DNA of 64,000 nt from Cetorhinus maximus (Eukaryota), in contig NC_135893.1 in the NCBI RefSeq assembly GCF_964194155.1, positions 21,018,001 to 21,082,000 of the forward strand. Direction: 5' to 3'. Position numbers and translations under genes: made by a program. Of the stretch, positions 1-64,000 are shown piece by piece. Positions within the stretch are counted from its first letter, which is position 1; each line of letters begins with the position of its first letter. The notes under the pieces are model-generated. The model made no database searches and was not told the origin of the DNA. It worked only from the letters and a program-made list of their open reading frames with translations.

Positions 1-243
1 AAAAACATGCCTGTTTAGAAAAATAAAATGGAACCACAGAAAATGCAAAAAGTCACTCATGTTGTAATTTACAGATTACGTAGGTCTCAGTGCCCCCATC
101 TCCAATTCTCTATAAACAACAGCATATTTAACATAACTTCTTGACTCCTGCAAGGCATGTCTCTTTTAGATAGGAAGCAAATATAAAAATATCAAAAAGG
201 TAATCTTTCTGTGCTGTTTAATTTGTTTCCGAAACCCTGTGGA

Positions 244-312
244 TCAGAGAGCAATAGACTGAGGCAGTCCTTTCTTTAATAGGGTTATCAGGTAACTGCC
301 CAATTCTTCATC
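244..312 (-). CDS. INTS11: INTS11 coding exon 17 (terminal)
   Basis: ttttcctag|GAT GAA GAA TTG = [22 protein letters not shown], with TGA at 246-244. Confidence 0.95.
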   Translation of the reverse strand, partial: DEELGSYLITLLKKGLPQSIAL

Positions 313-3300
313 CTAGGAAAAAGCATATTTAGTCAGTAAGTAGTGTATGTTCAGAAGCAGCATTAAGAATTAGACCTGACTCGGGCAAGGCCTTGCAGAA
401 GAGATAAGGACCTGGTTAATCAGGGTCAGTGGGTCCCTGGAATTGCTTTAGTTACCTAAGGGGATTAAAGAGAAATATTCCAGATTTTAAATGTCCTAAT
501 TGGGACAGGTTGATGGGCCAGATTTTTCCTGCCTTTTTTTTAAGTGCTTTGCATGTTCTAGCTCAGTTTTTAATATTTCTTCTGTGGATCACTCTGAAGC
601 ATTCAGCAAAGAGTAGATGGGCGTGTGGCCTCCTTGTGCACTGCACTATTCTATGATTTTTCAAGGTGTTAAAGGTACAATATAAATGCAAGTTATTGTT
701 AAACAGTTCATCATATAAAATGTAATATGTTAATTAACAACTGCACTTTAGTTCCACTGGGGGGCAGGGGGGGGGAGTTGCTTTGCTGAGCTAAAGCTTT
801 CATCTGATGGAAACAGATCAAATAACTTTGCAACTTGTGTCGTATTCAAATTTGACCAGGTCACACTTGTAAAAGTGAACTCGGTGTAATTTTCCTTCTG
901 CTGCAGTTAACCTTTTGGTAAGTTTTTAATCCTCTACCACAGAAAATGAAACCACCTCCAAGTAATGCAACACCCAATCAGTGTTATTGTGGGCACAAAC
1001 TATGAAGTTACCTTGCCTGACTGATAACAGTTGCATACTGGAAAATTCCATAATGTCTCATTTAAGTAATGAAATTTTCCATGGGTCACACAGGTTTATA
1101 TAACAGTACAGATTCTTAAATATTTAATTTGCACATGTCAATGAGCAGGTTAAAGACTCACATCCAACTAAGTGAACCAAGCACTAAGAAAAATGATCAA
1201 ATGACAATCTAAGAACAGTCAGCCCTAGTAAAAGACAAGATTGAGTAACGTAATTAAAAAAAATATAAATAAAATTACTCCAGCTTTAGTTCCCTTTACA
1301 AATTTCTGTCACGGATTTTAAAAGATTACATGGGTGTAAATCATCAATGATTTATTTGGAAAATTGAATAATTAGTCAAACTGAAGTGAGTTTACAAGCT
1401 GTATTTTGAAAGGTAACAATCAGTGATAATCATAATCACAAAATCTCCAAGGAACACAATCCCGACAGTATAATTTCAGAGGACTATTTGTAAATATAAA
1501 TAACCGGTTAAATTCTCAATCAAAACAGTATTCAATCAGCACCCAATCCCATGGAGGTGACTGGGAGTGATGAATCAGTTCTGCTCTGTTGCCCACTTTA
1601 ATCCAACTGTCACAGTCTAATCAGCAGATGGAACAATCACTCACTTCAATTTAATACAGAATTATCATCAATCTACTAATCTTCCTAGAGGTGGTTGCTT
1701 CTTATTTTTGAGCTACTGGAGGACACCATGTATGTCCAGTCAACTATAATCTCCTATACCTTCAATATAAAGAATGGTTTATGATTCCGCTACACTGAGC
1801 ACTCATATGGGAAATACCTTAAAAAGAAGTTCTCTCAATATGAAGTACATCATCAGACTAGCGTAATGTAGAAGTGGTGTAGTATGCCTCTTATCTGCAG
1901 TTTGGTGCCACTTTTAAGCTCACACACTTCCTATTAGACATCCATGCTGTTAAAATCTGAACTTGTAATCACCTAATCATACTGCTTACTTATATCGGTT
2001 TATCTCTGACTCAGCTGAACCATGGTGATGCCCTGTATGATGGATCTCCATCTTTCAGATTTGGCAATAAATGAAAAACTAGTAAGGAAGCCAATCAGTG
2101 ACAGTGCTGCTGACTGTAAGAGACGTCCTGTTAACAATTAACCAATGACAATTCTCCAATGGAACAAAGGCATATTTATATTACACAGCTTCTATCAAGC
2201 ATAACTCTTTGCAAATTTATTTACTTAACTAGAGGGGAGGACTCAACATTGAAAAGGCTCCCTGTGCACATGCATGGTTTCTATGCACCAGTTTGAAATA
2301 TGTAAATAGTACTTGTATTTGGATATTCCTCAGAGATAAAAACAAAAAACTACTGCGGACGCTGGAAATCCAAAACAAAAACAGAATTACCTGGAAAAAC
2401 TCAGCAGGTCTGGCAGCATCGGTGAAGAAGAAAAGAGTCGACGTTTCAGGTCCACATGATCCTTCAACAGAACTGAAGTATAGTTAGGAGAGGGGTGAAA
2501 TATAAGCTGGTTTAAGGTGGGGGGGGGCGGGGGGAGAGAAGTTGAGGGTGGGGTGGTTGTAGGGACAAGCAAGCAGTGATAGGAGCAGATAATCAAAAGA
2601 TGTCACAGACAAAAGGATCAAAGAGGTGTTGAAGGTGGTGATATTATCTAAGAAAAGTGCTAATTAAGAATGGATGGCAGGACACTCAAGGTACAGCTCT
2701 AGTGGGGGTGGGGTGGAAAGACTGACAAGGTATTAGTTGTAGATTTAAAAATAATGGAAATAGGTGGGAAAAGAAAAATCTATATAAATTATTGGAAAAA
2801 AAAACAGAAGGGAGGGGGAGGAAATGGGGTGGGGATGGGGGGGAGGGGGAGTTTAAGATCTAAAGTTGTTGAATTCAATATTCAGCCCGGAAGGCTGTAA
2901 AGTGCCTAGTCGGAAGATGAGGTGCTGTTCCTCCAGTTTGCGTTGGGCTTCACTGGAACAATGCAGCAAGCCAAGGACAGACATGTGGGCAAGAGAGCAG
3001 GGTGGAGCGTTAAAATGGCAAGCGACAGGGAGGTTTGGGTCTTTCTTGCGGACAGACCGCAGGTGTTCTGCAAAGCGGTCGCCCAGTTTGCGTTTGGTCT
3101 CTCCAATGTAGAGGAGACCGCATTGGGAGCAACGAATGCAGTAGACTAAGTTAGGGGAAATGCAAGTGAAATGCTGACCTGGAAAAATTTATTAATTTTG
3201 CTTCCAATCTCCACCCCTCCATCATTTTCACATGGTCCGTCTCTGACACTTCTCTTCCCTTCCTTGACCTCTCTGTCTCAATTTCTGATGATAGACTGTC

Positions 3301-6300
3301 CACCAATATCCATTACAAGCCTACCGACTCCCACAGCTACCTCGACTACAGCTCCTCACACCCCGCTTCCTGTAAGGACTCCATCCCATTCTCTCAGTTC
3401 CTTCGCCTCCGTCGCATCTGTTCTGATGACGCTACCTTCAAAAACAGTTCCTCTGACATGTTCTCCTTCTTCCTTAACCGAGGTTTTCCACCCACGGTCA
3501 TTGACAGGGCCCTCAACCGTGTCCGTCCCATCTCCCGCGCATCCACCCTCACGCCTTCTCCTCCCTCCCAGAAACATGATAGGGTCCCCCTTGTCCTCAC
3601 TTATCACCCCACCAGCCTCCGCATTCAAAGGATCATCCTCCGCCATTTCTGCCAACTCCAGCATGATGCCACCACCAAACACATCTTCCCTTCACCCCCC
3701 CTGGCGGCATTCCGTAGGGATCGTTCCCTCCGGGACACCCTGGTCCACTCCTCCATCACCCCCTACTCCTCAACCCCCACCTATGGCACCTCCCCATGCC
3801 CACGCAGAAGATGCAACACCTGCCCCTTCACTTTCTCTCTCCTCACCGTCCAAGGGCCCAAACACTCCTTTCAAATGAAGCAGCATTTCACTTGCATTTC
3901 CCCTAACTTAGTCTACTGCATTTGTTGCTCCCAATGCGGTCTCCTCTACATTGGAGAGACCAAACGCAAACTGGGCGCCGCTTTGCAGAACACCTGCGGT
4001 CTGTCCGCAAGAAAGACCCAAACCTCCCTGTCGCTTGCCATTTTAACACTCCACCCTGCTCTCTTGCCCACATGTCTGACCTTGGCTTGCTGCATTGTTC
4101 CAGTGAAGCCCAACGCAAACTGGAGGAACAGCACCTCATCTTCCGACTAGGAACTTTACAGCCTTCCGGGCTGAATATTGAATTCAACAACTTTAGATCT
4201 TAAACTCCCCCTCCCCCCATCCCCACCCCATTTCCTCCCCCTCCCCTTTGTTTTTTTTTCAATAATTTATTTCGATTTTTCTTTTCCCACCTATTTCCAT
4301 TATTTTTAAATCTACAACTAATACCTCGTCAGTCTTTCCACCCCACCCCCACTAGAGCTGTACCTTGAGTGTCCTGCCATCCATTCTTAATTAGCACTTT
4401 TCTTAGATAATATCACCACCTTCAACACCTCTTTGATCTTTTTGTCTGTGACATCTTTTGATTATCTGCTCTTATCACTGCTTGCTTGTCCCTACAACCA
4501 CCCCACCCTCAACTTCTCTCCCTCCGCCCCCCCACCTTAAACCAGCTTATATTTCACCCCTCTCCTAACTATACTTCAGTTCTGTTGAAGGGTCATGTGG
4601 ACCCGAAACGTCGACTCTTTTCTTCTCCACCGATGCTGCCAGACCTGCTGAGTTTTTCCAGGTAATTCTGTTTTTGTTTTGGATATTCCTCCTCTGCCTC
4701 TCCTGACTTCTGCTGGGGTGCAGTTTGCGTTCCCCTTTAAGCAGGTATTCAAACTTTTAAAATATTGAAGCAAATTCAGCATCCACAACAAGAGTTTGCT
4801 AGAAGCTTCAAATCTTATAAATAGACTGACCAACAAAATACTCACTTAATGGCTGAATGTAAACACAACACTCCAGAGTCAGGGCACCACAAAAATAAAC
4901 CATCTCCACGGCAAATTACTGAAATTTGTTTTCAGAAATGCGAATGTCAGAATTGCAGGAACTGGGCCTCATTTCCATGGTACAATAAATTATCCAAATT
5001 AACTTGTCTCCCATGACATTGCACACGGATAGCCCGAGGTCTGATGTTTCGCTACTAACCGGACCTGTCCCTTCAAGGCTGCTCAGTTACTTCTGAGGAG
5101 ACCTGGGGCTGCATGTTTCTCTACCAAACCTTTCAAAATTGGTGGAGATGGAGGAAAAATTAGACCCTTAACGGTGGATCGCCAATCTATTCGGTAGAAG
5201 CTGGTCTACATTGGCCAAGAGGTCAATTGTGAGATAAATGTGAAGATTGCTGGGTACTTGCAAATTCTGTTTACAGGTAAATCTGCAAACCATCTCACGA
5301 ACAGAAATTAACTTACACTGGATCTCAGAATGAAATGACTGCCTTTAGAAAAAGGGTTTTTCACACCCTTTTGCAGTGAGAGAAAGATCGTTATTCATAG
5401 ATGTATGGGCTATGCCAAAGGTTCAGGATCTCTGTTTCGCCAGTTGAGGAGATTCTCCTCAACATTTGGCTGACCATCATAGCAACCATCTTGTAAATAT
5501 AGCAAGCAGATCAGGGAACTTCTACTGGCGGGTCTGCTGAGGCACTTGGCTATCTCAACCATTCACAGATAGATAGGGTAATATGTTAATCTAACTGCTA
5601 AGCTATGTTTCAAACTGTGGGTGATCCTGGAAGTAGACACACACACGCCCACACAGACAAACACCATGCCGCACAGACACATGCACCCCAGCATGGGCAC
5701 ACATGCTTCCCCGCCCGCGCCCCCCCACCCGCCTGCACATGCGCACACGCGTACCCCCTGCTGCGCAGACAATGTTTCACAGGTCACTGGCAGCATTCTC
5801 CACTGATGGGCATCTTGAGGGATTGGCTACATCCTTCAATCTAATTTCACAATTGCAGTTTGTCACATTTCTTCACTTAAGGGCACTAGTTTGGATATTA
5901 GCAGAGTCGCCCTCCTTTTCAGAGGAGGGGCACTTTTAGATGTGTGGGGTATCTTTGGACATTACCCAATCTCACCAATTACTGACCTATATAAAACAGG
6001 ACATGGGAGTGTGAAAGACATTCACCGAGCCTCTAGCTGGATGTCTGATAACATGTGGAACATTCTAAACAGAAGCTGCAATTTTGCAGGATTCCCCACT
6101 GTGCATGAAAGTCACCGACTCTCCAAAATTGCTTCACTCACCTGGTAGGTCCATGAAACTAACACATCTTTAGTACTCTGATCATCAGACATTGCACTGA
6201 TTTTAATGAGAATGGACTCCACCATCACAGAGCCATCAGGGAGATGTTGAATGGGATAGTCCTTCAAGATGCTTCAAGAAGACATTGAAGAAAGGAAAGA

Positions 6301-9300
6301 ATTTTAAAAATTGACCGGTTGAGCAATTTTGAAAGCTCTTGTATCTTAATGCTTTATAAACAGTAACTATATATATAGGACTCAAATTAAAGGCCAACAA
6401 CTCTTTCACCCTTCACCAGCAACTGGACTCTTTCACCCTTCGTTAGCTAATTTCTCCCTTGTCTTTGTTCCTAGAAAACAATATTTATCTGTATTATCAT
6501 TTATGCAAATCAGTTATATATGTAATACTGAGGGGTCCAGTCCAGAACAGGACACCTAGTCACCAATTGGAGAATAGATATTTGTCATTCTTTGGGATTT
6601 TCTGTCCATATTGCCACAGAAAAGGTTTGAAGCTACATTTAAACATAAAGGTTTACCAGATAGCACAGTCACTCAAAAGTTGTTTTTTTAGTACTAAGGT
6701 GAAAAAATAGTTAATATGCTAATAAGCTAGGTACTGAAGTGCTTTTCCCAAAGATTTAAACAATAACCAGTTTTTTTTAGCTTGCATTGGTAATTTCTAA
6801 CCACCTCACACCCAATATGTTAAGAAGTCTCTTGTCCCAGATATGCAGCGGAAACTTTCTATATTAGGCTCTCTTCTATGTTGTGACTGCAGGGGGTTAG
6901 AACAGAGACAGAAACACAAATAGGCTGTCTGACTCTTAAACAAAAATCTGTTAGGGCCAACTGTTGCCTACACTCAGAAGGTTAGCATATAGGACGGTGG
7001 GGAGAGGTTATTTAAGTCGAAGATGAATGACAGATGTGCGGAAGTGTAGCATTTTCATTATTTTGTATTATTTCAAGGAATAAAGTGTTTTGTTTGAATT
7101 AAGTAAGGCCAATCATAACTGTTGCTTGATGTTAATTTGTTCTCTGATCAATATAATTGCGACAGATTGAAGAAATTTGTGAAATCACAAGTTAAAGACA
7201 CAATAACCAGTTCGTAAGAGAAGAATTGTAACATCCCTAGGGTTATGCTATCATATAAATAGATATTATGCAACGCGAGTCAATTGCTGCTCATAAGGGA
7301 CACGGGATCCAAACGTAGGAGGAACCGAAACCACCAAACCTGAGAAGGTATGGCAGCAGATTCAAAATCATAATGGCAATGGAGAGAAAATACAAAAAAA
7401 CCCTTCATTATATCTCCTGCACCTCAGCAGTGAATTGAACAGAACAATAATCAGTTTTGAATTATATATTTTTAAGTTTCATAGTTCCTTGTGTGTACAC
7501 ATTTGGCTGTTTCTTGCTTTATTATTGTGTTTTTTTATCCTTTTCAGCCATTGCTCTGAGTGACACATTTTTCGTTGATTCATATGTCTAACTTCACCCC
7601 TGTATTCTGCTACAGTTAAAATAAAAACAAGTGGAGCTAGTTACTGCCTCCGTTGACCTAAGTAGGGTAATGTGCTCACTTTTTCAGGTGGTTGTATATT
7701 CGGTTTAAGGTGTCCTGTTCTGAGTGGTGGTCCTGTATCTGAACTTTGCACGTGTAACGAAGGTGATGCTCACTGAGACCCAGCTCTTTCACAGCCTGTT
7801 CAGGTGAAACTAGGCGAAGGCTCTAAACGTAAAAGCAACAGGAATGGATGACTTTTAATTTTTCCTTCAATTATTCCCAAATTTCCACTAAAAATACATG
7901 AAACATGCACTACTCACATTATCCTTTATAATCAGTGTACCATGCATTAGTTTTGGTTTCTTTGGATCAGGTACTGGGCCTACAGAACAAGGGGAGAAAA
8001 GTCACAGACATCACAGCAAGTATCAGTAGCAGTGACCGTGCTTACAGACATAGTTTTTATGAAATGTAAAATATTTAGTTTTGTTATTTTCTTATAAATC
8101 ATCTAATAAGTTGAAGTTTTTAACCTCTGCAGGAAATTGTAGTGAATTTTACTTCAATACAATATAAATCATGGAATGTTGTGGCTTCTCAGTGGCACTC
8201 ACTCGCGCAGACCCAAATTCCTGGGTCTCCAGGTTGCTACTGGCCTGTTCTTTGAATACCAGTGGAGTGATAGTCTCCTGCATTACAGTCTAACACTGAC
8301 CTGCTATCATACTGTCTTTGGTCCATGTCAGTATAAAGAAAAATCAAAATGTCTGTGATAGGAATGGACCTATCTTCAAATTGTGCATCCAGTGCATCAG
8401 CTGCTCTGTCAGTTAACATACACAGTAAAGATGCTTCTACATTCTATCAATAATGTAGGTTAAACTTCACACCACAATAATAAAACTTCCACTGCACTTA
8501 TATGTGGCGTTCCCATTTTGCATATCTTCTACTCTTGTGGTCTGTCAGACTGTAAATGAAACATGACGGTGACACAGATAAAGGGAAATTTTGTAGTAAG
8601 GACCTGCGCTCACCAGAAACTGGGTTGAAAATAGCCAAACTATTTCACTTAGTGAAGGTGATCAAGACATCAGCAAGCACATAACACTTGCAAACAAACC
8701 TTCACAAAAACAATTTCACACGTCTTTAGAAATAAGAACATCCCTATGGAAAGCAGAAAGAGATTACGGAAATGCTGCATCTGCTTAACGTTACTACATG
8801 GATATGGAAGTTGGAATATAAGCAAGACAATGGAAAATGAACTAATGGCAGCAGAGATGTGGTTTCTAAGGCATATGAAGAAGATTAGTTCAACAAGACA
8901 CAACTAATGAGGAAGTTTCGAGGAAAATAGGCACACAGGAAGAATTTTTGCAAGTGACCACCAAGAACATCATCTCACCTCTAACTCAAAGTTGTGGTTC
9001 AAGTCCCAATGCAATACTGAGGACTGGTAGATGTACCACCTCTTGGGTGAGACATTAAATCAGGAGCCTTCTCAGGTGAATGTAAAAAAAAAATCCCATG
9101 GCACTATCTGAAGAAGAGCAGAAGAGCTCTCATGCTATTGCGACCGATATCCTTCAATTATCACTAAACTTGAATTTCTGGTCATTTATCAATTTGCTGC
9201 TTGTGGGATTTTGCTGTGGGCAAAGTGGCTGCTGTGCTTTCTACAGCAATGGCTAAACTTCATAAGCACTTTCATTGGCTGAAACGTACTTTGGGATGTC

Positions 9301-12300
9301 CTGAAATTGTGAAAGGTGCTAGATAAATGCATGTCCTTCCTTCTTTAATTTAATTATTTTTCGCCCCACTGCTGAAGCAAAGAGTCTTGCTGGCAGATAG
9401 TTCCACAGGTGCTGGTCATGCTATGATACTTCGCTCAATTGCCTCTCATAGATGAGTGCAGATAATAAGCGTGGGCAAGCTATTCAACAACAGCGAGCAT
9501 CACTGCTGAACTCCAGCTTTTCTTTGGCCAATATCTAAGCACCTGTGTTTTCCAGTTGATAATATAAGTTAGGTGAGCATAAACCGATTGCCCACGTGAC
9601 TCTTACCTTGGAGTTATCTGTGTGTCCCTTCCCTACCAACAGATCTGTGAACAAACCTGGGGCAATCTTGACTGGTGTGCCTCAGTTCCAGGCTGGGCAA
9701 TGCATTAAACATTGGAGCCATAATTCAATCATACTTTTACTTATAAAGGGAATCTCAGGTCTTTTTAAAAAAAAAAGTAGGCTATTTCCTAAATCTTAAG
9801 GTTAAGACCTATTCTGTTACCGAGAGTTGAATCTCCCTTGAGCAAGCTGAGAGATATATCCACGGGAATATTGGGATTAGTGGTGATTGCGGCTGTCTCT
9901 CCATTGGCTGGCATGTAGCAGTTAATACCTGAACAAAAAAACAAAAATGTGAATAAGTATTAAAAGTCTTCTCTCCACCACGTTAAACCAAAAATGTATT
10001 GAAAATGCCAGCAACAAAACATAATTTACAAAAAATTAGTGAAATTGCACCTTGGCAGTGGATTGGCACATTGGGAATACAAACTGCCAGAACAGGTAAT
10101 CATCATACTTGGGGAGGTTTCATCTGCAATTGGAATGAGCAGCCACATTCCTGACTGGGATGGGAAGAAACGCCACATCTGAGGGCTGTGTTTGGGGACA
10201 GTGACATCAGATGACATCAATGAGCTACTTGATACCAATGGGAATCAGGCTTTTCATCAAGCGGAAGTCTGTCAGATACAAAGGGTTTTTGCTTCATTCC
10301 AACTGGGTAGTGGAATGATTCAAAATTATATCCATAGGAAAGAAAAGGAAAGAAAACGTGAGTTTTTTTGGGGGTCCATTTTGTGCTGATTGAGGTGAGG
10401 GATATCAGCATTCAAGAACAATGAATGTTTCTCCTTTGGGCACAATTTTTTTTATATTACACACCTCGAAGCTGGGTATAACAAGACCAAATGCAGTTTA
10501 AAAGTCACTCTATCCCGCCCGAGAACAGCACTCCCATCGTACCAGTGTGATTTTCTTCGGGTGGGATTTTCCACATCCGCCCGCTGTTGGGATCTTCCGA
10601 TCCCGCCGCAAGTTAATGGGCTTCTGGCTGGGGCGCCGCCTCACCCATGGCAGGGCCCACCCACGACGGGGGCCGGAAAATCCCTTCACTTCACACATCA
10701 GCCTCTTGATGGCCTCTCAGTGAGTTACCCAGTTAGTGCCAATTTATCCCAGAATGTGGGCTGTCCTGGGCTTTGTACACACAAGCACCAAGGTTAATTC
10801 TATCCAAATTAATTTTACATGGCATCGTTAGAGCTGGCAGAGAGGGCACCTCTGTCCAAGCTGTCTGGGAGGATTCAAATCCAGGTCCCAGAGATACAAA
10901 AGGCAATGTACTAAATCACTACACTGGGTCAGTCAAAGCACAATAAATATCACAAATTCCAGCTAGAGTTCAGTTGGATAAGGTTCTGCATAACAGATTG
11001 TTGGTTAAACTTTGCGTTTGGATAGGAAAGTGATTAGGAAGTGCAAGGAAAACAGTTGGGATTAAAGAAATATTCTTGGCTTGACAAATAATGACAAGTG
11101 ATGTTCCGCAGGATTGCTGCTAGGAGCCCAGCTTTACACTTTATATTAAATGATTGAGATTCGTACATAGAAAAGTATTTCCAACTTTCCAAACGATGCT
11201 AAGCTAGGAAGTGTGGTGAGGTTTAAGAGGAGGACAGTTCAATTAAGTAAATGACAGTAATAGACTATCCTGTGAGGTAGTACATTTTGGACACAAGAAT
11301 GACAGATGAAAATCCAGTCTAAACGAGGAAACAGAACAGTGCAGATAAATAAAGGAATTTAGTAGTCCGAGTATATAAATCATTAAGAGGAATCAAATAA
11401 AACAAAGGGGCTCTGGGCTTCATCGCGAGACATATAGAATATAAAAGCAAATGCTTGGAGTAAGTACAGCAATAATTCACCAGAATGATACTTGGGGTGA
11501 TGGGATTTAGCCATGTCAAAAAATTGGATAAACATGGGTTAAAGAGAGGTTAAGGGGTTATCTGACTTAAGTATTTGTAATGAAGAAGGGAATAGCAGGG
11601 TTAAGAGAGAAAAAAAACTGCCCTCCTGTATTAGAATCTAGATCGAAAAGGACATTATCTTAAAATCCAAAGAAAGCCAATCAATAGTAAATTCAGAAAC
11701 AATTTCTTCATGCAAAAGGCTGTGAAAATGTGGTATATACAGCTCCATCAGCAGAATTAATAAAGATGTTTCCTAAAGTATCAATTAAGGAATGTGAGAA
11801 AAGGGAATTGGGATTAAAAAGATGAAATCCTCATTGTTAGCAAACTGGTAGAGAATGCCAATTTGCTGAATATCTTGTCCTATTCTTATTTTATGTAATA
11901 CTTGATATTTTCTTCACATGAAAAGATTAGATATTTGCCTTGCAGAGGGTAATAATACCGTATGCGAGCTTCAGTGATACTTACTGAACTCCTGCTCAAT
12001 TTTCTCTTTAAGGAATCCCATCTTCTTAGCCTCTCCATGGACCAGCAGCACATTTTGTGGTTCCACTTGACGGATAAGTTGCATGATGCCTTTGGCGTCA
12101 GCGTGTGCACTGAATGACATGTATTCCACCTGCATCTTCACTTCTAGCTGGGGAGGATAACATGAACAACAGAAGTAATGAGCAGTATTATAAATACTAT
12201 TTTCAATCGAATAGAATTAAAATGATCTTTAATTAAAGAAACTCAAAATCTCAATTCCAAATTTAGATTTAATACAAAAAAATCCTGAAGACAAACCATG

Positions 12301-15300
12301 TTTAAGACACAATGAACAATAAATCTATTTTGTGACACATGTTGTAACTCCCAATGCCTAACAGTCAAGAGATCTCTAATAATAGCACAAAAGGAGACAA
12401 GATCAACTTGACTAATAATATGAAGAATAAAGGGCCTCCTCAGCTGGTTTCAGCACATCCCATGATATACGTTTACAATTTTAAAATAGACAAGCTGACC
12501 CAAATGACAACGCTAGTTCACTAATAAAGAAGTGTGAACATGTCCTTCCTCATGTATACATCCCAATGGACCAAAGTCAGAGGTATTTATGAAAATAGAT
12601 TAGAGAACTGGTCAGGAAAATAAAATAATGAGATTAAAATTACAAAAATACAAGACGCCATTAAAGTGGATGACTTTTGTAAATATATTCAAGGCAAATC
12701 TTTATTCAGTGAAACAGCTGGAGCCCCAAAGAAGCTCCTGCAGCAAGTCAGGAATTGGCTGAGTCACAGGAAACAAAGGACATGGAGCTAGAGCAAGATA
12801 AAGGGAGGTGATTATTGGGCGGTTGAGGAATTAGTGATGAGGCTTTTTTTAAACAATGTACATAAATGATTCAGGGTGGGGACAAAAACAATGCTGTTGA
12901 AGTTTGTTAATGATATGAAATTTAGCAGCAGGGAAGGAAGAGCTACAAATAACAGGGATTAAGCACACCAATTACAGGAAATCTGGATGAATTATGGCTC
13001 AGTCTAACAGCTGCCAAATGTGGACAATTGCTGGTGGAGATGGGGAAGAAGTATTGGAACTGCAAGATGAATGGTAGAAGAATACAGGACACAATACAGA
13101 GAGGCATCAGGGGTCCTAGTGGATAATTTAAGACAATTTTGGCCATTGATTACAATCAGGAAATCCTGGTTTCAGGGAGGATACAGAGGAGGGTTACTAA
13201 ACTCAGAGGAGATTAGCTATCTGAGCTACAAGAACAGACAATGAAGTTGGGAATGTTACACAGGAAGAAAAACAATTAGGGAAGACCTTATTGAAAGTTT
13301 AAACTCTAAATTAAAAGTAGAAAAGTCATCAAGGTCAGTTGGCTTACATACAGAATAATGAAAGATAATGGGAAGGAGAACGCAGAGGCATTAACCATTG
13401 CCTTAGCTGTCCTGCAAATGAGACATTAAACCAAAGTTCCTTCCTTCTTCCAGATCAGAAGGGTGTTAAAGAACCCATAGGACTTCTGCAAGAAGTTCAG
13501 GGAGTTAATAAATTGCTTCCTCAACTAATACTGCCAGACAACACGGATGGTCATTCAAATCACTACCATTTTGTGGGATCTTGCTTTCACCAGTCACTAC
13601 ACTGCAAAGCAATTAACTTGATGTGAATCAATATGATGAAGTACCACAGCAACAAAAGCCTTTTGCTTTGGGGCTGGTTAAGAGGACCACAATGGTCTTT
13701 TCTGGTTCTGTACAATCCTGAATGTCTAAAAGCCCAATTTATTAACGTATGCAAAGGAACACTTACAGTCTGCCTGCCCTCCATTTCGAGTTTCCGCTGG
13801 CCACTGAGGATTTTATGTCCCACGGTTCCTTGTACACAATACCCTGGCATGATGACCTGAGAGAGCAACCAAGCATATTAGAGCCCAGGTGATATTTAAT
13901 TTTGAACTTATAGCTGAGAAAAGGCAAACGTTGAAAACTAGGTGTCAGTGGGCCTGCTGTCTTACCATATTTTTATCATTGCCTGCCCATTTCCTGAAAA
14001 TCTGGAGGGATTGCCCAGCGTGAAGCATGCCTGGCGTAGCAAAGACAACCTGAGGGGAAAAAAAAATCAACCTTCAAGATGACTAATTCATTCAAATATC
14101 ATGGTACAAACTTTTACATTTTAATTTCATAGTCAAATAGAGCACAATTGTGAGGATAATGAAATATAATGACTGAACAAATCAAAACGCCAAAGACAGC
14201 TAAAGTATAATCGATAGTAATTAAGGACAGGTAAACATTTCGAATACAGGCAATTCAAACAATTATTAGAATCTCCAAAAATCCAGTAATCCACACCAAC
14301 CTGGAAACCGGAAGCCCAAATTCTGGCTCATTCCAAATGTTATTTTTGTTGGGGTATAGAGCAAGGTGCTGAAAATAAGATAGGGTGAGATTTTGTTGGT
14401 TCTAATTCGGGATTGGGCATTTTTGCCCAAAGCTCCAAGTAGGATTTTGTACAAATTTAATATCCAGAACAGTTTTATGAGAGCCTAATTTTCTTTTCAA
14501 AAGCATAACTCTACATTTGTGAATTCCCAAGTACTGGTACACAGCTACCAGTGTAGGAAACCATTCAGCTAAATAGGCCAGAAGTCTCAGATTTGGTCTA
14601 GTCAGTTATTTAATCTCATTAAAATGGTAGCTGAGTCACTACAATTGGCTTCAGTGCCACCAGGCTAAGGAGTGAGAATACAACCACAACTGGTGTTCCT
14701 GTGCCTGACCACTATCCAGGAATCCCTGATGGAATGCAATGGGTTGTTCTTGGGTGAGTACAGGGATAGGTTTGACAGTATGCCCTTTATGGTTGAATAG
14801 TCTGACAACATTCACACATAAAGAGTCCTCACTCTGATAAGCTGTCAGCACCCATGGAACTACACTTTTGTTGTAACTGACACAAAGAGGATAGAGAAAG
14901 AAGTTTAAAATCAGTGTCTGGGTTGTTCAAATATATTGGACATAAACTAGATAGACAGAGCTAGGGAGTCAAAGGGTAAAATTTTTTGCTTGGCGGGTGG
15001 GTGCGCACCCGACCCAACCGAGCGTAAAATGATGTGAGATGATGTCGGGAGAGTGTCATAGTGCACTCACGCGATATTTCGGTCGGCGGGCGTGCGCCAG
15101 AGTTGGCAGCCTGCCCGCTGACAATTAAAAGGCCTATTAAGGTCAATAAAAAGTTAACTATGAGAAACTTTTCACTGCCCATCCAACCTTGCGGTTGGCG
15201 GGCAGGCGAAAAGGCCAAGTGGCCTTTGCACTTTTTTGGAAACCTCATCCACGGGCGGGATGAGGTTTCCAAAAGCAAATAAAATAAAAACTTTAATTTT

Positions 15301-18300
15301 TCATTAATAGCATGTGACTCTATCACATGAGCAGGGACATGAGGGTCATGTTTCATTGCATTTTTATTTATTTTTTTCATATGTTTTCATCTCAGAGCTG
15401 CCTCAGGGAGATTATGAAGCACTCACTTGCGCGCATGCGCGAAGATCGTGCTCGCCCGGCTTGCAATCACCATGCCATCCACCTCCCCACCATCCCCCAC
15501 CCGCACAGGCAGCACTCAGTGCTGCCGCTCGCGTTTCACGCTTAAGGCCCGCCAGCGTGAAATCGCGGTCTGGTGCCGATTGCGGGCGGTGGTCAGCTTC
15601 CCAACCATCCCCACCCACCCCTGCCGAGCCCGCCTGACATGGGTGAAATTCTGTCCGTAGAATTTTGCAGCACGCAAAGACAACCTAGCAGTTTGGTAAC
15701 ATTCTTTTACTCTTTCACCATACCCTTTAAAATTTACCATCTCCAAATATTTACCAACTTCCTTTTTACAATAGTTATGAATTTTGGTTCCCTCAGTTTC
15801 TGATTAAGTATTCAATCTCTTAGCAACTTCTTGCATAAAAAGATTTCTCCGAATATCTCCTTCATTCTTTTGGTCACGATGTTAAATGAGGCCTTTCCAG
15901 TTACCAACTAAATGACCAGTAGTAGTAAAATCACTGCATTAATACTATTTTCCATTTAATCTAATCAAAATACCTCAATTTTGAGCACCTCTATCAAATC
16001 CTCCCTCAACTTTCTCTGTTTTGAGAAAAGGGCCCCAGTTTCTCTAGTCTCTGTTTGCAACTAAACTTTCTCACCCCATTAACACCTTAATTAGTACCAC
16101 CTTCTGTACCATTTGGGTTTCAACCATATGTCATGACTATAGGCATATAGAGGCTTTTAGTTCAAAATATGAATCTGGTCTATGTTAAAATGTTTATATC
16201 GACTCAAACAAACAAACTTTTTTGGAACCAGAAATTTCTGTACACAACTAAAAGATTTGAAGCAGATCGAAACAACAAGTCAAAATACGACAGCAACATA
16301 CCATTGGTCCAGGATTGTCGGCATATGTCCTATCAAATGCCTTGATGTGTTTGAACTCAAACATGTTCCTCTGTACAAATGTCTTCCGAATTTTCTGATT
16401 GGTCCATGTAATGAATAATTTATAATAATGGTTAGCTTTTTCTGTCAATCCAGTTGAGAAGTAAATTGGTGCCTTCAAGTTCATTCTTTCCCTGAAAGTA
16501 GACATGACAATCAAACTCTGAAACCGTCTTTATCAGTCAGTGTATTATCATGGGTGATTTAGCTGAATGAGAGTGAATTAGTGGGTAAATTCAATGTCAA
16601 ATTAATTATGAGAAAGAAATAAACAGACCGAAAGAAAAGCTGGATGAAGGGATAGACAGAAAAAAAAGCAAAAATTCTTTAAAAAATTGACATGGTTGAA
16701 ATTGCCCCAAAAAGTCCAAAACCTGGTGAACTCAGACTCCATGATGCAATAGCTAATTTTCAGCATCAGAGATGTTGACTTGCAGTAATTAACAATTACC
16801 ACATTGTTAAAAGGGTATTAATATTACTAATTACAAGCTCTAAATATCCAAAGCTGGCTTAGATCACATCTACTGTGCAGGTACAGCGCCTGCATGGTAT
16901 TCGAGGCTGTTTAACGGTTAGGCAGACGGCAAGATGCTGTTCTCACAAAGATAACTAATGTTGCATCTTGGACTGTAACTTTTTTGATATTCATATTTAA
17001 CCGTGCACATGCCTCACTCCTGCAGTTGCTGTACCACTCACACACACACACACGTGATGAAAATGGCATTAATCTCACCGTTATTTTGGCAGCAAATCTG
17101 GCCCATGGTGTTTTAATGGCCAGATGTTATGCTAACTAATTTACAACATATTATTAATACAGCTAATTTGTGCCATCAGAGCTGCAGAAAAATACAAAAA
17201 AAACCCATGCAAATGAAAGAGGAAGTGCTGGGCTGGGAGGAACTGACAGGAAGCATGGTGTGGGGGCACTCACTGTTGGTTTGCGGATGAAATAGATACA
17301 GAAACCAGACCTGTGAGGAAATGAGACCTGGGATTTGAGATTTGGAAGTACTCGGTTCATCTGGGTCTTCTGTGCATGGCAGGGGGTAGGAGCAGAGGGG
17401 GAAGATGGTGTTGATAGGTAGAGACATGGAAGACTTGAGTCCATCATGACTCATCGGTGGGGACTGGGAAGCACACTCCTATTTTTTCAAATTGCTATTG
17501 AACATCTTGTATAGCTTGATATCTACCTCATCTCATTTTCAGGAAATTTTGCACGTGAACAGCCAGAAGCGGTGAAGGTGGATGGGGAGCGCATTACAGG
17601 CCAGAGGCAGAAGTTGGTGGGGGTTGCAGAGACAGGGTGGGGTGAGTGTTGGATAAGCTGAAGTTTAGAGGATGGGAGGCCAACCAAGCGAGCATGGGAA
17701 TAGTCATGTCTGAATGTGACAAAGGCATAGAGGAGGTTTGTCCGCAGATGAGCTGAGCAAAGGGCAGAGATAGGTGATTTTATGGAGGTCAAGTGGATTA
17801 ATCTTTATAATTGAGTGGACTGCAGCTGGAAGTTCGGCTCGGGGTCGAATAGGACAGAGTTTGCAAATAGTCTGGATCAACCTAAAACAATGGTCAAGGA
17901 AGGGGCAATAGAATCGGTGGGGACCAGAGGCAATGTCTTTGGCTTTCCCGATGTTGAAATGGAACAAATCTGAGCTCATCCAAGACTGGATGTTGGAAAA
18001 ACATACTGACAACAGAGAGGTAGAGCTGGATGTCATTGGTGTACATGTGGCTGTGAACAATGTCACACAAGAAACATATTAAAAGTTGAATTTGTTTTTG
18101 CATTCATGTGTGCTTAGCCCAAAGGCAGGTCCTTGTCTGCCGATGTTTAACCCTGAGCCATTCTCTTGGCAGTTTTTGTCAGTGGTGGTTTGCCGTTGTC
18201 TTCCACTCTCAGGGGCAGGGGGCGATGAGGCAGGTCCCAAGTCGGATCATACGGAACGGGAATCAAACCCGCGTAGTTGGTGTTATTCTGATCTACACAC

Positions 18301-20291
18301 TAGCTATCTAGCCAACTGAGCTAGCCGCCCCCTCATATAAATTATTTATCACGTTTAACTAAGGGAGAACAAGAGAGGGAAGCCAAGTCAGGTGCAGCTG
18401 AAAGGAAAATATTTAAAACAGTATTTTTGCCAGACTTTATAACATATGAAACAGTATCTTTAAGCAATGTAAAGTCAATACTGCAGTTACATGATCATTG
18501 CTAACATCTGAATGGCTTTAATTGTTTAAGTACCAAGAAGAATTGACTGATTTTTTATGTAAGTGAGACCTTGGGACTGTGGTGATCTAAGGACTTGGGT
18601 AGGAGTTCTCAGCAAAAAAGCTGACTATCAGCTGGATTTCAGAACTTTTCTCAGAATTTTTGTAAAGTTTTGCAGCATGTGACTAATATCTGCTCACTGC
18701 CTTTCTACCCTCACGGAAAATAATCTCCATTATCTTTAGATATGCCATTTCTTTGAAAGCTGACAAAAATTACCAGAAGGTTTCCAGTAGGATGCAAAGT
18801 TCCTGGGCTCGTCCGAGGGCAAAGACAGGAATCAACACCTATTAAAATGAAGGTTTGTCAAAATGCATTTGTGACACCATTCTACATCTGGTTAAAAATT
18901 CTAAACAAGCATTTAAAAAAAAACACAGTACTACATTTATTCATGTTTTATTCATTGAGTTTCCCTGGTTGTCTAGTGAGTAAAGATGCTGACCAGTGTA
19001 GCACTAAGTCATTCAGACCATTGGGTCCCAGTTGTGCTTACTGGACTATGCTGAGAGCTGGGTGATCTCAGTCAACCTGTTGCCGTTAGCCTCAGTAATC
19101 TCAGATGGGGGGGTATTGTAGGAGTGAAAGAGGTGGGGTTCCGCTCCGAATTGCTGACTCCTGCAGGAAAATGGCTGCGTGTGGGTGTTGGGGTGTTAAT
19201 TTAATTGTTTTAATTGTGGGTGTTGATGTGTTGGTTGAGGCTCAGATGTGAGATCCCTCCTCAATGCGACAGCTGGCACTGATACTCGCTGTCTAGATTC
19301 ACACATTGAGTAGGGTACTGGAGGCTGTCTGGCATGAGGAAAAGGCCATTCAGCCTCTCATGCCTACTCCACCATTCAATTAGATCATGGCTGATCTGCA
19401 CCTCGACTCCATGTAGCATGAGGCAGTGTGTATAGGAGACGAGGGCAGAAAATTAGAGAATATTCACAAGGGGCCATTTTAAATTTAGAAAAATACCTAA
19501 CAATACTTGGGGGTGGGGGAGAAATCACTGGTTGTTCATTGGAGAATGGCTTAACACCACCAACCCCCAAACCCAGACACCATCCCCCAACCTTCCTCCT
19601 CCAAAGTGTACATTGAAGGCAAACCAAAAAAATATAACTGGTCAATGCCATGATCACCTTTGCAACCGAACAAGAGATCAGGCCTTCCCCTACATTTGGG
19701 AAAAGAACATGAGGGAGTGCTGAAAACCACATAGCAAAAAAAAGGAGCTGAACCTCTCAAAGTGATTCAACCTCTCGACATATCTTCAGAGTTTCACTTA
19801 AATTTTAAATCAGGACTAAATAAAACAATTCTTTGAAACAAATTATTTTCAATCATGCAATGTGATAATGAGAGGAAATCTACTCTGTAAGCTTTGCAAT
19901 CTCTGCTGTCGAGGGCAATATGCTACTTCCATTGTTTTCCCCAAATCATTTTATTATTGAACTGTGAAATACTTGTATTTGTGCTCAGACAGTGGTACAC
20001 CAAAGAACAGACTCAATGCTCTGCTGTGGAGATCGTTTGTAAACATATACATTTAGATTCCTTTCATTACATAGTTTTCACATTTCGGGGGTGAAGCCTT
20101 TTAAACCAGCGAGTGCGGCAGGGACTGGCATGCCAGAGTGTGGTTCCTGAGTCACACCAGGCGATGCTTAACACAGAGTTGACCACTATGACACAAGACA
20201 GGAGGCCGCCATCATGAAGCATTTTCAGCAGGGCTGGGCCAGCAGGCTCAGGATATATTGGAAAGGAAGCCGGGGCGGGGGAGGGGGGAGG

Positions 20292-20324
<33 letters not shown>

Positions 20325-23300
20325 GGTGGTCGAGAGAGAGGGAGCTCACTGTCACAAGAGCGGTTTCACACATGATTATATGAGAGAAGATCACAGATTA
20401 TGTTGCTCAATAATTGGCCTAAGATCAGGGAGTCAGGCTGCATCTGCAGGAAAGAGGCCCAATATAGTTGGATGTTTTGCTAGATCCAGTTGAAGCCTCC
20501 ACATCAGTTGCTGGGGTTCACAGATATCTCACGTTCTTTAGCTACATGTTTGTTGTGGGATTGTTGGCTTGCACCAAAGCTGAAGAACACCTTTTGCTGC
20601 TGCTTGGACTGAAAGCTGCAAGAGTCTGAAGATGGCAGAGGGTTCCTTGTTCCACTGGCAGTAGTCTGAGCAGACATGGAGCTGCTAAGGCTGATCACAG
20701 CTATTGCAGCTTCTGAGGTACCATTTCTACCTCCACCATGGTTGAGATTTCTAACTTAGGCTGGAAGGTGAAGCTGGGACCTTCTGGTCTGAATCATACC
20801 ACTCAAACAGCAAATTAGAAAATCAGAGACCCTACTTCCAAGAATCATGGACAAATGGCCAAATCAGAATACAGTATTTCACCATGTCTTGCCCTATGAA
20901 CATTGAAACAGTGAAATATTTTCATTTTTAATATAATATATGTGCTTTTAATAAGCTTGAATAATTGCTAAGATTTTTATAAAAATTTAAAAGTTCTCAA
21001 TACAAACAACAAAATAGACCAAAGTTGGCCACTAACATATATAAGAAACGAGTCAAAAGGAAAATTAAAGCCAGGCTATTGAAAAAAAATAATAGTCTGA
21101 AGTCCTTTTCACATGTCAGTTTGTCACATGTCAATGGTAATGCCCTCGCACCTCCCTCTTACCTTTGTGTAGTCTCCCAAACGTGTCTCTTTCTCTCTCT
21201 CTCTCTCTCCCCACCCCACCCCACCCCCACCCTGACCCATCACCTCCCTAGAACCCCCTCGTTTAACCTACTTAACTTGGCTTTCAAGACAAGGTTACAA
21301 AGCCAGAGGAGAATTACTGGTAACACATTAAAAACTTTACATTGCTCACACTTCCTATCAACAAAAATGCCACCTTTATAATGGAAATTGTAGCACCAGT
21401 AAAGGAGGCTGCACTCACCACATGACAAGCTTGAGTAGGCAGTGTCCATTTTGAATGTGGGCACAGGCAGTTCTCACAGATGTACAGACAAAAATGAGGA
21501 CAGAATATATAACTTTAAAATGGGGAAGTAACCATACCTGGGCCAAATGACCTTCATCCACCTGTTTCATCTGAAGATTACTCTAAGTCTTGACTACCTC
21601 TGTGCAAATCCATGGGAGACTGGTTAATACATGCTAAACTTTGAATGTTTTCATTTTTTCTTTCCTCACTAATCTCCTTTCATCTGTCCTGACATCAAAT
21701 CTAGGTCCATGGACGCTGGTTGCCCTCTTGTACTCAAGGCCCCACATCATAGCAATGTCCACAGGTTATCAGGCGACTGATGTCCCACTGATGAAGTTGA
21801 CCCTACCCTTATCCAACCCTTACTGGCACACAGCTTCAGCAGTGGCCACTTGATCCAGGGTGCAGAGGGCAGGTACAGCAATAAGGCTGTGATCAGTTAG
21901 TTCAACACAGACCAGACATTGAGCCTTGAGACTACAATAAGGCTCAGACTACAATAAGGCTCAGATCAGCTTTAGAGAGGTTACATGAATGTTTTAAAAA
22001 AAAAGCTGAAAGAAAAATGTGTTGAGTATTCAGGAAACACATCTACTTTTCATTTTTTTTTCAGAGTTTGATATTCACGTCATACCTTTCCACCCCTCTC
22101 TATTGCATCGTGCACTTTCTTCAGAAAGTCTCTTTCTCGGCAACGCTTCGAGTCTCGGATTGTAGTTGCGTACGTGGATTCCGAGATAAATAAATCAGGA
22201 CGACACTTGTCAATCCAAGCAGCTCTAACACAAGGAAAGGTAAGTCACGGTTTGACAAATTGCTTCAAATTCTTCAAAACATAGAATAATTGGTGTAACT
22301 GAAACAGGCTGTTTGGCCCATCAACTTTGGACTGGTGTTTTTCTCCACATAAACCATAGTCCATCATAGAATCTTACAGCATAGAGGGAGGCCATTTGAC
22401 CTATCGTGCCTCTGCAGTCTCTTTGAAACAGCTATCCAATTAGTCCCAATTCCCCCACTCTTCCCCCACAGCTCCGCAATCCCACCTCCCGTTTACTGCC
22501 CATGTATTTTAATATTCCTTTCTTTCAAGAAACTATTTAATTTACTTTATTTTCTGTTCGTATATATGCCCCTAAAGCATAATTTTTCTTCTATTGAATA
22601 AGACGTGTTACACTTGCAAAAGGAATCCAGTAACAGTAAAATATTTTCTAAATAACAACAAAATACAAGTGAGGTATCAAAGCTTCTGGAATTACCTCAT
22701 TCATTGAAAATGAAAATGGAACTCAAATTAGGATAAGGAAAACACAGTCTCTATCACTAGCTACCTTACTGAGCTAAAATGAAATAAGTGATAAACATGT
22801 AGCTTCTTTTCAAATCATCCGAAGATATCAGGAAGCGATTTGGACATCAATTTACCCCATGAGAAAATATATCCTTCCAATTGCAAGCCAGCCTGCCCCT
22901 CACAATGACAGAACTAACCTGCTGTACGTGGGGAAAGGATATGTTTAGACTGTGCCATCGCACTGAAACCAATAGAATGATCATTTTGGTGTTTTTGAGA
23001 ATCACACAAGACACTGTGCCAATTACAGGAAGGCAATCATGCAAGACCTGCAAATTTTTCCCTCATTTCCCTTCATCCATCTTCAGGCTTATGAAACAGA
23101 GGATAGTTTAAACTGCGTCATTTCATGAGTTAGGGTACATGGTTTTCAGATCCAGCTAATGAATCTCACATCCAGATCAAAAGCAACAGTGTGCCAACGT
23201 TACAAGGGGGCAACTGGCTTGAATACAAGTAATCTGTGGGCTGTATATGACCACAAAGGTTGACAAATGACAAAATCCATTATGTGCCAAACCTTCTTTC

Positions 23301-26300
23301 TAACTCAGGACTGTTTTGAACAGAAACCTATCCCATTTATGTGGAAGGGTGGATCACATAAAACCTTTGGCAACTGTGCACATGCAATCTTGGGCGCACA
23401 TTTTTTTAAAGGTCATTTCTGGCCACAGACTGGAGAAACTCCATAACTGTACAACTGGTCTTAAGGGCAGGCTGAGTCCTCAGCATCCATGACCAAGGCG
23501 GCTGACTAGCACAGAAGCGCATTTTTATATTTAATGCTAGTGGCTCCGGTGAAGGAGACAAGCAAAGTATCTTCAGGTACTCCAGCAGCAGTAGCACCAA
23601 CTCACTTGCTTTCAGCAAAGCTGTCAAACTTAGGTCTGCTGCCAATGGCAGTAAAGTAAGCGGGGTGTAAGAAATCACAAATCACAGAATTTTTACAGTG
23701 CAGAAGGAAGCCATTTGGCCCATCGTGCCTGCACCAGCTCTCCAAATGGGCAATTTACTTACTGCCATTCTCCTGCCTTCTCCCCGTAACCCTACACATT
23801 CTTCCTTTTCAGATAACAATTTAATTCCCTTTTGAATGCCTCAATTTAACCTGCCTCCACCACTCTCAGGCAAATGCATTCCAGACCAGGCTCACTACAT
23901 GAAAAAGATTTTTCTCATATCACTTTTGCTCCTTTTGCAAATTATCTTAAATTTGTGCCCTCTCATTCTTGATCCTTTCATTAGCAGGAACAGTTTCTCC
24001 CTGTCTATTTTGTCCAGACCTTTCATCAAATCCCCTCTCAGCCTTCTTATCTCCAAGGAAATTAGTCCCAACTTCTCTAATCCACCTTCATAATAGAAGT
24101 TTTTCATCCCTGGAACCATTCTTGTAGATCTTTTCTGCACTCTCTCCAATGCCTTCACATCTTTCCTAAAGTGCGGGACCCAGAACTGGATGTAATACTG
24201 CAGCTGAGGCCAAACTAGTGTCATACTCTGATTGCAAGAGTTTTTTTTAGATATATAAAGGGTAAGAGAGAGACAAAAGTGGACATTGGGCCACTGGAAA
24301 ATGATGCTGGAGAAGTAGTAGTGGGGAACAAAGAAATGGCAGAGGAACTGAATAGGTACTTTGCGTCAGTCTTCACAGTGGAAGACACTAGTAACATCCC
24401 CAAAGTTCAAGACAGTCAGGGGGCAGAGGTGAGTATGGTGGCCATTACCAAGGAGAAAGTGCTAAGAAAACTGAAAGGTCTGAAGGTGGATAAATCACCT
24501 GGGCCAGATGGATTACACCCCAGAGTTCTGAAGGAGATAGCTGAAGAGATAGTGGAGGCGTTAGTGGTGATCTTTCAGGAATCACTGGAGTCAGGGAGGG
24601 TCCCAGAGGACTGGAAAATCACTAGATAGAAGATTGGCTGTCTGGCAGCAGGCAGAGAGTGGGGATAAGAGGGTCCTTCTCAGGATGGCCGCCGGTGACT
24701 AGTGGAGTTCTGTAGGGGTCAGTGTTGGGACCAAACTTTTCACTTTATACATTAATGATCTAGATGAAGGAACTGAGGGCATCCTGGCTAAGTTTGCAGA
24801 TGATACAAAGATAGGTGGAGGGACAGGTAGTATTGAGGAGGCGGGGAGGCTGCAGAAGGATTTGGACAGGTTAGGAGAACGGGCAAAGAAGTGGCAGATG
24901 GAATATAACGTGGGGAAGTGTGAGGTCACGCACTTTGGTAGGAAGAATAGAGGCATAGACTATTTTCTAAATGGGGAGAGAATTCAGAAATCTGGAGTGC
25001 AAAGGGACTTGGGAGTCCTAGTCCAGGATTCTCTTAAGGTTAACTTGCAGGTTGAGTCGGTAGTTAGGAAGGCAAATGTAATGTTGGCATTTATTTTGAG
25101 AGGACTAGAATATAAAAGCAGGGATGTGCTGCTGAGGTTTTATAAGGCTCTGGTCAGACCACATTTAGAATATTGAGAGCAGTTTTGGGCCCCGTATCTC
25201 AGGAAGGATCTGCTGGCCCTGGAGAGGGTCCAGAGGAGGTTCACGAGAACGATCCCAGGAATGAAAGGCTTAACATATGAGGAACGTTTGAGGACTCTGG
25301 GTCTATACTCAATGGAGTTTAGAAGGATGAGGGGGATCTGATTGAAACTTACAGAATACTGAAAGGCCTGGATAGAGTGGACGTGGGGAAGATGTTTCAA
25401 TTAGTAGGAGAGACTAGGACCCGAGGGCACAGCCTCAGAGTAAAGGGGAGACCTTTTAGAACAGAGATGAGGAGAAACTTCTTTAGCCAGAGAGTGGTGA
25501 ATCTATGGAATTCATTGCCACAGAAGGCTGTGGAGGCCAGGTCATTGAGTGTATTTAAGACCGCGATAGATAGGTTCTTGATTGGTAAGGGGATCAAAGG
25601 TTATGGGGAGAAGGCGGGAGAATGGGGTTGAAAAACTTATCAGCCATGATTGAATGGCGGAGCAGACTCGATGGGCCAAATGGCCTAATTTCTGCTCCTA
25701 TGTCTTATGGTCTTATATACAGTGTGCAAGTGAGACACTTTGTGGATGCCTGTGGTATTACATGTTGCATCATAAATATTTTCTACAAAAATAAAAAGTA
25801 TACTGAATGGTAAACGCTGATCTAGAATTTATTTAATGGAATAACCGGAAGCTTATGTCAAAATTTACACCGATTTACAGCCTGTGATGCTTACACGGAA
25901 ATTTTTTGCCCAATTCATTAGCATACAGAATAAAAACCATTAAGAACAGAAATCAGTGTGTGGGCCCCGACAAAAGTCCTGAATTACCTGAGCACTTTCA
26001 TTCTTTAATATTTATACAGAAGAATGACGAAGTTTGAATTAATCAAACCATTATTTAGGTACATTAGGGACAGGATGCTTAAAAAGTGCAATCAAAGCTT
26101 TCTAAGTTTTAATGTTAGTCTGGTGTCCTACATATGCATTCAAAGATCCAGAATACACAGTGCAGGTCACAGTTTGGAGAATTTTCCAAAATGCTTTAAA
26201 AAGTGCCGCAGTTGGGATCTTTGACTCTGTGTCAAACGCTGCCAATGCGCAGCAATCTGAACGGAAAATGGCGGACATGGGAATTCAGCATCCAACCCTT

Positions 26301-29300
26301 TCAAGGGAAAAGCAAACTCTCATGCAATACATGGTGAGCTCGGGAGGTTGAAATCAGAGGGCAGAGGCTGGGTAAAACTAAAAGAAGCATGGCAGATTTG
26401 TAGCCCTATGCTATATCCATGATTCAGCATTAAGGAGAATAGCAGTATTGTAACATTCTGAACAATTCACCGGCAAATTGTAGTTGAAGCAAATACATTT
26501 GGAAGTACAACAAGAATATGACAAAATGCATAAACTCACCCTAAATGTCGATCTGGTGTCATGTTGTAGTCACCCTGCAAATGTTAAAACCAAAATAAAT
26601 ACAATCAGAGGGGGAAAAGCCAACTTGTAAAAAAAAACTCAAGTTGATCCTTATATTTTTGGTTTGTCTCAGCACTTTCTAATTTAAATAAATTGAAGTC
26701 TGTGCTTTCAGACAAGTATCAGGGGTCACTATAAATGATCTCAGCACCTCTTGGGCTAGATGTTAGCTGCTTCAGCAATGACCTTCCCTCTAACATTAGG
26801 TCACAAGTGGGGATGTTTGCTGATTATTGCAAAGTCTTCAGTTTCATTAACTCCTCAGATACTAAAGCAGCCCGTGTCTGCATGTAGGAAAACCTGGATA
26901 ACATTCAGTCTTGGGCTGATAAGTGGCAAGTAACATTCACACCACACAAGTGCCGAGGAAGAACCATTTCCACCAAGACAGAATCTAACCATCTCTCCAT
27001 GACATTCAACGACATTACCATCATTGAATTCCCCCACCGTCATCATCCTGGGAGTTACCCTTGATCAGAAACGTAAGTGGACCAGCTATGTAAGTACTGT
27101 GGCTACAAGGGCAGGTCAGGGGTTGGGAATTCTGTGATGAGTAACTCACCCCCTAACACCCCAAAGCTTTTCCACCAATTAACTGTATATAAATGGTGTT
27201 TAATTGTATGCAGATGGTAGCATTAATTGGGGTTTCAAGAAACACTTATGCAATGTGGTGTGGCTGAGTTAGGAGGTGTATGCTTGTAATGTTTCATTCT
27301 GTAAATAAATGCAAAACCAAGTAGAGACTGGCTCCAGTACTATTCTTCACCAACTGGCTTTCCGGATTAGATGCCACCATCCAGAAGGCACAAGTCGGAA
27401 GTGTGATGGAATACTGTCCACTTGCCAGGTTGAGTGCAGCTCTAACAACACTCATGATGCTCGACACAATCCAGGACAAAGTAGCCTGCTTGATTGGAAC
27501 CCCATCCACCACATTAAACATTCGCTCACCCGATCACTGATGCACAGTGGCAGCAGTGTGCACCATCTACAAGATGCACTGCAGCAGTTTGTCAAGCCTC
27601 CTTAAACAGCACCTTCCAAACCCTCAACCTCTACCACCTTGTAGGACAGAGACAGCAGATGCATGGGAACATCGACACCTGCAAGTTTCCCTCCAAGCCA
27701 CACACCATCCTGACTTGGAACTATATCACTATTCCTTCACTGATGCGGGGTCAAAATCCTGGAACTCCCTTCCTAACAGCACTGTGAGTGTACCTACACA
27801 TGGACTGCAGCGGTTAAGAAGGCAGCTCGCCACCACCTTCTCAAGGAAAATAAGGGATGGGCAACAAATGCTGGCAGTGCCAGCAGCGCTCATATCCCAT
27901 GAACGAATAAAAAAAAAGCAGACAGGAATAGCCAGCCTAAGTTCCATCCTTAATTTGTATCCAATGACTCTTGTTAGAAAGTGCGGATGTGTAAATGGAT
28001 GAGGGTACAATTGGATGCTCTCCCCCACCGTGATTCAATAGTTTTCTAGCGTGCTCAGTGTAAGCTCACACATGAACAATACTTCAGGCCACTATAACCA
28101 TAGTCTGGCATCAACAGCTTCAGTAAAGATGAAAGCAAATGAAAATTAACAGGACAAAAACAGCTGCTTTATAGGATCAGTGTATTGTATATCATAGAAC
28201 AGCATTAGAACACAAGAATAATAGAATTGAGTAGACCATTTGACCTCTTGAACCTGCCCCACCATTCAATAAGATCATGGCTGATCTGATTGCAGCCTCA
28301 AATTCAGTTTCCCATCTGCCCCCCATAACCGTTGACTTGCTTGTCAATCGAAAATCTAATTCAGCCCTGAATATATTCAATGATCTAGCCTCCACTGCTC
28401 TCTGGGAAATAGAATGCCACAAATGACCCTGGAGAGAAAAAAATATTCTCAGCTCTATCTCAAATGGAAGACCCCTAATTTTTAAACTGTGTCCCCTAGT
28501 TCTAGACTCCTAACAAGGCAAAGCAGCCTTTCAGCATCCACCCTGTCAAGTTCCCTCGGGATCTTGCATATTTCAATCAGATCATCTCTCACTCTCACCT
28601 GCTCAACCTTTCCTCATAAGATAACCTCTTCAGCCCAAGAATCAGTCAAGTGAACCTTCTCTGAACTGCTTCTAATGTATGACTTGGCACGTCATAACAT
28701 TCAAGGCTATGGGCCAAGTGCTGGTAAATGGGATTAGGTAGGTAGGTCAGGTGTTTCTCACGTGTCGGTGCCGACTCGATGGGCCGAAGGGCCTCTTCTG
28801 CACTGTGATTCTAATTATACCCTTTCTTAAATAAGGAGACTGAAACTATACACAGCACTCCAGATGCAGTCTCACTAAGGCCCTGTACAGCTATAGCAAC
28901 ACTTCCCTGCTTTTATACTCCATTCCCCTTACAATAAATGTCAGTATTCCATTCAACTTCCTAATGACTTTCTGGACCTGCACACTAACATTTCGTGATT
29001 CACGTACCAGGACACCCAGATCCCTCTGTACCTCTGAATTCTGCAATCTCTCTATTCAAATGATATTCTGCTTTTCTATTCTTCTGGTCAAAATGGACAA
29101 GTTCACATTTTCACACATTATACTCCACCTGCCAAATTTTTACCCGCTCACTTAACCTATCTATATCCCTTTGTTGACTCTATGTTCTCTTGACAACTTA
29201 CTTTCCCACCTATCTTTGTCATCAGCAAATTTAGCTACCATACATTCTGTCCCTTCATCCAAATCATTGATATAGATTGTATATCAATGTGGACATCTCT

Positions 29301-32300
29301 CAGTGTATCTGGCACTATGATTCCACTGTGCATTATACAAATAGTTCAGTGCAATGGGAGGCATTGTCACACCTCTATGATCATTCATATCCAAGGCAGT
29401 ATAGCCCATAAAAATCAATATTCAATCAGAATAATTAGCCTTCAAACAACTGATTGGCATTACACCCTTGTAATAATAGATGAATGGTGCTGTGGCTGAG
29501 GTTCATTCATACTCACTGTATACACCACTGATTCGGAGCCCACCCGGATATAGACCATGGCTGCACCTAGCACATGCCCAGCGTAATATGCTTTAATTTC
29601 GAGTTCATCATCAACCTAGAAGATCATTCCAAAATACAAATCAGTATTTTCTAATTTAGACAATTCTAGTAATCCTGTTTGCAGCATGGGACCAGAGTAC
29701 GGTGGCAGGCAGTATAGAATGGAAGGTCAGTGAATCAGTCTGTACTGGAATCAAGAGGCATCAGAATGGAAAATCCTTTCATTGTAAGTAACATTAAAAC
29801 AAAAATCTTATCTAAGATACCATAAGCCTGGAGATCATTGTCAGATTGGTGCATTATCTACATTTCCTTCGTATCTGTTCTCCTAGTGCAAGTTAATATT
29901 TCTTACTTTTTAAACAAAAGACTGCAACCAACACATTGCTTACCTGAACAAAAACAAAAATACCTGGAAAAACTCAGCAGGTCTGGCAGCATCTGCGGAG
30001 AGGAGCACAGTTAACGTTTCGAGTCCGTATGACTCTTCAACAACATTGCTTACCTGTACGGTTTGATGCAGATGAACAGCTACAACTTTCTTCATGCAGT
30101 CTTTGATCATCTGAGAAGTAAAGAAGTTTGTCTCGCCTTTCTTATCAACTGTAATCTTCCGATAATCTTCTAAAAGGATTGGACAAATGGCTTTTGTAGG
30201 GTGGGTCATGTATATGGGACCATCGTAGCCAATCATCTCACTCATATAAGGAAGGGCACCACAGTGATCCAGGTGGAAATGACTGAGAAGATTAAAGATT
30301 GTATAGATAAACACAACAAGGGTACGTTTTCAGAGAAGTTGGAAAATTTAGGGTTAACTTAGTAAAACGTTTGCTTTTGAGAAAGCAAGGCTAGGAAATT
30401 AACAGCTCACCTATCACCTACATTACTGAAGAATCCCTTTTGGATTCATCCAGTATCTCCATTCTATTTACTCTAATTGGAGGTTTTTTTTTAAAAACAG
30501 GTCATAAGAAGAAAGCAGATTCTGTACAGAACTGAAGAAAATCCATCGCAGCGTGCTAGAATAATCCTTGCATTCTGAAAATAATAGCAAAACCAATTTT
30601 AAATCTTTTGGGACTAAAATCATTGTTTGTGACAGCAAAATGCTGCAGATGCTGGAAATCTGAAATAAAAACAGAAACTGTTGAAAATACTCATCAGGCC
30701 CAGCAGCAAATAAAATTCAAAACAAACACTACAGCCAGGAGCAAGGTCTCCTTTATACCTCTAGCTCAGCTCCAATGGTGTCACAAGTTACAATCTATGA
30801 GAGTAATATTTACCTGATGATGACACAGTCAAGAAATTCTGTTAGTCTTCCATTTTGAGTTATATAAGAGAAATCAGGAAAGCGTCTCTGAAATAACAAG
30901 CAGCAATAAATCACAAATTACTGGACAGTGCTGTAGGGACAGGGAAAGTTCCGCTTCAACTCCCTGTCTGTGCTGCTACAGCAGCTGGGGAATAATTGGC
31001 AAGCTTACAGCCAGAAAGAAGGCCATTTGGCCTATCAGGTCTGTGCTGCCACTTTACTAATTTCATCGTTATCTATCTTCATCTACTTCAAAGGTTTATC
31101 GAAGCCCATGTGAAAAGATGCAATGGAGTCTTCCAGCTTGTGGTGGAAAAGCATTCTATGTTCCAACAACCTCCTAGATAAAGACACTTCCTTTGACCTC
31201 TCTGCTCACCCTCTTAGGAGAAACATCAGAGGGCTCCTGCATCTAATTGTTATCTAGAAACATGTGTTGAGAATGCAAGTGGGTGAATGCCAAGTGAAGG
31301 CAGGAATCAGGCCCAGTTGTTCTACTCCTCATGATTGAGTACCTTCTCTAAAATCATGAGGGGTAGCATTCTGACTTAAGTGCTCTCAGCAAGAGACTCT
31401 TGTCCAGTGGATCTGCATTATTGGAAATCTAGGCATGGTCCGTGCATCATTTTCCAGCCATTTTCTTAAAAGTATCACATGCACCTGAACTTCAGTCAAG
31501 TGCTCAGAATGGGACAGACTCGCCATTGGAAGCACAAACTCATGAAATCACCCCTCCATCTGGGATGGTAGGAACGCCAGAGGGCATCCAGTGACTGGAA
31601 CCTCGCAAGAAGAGGCGATTGAAAAAATAAAAAGGAGAAATTACTCCAAGGGTTGTGTGCATTTGTAAATACATTAGAAAAAGTTCTCAAACTACTGTCC
31701 CCATCTGTGACAAGGGAAAAAATAATAATGTTTGCTGTAGCGTACTGAAATACAGCAATTTCTGACTCTGCTTGTGATGCAGCTGTAACTGAGGGTTCAT
31801 TCACAACATGGCAAATATAGTCTGTAAGTAATGAACTCAATTTAAGTCCTAATCCTGAAATCTGCACTTTTCAGTTGCAGTTACGGCACTAACCACTGCT
31901 ATACTTAACTATGATTTCACTGCCATCTTCAATTCCACTGATAGCTTTATGAAAATGTCAGGGACATAACTTGCATTTGTTGCACTGACTGTACATGTTA
32001 AAGAGACAAAATTCAGCAAGGCCACAACATGTGGAGTTGAGGTTAAAAAAAAACTTACTCTACCTTTGAAATAGAAGCTATTCATAAAATTATTTAGCTC
32101 AGTAGCTTCCCTGACATATTTAAACCATGAATAGTTGGCCCATATAGGCTAGGATGGCCCCAGGTTTGAACCGCAGTCCAAGCTAAGATAGCTGATAGCT
32201 AAGTACCCAGATCTGTCTGATTTAATTCCGTGTACAAGCCAGTCTGAAGGGGCCGAGACATCACCCTACCCCTTACATACAAAGACAGTTACAGGGGAGA

Positions 32301-33007
32301 GTTTCCAGATTACTACACATGTTTGGGCACTAAGGGGATAGAGGGATATGGGGATAAAGCAGGAAAGCAGAGTTCAGGTAGTAGATCAGCCACGATCTTA
32401 CTGAATAGTGGAAGCGCTTTGAGGGTTCGTACTCCTGTTCCTACTTGTTGTGTTCTTACACTCTCCCTAGGGCTAACAGAATACAACAGCCAATGAACAG
32501 AAAGGAAGGGCCTTTCCTGGGCCTCAATGCTAATTACCATCGGCAGAGCGGGATGGGCACCTGTCCCAGTTATGGAAATAACTCTGCCCCCAATGATATG
32601 GGATGCCTTAGGCTGCAGGAGGCTGGGAACCCTGCAACACCTCTACTGATGGAGTAGCGGCCCAAAAATTACCGGGCCCATGTCTTTAGGAAGACACAAA
32701 AATTGACAAACGAACCATATGAAATTCTGTTATTTAATAGCACTGGCTGAAGAATTTTCCCAAATTTTCTACTTTTCAATAATTCCATGTACTTACATCA
32801 TCATTATATCCCATGTGCATTCCACAATCCAGCATCACGTTTTTCCCACCAATTGAGACCAGGATGCAGCTGCGGCCCACATCTTGGCCTGCCCCTGAAA
32901 AAGCAAGGACTCGTCATTTTGCAAGTTCATCGTTCTAAGGATTGCGTCCATTAACTTGGCTGAACATCTGAATTCTTACCCAAAGGTGTGACTTTTATTT
33001 CCGGCAT
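244..33007 (-). CDS. INTS11: Integrator complex subunit 11 (CPSF3L), complete 17-exon gene: complement(join(244..312,6142..6271,7680..7822,7918..7979,9821..9928,11985..12147,13767..13856,13966..14049,16302..16491,18774..18838,22086..22224,26540..26574,29517..29615,30054..30282,30814..30887,32797..32894,32980..33007)); 1806 nt, 601 aa
   Basis: All 16 introns are GT-AG with compatible phases. The spliced product runs from [19 protein letters not shown] to [22 protein letters not shown]. Metallo-beta-lactamase/beta-CASP motifs HFHLDH, AGHVLG, TGDY, SESTY and FSAHAD are intact. The sequence closely follows human INTS11 as recalled. Confidence 0.98.
2436..2474 (-). ncRNA. Second hammerhead-like motif, in the left inverted arm, with a damaged stem II
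   Basis: Reverse complement reads AGUU-CUGUUGA-A-GGAUC-augug-GACCU-GAAACGUC-GACU. Confidence 0.45.
4578..4616 (+). ncRNA. Minimal type I hammerhead-ribozyme-like motif of the Penelope terminal repeat (variant core)
   Basis: AGUU-CUGUUGA-A-GGGUC-augug-GACCC-GAAACGUC-GACU: stem I AGUU/GACU, stem II GGGUC/GACCC, palindromic ACGU in place of helix III. The core has U in place of the conserved A6. Confidence 0.55.
6142..6271 (-). CDS. INTS11: INTS11 coding exon 16
   Basis: [43 protein letters not shown]|gtgagt, 130 nt. Confidence 0.95.
7680..7822 (-). CDS. INTS11: INTS11 coding exon 15
   Basis: [47 protein letters not shown], 143 nt, AG/GT bounded. Confidence 0.95.
7918..7979 (-). CDS. INTS11: INTS11 coding exon 14
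   Basis: [20 protein letters not shown]|gtgagt, 62 nt. Confidence 0.95.
8600..8960 (+). mobile_element. Degraded RTE-clade LINE fragment (region C-terminal to RT)
   Basis: Translates [56 protein letters not shown]...TNEEV, resembling the LLYG.E.W / EMWFLRRML.ISW / TNEEV signature of RTE elements. Confidence 0.7.
8975..9345 (+). mobile_element. Deu-domain SINE (SacSINE1/AmnSINE1-like)
   Basis: ggttcaagtcc B-box, tgagacattaaa...aaaatcccatggcactat...gaagaagagcag core, and tail gtgaaaggtgctagataaatgca; related copies occur elsewhere in the window. Confidence 0.75.
9821..9928 (-). CDS. INTS11: INTS11 coding exon 13
   Basis: [35 protein letters not shown], 108 nt, AG/GT bounded. Confidence 0.95.
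10559..10688. mobile_element. Short GC-rich MITE
   Basis: Perfect inverted repeat GGGATTTTCC (10563-10572) / GGAAAATCCC (10675-10684) bounding a GC-rich core. Confidence 0.65.
11020..11885 (+). mobile_element. Highly degraded CR1-type LINE 3' fragment
   Basis: Residual similarity to the younger CR1 at 24223-25715 (gacaagtgatgttccgcagg, tacattttgg, atagaatataaaagca, tttcttcatgcaaaaggctgtg). Confidence 0.55.
11985..12147 (-). CDS. INTS11: INTS11 coding exon 12
   Basis: [54 protein letters not shown], 163 nt. Confidence 0.96.
13767..13856 (-). CDS. INTS11: INTS11 coding exon 11
   Basis: [30 protein letters not shown]|gtaagt, 90 nt. Confidence 0.96.
13966..14049 (-). CDS. INTS11: INTS11 coding exon 10
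   Basis: [28 protein letters not shown]|gtaaga, 84 nt. Confidence 0.96.
14560..14870 (+). repeat. Old SINE-like interspersed repeat; related copies near 9360-9700 (-), 19000-19340 (+), 20560-20800 (-), 21700-21940 (-), 27920-28130 (+), 41100-41400 (+) and 46010-46190 (+)
   Basis: Recurring motifs caattggc(c/t)tcagtgcc, ctatccag, gggtgag.acagg, cagctgtgatgc and gaatag.ctg across copies. Confidence 0.55.
14974..15657. mobile_element. GC/CpG-rich non-autonomous DNA transposon (MITE)
   Basis: Imperfect terminal inverted repeats gggtaaaattt... / ...gaaattctgtcc, internal palindromes (ggaaacctcatcc...ggatgaggtttcc; gcgcatgcgc) and a sharp GC contrast with the flanks. Confidence 0.75.
16302..16491 (-). 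CDS. INTS11: INTS11 coding exon 9
   Basis: [63 protein letters not shown], 190 nt. Confidence 0.97.
17540..18060 (-). mobile_element. L2-clade LINE fragment (RT end and C-terminal region)
   Basis: Frameshifted pieces [12 protein letters not shown] (YADD region), [21 protein letters not shown] and [13 protein letters not shown]. Confidence 0.7.
18100..18331 (-). mobile_element. tRNA-derived SINE
   Basis: The minus strand begins ggggcggctagctcagttggctaga (A box) and has gggtttgattccc (B box); the body contains ggcaaaccac...tgccaaga. Confidence 0.75.
18774..18838 (-). CDS. INTS11: INTS11 coding exon 8
   Basis: [21 protein letters not shown], 65 nt, AG/GT bounded. Confidence 0.96.
20292..20316. 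repeat. (GT)n microsatellite; other simple repeats at 5637-5750 (degenerate CA), 17038-17052 (CA), 21192-21209 (CT) and 61801-61821 (poly-C)
   Basis: Directly visible. Confidence 0.9.
22086..22224 (-). CDS. INTS11: INTS11 coding exon 7
   Basis: [46 protein letters not shown], 139 nt. Confidence 0.96.
23675..24222 (-). mobile_element. CR1-type LINE 3' end
   Basis: ORF 23895..24224 [30 protein letters not shown]...RRLRGDL, followed by the typical 3' UTR. Confidence 0.85.
24223..25715 (+). mobile_element. Young CR1-type LINE, 5'-truncated with an internal deletion
   Basis: [15 protein letters not shown]...PEDWK, then [33 protein letters not shown] and [16 protein letters not shown]; tail (tcttatgg)n. 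Confidence 0.92.
26540..26574 (-). CDS. INTS11: INTS11 coding exon 6
   Basis: ttgcag|[13 protein letters not shown]|gtgagt, 35 nt. Confidence 0.95.
26745..27915 (+). mobile_element. CR1-group LINE 3' fragment (second family) interrupted by a 196-bp insertion
   Basis: gtttgctgat (FAD), tgggctgataagtggcaagtaacattc (WADKWQVTF), GSKSWNSLP, tail ggatgggcaacaaatgctggc...gaataaaaaaaaa; related pieces at 37845-38045 (-), 45650-45890 (+) and 50060-50870 (+). Confidence 0.8.
28190..29285 (-). mobile_element. CR1-type LINE 3' fragment with a nested plus-strand LINE/SINE tail at about 28681-28812
   Basis: The reverse complement shows aaatttgctgatgacaaag (KFADD) and the CR1 3' UTR; the nested piece ends gatgggccgaagggcctcttctgcactgtgattcta. 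Confidence 0.8.
29517..29615 (-). CDS. INTS11: INTS11 coding exon 5
   Basis: [33 protein letters not shown]|gtgagt, 99 nt. Confidence 0.96.
29947..30042 (-). mobile_element. 96-bp Penelope terminal fragment with 14-bp target-site duplication
   Basis: Matches 2373-2470 (tacctggaaaaactcagcaggtctggcagcatc...acgtttc); flanked by ACATTGCTTACCTG at 29933-29946 and 30043-30056. Confidence 0.88.
30054..30282 (-). CDS. INTS11: INTS11 coding exon 4
   Basis: [42 protein letters not shown]...HLHQTVQ|gtaagc, 229 nt; contains the HxHxDH metal-binding motif. Confidence 0.97.
30814..30887 (-). CDS. INTS11: INTS11 coding exon 3
   Basis: [24 protein letters not shown], 74 nt, AG/GT bounded. Confidence 0.96.
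32797..32894 (-). CDS. INTS11: INTS11 coding exon 2
   Basis: [32 protein letters not shown]|gtaagt, 98 nt. Confidence 0.96.
32980..33007 (-). CDS. INTS11: INTS11 coding exon 1
   Basis: ATG CCG GAA ATA AAA GTC ACA CCT TTG G|gtaag = MPEIKVTPL, 28 nt. Confidence 0.95.
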
Positions 33008-34659
33008 TTGCAACCAGGTTTCCCTGCACCTCGTGCTTCCAAGATCGCGCTGATGAAATCAGTCACTCATCTTAAATTCAGCAAAACAGATCTGCTAAGT
33101 TTAAAGCAGACATTATCAGCAAAATGCATCATGAGAGACCTCTTGGTTCAGTGTTTGCTGTCTCCTATGTATAGATACGGAAGGGGAGGGGAGGATGTCT
33201 CTGTGTACCAGTTGGAGAGGGGAAAGGAGTAGCAGTGTGTCCTGAAGTCTAGAGGAAGATTAATAGTACCTCTAAGTAACTGTGATAACCTTAGAATCAA
33301 TTTTTCAACAGCTACATCCCTATATACTTTTACAAAATGACTTTTTCGAATACTTATTCATTTTTTTAAACAGTTACAATCTCAACCTCAGTAGCCACGT
33401 ATGTAATGCCTGTGTGAAAAAGATTCTAACTTTCCCAATCATTCTTTCAATACTAAACAAACAGTGAAATCATAACATTTAGTTTGTGGTGTTGCCACTT
33501 CAACTGAAGCTATCTATTCTTATCAGGTTCCCTCTCCCTGTTTCTTTTTCCAAATGTCCATCTCAAACACTTATTCAATTTATTTTTTAAACCATTATAG
33601 TCTCAACCTCAATAGTCACTTGTACAATGCCTTTGTGTCAAAAAGGTTCTACTAGTGTTCCCCCTTCATTCTTCCAGTATAATCCTAAATCTTGTTACAA
33701 AATGTCAACCAGCGGAGACCATTTTTCACTGTTTACCCTTTAAAATCTTTAAGAACTTTGAAAACCTCTATTAAATCTCTAATTAACCTTCTTTGCTCCA
33801 TTGAAGATAGATTCAATTTTTGAGCTGATTATCATAACTACAGCCTTTTATTTCTGGTACTTCTGTCTGATTACATCTCCATGAAATAACTTAGGACATT
33901 TTTCAAGGGCAATTAGGGATGGGCAATAAATGCTGACCTAGCCAGCAACACCCACATCCCTTAAATGAATAAAAAAAATAAACAAAACTTGTTGCTTATC
34001 ATTCTAGTAGATCTTCACTGTACCATGGATGCAATGCTTTGAACAAATGAACTTCCTTAACTTTATATTCAATGTTCCAATATATAAAACCTTGAAACTC
34101 ATCTGCTTTTTATGGCCTTTTCAATTGCACTCACTCATTTAAAAGACCTTCATAAAAATCAATGGGTACAGTAGCATAGTGGTCCAGAGACTAATCCAGG
34201 GACTAATAATCCAGAGAACATGGATTCAAATCCCACATTGGGAGCTTGAGAATTTCAACTGGATACAAAGGATAACTAAAAATAAAAAACTGAAGTCAGT
34301 AACAATAGAAGTGATCATGAAGCAGTCAGGCTGTTGCCAAAAAAAAACTGCCTCACTACGAATAATCCAAAAAATGCTTTCTGCGTTTGAATTATGCAAT
34401 GGTTTAAACTCAACACCATATATCCCATTAAAAAGTGGGGACTTTTAAAATTTAAACTGCCAATTTGAATTGAATGGACTGTACACAACACTGGTTTGCA
34501 GTGGGGTGCAGCAAAGATCCAGATAGTGAAAGTGGGCAGAGGAGAAAACCAGCTGAGGCCTCCATTCGTCGACATTACTATAAGATCACAACCAAAGTCT
34601 TCGGATTACCATTTTAGACAGTGCAGTTAAAAACACAACTTAGTTTATTGTCTCTATCT

Positions 34660-34941
34660 TGCTGCAGGTTTTAAACACGCGGTGGCCCCGGTCAATGACA
34701 GCCACCGCCCTCTCTCTCCTCCCCCGCACACCGCAGCCACTAACCGGGCAGAGCCAACACGCCAGCCTCAGGCCTACCTCATTGACAGCCAGGCCCAAGA
34801 AGGCCAGTGTTACCAAGACACCCCCGACTGACAGGGGAAATCAACCAATCGGATGCTCCGTGGTACGGGGGGGCGGGATTTCCTGCGAGGGTGGCCGCGC
34901 TGTGATAGCTGGGGCCAGTGGGGCCAGTTTCCGGTTTGAAA
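34660..34941. promoter_or_regulatory. GC/CpG-rich bidirectional promoter between INTS11 and CPTP
   Basis: Locally GC- and CpG-rich. CCAAT at 34845-34849, GC box GGGGCGGG ending 34877, ETS-type TTCCGGT at 34929-34935, three TGACAG at 34696, 34783 and 34829. It lies between the divergent genes. Confidence 0.8.
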
Positions 34942-35060
34942 ATGGTTGAACCGGTGAAGTTCAGTCTGGCGGAGGCCTTGGAGTGTTTCAGAAACTGTCT
35001 GACTGACGATGGGGAGATCGTGCAGGAGCACTACTTAAATGGATGGAAGGGGCTGGTAAA
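34942..35060 (+). CDS. CPTP: CPTP coding exon 1
   Basis: ATG at 34942, 119 nt ending WKGLV-AA|gtgagt; missing from the ORF track. Confidence 0.92.
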
Positions 35061-38000
35061 GTGAGTGACTTCAAATAATCCTCTCATCATAATCAAATTC
35101 ACTTAGTGTGTGGACAAAGTACAAAATTTTTGATAACATACAAAGTTAACAAGGCAAATATTTGGGGCGAATGAGATAATGTGAGCCATTTCCCATGGTG
35201 ATAATAGTACATGGGTATGAAAGTTATTGTAAATTGTTCAATTGCCAAATGCACTTGAATGATGATAATCTCTTCATTAAATAGCTTTTCGTGATTTATA
35301 TATCTTGTAAATGAAATCCCTATCTCCCAACCTACTAAGAAGCAGAAATATTGGTACTATATAGAATTGTGGAGAGCCTTTTGCAGCTGAAAAGACAGCT
35401 TCGGATTTTGGGACGTTACCAGAACCATGTCCTCTGAAAAACATTGGCCTGGATTTTGTGGTTAGTGATAAAGCAAAGATGCTCACTGGTGACCTCGAAG
35501 AAAGATGCCCACAAAGATCTAGTAATCTCCGTAGCGTGTACTTTCCCTTTCCTAACGGCAGTTTAAATCTGGCACCAAGTCGAGGGAATGCCTTAGCGTG
35601 CAGCAGCAGCTAATGTCAGCGAGCAGGGTAAGTAGTCAGTTGCATTGAAATATTCACAGAGCACAAAACCAGGAAGTTAAAATCACTTAAAACCCTTATT
35701 TTATGTTTTCAGATAGTGACATCACAGAATCTTTACAGTGCAGAAGGAGGCCAAATGACTCATCAAGTCTGCACTGGCTCGCTGACAGAGCATTCTGCCT
35801 AATCCCACTGCCCTGCCTTATCCCATAACCTTGCACATTCTTTCTTTTCAAATAGCAATCCAATTCCCTTTTGAATACCTTGATCGAACCTGCCTCCAGC
35901 ACGCTCTCAGGAAGTTTGTTCCAGACTCTAGCCACCCTCTGGGTTAAAAAAAAAAATTTCCTCACATCACTTCTATTCTTTTCGTCCATTATTTTGAATC
36001 TCTAGTTTGCCCTCTAGTTCTTGATGTATGCTTGAGTGGGAACAGTTTCTCACTATTTACCCTGTCCGTACCCCTCAGGATCTTGAATAACTTTATCAAG
36101 TCTCCTCCCAGCCTTCTTTTCTCCAAGGAAAATAGACCCAACCTCTCTAATCTATCCTCATAACTACAATTGTTTATCCCTGAAATCATTCTTGTGAATC
36201 TCTTCTGTACTCTCCCCAATGCCTTCACATCCTTCCTCAAGTATGGTGCCCATAGCTGGACTCAGTACTCCAGATGAGGCCTAACTAGTGTCTTATACAA
36301 GTTTAACATGACCTCCTTACTCTTGTACTCAATGCCCCTATTAATAAAACCTAGGATACCTATGCTCTCTCAACATGCCTCTTCACCTTCAATGACTTAT
36401 GCATATCTACACCAAAGTCCCTTTTTCCCTGCACCTCATTTAGAGTTTCTGTCTTCATTTTATATTGTCTTTCCATATTCTTCCTGCCAGAATGAATCAC
36501 CTCACACCTCTGCATTGAACTTCATCTGCCCAATCCGACCATATGTATTTTTAAAGGTCAAGACTATCCGCATCACAGTTGACAATGTTTCCAATCTTCG
36601 TATCCGTCACAAATTTTGAAATTATGCCCTGCACAACACAGTCTAGGTCATTAAAATATATCAAGAAGACATCCCACACATATAAAATGAGCTTTTCAGG
36701 GCCTGTAAGGGTGTTTAGCAGTAATTATGAAGTTGGTACACCATTGAAAACCCAATTACATCTCTGTCAGCGAGGTGTAACTTTTCAAGTATTTTTTACT
36801 GCGAGACTAATGATGGAAGAGTGGAAGTTCTTATCATGTCATAGATTTCCCAATGATTGCAGCCTGGGGGTCCTCAATAGTACACACTTTGGAGAAATAC
36901 AGAACATCACTGACAGCAACTTCGGGATTTCCAAGTGATTCATTGCATGTCTGGACTCCCGAAGTTCCTGCCATTTTCAATGGAGTAGTGAAGCCAGTGT
37001 TACCACAGTAACATCTGAACCAATGACTCATTGTGTACCTCCACATCTACCATTTTTAATCCTGATTCCTAGTTTCTTTTCCTATTTAATTCTATTCATA
37101 ATTGCCCTAATACTTAGATTTAAAGTTTTGGTTAAGTGAGCTTTCAGTTTTCAGTGAATTTAGAGTTGTGCTGTTTAATGAACAGAGCTGTTAAAGTTCT
37201 CTAGTGCAAGAATGCACTTCACTAACATTGTAAGTCAATAGATATTGGTTAAATGTCCCATTTTCCCACACTAATAGTACATTCAGTATACCTACCCATG
37301 CAGGTGGCACATTTCTAGCAAACAACTTAGTGGTTTTTAGTTCCCCAAATTTAGCGTTTCTCTAAATGAATCCACTTCATTAGTAATTTGTTCAGGAACA
37401 GGGCATGGTGACTACTTATGGACATGACAATGGATAGGCCGCATTTTTATTAATCTATGGTTAAAACCTTTAATATTTTGTGTAAAAGTTCTGCTCGGAA
37501 ACAGTAATCCAAGAGTCACTACAATACCTGGTTCATTGTAAAGCAAGTCACTACATCCTGACAAGTAGATGCAACTTGAACTCAGTTAATGGCTGGGTGC
37601 TACTTTGGAGAAAATGTGTACATGCAATGTGTGAGTGCCTCTTGACAAAATTTTCAAAAGAAATACCAATTTTGTTAAGAAATGTGTTATAATCTGAGGC
37701 ATGTAAAAGTCACTTTTAATCCCTCTCAAATTTTCTTAGCTAATTCATCTCCTGAAGGTACTGATTCTGTACTGGGATACTTTTGGGCATTCGGCAACTC
37801 TTCAGTGGGTATTTAGCTGCGAGTCTTGATGGTTCATGTTGGCAGACTTTTTTTAATTCATTCACAGGATGTGGGCTTTGGCTGGTCCAGCAATAAATGC
37901 CCATCTCTAGCTGCCCTTGAGAAGGTGGTGGTGAGCTGCCTTCTTGAACCACTGCAGCTCATGTGGTGTAGGTGCACCCACAGTGCTGTTAGGAAGGGTA

Positions 38001-38978
38001 TTCCAGGATTTTGATCCAGTGACAGTGAAGGAACGGCGATATATTTCATTCACTGGTAACATCATTGCTGACTCCAGTCCCATTCTCTTTGGTACTTCTG
38101 GCAGGGGCTCACTGGCTAGCAATCAGGAGAGGGACCCCTATTTTCCACTCTCTCTAGCCATTTGGGGTGAAGTACAATTGTGGTGCTTCTACAATCCCAG
38201 TTCAGTGAAAAATCAGGGGTCAAAATTGCAACCTTTTAGCTGCAACATACAGGTTGAACTACTGGAGTTCAAGTTGTAGCTGTTTTTCTGGATGTGGTGA
38301 CCTGCTTGACAATGGACTGATTTTGTGGTTGCTCTAGGATTATTGCTCCTCAAGTTTTAATTTTAATTTTTGTTAGATCAGTGATTTAATTCAATTTTTA
38401 AAAGCCAGGATGTTGGTGGTAATGCTAAGATATATTTCTGTTTGTTACCCTTTAGGTTCATGAATAGCCTCGGGAAGGCCTTTTCCTTTATTTCAAGTGA
38501 TGCCTTCGCCAAAATCCAAATTCTGGAAAACTACAGATGTGGCGCAAATGGCCACAATTATCTAACAATTCAGTCAATGGTGAAGTATGAGGTAGACCAC
38601 AACCTTGTGGACCTGAAGAAGCGGGGCGACTACTCGAGTTCTGGCTGTCGTACGTTACTGCGGCTCCATCGTGCCCTCAAGTGGCTGCAGCTCTTTCTGG
38701 AGAAGTTGCGGGTAGCTTCTGACGATAGCAAAACGTCCGTCCTTTGTACAGAGGCCTATAATGACTCCCTGGCCAACTACCATCCCTGGATAATATGCAA
38801 AGCTGCAGCTGTTGCCTTTTATATGCTGCCAAGCCGAGCGAGCTTCTTTGAGATTATGAATATGGGCCCGACTGAAAAGGTTGTGGCTATACTGGGAGAA
38901 GCACTGCCACTCATTTCAAAGACTTATAACATCACACAAGACCTATATAGTCAACACGGCTTGCTTGACCTTCCTTAA
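34942..38978 (+). CDS. CPTP: Ceramide-1-phosphate transfer protein (GLTPD1): join(34942..35060,38456..38978); 642 nt, 213 aa
   Basis: Exon 1 MVEPVKFSLAEALECFRNCLTDDGEIVQEHYLNGWKGLV-AA|gtgagt splices in phase 2 to tttag|G-FMNSLG...GCRTLLRLHRALKWLQLFLE...YHPW...LLDLP*. GLTP-fold motifs match human CPTP, which is also head-to-head with INTS11. Confidence 0.97.
35720..36670 (-). mobile_element. CR1-type LINE 3' fragment in the CPTP intron, apparently nested in an older MITE-like element (about 35446-37022)
   Basis: ORFs 35989..36240 and 35696..35989 (RVQKRFTRMI, RRLGGDLI, TQRVARVWNKLP); host ends ggcctggattttgtgg and ccacagtaacatctgaacc. Confidence 0.8.
38456..38978 (+). CDS. CPTP: CPTP coding exon 2 (terminal)
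   Basis: Acceptor tttag at 38451-38455; lies within ORF 38442..38978. Confidence 0.97.
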
Positions 38979-41880
38979 TAGTGCACTTTTGTAAAGCAGT
39001 TGGGTTGTGTTGGGCATTTTAATAGTGGTATCTTCAAATGCAAACTTCAGCTACCAAATATTCCACGTTTAATAGAAAAAACTACTTTAACGTCAATTCA
39101 CCTGAAAATAATTTATTGGCTACTCCCTTCACCCTGCGAAAGTGTTTATTGAAAGGGTAAATATTGGCCTCTCATTTCAATGAGATCCCTAGACTGACGG
39201 GATGAAAATGTCACTTGTCTGTATGGATTCTTCGTAAAATGAAGCTGAGAAATTTCAAACTAGTTGCTAAAGGGCGTGGCCCCACAGTACAGAACTGGTT
39301 TGGAAGGGGCATAGGATGACTGGTATGGAAAGTGAAAAATAGATTTAGGTACAGCCAGGATGCTTCTCAAAGGTTAGGACAGATTATGGGAGTGTTGCTC
39401 TGCATTTAAGCGTAATCATAGCTAACCTGGGAATGATTGCAGACACCGCTGCCCAAAATAGAAAGTATTTCGTTCCATAGGACTACTATCCCTAATCTCC
39501 ATCATTTACTTTCACAGTGACTTTTGATTCATGAAATGGCCTGCTTCAAAACCTCTTTTTTGTATTTTTTTGGCTGCCAGTGGTGTTTGCCATGCATCAA
39601 TATTTGTTGCAGCACAAACCACCATTGTTTCTGCATTTTTCAGCTGGTATTGGTGCCATGAAGATGTCCATCTCTTTAAAAGCTGAGTAAAACAGCCTAG
39701 GTGTCATTTTAAAAGGATGAAAATGATCCTTCAAAAAATTTCAAGAATATTCATTTGCAATGCCTCAAGCTCCAATGCACAAGAGTAAGCTTTAATTCAA
39801 TTCCTATTGCTGACCAAGAACATGCTTTAATAATCTTTGGATGTGTAAATGAAGATCATATGTCTTCAATGAGAAAAGTTAACACTATAAATTGCTCCCA
39901 CTCCCACCATTATTTTCTCTACTCTGTAAAGGTGGCGTCTGTTGGTATATGATTCTAAGGGTATCAGAAACTTATACCTTTTCCAAATGCTCATTCTTCA
40001 TGTCTGAATGTGGGCTGTGAGCCTGTTTAACTATGGCATGCATCACAGTCCAGCCTAATTCTGTTGTCAGTGACTTAAACATTTTGTGCGCTTTGAAGTA
40101 GGTTTGGTGGTGGGTGGGGGTGGTGGTGACTGACAATTTTTTGTTCCTATTTCTTTTGTCCAAGGACAGCGAAGCCATTTGTACTACCTCAGTGAAACAG
40201 GGTAGCTGAATCCAAGCCATGGATTGGTTCTGGGCCCCTCCCAGCTGAGTGATACACAATTGTATAGCTGAGCTTGTAATTGTGAGAAGATGAAACATAG
40301 GCTAATGAGTTAACTCCTTTATGTTTTCTATAGCTTTGTTATACTCTGTAAAACAGGTAAGTTTAAAAAGCTTCCCTCCCACTATCCAAATATAGTTTTT
40401 AAATTCAGTTGTTCTTAGCTCTGAGATGGTAGGTGTACTTGATCCAGCTATGAACAAGTTCATGATGAAGGCTCTAAAATGTTCTCATTTCAGATACTGA
40501 CTGATACTGTTTTGTGATTGAATTAAGTTGTCTAAAAGCTATTGCTTGGAATGAGTAACAAAGCCATAAGATTACTACCACAGTTCAAAAGAGACCAGCC
40601 CCCGGTATTACTTTTGCAAGATTGAATTCGGAGAAATTTGAAGTAATTGTAGAACTAGAAAATATGGTTTAGATAACTTTTTGAACTGCGTTTTCTTGGT
40701 ATACTGCATGTATCTTTTAACCATATCATTTGCTTTGCAAGTTAGGAAATGAAAAGGGAATGTATGTTAGTTTAAGAACACCTGGAAAGCTTTCATTGTT
40801 CTGTGTGGAAAGAATAAGCCATTTACTGTTTTTTTGTTTCTCCCGCCTCTTTCTGGGTACAGTTCAACTGGCATTTGCTGTTTTCCAGAATGGCCTGTCA
40901 ACAGGTGATCCTGGATAGTGTCTTGTTGCAAAAGGACATGACATCCAAGCCTGATCCTGGACACCCAGAAAGACAGACAGACAGAAATCGATGGTTAACA
41001 ATCAGCTGTGATTTTTCCTTGCCCTGTTCCCCCACTGTCATTCAGGTCAATTTTAATGCCTCAATGGAGCGCAGCAAATTTTTAGGTTGAACAATGAACC
41101 TTTTTTGGTCTGTGCAGGGGCAGTGCACTTACCCAGTTGATTAGCTGGGGAAGATTAGTCATTTTTAACCCTTATAGAAGAACAGAAATTGTAGTCAGTG
41201 AATTCTGTTAACAGCGCCGGTCTATTAACTGGTTAGGGAGTGGAAAATCCAGTGTTTCCGCAGCAGCTGGAAACAGTATGTGCAGAATTTCTGCGAAAAC
41301 AAGATCAGCTCAGCTGTGATGCTCCCTGTGCTCCAAGAAGCTGCTGCTTGTTGTCTAGACTGAAACGTGAACAATGGAGACAGTGGCCTTTTACCCCAGG
41401 AAGAGTCACTGCTTTTAGGACATAGGAGGACATGGATGGGAAAAGGAAACAAAAAGAAAGAGATTTCAAACAATTGCAGATAAACTTTAATTAATTATGT
41501 GAAGAACACTGGAATGTCTTAATGATTATTTTCACTGAGATCAATATTGTTACTGGGATTTTTTTCCTAATCCTATTCACATATCCGCTTTAATCAACAC
41601 GAGTCTTTGAATAGTCAAAAAGGCAACTCTTACACTCCTTGTTTTCAACTATTATATGTGAATGGGTTTGACCTACTTTGGAGGATTTTCATAATCGTTA
41701 GTCTAGTTATAAACTTGTCTAAATTTCAACCATTATAATAACATTATAATTGCTGGACTTCAAAAATTATATAATATAAGAAATATGTTTACATTTGATC
41801 TTTGACCAAAAATGATTCATAATTTATTTAAAATTTAGGGTTTTGTAATTTGGGAATAATTATGTTCATTGTATAAAAGC

Positions 41881-41886
41881 ATTAAA
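41881..41886 (+). terminator. Candidate CPTP polyadenylation signal ATTAAA, implying a 3' UTR of about 2.9 kb
   Basis: ATTAAA followed by CA and a T/GT-rich tract (attttgcattgtgtttggtg), at the end of a long AT-rich, repeat-poor stretch. Confidence 0.4.
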
Positions 41887-42044
41887 TTGTGATGTACATC
41901 ATTTTGCATTGTGTTTGGTGTATAAACTGTTAAGGCTCATCAATCTTAGGAGTGCAGGAAAACAGGTAAGTAAATTGAATTTCTCAGCAGCCTGCTGGTG
42001 CCAAATGTCATACTACTGTCGTCATGCTCATCGTAACTTAGTAA

Positions 42045-43750
42045 CATAGGAAATAGGGGCAGGAGTAGGCCATTTGATTGCTTGAACCTGCTCCACCATT
42101 CAACTAGATTATAGCTGATCTTCTACCTTAATGCAATTTACCTGCCCTATCCCCATGTCCCTTGATATCTTTAATCAATAGAAATTGATCTCTGTCTTGA
42201 ACATACTCAATGACTGAGCCGCCACTGCCCTCAGTGAAGAAATTCTCCTCATCTCAGTCCTAAATACCCCTTATTCTGAGACTGTGTCTCTTGTTTCTAG
42301 ACCCCCACCAACCCATCCATGAGATTAGCTTTCATTCTTCTAAACTCTCTGGAGAATACAGGCCCAGTCTCCTCAATCTCTCCTCAAAGGACAATCCTGC
42401 CATCCCAGGATTCCGTCTGGTGAACCCTTGTTGCACTCCCTCTATGGCAAGTATATCCTGGTAAGGAGACCAAAACTATACAGTCTCACCAAAGCTCTAT
42501 ACAATTGCAGTAAGGCATCTTTACTCCTGTACTCAACTCCTCTTGCAATAAAGGCCAGCTTATTATTACCTTTCTAACTGCCTGCTGCATCTGCATGTTA
42601 GCTTTAAGTGATTTATGAACAAGGACACCGGGTCCCTTTGGTTATCAACACTTCCCAATCTCTCACCATTTAAGAAATATTCTGTATTTCTGTTTTTCCT
42701 ACCAAAGTGGATAACTTCATATTTTGTTCCATCTCCCCTGTTCTTGCCCACCCAAATCCCCTTGAAGCGTCTTTGTATTCACTTCACAACTTGCATTACC
42801 ACCTAGTTTTGTGTCATGAGCAAATTTGGAAATATTACATTTGGTCCCCACCTCCAAATCATTATTATAGATTGTGAATAGCTGGGGCACAAACACTGAT
42901 TTTTATTATTCATTCATGGGCATCCCACGAACAAATAATAAATGCCCTTGTTCAGAGGGCATTTTTTAAAGAGTCAACCACACTGGGTCTGGAGTCACAT
43001 GTAGGCCAGATCAGGTAAGGACAGCAGATTTCCTTCCCTAAAAGGCATTAGTGAACCAGATGGGTTTTTATGACAATCAACAATAGTTTCATGGTCCAGA
43101 TATTTATTGAATTCAAATTCCACCATCTGCCATGGCAGGATTCAAATCCAGGTCCCCAGAGCATTACCCTGGCTCTCTGGATACCAGTCCAGTGACAATA
43201 CCACTATGCCACCACCTCCCCATAATTCTGGCAGTACCAATAGTCACAGTCTGCCAACCTGAGAATGACCCATTTATTCCTACTCTCTAGTTTTCTGCCC
43301 GTTAACTAATTCTCAATCCATTCCATGCCAATCCCTTGTGCCCTAATTTTGCTTACTAACGTCTTGTATGGGACCTTATTAAAGGCCTCAAAATTCAAAT
43401 ACACCACATCGACTAGTTCCTCTTTATTTATTCTGCTAGGAACCTCCTCAAAAAACTCCTAACAGATTTGTCAAACATGATTTCTCTTTCATAAATCCAT
43501 GTTGACTTTGCGCAGCCCTACCAATATTTTCTAAGTGTTCAGTTATCACATCCTTTATAATAGATTCTAGCATTTCTCTACTACTGATATCAGACTGACA
43601 GGTCTGTCGTTCCCTGTTTTCTCGCCCTCCTTTCTTAAATAGAGGGGTTACATTTGCTACCTTCCAATCCGCAGGAATGCTACCACAATCTATAGAATTT
43701 TGGAAGATGATCACCAATATCTCTTTAGCTGCCTCTTTCAACATTCTCGG
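42045..43750 (-). mobile_element. CR1-type LINE fragment interrupted by a SINE
   Basis: IPADWKVANVTPLFKKG, QSQHGFMKEKSCLTNLL and EVIHFGRKNRNTEYFLNGERL; 3' UTR at 42045-42250. Confidence 0.85.
42905..43222 (-). mobile_element. tRNA-derived SINE sharing its tail with the second LINE family; partial copies at about 34165-34360 (+) and 57898-58025 (+)
   Basis: Minus strand ggggaggtggtggcatagtggtattgtcactggact...ggatttgaatcctgccatggcagatggtggaatttgaattcaataaa...atgaatgaataataaaa. Confidence 0.75.
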
Positions 43751-44840
43751 ATTACATAACAACTGTACTGCTTTAGGTGATGGATTATTGTAGATCACTT
43801 TGCAGTGGGAGATTAGTGCCTCGTTCCATGGGCAATTCCAGACTAAAGCACGTGTTCCTTCAGCAAAACCAGAATTTTGCTCATTCTTGTGCAGGGTCCT
43901 CAAAAATAATTTGACCCTTACCTTTGGTGGGGCAGGCTCGGACCAAAAATTACAATCGGAGCCCTGTTTACATAATAGAACCCCACTTTCCCTGTTGTCT
44001 GACATTGGATAATACAATTGGATTTAGACAGCCAATATTAAGGGTGGTAAGACTAGTGATCTCATTTTGAGGCCACGAATGCTGGGCAAAGGCAATGAAA
44101 ATCGACCCCTTTGGGTGATTTGATAGGAACAAAGGTTTTGAAGGCAAATTGGGGAAGCAGTTTAACAGGTCAAGAGAGAACATTTTTAATTGCTCATAAT
44201 GCTCCAAACCTTTACTGCCTCATCCAAATGGTCCAACTGTTCTCATCTGGAAATATAATTCACCTGCCTGCTTTATAGAATTCCCAAAGCTATCTTGTGT
44301 GGCGAGTTATAGGTTTGCAGCAGAGGGAATTGCTACAAAGTTGCACTAAAGGTGCAAATTTTGCAGTATTAACTCGAACACCTGGGGAGACATCCCTGCA
44401 CGATGCAAGCATGTCTGCTGGGTTTCGGTTTGACTGAATATGAAGTTGCTAAATGTCTGCCAGGCATTTGACAGTCACAAGGCAACTCGTGACTGCTTCA
44501 TTTGGCTTTCAGTATGATTATTGATGGTGTATATCTGCATTCAGGATCAGGCTCTTCCATTAGCATACCCACAAGTGTGATTCACCCATCACTGCCTCTT
44601 AATCTGTAAAGATACAGATGGGTATCTGTCTGGGTTCTTCCAAATTTAAATTGTCATCACACTAAAGTTATTGGGGAAGAGAAAAAAGTTGACACAACCC
44701 CAGATGAAAGTAATTACAATTAAAGAGTGCAGTGTCTGAAATTACTTGGTTAAGGATTTTGCTGAAAGTTGATAGTTCCCATATCATTATATTCCAAAAT
44801 GTTTAAGGTTTATAACTATGCCAGGTAATTGCACATGTAG

Positions 44841-44854
44841 CCAGTAGATGGTGC
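44841..44854 (+). promoter_or_regulatory. Candidate CTCF site
   Basis: CCAGTAGATGGTGC matches the CTCF core, with TTGCAC six nt upstream resembling the upstream motif. Confidence 0.45.
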
Positions 44855-46218
44855 AATTTATTTGATAAGCACCCGGATGAAACAGGAAACCACCAACAAC
44901 TTGCATTCATGTTAATTATTCATTAACTATCCATTCCAAGGGAGATTAAATGGCCCTGTTATATGGTCCTGTGCTTTAACAGTAATTGGGAGATAACTAA
45001 ACACATAATGACCTTCTAAAAAGAACAGATTCTGTTCAGCTTTATTCAAAGCACACCCCCACAAGAAATAGGAGCAAGACTAGACCATACAGCAAATCGA
45101 GCCTGCTCCACCATTCTGTACAATCAAGGCTGATCATGGGTTTCAACTCCACTTTCCGGCCTGTCCCCCATATCCCTTGATTCCCCGAGACATCAAAAAC
45201 CTATCTATCCCAGCCTTAAATGTATTTAATGAAGGAGCATCCACAACCCTCTGGGCTAGAAAATTCCAAAAAATTTAAGTAATTTCTTCTCATCTCAGTC
45301 CTAAATGACTGGCCCCTTATCCTGAGACTGCCCTGTGTTTTAGATTCCTCAATCAGCAGAAACAATCTCTCAGGGTCAAAATTATGAAATTAAACTGGAT
45401 TTCCTCTCAAGTAGATACACAGGAATAGTGTGTTCTGATAGTTCAGTGAGCAAACTGAGCTATAACAGACGTTGATATCCTTGTTCAATTTATAATTAAG
45501 CCCTTAAAACTCAATAAACAGATAAACCTGCCCATTCTGACATGGTCACAAGACAGCTACCAGCTCACTGGCACTGCATAGCTATATGAGAGTACCTCAG
45601 GGAAAGGAAGAAAATTAGAGGAAAACAAATAATTAAAATGCTGGAGCAATGGGAAAAACATTTCCAAATCTCCCTCGCAAGTCACACACACCATTCTGAC
45701 TTGGATATAGATTGCTGTTCCTTCGTCGTTTTTGGGCAATGATCCTGGGCCATTCTGTCCCTAATGCTGTGGTGGGAGAACTTATCACTACGTGGACTAC
45801 AGTGGTTCAAGGAGAAGGCTCACCACCTCCTCATGGAAACTAGGAATCAGCAATAAATGTGAACTTGCCCTGCCCACATCCTATGAACAAAATGCATCAA
45901 ATAAAATGGGTCATGGTTAGGAACAGATTCAAATTGAGAATTTAGGTGAATAATATTGTTCACATTACTTTATTGGATGACTCTTATTTTGTAGAGCCAA
46001 TGTGTACCTCAGCAGTGCCAACCAGAAGGTCTTACATTTGATTCCCAGTTTGTGCTGAGTTAGGTGATCTTATCCAAGTGGATGGTGGAGGCATTACAAT
46101 TAATTTCTGTATTTCTGGAGTAAGGTTGGGAAAATCAGTCAGTGTTCCTCATCAGTATCCATTGAGTCCAGCTAGAAAGAATGCACAATGATGCCTCTTT
46201 AGATGAATCTATGCAAAA

Positions 46219-46630
46219 GGGCCTCAGTTTAATGTCTCACCTGGAAGGTGCCATCTCTGACCATGTAGCACTCCTTCAGTACTGCACTGAAGTATGAGTC
46301 TAAATCGTGTGTTCAAGTCCTGCCTTGGAGCTGAACCTTTGACCTTCTGATTCAGAGACAGGAATGCTGCCAGTTGAGCCAAGCTGACAATACAAGACCT
46401 CTCCCGTTTGCTCTGACAAATGTAAAAGATCCCAGGATATCATTCTGAGCAGAGCAATATTCTGGATCAGTATTTAATCCTCAACTAACACAAGTGAAAC
46501 AAATTTATCTTGCTTGGGAGCTTGCTGTGTGTACTGGCTGTTCCATTTGCCAACTAACAGTGACGAATTGGCTGCAAAGTATATTGGGATGTCAAGCTCT
46601 TGAAAAGCACTACAGAAATGCACGTTTCTT
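46219..46630. mobile_element. Deu-domain SINE with its 5' half inverted
   Basis: 46219-46388 is the 5' half on the minus strand; 46403-46630 is the 3' half on the plus strand. Confidence 0.65.
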
Positions 46631-47247
46631 CTATCATTTGTACATGTACACTTTCTAGTGGGGCCATGGGAGAACAGGTAGTTAGCCTAGCTGACTTTTT
46701 CCTTCCCTTAGTCAAAGATTTTGAGATCAATTGTAAAATCCCTGCCTCTAATCTGATTGAATTCAATTACTTCATCCCAGACTAGGGATATGGGTGTCTT
46801 CCTGGTCTCATGTATGTAACTTAATAGGAGAACTGGGTGGTGCATTTATCCAGTACACCATTATCGGAGCTGACAATCATTATTTTACTTCTCTGCGAAG
46901 ATGTTGCTACAAATGTAATCATCCTCGCCAGACTCTGACATGAAGATCTTGTTGGTCTTGTGAACTGGAACTTCTACACTTAGCAAAAGTTTTATTGAGA
47001 AACCAAAGTTCAACAGGGTTCACAAACAATTACAAATTTTTGAGATTAGACAGGACAATAAACGTAAACTTTCCCGAATGATGGAAATGACCAAGGGTAG
47101 CAACTTTGTCCCTCACAACGTTTGGATTGTCAATGAACCATGACATTTTCATCGTTCTTAACAATTTCCCTGTTCCTTTCAGGTACACTAATAACTTTTC
47201 TGTGCTGTTTTCATCAAGCCAAGGAAACAAAGAATTCTACCAACAGC

Positions 47248-47385
47248 CAATTCTGTTGAACGGTCATTAACCCGAAACGTTGGCTTTAGTTCTCCCTCCA
47301 AAAAAGCTGCCAGACCTGCTGATTATTTCCAGCATTTTCTGATTTTGTTTCAGAGTTCCAGCATCCGCAGTATTTTGCGTTTGAG
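47248..47385 (+). mobile_element. Penelope terminal fragment with a decayed hammerhead-like motif
   Basis: ttctgttgaacggtcattaacccgaaacgttggct...gctgccagacctgctga...ttccagcatccgcagta. Confidence 0.75.
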
Positions 47386-47589
47386 TATTTTCTTTCTGAC
47401 TGCAAATAGTTATTTTTGCCGGCTCCGAAACTGGTACAGCAGTTAACGGAAATTAAACGTGTTTTAAGTATTTAAAAAAAACACAACGGGAATCGCAAAT
47501 CTAGATTCAAAGAAGAAACCGCAGGGTTACCTTTAATAATGGAGGTATTTTACCCAGAGTCCCCAGCGCTACAGAAAGTCCTCTATCTC

Positions 47590-47693
47590 TGCAATGGACA
47601 GCAGGAGTGTATTGCGCAGGTCCGGAAGTGAATCTGTGGTGGTGCTGCATTCTGGGTGGGAGGTGCTGGAGATTGTTGGAGCTGCTGCAGACA
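47590..47693 (+). promoter_or_regulatory. Promoter/5' UTR of the zinc-finger gene
   Basis: CCGGAAGTG (ETS/GABP) at 47622-47630, TGCGCA at 47613 and a ZNF143/Staf-like GCATTCTGGG at 47647-47656, followed by ACAATGGCAG|gtaaaa. Confidence 0.65.
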
Positions 47694-50600
47694 ATGGCAG
47701 GTAAAACCCTCCTTCAGTGTTACCAGCTGCAAACAAGCTGGGCTGCCAATTTACAATAGACTAATGATATTTGTAGAATGGGATCGTGTATTTTGGCTTC
47801 CTCTTCCTTAAAGCAACAAGCTCATTTATTTTTGCATTGTATTTTATTCCCATTTGTTTTCAGATGCATAGCTTTCCCAACCACTGGGCCCAGCTGCTGG
47901 ATGCCCCACGCCAGCCTCTTCCCCCCGCCCCAATACTGCTTCATCTCACCCTCTCTGCACAACCTTCTATTCCTTTCTCCCTTGTGTGTTTATTTAGCTT
48001 CCTATTAAATGCATGTTCTTTGAGCCTGCCCCTTTCCAGAGTTCCCCTGTGCCACTCAGCACCCCAGATCTCAGGGCAGTCAATTCCATTCGTGTTATTT
48101 CTCCCCCCCAACACATATGTCATCCAGATCCATTCTCAAACCAATTGGAGGAGTTTGTCAGAGAGTTAGATTGAGCAGATTTCATTCTATTTTTAGTCCA
48201 CTGCCCCAGTAGGGAGAGGCGATAAAATGTTTCTGTGCTGGAGGATTGAAGAGGACAAAAGTCAGCTAGAATTCCAAGTCCCGATTCTTGCAGGAAAGTA
48301 TCAGCTGAAGAGCAGACCATGCTTGGACATGGGCACAAAGTTTTTCACAAGTGGTTAAGGTCTGGAACGCACTGCCTGAGAGTTTGGTGGAGGCAGGTTC
48401 AATCGAGATATTTAAAAGGGAACTAGACTTATCTGAAAAGGAAGAATGTGCAGGGTTACAGGGAGAAGGCAGGAGAATGGCACTAGGTGAACTGCCCATT
48501 CGGAAAGCTGGTGCAGACACAATGGGCCGAATGACCTCCTGCGTTGTAACAATTCTGTGATGCCCTTCCCACTGTCATGAACCCTAACAATACTCTCAAG
48601 TGGATAATGGCCACTTAGGTTGAGTGGCACTGATGCAACAGTTATATTTTGGGATCTTTTCAACTCTCCTTCCTGTAGATTCTCACCTCTCGTATCTTCA
48701 ATGATTCTCATGATCAATTCCCATATGTTTTGAGAGTGTCCACTGTTGCCTAGAGAGACAGATAAGCGATACATCCTGGACAACAAATCACAATCCCTGT
48801 TTGCGAATTATTTACAAGCTAATGCAATTTATCCTAAGGATCCATGGAATCTTTTTTGAGTTTGCAAAAGAGGGACACAACATCAGAGCTCACTGAGTGT
48901 AAAAGGTGAAGTGAATTTATTAAACAGTCAACATATAGTCTAAAATTTCTGTAATAGACTCCCTACTGAAAATATTATTCTATCATCTAACTTAAATAAA
49001 AACAATAGAGTTGGCACCTAATACTAAGCTATCAGAGTACGTTAGACTATCTTCCACAATCTCACTTATTAAACAAATCTAGCCACTTGTACACCCTTTC
49101 ACTGATACTTGTAACTTGTTTTCATAATTAACCATTTAAAGTAATTGATTGTACATTTAACTAAACAAATCAAGACCACATTAAGGTCTACATTTGTTTA
49201 AGGCTTTATGGTTCCTCTCCTCAAGCCTACAGTTTGGGAGGGGGTAGGGTAAACAATCGAACCGATTGTAAATATTTGTATTGGATTTAGCTCAGGCATG
49301 GATTGCCTTAACTTCCTTGTCTATTGCGACTGGATTTAAAGGGGCAACTGTGGGGCTAAATGTAGTTAAGCAAAACAATGCTATATTTTAATTATAGGAA
49401 CTGTATTAGTGCTTCCAAGAAAGGGAGGACAGATAATTGGAAGAAGAGAAACCTCCTGTTCGTCACCACAAGCCCTAACCAGTGTTGGAAGTCAGTATTT
49501 TCGAAGTACTCATTCTGTGATTTGGTTTTGTGCTGATAGCCTTAAGATGGAAAAGGAACTGGGCTCCACACCAACAATTAGCTGTACAATGTGGGCAAAA
49601 TGAAGTGGGAGGGGAATTAACCTGCACAGGACCATTTCAAGCTGAGAATATGAGAAGAATTCCACTTTTCCCCCCTCCTTTTACAGAGTAGTAATTATGT
49701 ACAAAAGCATTGATGCTATGTTGATAAATTGATTCAAAACATTTTTGGGGAGCATTTATTCAATATTAATCCAGATGTTGCAGTTTGTACACACTCCCTG
49801 TGTCTTACAGGCTATTAGACTTTACAGTAGATAAGCCATATACATCAATATGTTTGAGCTGGGTGATCATTTTAAGGTTTATTTATATTGTTCAAGGTCC
49901 AAATTTGATTTTTTTTTTAGTACGGTATATATATTTGTAAGGTTGCTTAGTTGCTTACGAGGAATATTGTGCCTTGCAACATAATTTAATATTAAGACAA
50001 CTGTGTGACTGAATAGGGGAATTTTTTATTATATATTACACTGTATTCTGGATTTTTTTTAACCAATGTTTGGGGATCAACTGTCTTCAGCAGCTTCATC
50101 AATGACCTCTTTATCAGATGGTTAAAAGTGGGGCTGTCCACTGATGATTACCGTATTCAGCCCCATTCTTGTTTCCTCAGATAATGAAGCTGTCTGGCCA
50201 ACATTCTGGCTTGGACTGGTAGCTAGCAACATCCGCACTATGCATAGAATCATAGAAAATTTATGACATAGAAAGAAGCCAATTAGCCCATCGGGTCAGG
50301 AAGAGCTACTCAAGAGCTACCCAGCCTAATCCCACCTCCCTGCACTTGGTCTGTAGTCTGGTAGGTCACAGTTCTTCAAGTAGATACATCCAAGTATTTT
50401 TTAAATGCGATGAGAATTTCTGCCTCTACCACCCTTTCAGGCAGAGTTCCAGGTCCCTACCACCCTCTGGGTGGTAAAAATGTTTTCCCAGCTCCCCTCT
50501 AATCGTTCTTGAAATCTTTGCCCCCTATTTTTTGACTCCCCTGCTACAGTAAATAAGTCAACCCTATTTACTCTATCTAGGCCCCTCATAATTTTGTACA

Positions 50601-53031
50601 TCTCAGTTGTTACCCCCCAGCTTCCTCTGTTCCAAGGAGGTTGCAAGCACCAGGGAATGACCATCTACAACAAGTAAGAGCCTAACTGTACCCTTGGCAT
50701 TCGATAGCACTCCCATTGTTGACTCCCCCCACCATCAACATCGTGGGGCAGGGGAGTCATCATTGACCAGTAACTCAACTGGACCAGCCACCTAAATGCT
50801 GTGAACGCTAAAGCACATCAGAGGCTGGGTATCCTGTGACAAGTGGCTCACCTTCTGATTCCCCAAAGGCTGGTGTCCTGAAATTTTGCAGCAACAAGAA
50901 AACTTAGCAGCATTGCAGGTGTCCAGGCAGGAGAACACTTGAGCAACTTGTCCACTTGCTTTGACCGTGGTGAAGCAGCACACCATGATGGTGTCTTCTA
51001 TCAACTTTCTCTGCAACTGGGTTGGGTCCTGATTCCAGAGGTGTTCTCAGCTTTCCAATCTGTGCAAAGCAGAAAGTGTTTCGAAGCAATATGGGAATGG
51101 TAACATAAACACATTCTGAATCAATGCTTTTGTGGAATGTTAGATATTCTTCATTACCTCCGCCACTGAAGTTGGGCAGAGGTAATGTTTTCATCCCATT
51201 TGTTAGTCTGTTTATCTGTAAACAATATATCTCAAAAACTAATGGACGGATTTCAACACAGGATATGACCCAAGGAAGAACTGATTAGTTTTTGGAGAAG
51301 ATCTAGATCCTGTAATTTTTTAAAGGATCTATTAACACCTGGGATAGGGCAAATTGACTTCTTTCTAGAATGTTGTGGGTTGTTCTATTTAGAATACTAG
51401 GAGTATTGTGTCCAGTTCTGGGCACCGCACTTTAGGAAGAATGTTTCCAGGTGTTCAGTTGCACAGAAAGATTGGACAAGTTGGGACTGTTCTCCTCGGA
51501 GAAGAGAAGGTTGAGCGGAGATTTGATAGAGGTATCATGAGGGGGCTGGACAGAGTAGAGAGAGAGAGAAACTGTTCCCATTGGTGGAAGGTTAGATTTA
51601 AAGTAATTGGCACAAGAAGCAATGGCAACATGAGTAAAAAGCTTTTCACGCAGCGAATGGTTAGGATCTAAAATGCACTGCCTGAGAATGTGGTGGAGGC
51701 AGGTCCAATCAAGGCTTTCAAAAGGGAATTAGATCATTATCGGAAAAAGGAAAATTTGCAGGGCTACTGGGAAAAGGCTGGGGGCGTGGCACCATGTGAA
51801 TTGCTGCTTCAGAGGGCCAACACGGACATGATGGGCCAAATGGCTGCCTCTTGTGCTGTATCCATTCTATTCTATGATTAACTGACAGAAGCAAACAAGA
51901 AACAGGCAGACCTCCTTAAAGGAGAAGGACTGAGAAACACCGGTCAGTAGTGTACAGATCTCTCCCCAGTAATATGAGGTGTTGAATGTGAATGCATTTG
52001 ACTTTTTAATTGTAGGGAGTTGTGATGTGTAACTAATATTAACCTGTTGTATTGCAGGGGTGACAGGAGGCCTCACGGAAACCGAGCAGCAAGCAAAATC
52101 TGGCGCTCATTCTGGGGAGGCTGCTGAAGATGGGACTGCACTGCCCACGCCCCAGCCCCAGCCCCGCAAGAACTCCCGGCAATATGGCCAAAAGCATTTC
52201 ATCTGTAGCGAGTGCGGGAAGAGCTTCAAGCAGTACTGTGACCTGAAGCGGCACGGCCGGGTCCACACGGGTGAGAGGCCCTTCCGGTGCCCGCCCTGTG
52301 GCAAACGCTTCAGCACCTCCTACAACCTGCTGATCCACCAGCTGGTGCACAGTGGTGAGAAGCAGTACAAGTGCCGGGTGTGCGGCAGGGAGTTTGTCCA
52401 GCTGCACCACCTGGTCACTCACCAGCGCACGCACACGGGCGAGAAGCCCTACCCGTGCCCAGTGTGCGGCAAGGCCTTCCGCCAGTCCTCCACCATGATG
52501 GTGCACCAGCGCATCCACGCCGAGGAGCGGCCGTACCGCTGCCCCGAGTGTGCCAAGAGCTTCAAAACCTCGTCGAACCTTTCCAAGCACAAGCGTATTC
52601 ACAGCGGCGAGCGGCGCTTTGCCTGTGAGGTGTGTGGCCGCCGCTTTCTCCACTCCCACCACCTGGCCACCCACCGCCGCACACACATCGGCGAGCAGCC
52701 GGCCTTCTGCCCGATCTGTGGCCAGCGCTTCGGCAACCCAGCCCAGCTGCTGGCACACCGCCGTGCCCACGCCGGCGAGCCTCCCTTCAGCTGCGAGACC
52801 TGCGGCCGGGGCTTCAAGCAGAGCTCAACTTTGGTGCGGCACCGCCGAACACACACCGGGGAGAGGCCATACACCTGCCCCATCTGCGCCAAGGCCTTCC
52901 GGCAGACCTCCACTATGCAGGTACACTACCGCACACACTCTGACGATCGACCCTACCGCTGCCTGGAATGCGGCAAGGGCTTCAAGAGCGCATCCAATCT
53001 AATCGGTCACCACCGTGTCCATAGGAGGTAG
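47694..53031 (+). CDS. C2H2 zinc-finger protein with 10 tandem fingers; minimal model join(47694..47700,52058..53031), 326 aa; extra internal exons possible
   Basis: ATG GCA G|gt (phase 1) joins attgcag|GG GTG ACA in frame with the 52060..53031 ORF. No KRAB, SCAN or BTB domain seen. Confidence 0.7.
51153..51365 (+). mobile_element. Helentron-associated (HINE/DINE-1-like) non-autonomous element, tentative
   Basis: 5' hairpin attacctccgcca...tgggcagaggtaat, then a degenerate gttt/gtct microsatellite and ctcaaaaact...gacggatttcaac core. Confidence 0.5.
51400..51878 (+). mobile_element. CR1-type LINE 3' end; similar tails at 45060-45370 (-), 48340-48560 (+) and 50245-50635 (-)
   Basis: gagtattgtgtccagttctgggcaccgcactttaggaag...ttttcacgcagcgaatggttaggatct...gatgggccaaatggc...attctattctatgatt. 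Confidence 0.85.
52058..53031 (+). CDS. Zinc-finger array exon (10 x CX2CX3FX5[LM]X2HX3H)
   Basis: Uninterrupted ORF with ten canonical fingers and TGE(K/R)P-type linkers, ending TAG at 53029-53031; acceptor AG at 52056-52057. Confidence 0.95.
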
Positions 53032-53494
53032 AGTGCTCAACGGCTGCGTCTACCAGACAGATTTGAGCCATCACACCCATCTTGCACAGCATCTGCATTA
53101 GACCAGACTGTCGTCATTTGCTGCAAGCACCAAGTGACTTTAAACCTGGGGAGATTTTTACATTAAGAGACAGTAATTCACTTGGTAAGGGCATTCCTGT
53201 GAATTACCGTGGCACGAATGATGCAGTTTGATTTAATCGCTGTCTCTTTGAAACTCAAGTTTTGGTGCTTTGGGGAATTAAGAAGCCAGCTAAAAGACTT
53301 GTATCAAGCCTATCCCCATACAATCTTGTGAAATTTCCCCAGTAACAGGCTTGAGCTAAAGTCTAGTGCACAATTTTCAGACATCCATACAGACTGTGTT
53401 TTGATGCAGTTTGTATTTGAGTGTCTAGTTTTCAAAAGATATGAAATCCTGGTCACTCGTTTCCAGGGTATGCAAAAGGTTCTTCTCTGCTCAG

Positions 53495-53500
53495 AATAAA
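53495..53500 (+). terminator. Candidate polyadenylation signal of the zinc-finger gene
   Basis: First AATAAA noticed downstream of the stop codon. Confidence 0.3.
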
Positions 53501-56500
53501 GTTGGCCAATGGAATATTCCTGGAGTCAGAATGTGGGAATTGAGAGAAGCAAAGAGAAGATGAGTTGATGTTCCTGAAAATGAAGAGAAACACTATTTAA
53601 AAATCGTTTGCAAAGGATTTGATTAGCTCATAAGGTTACTATCCTTTATTATTCTATCTAATTGTTGACTTAGATAAAAAGATGTTTTATTGTCAGTGTA
53701 TAACTTCACTATTCAATTATGCTGTTGTGTAATAATTTCACTTCATATTTTGAATCTACATATAAGCATGATCTGTTGTGATGCTGTATCGCTTTTGAAA
53801 AATGAAGTGAGACCTTACGGTGCCACAAGATACTCCCGTATCTAAAACCTATCACCAAGCAGGGTTAGCTGTTTAGCTGGATCTCCAGCAGGGAAAGATA
53901 CTCATGTTTGGGACTTGATCATGAGTGATTGAAGATATGTGAACGAAATTAATGTATGGCAAAAACCTGAAAGCATAAAACATAATTACTATGTTTTTTT
54001 AAGCAGAAAATTTGCCATCTTGCTGTTTTGAGGACCTTTGGTGCTGAAATATAGTGTTGCCCAGACTGTAATCAGCTACCTCATCTGGGGTTTTCCTTGG
54101 CTGGGATTGTTCTTTTATAAAGTGTTGCAGAGCCCATTTTGGGGAAGTGCTGTCCACTTCAACGGAATTCCCCATTGAAGAATATTTTACCTCAGCGGAG
54201 GAAATGTTGGTATGATGTAACATGGAGACTCGGCTTCCTCCCCTCCCCAGATGTTTCTTGTGTTTTATGCTGAAGCAGGTTAAGCACTTTGCAAGGAAGG
54301 GGCCAGTCCTTGGGCTGCTCCACCACACTGCGGCAAAACATCGTGAAACATGGATTTCAGGCCTGTGAATACTCTTCTTCCACCTCCTGCCCCTACCTGG
54401 GAAGCTAAAAGAAAATGATCTGTCATAGATGCTGATCAAAATTTCTAGCATCAAGTACTCGCAGGTCAGGTATAACATAGTCATGATGCACAGTCAAGCT
54501 GCCTCTACCAAGGCTCTACAGTATGGGTCAGCCCCAGGCTTAGAAGAGCATTTTCCCATACCAACTACCCTTAGATTTAAATGAATGACATTGCCAATTG
54601 CCAATTAGTTTCAAATTCATTTTGTTTTGTACGGTAGATCCACACCCAAAAGAAGCTGGATTGAGACTGTTTGATCTCGATTCTCATAGGATCCTATGGT
54701 CAGCAGAGAGGACTTTCATTCCACTGATTTAGTCTGGATTTGTGTCCATGTCCCAGAGGTGAAAAGGTCATTTTCCGACCCAATCCATCACCTAGTCACT
54801 CCTGTATATTGCTGCCTTACCAGGGAAGTTCCATGAAAAAGATTTTCTTTAAAACTAAGGCTTGCGTGTAATCAACCTGAGTATAAAATAAATATTCATC
54901 AGTACTTGAAGGCAAGATTACTCATCATCCTTCTCAATGGGTGAATCAAGATCTTTAGATAAAGTGACTGCAAGTTTCCTTTACTCTTTATGAAGATACA
55001 CGCCCTACTCTCCTTTCACTGTGACCATGCTAAACGCAATGTCCTGTGTAGTGGAATTAGAATTTCCCATTAAAAGCCACAGAACCGATGATTGTCTTTC
55101 TGTCTACAATGCAGCTATTTTCTGTACATGTTGAATATTCCTGTTGAACATTTGCATTAACTTTCCATTTTTTTGGATGTGGGTAGAACAGTATAACTGC
55201 CAAATTACTGTACAACTTCTGTACTGAGTAACATTTGAAAACCATAAGCGCCTACTGCATATTTTCAGTACTATAGGTATTATTTTCCCATAATTTAATA
55301 AGTGGGCAGTAGATGTGCTAAATGTCAGTCATAATCTGTTTAAACCAATATTTTAACTATTGGTGTGGGTCATAGTATTGCTCACAGTGAGTCAGAGAAT
55401 ATCCTCTTTTTGTAATGGGAGGATTATACCCAGTACAGTAAAAGGTTATAAGGCAAGTGCTACTTCCTCAACATTGCTTGGGGACTTGTATAGATTGGGT
55501 TGTGGTTTGTGGGGGTTGGGTGGTGTGGGGCGGCGGTTAGTGTTTGGCTGAGTAAAGTGGGATGTTTAAAGAAGCTTTCCCCCTACTTCACATTGAAATG
55601 TTAATGGGCCCTGCACTATTTGGGACTGGCACCTGTAGCTTTGTGCCCACTGACTGCAGACTGCCTGCAAATGCAAATGTGCCCGCTGGCTGTCGTGCAC
55701 TGCTCTATCAGAAAGAAAGGCAGAGAGAAGGGGGCGAGGGGATCACTTGCTCGATTGCAACAACTTTTGCCCTATGCTGCCTCTATCATCTTTTTCCCTG
55801 CTTTCGTAGTGCTTCTCCGGTCAGATTGATCATTTTAAAGCAGAATTGCAGAGACAATGTATTTGGAGTTTGTAATTGAATTCGAAGCAGCTGTTCTCGT
55901 AAAATAACGCAGGATGACAGACAAACCAGTTTCTATCGCTTGTAAATTTTGCTCATTCTTGAGGGCACACCCCTTTGACGCTTTTGAATTACTCATACGA
56001 ACCAAGATCACTTGTGAGATCATTTGTTACAGGAAAGTCAATATTCATCACGATTACAATCAGATTCGTTCAGGCTACGTTAGTATGAATATCAACTGAA
56101 ATATCGCATGTAAAGTACCAGTTACTGAAATTGGTCATTCGATGTCAAATGCCAGCATAGAGCAAGTCAGCTGAATAATTTTCAATGTTCAATGTTTCAA
56201 TAAAATAAATATGCACTACAAAGGCTATTTGGCCCATTTTACCTCATGGATCCAAGAAGACCTTATAATTGAACTGTGCCCTAAACTATTCAAAGGATTT
56301 GTCTCCATTTGGAAGTCCATTCACATTCCGATGGCTCTTTGTGTGGAATAGTTGGCATCCTTTTAAATTCGCCTCTTCCCAGTTTGAACCTGATCTCCTG
56401 CCCTGCCCCTCTATTCAGTCATCTGCCAGAAGCAGTACAATGTTCATTTATGGGAGAGCTCTCCACTTAACCAGTGATGCTAGGCAGAATTTCGAGTGGA

Positions 56501-56554
56501 CATTTGATCTTTAATTACATTTCAACCAGTTCCCAAATCAAAATGGAGGACAGA

Positions 56555-56820
56555 GTTCATGGTCTGAAGTTGTTGAACACAAATGTCTAGTCCAGAAGGC
56601 TGTTAAGTGCCTAATTGGAAGATGAGGTGCTTTTTCTCAAGTTTGCATTAAGCTCCACTGGAACATTGCAGCAGGCCGAGGACAAATGTGAGCATGAGAG
56701 CAAGATGGTGAATTAAATGGCAAACGACAGGAAGCTTCAGGGTCGTGTTTGCAGACTGAGCCAAGGCGTTCTGCAAAGTGGTCACCCAATCTGCCTTTAG
56801 TCTCCCCAATGTCGAGGATT
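56555..56820 (-). mobile_element. Older Penelope GIY-YIG fragment
   Basis: LDIGETKGRLGDHFAERLGSV; collinear with 2860-3115. Confidence 0.8.
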
Positions 56821-58054
56821 TTGTTTCTGTGATCAAGTGCACTGTGTTCACAGAGATTGCTGTGCTTCCTGAACCTTGCACTTGACTCCACCTCATCTTC
56901 CCACAGTGCAACTCTGCATTTCTGGACCCTGTGCGGCCCTCACACTCAGAGCCAGGGGTGCACAGTACAACTGGATAGATTGAGAAGTCTAGAACTGCTC
57001 TTTTGTAAAGTGGTCATTTGTTTAATAATCAACACTACCATTTGTGAGATGTTTAGCAGATTTTATTTATTTAAAATACTTTTATATTACAAAAATATAA
57101 TGAAACTGGCAAATAGGGTACAGATAGTGTACCACCTTTACTGGGAAATTAGCTATTTTTCCCTGAAGAATCACATTTCTTGAGCATCAATACAGCTGCC
57201 ATCCACTGGCATCTTGGTAAATTAAAAATTAGAGGTGCTCTGTGTTAACAAAGTAAAATCACAAAGCCTGCAGAAAAGAAAAACCCAGAATTTCCTTCCC
57301 ATAATATATTGTAATTTAGCTTTTTACATTATTCAAAATATCACAGCAATACATTCTGCACTGTATATACAATGGCACATCTTACAAGCAGCTTAGGACC
57401 AACTAATGCAGGCTGAGGTTTGGATTCCAGTGTGATAGAATGAGGACTTGGTGGTTTGTGGGGGGGTGCTAGGCTTAACATTTCATGAGGAAGGAATAGC
57501 AAAAAGCAGTTCCAAAGCCGGTTCCTGCAACATCCACTAACTTCTGCCTGCCAGTTTGGGAAACCTCTATTTATTGCACCCTTTTGCTGTCTCTTAATTA
57601 TCTCTCAATCCATCCCAGCTTTTGTTGTCCACCTTTCAGTCAAATCTCAATCCATTATTAACATCCTTGTCTTCTGAACATCCTTTTACCTATAATTTAT
57701 TATTTACCTTTCTATATGCACAAGTAAATGCTTAAGCAAAATATTTATTAAATAATTCTACAATTTCTATATCAATTATAACCTCAGCATGCCCTGTCCC
57801 CCATCGCCTCTTTCTTTTAGCTGTAATTGTCAGCCTAACCTGATTACTCATCCCGAGAGCTATAAGCCTTAATGCAGCCCTTTCCTCCCTGATATTGTCA
57901 CTGGGCTAGTATTATAGAGACACAGGGTAATGCTCTGGGAACCCGGGTCCAAATCCCACCATGGCAGATAGTGAAATCTGAATTCAATAAAAATCTGGAA
58001 TTAAAATGATGACCACAAAACCATTGCTGATTGTTGTAAAACCATAACAGTGCT

Positions 58055-58305
58055 GTAATGTACAAGTGTAGCACTTTACACCCAATGATGTCATTTTGAA
58101 TTGTAGTCACTGTTTGTAATGTTAGAAAGGTGGCAGCTAATTGGCACCCAGCTAGCTCCCACAAACAATATGATAATAAACAAATGTTTTGTTTTAGTTA
58201 TGTAGATTGAGGGTAAATATTGCCCAGCACATCAGGGATAACTCCTATATAGTGCCATGGGATCTTTTGCACCCATCTGAGAAAGACTGGGCCTTGGTTT
58301 AACCT
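58055..58305 (-). mobile_element. Deu-domain SINE fragment
   Basis: Reverse complement of gcaaaagatcccatggcactat...gtttgtgggagc...agtgactacaattcaaaa. Confidence 0.7.
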
Positions 58306-61238
58306 CCTGTCATTGAGAGAGCATGAGGTTGTGCCTTCAGGAGGGGAGAAATTTATGAAGAATAATTTATTTTTTTAAACAAGCTTTACATTAGAAATAA
58401 TGAACAGAGGAAATCTTCACAAACATTTCAAACGCCGTTACATAGCTTTGGCTGGATTCAAAACTCTTTATGTTAACAGGCCATTTTTTAAACAAATCTC
58501 TTTTGTGAGGTTTTCATGAGATTTTATTTGGTCAGGTTTAGGCATTAGCAGCTCCAATATTTGCTGGAGAGTTTAGTTTGCATTTTGCTTTATTTGATTT
58601 TTTGCAATATTTATCTTGATGTGAAGCTTAATTTGTATATAAATATTTGTAGTATAAATTGTTGTGATCATTCGAAATTTGGCATTCTTGCATTTGTCCA
58701 GATGAGTGCAAGACAAAAAGGTTCAACAACATGACTCTTTTCAACAAAATCCAAGTTCTGTGCAAACAAGCAACTGTTTAAACAAAAATTGATCGAGGAG
58801 TTCTTACTTCTATATCGTCTAGCCTAAAATGCAATAAGTGCTTAGAATTTGTTACCTTGTATTCACAGAGCACTTTCACGAAAAAATGTGAAACTTCCCC
58901 CAGAGCTGTATACTTTTGCAGTTTTTATAATTATTTCCATACAAAGCTCCTTTAGTTTGGAGATACCACCATACGTCCTTCCTATTTCTTTAACCTCCCA
59001 TTAAAGATTCAATTTGGCTCAACTTTCTATAGTATTAACTTAATGAGATGTGTTTTCCTTGGGCACTTGTTTTGCATGGCACAATATGTAGATCCTGCAA
59101 TAGGCTCCTCAACATTTTCCATAGCGGTTTACGGCACTAAAGCAGGTCATTCAGCCCATTGTGTCTGTGCTGGCTCTTTACAAGAAGAATCCCGAATGAG
59201 TCCCACTGCCCTGCTCTCCCTTCATAGCATTGCATCCAATTGCCTTGCACATCAGAGTCATAGCACAATCATCTGAAATTTCAAACTTGCATAATATTGC
59301 GCAAAGCAAGACATACAGTGACCTATCCCTAAGTGTCTGCAATATACTGCAGTTTTACAGAAAACGTCCCAGAAACAGTAAAGACATATGCACAGAAGCA
59401 GTCTCAGGTGATCATCCACCCAAGCTATAATGTAGATAACCTTGCCCCCATTTCTTTAATAAAAAATATTTGACTGTTTTCTTAGCTTCCAGTTCATCTT
59501 CCCCTTTCCCCTGAGATTTTCATGTTATTGCATTTTGGTGATGATTGTTTCTTGCACTTAAGAGTCACAAAATGGAACACTTTCCCATCTTAACTACGCC
59601 ATTTTGACTTCAAGCATTCCCAGACTGGCACAGCCAAGTTAACCTTCCTCTAAGATGCCCAACAATATGCCTCAGATCCAAACTCAAGAGTATCATTCCC
59701 GTTGAACATTTTTCCCTTTGCCATATCAGGCGTTAATTTATTTGCAAGTAGTACTATAACCAATTGTCTCTCTCTCTCTAATGGAGGGAGATGCCTATAA
59801 TCTTTTGCAGATCATGGCTAATTACTTGCTTACTGAATTAAGGTCAATATTTGGCTTGAAACCTATACTCATGAGGAACTGTACTGCCAGTTTCGCATAG
59901 AATCTTCACAAGATCTAGCTAGCACCTTTCATCATTGCTGCAGCCTGCTTTCAAACTTAAGAGTCCAAGGCTCAGTGTGCCAGCCTACTGCAGCTTTTCC
60001 TATCTTGTCTCTTTCTCAGTGTGTCTGTTTCTTCAACAATATGTTCCTGATTTCCACAATGTTTATAAAGTCAAGGTCAGTGTAGGACAATTTCTGGTTG
60101 TAAGCCTTCTGTTTTCCCAGCACCCTCCCCCAGGCTTCCACTAAGCTACTTAATACTGAATAAGCTATCTCTTGTTGACACGTCAATTATGAATGAGAAC
60201 TTTAATGCCAGTAATTTTGAGAAGTGCACTGTATTCAATAAAGGCTGAAGGTGTGAATATTTTGTTCAAAACTTGCAGAGAATTCAGTTCTGATCTAATG
60301 GTCGGGACAGCCCATTAACTTTAACAAGTGCAAACAACAGGACAAAGCGCAAGCCCACTGTTTTCCCTAGCGTCCACCATTCACACATATTCCTCATCTT
60401 GCACTAGCATTCTAACTGTAGAACTGCCTACATGAAAGCCTAAAGCCATTTCTCAGGTTTCTCAAGAGGTTGAATTGTTTTTGTATTCACAGTGGTCTGA
60501 CAGCAGGATGGAGGAAGTATTGTCCAAGAGGGAACTCAAGCCTCTTTGTAAATCCAGGGAAAAGTAGGGACAGGCCAGAGGAGATAAGCAGGAGCCAGAG
60601 TGCTACACACCTCTGACTAAAAATGGAGCAAACCGTTCATGAGTTCCACATTTAAACAATGTTACTAGAATTTACTTTGCCAGTATAACACATTTTTGGA
60701 CAGACAGAAATATTTTTGGCCAGACACAAACAACTGGTGTAATGAACTATTTCTCAGCTGTCCATATCCCAAGTTAAGCTGCTTGATCTGAAGGAAGGAT
60801 TCCAACTCTTAAGGCCTTGACATTGAATAGGAACAGCTCGTCAATGAGAACATTGTTCCGAGGAATAGATGGTTATCAAGCCACTTTTTATGCTTCCATA
60901 AGTCACTACAGAAAGTTCACCCGTATGAGCACTGAAGTAGTATTCAAGCTGTCGAATATGAGAAATGGCATGAACTTGATGGGCAGAATGGCCTCCTTCT
61001 GTACTGTAAGGACTCAATGAAATGCTATACGTTTGTTCCCATTATATTTCCCAGGCCCCCCTCAGGAATGTATAGAAGCATATTAACAAATAACATACAG
61101 TATTCCAAGTAAAGCCAATTCATAATGAGGTCTGATGAAAAGTGCATGATCAATGAACAGGTTTGTTCTCCAGTTCAGGTATAGGCACTGAGCTGTCAAC
61201 TTGAGATCAATTAAAGACCTCTCTCTACCCACGATTGG

Positions 61239-62745
61239 TCAGTTCTTTACTTGCACTGATGTGATATCCTCAGATACTTCCTGCACAGGACCCTTTACAT
61301 CTTGTTTGATCCCAAAACACCGATGGAAACCTGTAATTAACAATGCAGTAAAATTCCATGTTAGTTATAAGGTGTGCCTGTCAATTTCTTTTGGATGAAA
61401 AAGTTACTAAATAAGTTTGCTTTCTATTATTCTACTCAGGCTGTTTCTTTCTTCTAATTCAATTAAAAATTGGACAGGGTCAGAATCCAGGTGTAAAAAG
61501 ATCACCCTACAGAACACCTTTCAAACTAGGGTGGAAAAGACAAGAATGGCATAAAGTTTTCCCTATTGCCTGCTCAGCCAGCTCTTTATTCCACACAGCA
61601 TCCTGGAAACAGAATTGAAGGCATTTACCATCACAATATTTGTTGTGGCTCCATTTTTTTTTAAGCAACATGTCTTCTTTCATTTTGCATTATAAGCAGG
61701 TATTATGTGGCAGTCCCCTATACAATACCCCAAGTTTGCTAGGTTGCACTTAAAGGTTAAACTTTACAAAGAGGAATTTGAGGCTTCCCCTCACCCCTCA
61801 CCCCCCCCCCCCCCCCCCCCCACCACCAACCTCCAAATTCCATCACAGTTTTGGTCCTGTTGTTTATCATCCCCACAATTAAAAATGATTTAGCATATGT
61901 AGTCTTGACGTGCTTGACTCCGCCAAACAGGCTAGCTGTCCCTCCCTCTGCATGCAGGCATGCTTTACCACCTTCACTTGGCTGTCCATCTCATGTTCCT
62001 GACTGGCTTTGTTTACGAACGTTAACAACTAGAGAAGGATCATGGATTATACAAACGAATATTTTGCAGGCTAATGACAGGAGTGAATGGAACTGCAATA
62101 ATGCAGGAAGGTAAGATCTGGACATCACATGAAATAGAGGGCAGCCAAGAATGCCATCAGGCATTTGAGGTCAGCTGTTGAGGTGAGGTGCAGATAGTGA
62201 TGCAGATCGCAAACCTACAACATTGTGCAGGTACTGGGCCCCGTATCTAGGAAGCTTGCAACCGGATGTGTGCTGGATTTGGGGATTTTACAGATTTTGG
62301 GCCTAGCATGTACTTATAATACATAAAATAAAGTATGAAAAATAAAGAATAAAGGGGTTACATTAAATTGCTATCCAGGGCGCCAGCTTTGAATGTTCTT
62401 GGGTCCTTCCGGATTTTGGGACACTGGATAAGGGGGTCCTGTGCCCGTAACTAGTTGGAACATCACCTTGATATTCATCGATTAAGCACCATGGAGAGTA
62501 GATTTTGATTCCAGCCTGTACCTACTGAGGGGCTTTTGTTTTTATATTTGTAGAAATGAAGCATAATGGCATTGTGAAGCAGATAAAGAAAATAAATGAA
62601 GGGGTGATGTCTTTGAAAACTTCTATGTCCTCACCTTGTTTTTTCACTCCAAGGTTCATTTTTCCCCTCTTAATCAGGAAAATGAGAAAAATCACAGCCG
62701 CCACAGCGATGACACTGATATAAAATTTGACTTCTACGGACAAGG
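61239..62745 (-). CDS. 3' part of a single-pass type I receptor, TNF-receptor-superfamily-like: complement(join(61239..61330,62635..62745)); 5' exons not found in the window
   Basis: tctctttag|CC-LSVEVKFYISVIAVAAVIFLIFLIKRGKMNLGVKKQ-G|gtgagg (111 nt, phase 1-1, transmembrane segment plus basic stop-transfer). It splices to ttacag|GT-FHRCFGIKQDVKGPVQEVSEDITSVQVKN-TGA. PVQE fits the TRAF2-binding consensus (P/S/A/T)x(Q/E)E. Confidence 0.7.
62228..62447. mobile_element. Tc1/mariner (Tigger/pogo-like) MITE in the last intron of the receptor gene
   Basis: Imperfect TIRs caggtactgggccccgtatctag / ctggataagggggtcctgtgcccg, followed by TA. Confidence 0.6.
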
Positions 62746-62849
62746 CTAAAGAGAAAAGACAGTGTGATATTGAAGTGGTCTACATTTCAAAATTTTAAAC
62801 ATCTCAAAACGTTCATTTATTAATTACTAGCACTTTTGTCACCATGGAA

Positions 62850-63140
62850 GCAACAACAACTGGCATTTATATAGAGCCTTTAATATAGCAAAATGACCCA
62901 AGGAGCTTCACAGGAGCCTTCAGGACATATTAGGACAGGTGACCAAAAGCGTGGTCAAAGAGAGGTATTAAGATATGTTTTTAAAAGGAGGGAAAAAGAG
63001 TCTTAGGGAACGAATTTCTGAACTTAAGAGCTGAGACAGCTGAAGGCACGGCCACCAGTGATGAAACAAAGGAAACCAGGGATGCATGGGAGTCCAGAAT
63101 TGGAAGAATGCGGAGTTCTTGGGGCACAACCGTGAATGCC
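62850..63140 (-). mobile_element. L2-clade LINE 3' end
   Basis: caacaacaactggcatttatatagagccttt tail (shared with the Deu SINE) and cagctgaaggcacggccacc (minus strand GGRAFSC). Confidence 0.7.
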
Positions 63141-63341
63141 TGTATATAATATGAAACATGTCTCTGGTGGCTTAGTGAAAAAATCTGCTGCTTAGTGTGG
63201 CTGCAAATCATAAAAACATAAAGCTTGCAGGTTCTATACTTGCCCGTATGTTGCTTGCCCTTGATCGCTGTCCAATGGACTGTGCTTGCAAATCTGCAGA
63301 GCTGAGCCTCGCTCTACCCCTTGGATATGATACCCCAATCT

Positions 63342-63660
63342 GTCTTTCAAATGAGAAGTTAAACAGAGGCCTTGTCTACCTTCTTAGGTTGTTGTAAAAG
63401 AATCCATGATACTCTTTGAAGAAGAGAAAGGGAGTTCTCCCTAGTTTCCTGGCCAATATTTAACCCCAACCAATATCACTAAAAACAGACTATCTGATCA
63501 TTATCACATTGCTGTTCATGGGACCTTATTGTGCAGAGATTGGCTGCCACTCTTCTTACAATATAACAGTGACTACACTTCAAAAGTACTTCATCTGCTG
63601 TAAGATACTTTGGGATGTTGTGAGGTTGTGAAAGATGCTATAGAAATGCAAGTCTTTTTG
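63342..63660 (+). mobile_element. Deu-domain SINE
   Basis: atgagaagttaaacagaggcc...gaagaagagaaagggagttctccc...cctggccaatattta...gtgactacacttcaaaagtacttcat...gctatagaaatgcaagtct. Confidence 0.8.
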
Positions 63661-64000
63661 AAAAGACTTAGGCTCTTAGAATTAGGATCAGCCGATCTTG
63701 ATCCCAAAGGTTTTCGGGCAACTGGCCTTCACGCTTCTGGCTCCTGCATGAGGATACGCCTCTTGTGGGAGAGCTGCAAGCACTCATTCAATGATCTGTT
63801 TGCTCCTTCCAGGGAAAATAAAAAGAAATCCTGGGCTTGGAATTCCTGTGGGATTCCTCCGGCTGGAATTGTAGCCATGAGCTGTGTTTCCACGCCTGAG
63901 CAGGATTGCTGCTACTCTTCCAGAAAAGTTACTGCTGCGTAGAGAAAAATCCCTGGCCCTGATGTTTAATTTACACAGTGTTAAGTGTAATGATGGAGAC

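Follow-up and report, generated by a model that had tools for sequence, protein, structure and literature searches.

A Penelope-like retroelement end that duplicated the exon-4 splice donor of shark INTS11 is probably a tolerated passenger

What becomes of a gene when a retroelement inserts at one of its splice donors and leaves an identical donor a short way downstream? INTS11, the nuclease that matures snRNA 3' ends, raises this question in the 64,000-nt stretch of Cetorhinus maximus DNA analysed here, which we call the window. The gene lies on the minus strand, with 17 exons encoding 601 aa, and 592/601 residues are identical to a named shark INTS11; its top PDB matches are Integrator subunit 11 (E 3e-48), with CPSF73 at E 4e-14. 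The assembly contains one such exon 4 and one 53%-identical match elsewhere. Intron 4 is 438 nt long, and read-through tails of database proteins place an intron at the same position in other vertebrates. A skate protein (P0014), annotated as an isoform, joins exon 4 directly to exon 6, skipping the 99-nt exon 5 in frame. Elsewhere in the window, a GLTP-family exon lies on the opposite strand upstream of INTS11 (38385-38978), presumably from CPTP, the neighbour of INTS11 in human, and a C2H2 zinc-finger ORF lies at 52033-53031.

On the minus strand, exon 4 is followed by a 14-bp block, 96 bp of further sequence and the identical 14-bp block again. The block, CAGGTAAGCAATGT, occupies 30056-30043 and 29946-29933; the two copies agree at 14/14 positions, and the match extends to 16/17. 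Because the block is the exon-4 donor region, identical donors stand at 30053 and 29943, 110 nt apart. A third GT begins at 29963 and belongs to a weaker donor. An earlier note on this DNA had described a 96-bp Penelope end between perfect copies of the donor, with a further donor inside the insert, and both descriptions hold. A retroelement origin, with a target-site duplication that copied a splice donor, is supported. The features are as follows.

30054..30282, minus strand: INTS11 exon 4, 229 nt, phase 0, containing the HxHxDH motif (HFHLDH)
30043..30056, minus strand: first copy of the target-site duplication, which is the native exon-4 donor, GT at 30053 (repeat comparison)
29947..30042, minus strand: 96-bp 5'-truncated 3' end of a Penelope-like element, sense to INTS11, lacking the optional tail
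30009..30042, minus strand: hammerhead remnant, with a core lacking C3, a stem II hairpin, a palindromic helix III and only the 3' strand of stem I; predicted inactive
29973..29977, minus strand: weak branch-point candidate from a motif scan only, A at 29974, 31 nt before the cryptic acceptor, with an extra AG between
29958..29966, minus strand: weaker donor carried by the element, GT at 29963, also AG/GT; would add 90 nt, or 30 codons in frame without a stop
29944..29961, minus strand: putative cryptic acceptor, a U-rich pyrimidine tract and CAG, nearly identical to the INTS11 exon-13 acceptor
29933..29946, minus strand: second copy of the target-site duplication, which is the duplicated donor (GT at 29943), placed right after the cryptic acceptor
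29944..30053, minus strand: predicted mini-intron, a 110-nt GT...AG unit whose removal would exactly restore the presumed pre-insertion donor
29517..29615, minus strand: INTS11 exon 5, 99 nt, site of the premature stop if the duplicated donor is used

The insert is an ordinary member of a very large family. Exact-pattern matching across the genome found 4,824 copies of a 33-mer and 22,303 copies of the 3' 25-mer. Compared with 30 family copies (L001-L030, the first matches on one contig, selected for the exact 33-mer), the insert carries the majority base at 94/96 sites, and its bases at the other two are also common in the family. Direct repeats flank 12/30 loci at lengths of 10-16 bp, with 14 the commonest, three pairs being the two arms of one insertion; about 14 bp is the usual target-site duplication of this family. 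Longer copies extend upstream in the same sense into an ORF with features of a reverse transcriptase (RT) C-terminal region and a GIY-YIG-like endonuclease, and L002 and others match an ORF at 3170-4147 of the window by tblastn. Atlas clusters for that ORF are HTH_animal and GIY-YIG (0.94-0.95); the ORF is frameshifted and gave no Pfam match. With this upstream coding capacity the family combines 5' truncation, inverted partner copies and an optional 30-40 nt tail, present in 11/30 copies, and it thus has the signature of EN+ Penelope-like elements.

Other relics of the same kind lie in the window. INTS11 intron 16 contains a larger Penelope-like insertion (2364-4689), whose inverted arms are 97.4% identical over 814 bp and which holds the frameshifted RT C-terminal/GIY-YIG-like ORF. 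Older Penelope end fragments, about 73-77% like the insert, occur at 30634-30708, in intron 3 and in sense orientation, and at 47248-47376. All 22,303 copies of the 3' 25-mer carry a pyrimidine run, CAG and GT, which amount to a weak donor and a minimal recursive motif when the copy is in sense. Family 3' ends are possibly a source of cryptic splicing in shark introns.

The earlier note had the insert start inside a hammerhead, without C3 and the 5' strand of stem I, and this stands; the start point itself is not special, as 6/30 copies begin within 8 nt of it. The full 40 nt upstream is present in 20/30 copies and none of it here. Short copies tend to begin at the 5' edge of the hammerhead (L007, L015, L019, L021, L023 and L025); five of these six are fold-backs, and a spacing of about 160-176 bp recurs in many fold-back pairs. 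In long copies the layout fits, by eye, the hammerheads described in PMC4209133 (here and below, a PMC citation covers the available part of that source), but the canonical core occurs in only 2/30: core position 6 is U in 25/30 copies and the canonical A in those 2, in a sample picked on the adjacent 33-mer. No match in the window reached the Rfam gathering score, and in four loci an Rfam search with E up to 5 found no hammerhead. A single minimal hammerhead of such kind did not cleave in vitro (PMC4209133). Activity requires a complete core and stem I, and the insert lacks C3 and the 5' strand of that stem; from its sequence, the remnant is predicted to be inert.

The earlier note had also allowed that the duplication might be an assembly error. 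Contigs of run X1, possibly the assembly's own sample, cross both junctions with 0 differences. In a second species, contigs of two runs from two studies enter the insert from both sides and cross both junctions. The insertion is thus found in 3/3 contig sets examined, from two species, with junction contigs that stop short of the middle of the insert and in which the second species' letters at the copied donor are not readable. Run X21, a targeted capture of another sample of the same species, was left out of the genotyping for its low depth on unique sequence. Five probable RNA runs, with word shares of 0.26-0.30, form no part of the evidence. That no examined contig spans the whole insert is what an assembly error has in its favour; both junctions are crossed in contigs of three runs and two species, and the duplication has a length typical for the family. 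We therefore consider such an error to have a negligible probability.

The comparison across related species that the earlier note called for also bears on age. The second species differs at 32/719 letters over the exon-5 contig and at no fewer than 24 sites in 461 intron letters, or about 5% in these introns. As it carries both junctions, the insertion predates the split of the two species, and the description of the locus as newborn is contradicted. The closeness of the insert to the family majority suggests that it is not much older than that split. Without selection, a perfect repeat has a probability of about 0.6 at the observed divergence, so the intact repeats are compatible with neutrality. 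An ancestral empty site was not found among read-through proteins of other sharks; we infer the empty allele from the presence of the target-site duplication. The insertion has been tolerated, since two species carry it and the assembly has a single copy of the gene.

Genome-wide, six family ends are directly followed by AGGTRAG, with 6-15 expected, in the one 3'-end register searched. Observed and expected numbers are close, so there is no sign that the element targets donors, and we rejected targeting. The duplication in INTS11 is real, and one adjoining a donor motif is to be expected for a family this large. Among the other five donor-adjacent loci, a clear duplicated motif occurs at L033 only, where the duplication copies a donor-like AGGTAAG at a distance of 338 nt, with no coding exon evident beside it. 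Nor is this a family whose copies serve as introns in many genes, as introners do: in that register, the six donor-adjacent ends are at chance level, with one at a recognised exon.

The products of the three donors were read with the usual distance rule for nonsense-mediated decay (NMD) and with exon definition in mind. By translation, the native donor yields the protein of 601 aa. The middle donor would add 30 residues in frame, giving 631 aa with no NMD expected. The copied donor would add 110 nt and shift the frame, as the earlier note had it; translation would then end in exon 5 after 195 aa, at a stop 1,259 nt short of the last junction. In U1 pairing the copy equals the native donor at -11.0 kcal/mol, second best of 16 donors, and the middle donor (-7.2) is within the range of real INTS11 donors. 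Decoy donors that pair with U1 at least as well as the true donor, scored by pairing energy only, occur within 250 nt in 6/15 other introns, or 7/16 with intron 4 included. The 30 nt before the copied donor contain 19/30 U, compared with 2-11 U at the ends of INTS11's 16 donor exons.

Taken together, our results favour a tolerated passenger, with exon 4 still spliced mainly at the native donor, at a probability of roughly 0.6. The 5'-truncated end of an abundant Penelope-like retroelement inserted at the exon-4/intron-4 boundary, and its 14-bp target-site duplication doubled the donor there. As a donor this second copy is probably little used: the sequence ahead of it, very U-rich over 30 nt, would be read as an acceptor tract and not as the end of an exon, and it is from this context that we infer its suppression. 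Transcripts using the second copy as an acceptor would lose exactly the 110 added nt and regain the old donor, and rare direct use of the copy would be cleared by NMD. Overall, little change in INTS11 protein is predicted. In support of the passenger reading are the ordinary membership of a very large family, the lack of donor targeting, the persistence in two species, the compatibility of the perfect repeats with neutrality, the frequency of decoys and the absence of the extension among the 276 fetched proteins. Against it, identical strong donors at least 45 nt apart are used at close to 100% on the downstream side in HeLa cells and extracts (PMC3413131), and by this analogy heavy use of the copy would be predicted. 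Equal U1 pairing of copy and native donor points the same way, and new intronic donors near true donors cause aberrant splicing in human disease genes (PMC1934990).

The same downstream-site rule, together with the equal pairing and a stop far upstream of the last junction, would fit an unregulated leak, in which the copy is used in more than about 10% of transcripts and these are destroyed, leaving a slightly lower INTS11 dose and no control function. If most transcripts spliced downstream, the survival of the insertion in a single-copy gene of two species would be difficult to explain; the context of the copy is acceptor-like, and no product of it was found among the fetched proteins. We find a leak improbable. 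Extended or truncated INTS11 proteins were absent from our database searches, the extension occurring in 0/276 fetched proteins; such searches carry little weight because NMD-degraded transcripts, and sharks with the insert, may be missing from the database.

The earlier note had gone further and proposed a switch, in which U1 abundance would decide whether the native or the copied donor is used and so feed back on the snRNA 3'-end nuclease. The sign of such feedback is plausible: less active U1 weakens the downstream bias in human systems (PMC3413131), so that more active U1 would favour the downstream site in the direction of negative feedback, and the stop is of the NMD type. A functioning switch is not supported by the protein searches or by the decoys in other introns. 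The sharing of the insertion by two close species is compatible with neutrality, and a poison element of deep conservation cannot consist of young transposon sequence. A literature search with narrow terms turned up neither an account of this locus nor one of a poison isoform of INTS11. We regard a regulated switch as very improbable. The twin-donor account on which it was built is right in its positions and frameshift and overlooks two points: the middle donor keeps the reading frame, and the second copy sits in a context resembling an acceptor.

As to the stem-loop next to the native donor, which the earlier note thought might bias donor choice, its fold z-score is -1.3. Opening energies depend on the folding window: for the native donor they come to 4.0-8.3 kcal/mol with the insert and 4.2-5.2 without it, and for the copy to 3.2-5.5. 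Their order changes with window size; a stem-loop effect is not robust and not supported, and this also counts against the switch. In some windows the native donor is less accessible than the copy, and this speaks against the passenger reading.

The middle donor raises a different possibility, that exon 4 extends to 29963 and places 30 additional residues between Q143 and V144 of the nuclease domain. The frame is open over these 90 nt, and the donor's pairing is no worse than that of some donors the gene uses. It is weaker than both neighbouring donors, however, and no longer protein with the insertion was found among 278 candidates, the single match being an unrelated bird entry. Such an isoform is most unlikely.

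The most interesting live alternative is that a sizeable share of transcripts splice out the 110-nt unit first, regenerate the old donor and then splice to exon 5; in this reading, self-removal would be why the insertion was tolerated. The geometry is an exact GT...AG, and splicing from 30053 to 29944 would restore the presumed old donor. The putative acceptor is nearly identical to the real exon-13 acceptor, and the site, a pyrimidine tract and YAG with a donor immediately after, fits the minimal recursive motif of PMC10156609. The 30,958 nt of intron scanned contain seven recursive-type motifs, and GTRAG follows none but this one. INTS11 itself has introns of 85, 95 and 109 nt, and there are introners whose two splice sites both derive from the place of insertion (PMC9860276). 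On the other side, intron 4 is short, whereas recursive sites are enriched in long introns, which is typical though not absolute (shorter cases exist), and conventional splicing is favoured where introns are short (PMC10156609, PMC8758631). The candidate branch point is weak, with an extra AG in between. On balance we consider self-removal unlikely. The real exon-13 acceptor (9926-9950 of the window) is itself an AG followed by GTA.

A bolder form of this idea would have one Penelope insertion give a vertebrate housekeeping gene, in a single step, a 110-nt recursive mini-intron that excises itself perfectly. Both splice sites would come from the duplication, and pyrimidine tract and branch point from the element. 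One and the same AG/GT would then toggle between rescue, as an acceptor, and NMD, as a donor, possibly with U1 dose. Drawn from the arrangement of the motifs, this proposal is speculative and rather doubtful.

As a passenger, the insertion matters little. The locus nevertheless repeats in nature a classic experiment with duplicated donors. By the laboratory rule the downstream copy should win, yet two species still carry the allele in a nuclease gene of single copy. If the 110-nt unit is cut out in RNA, the locus would offer a dated case of a vertebrate recursive splice site, or introner-like intron, made by a retroelement, and would show how splice-junction insertions can be neutral from birth.

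The element is best compared with EN+ Penelope-like elements carrying minimal hammerheads in pseudo-LTRs (PMC8557442, PMC4209133), for which inverted partners and an optional tail have been described (PMC8557442). The family shares their 5' truncation, inverted partners and one-sided tail of 30-40 nt, the extra base between position 9 and stem II, the palindromic helix III and, in its long copies, the RT C-terminal part and GIY-YIG-like ORF in the same sense. Unlike them, the INTS11 copy is only 96 bp long and has lost C3 and half of stem I, and most family copies have U for A at core position 6.

The duplication resembles introners that co-opt both splice sites (PMC9860276) in supplying GT and AG such that exact removal is possible. 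The INTS11 insert differs in being a retroelement at an existing exon-intron boundary and not within an exon, at one locus and with no intron family, and its removal is a prediction; the available part of the introner survey reports no pattern of introner gain in vertebrates (PMC9860276). With recursive splice sites, or ratchet points (PMC10156609, PMC8758631), it shares a pyrimidine tract and YAG followed by GTAAG; here, however, the intron is of 438 nt, the first segment of only 110 nt, and the site is transposon-made and known from its letters. The poison (AS-NMD) elements by which RNA-processing genes regulate themselves are a further parallel, as alternative splicing here too would put an NMD-type stop into such a gene, but the copied donor is young and transposon-derived, and its use and regulation are putative. 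The duplicated 5' splice-site constructs of PMC3413131 likewise place two identical strong donors more than 45 nt apart; in INTS11 the pair belongs to a natural internal exon, is separated by a U-rich, acceptor-like spacer and has persisted, in an important gene, where the rule would lead one to expect mis-splicing.
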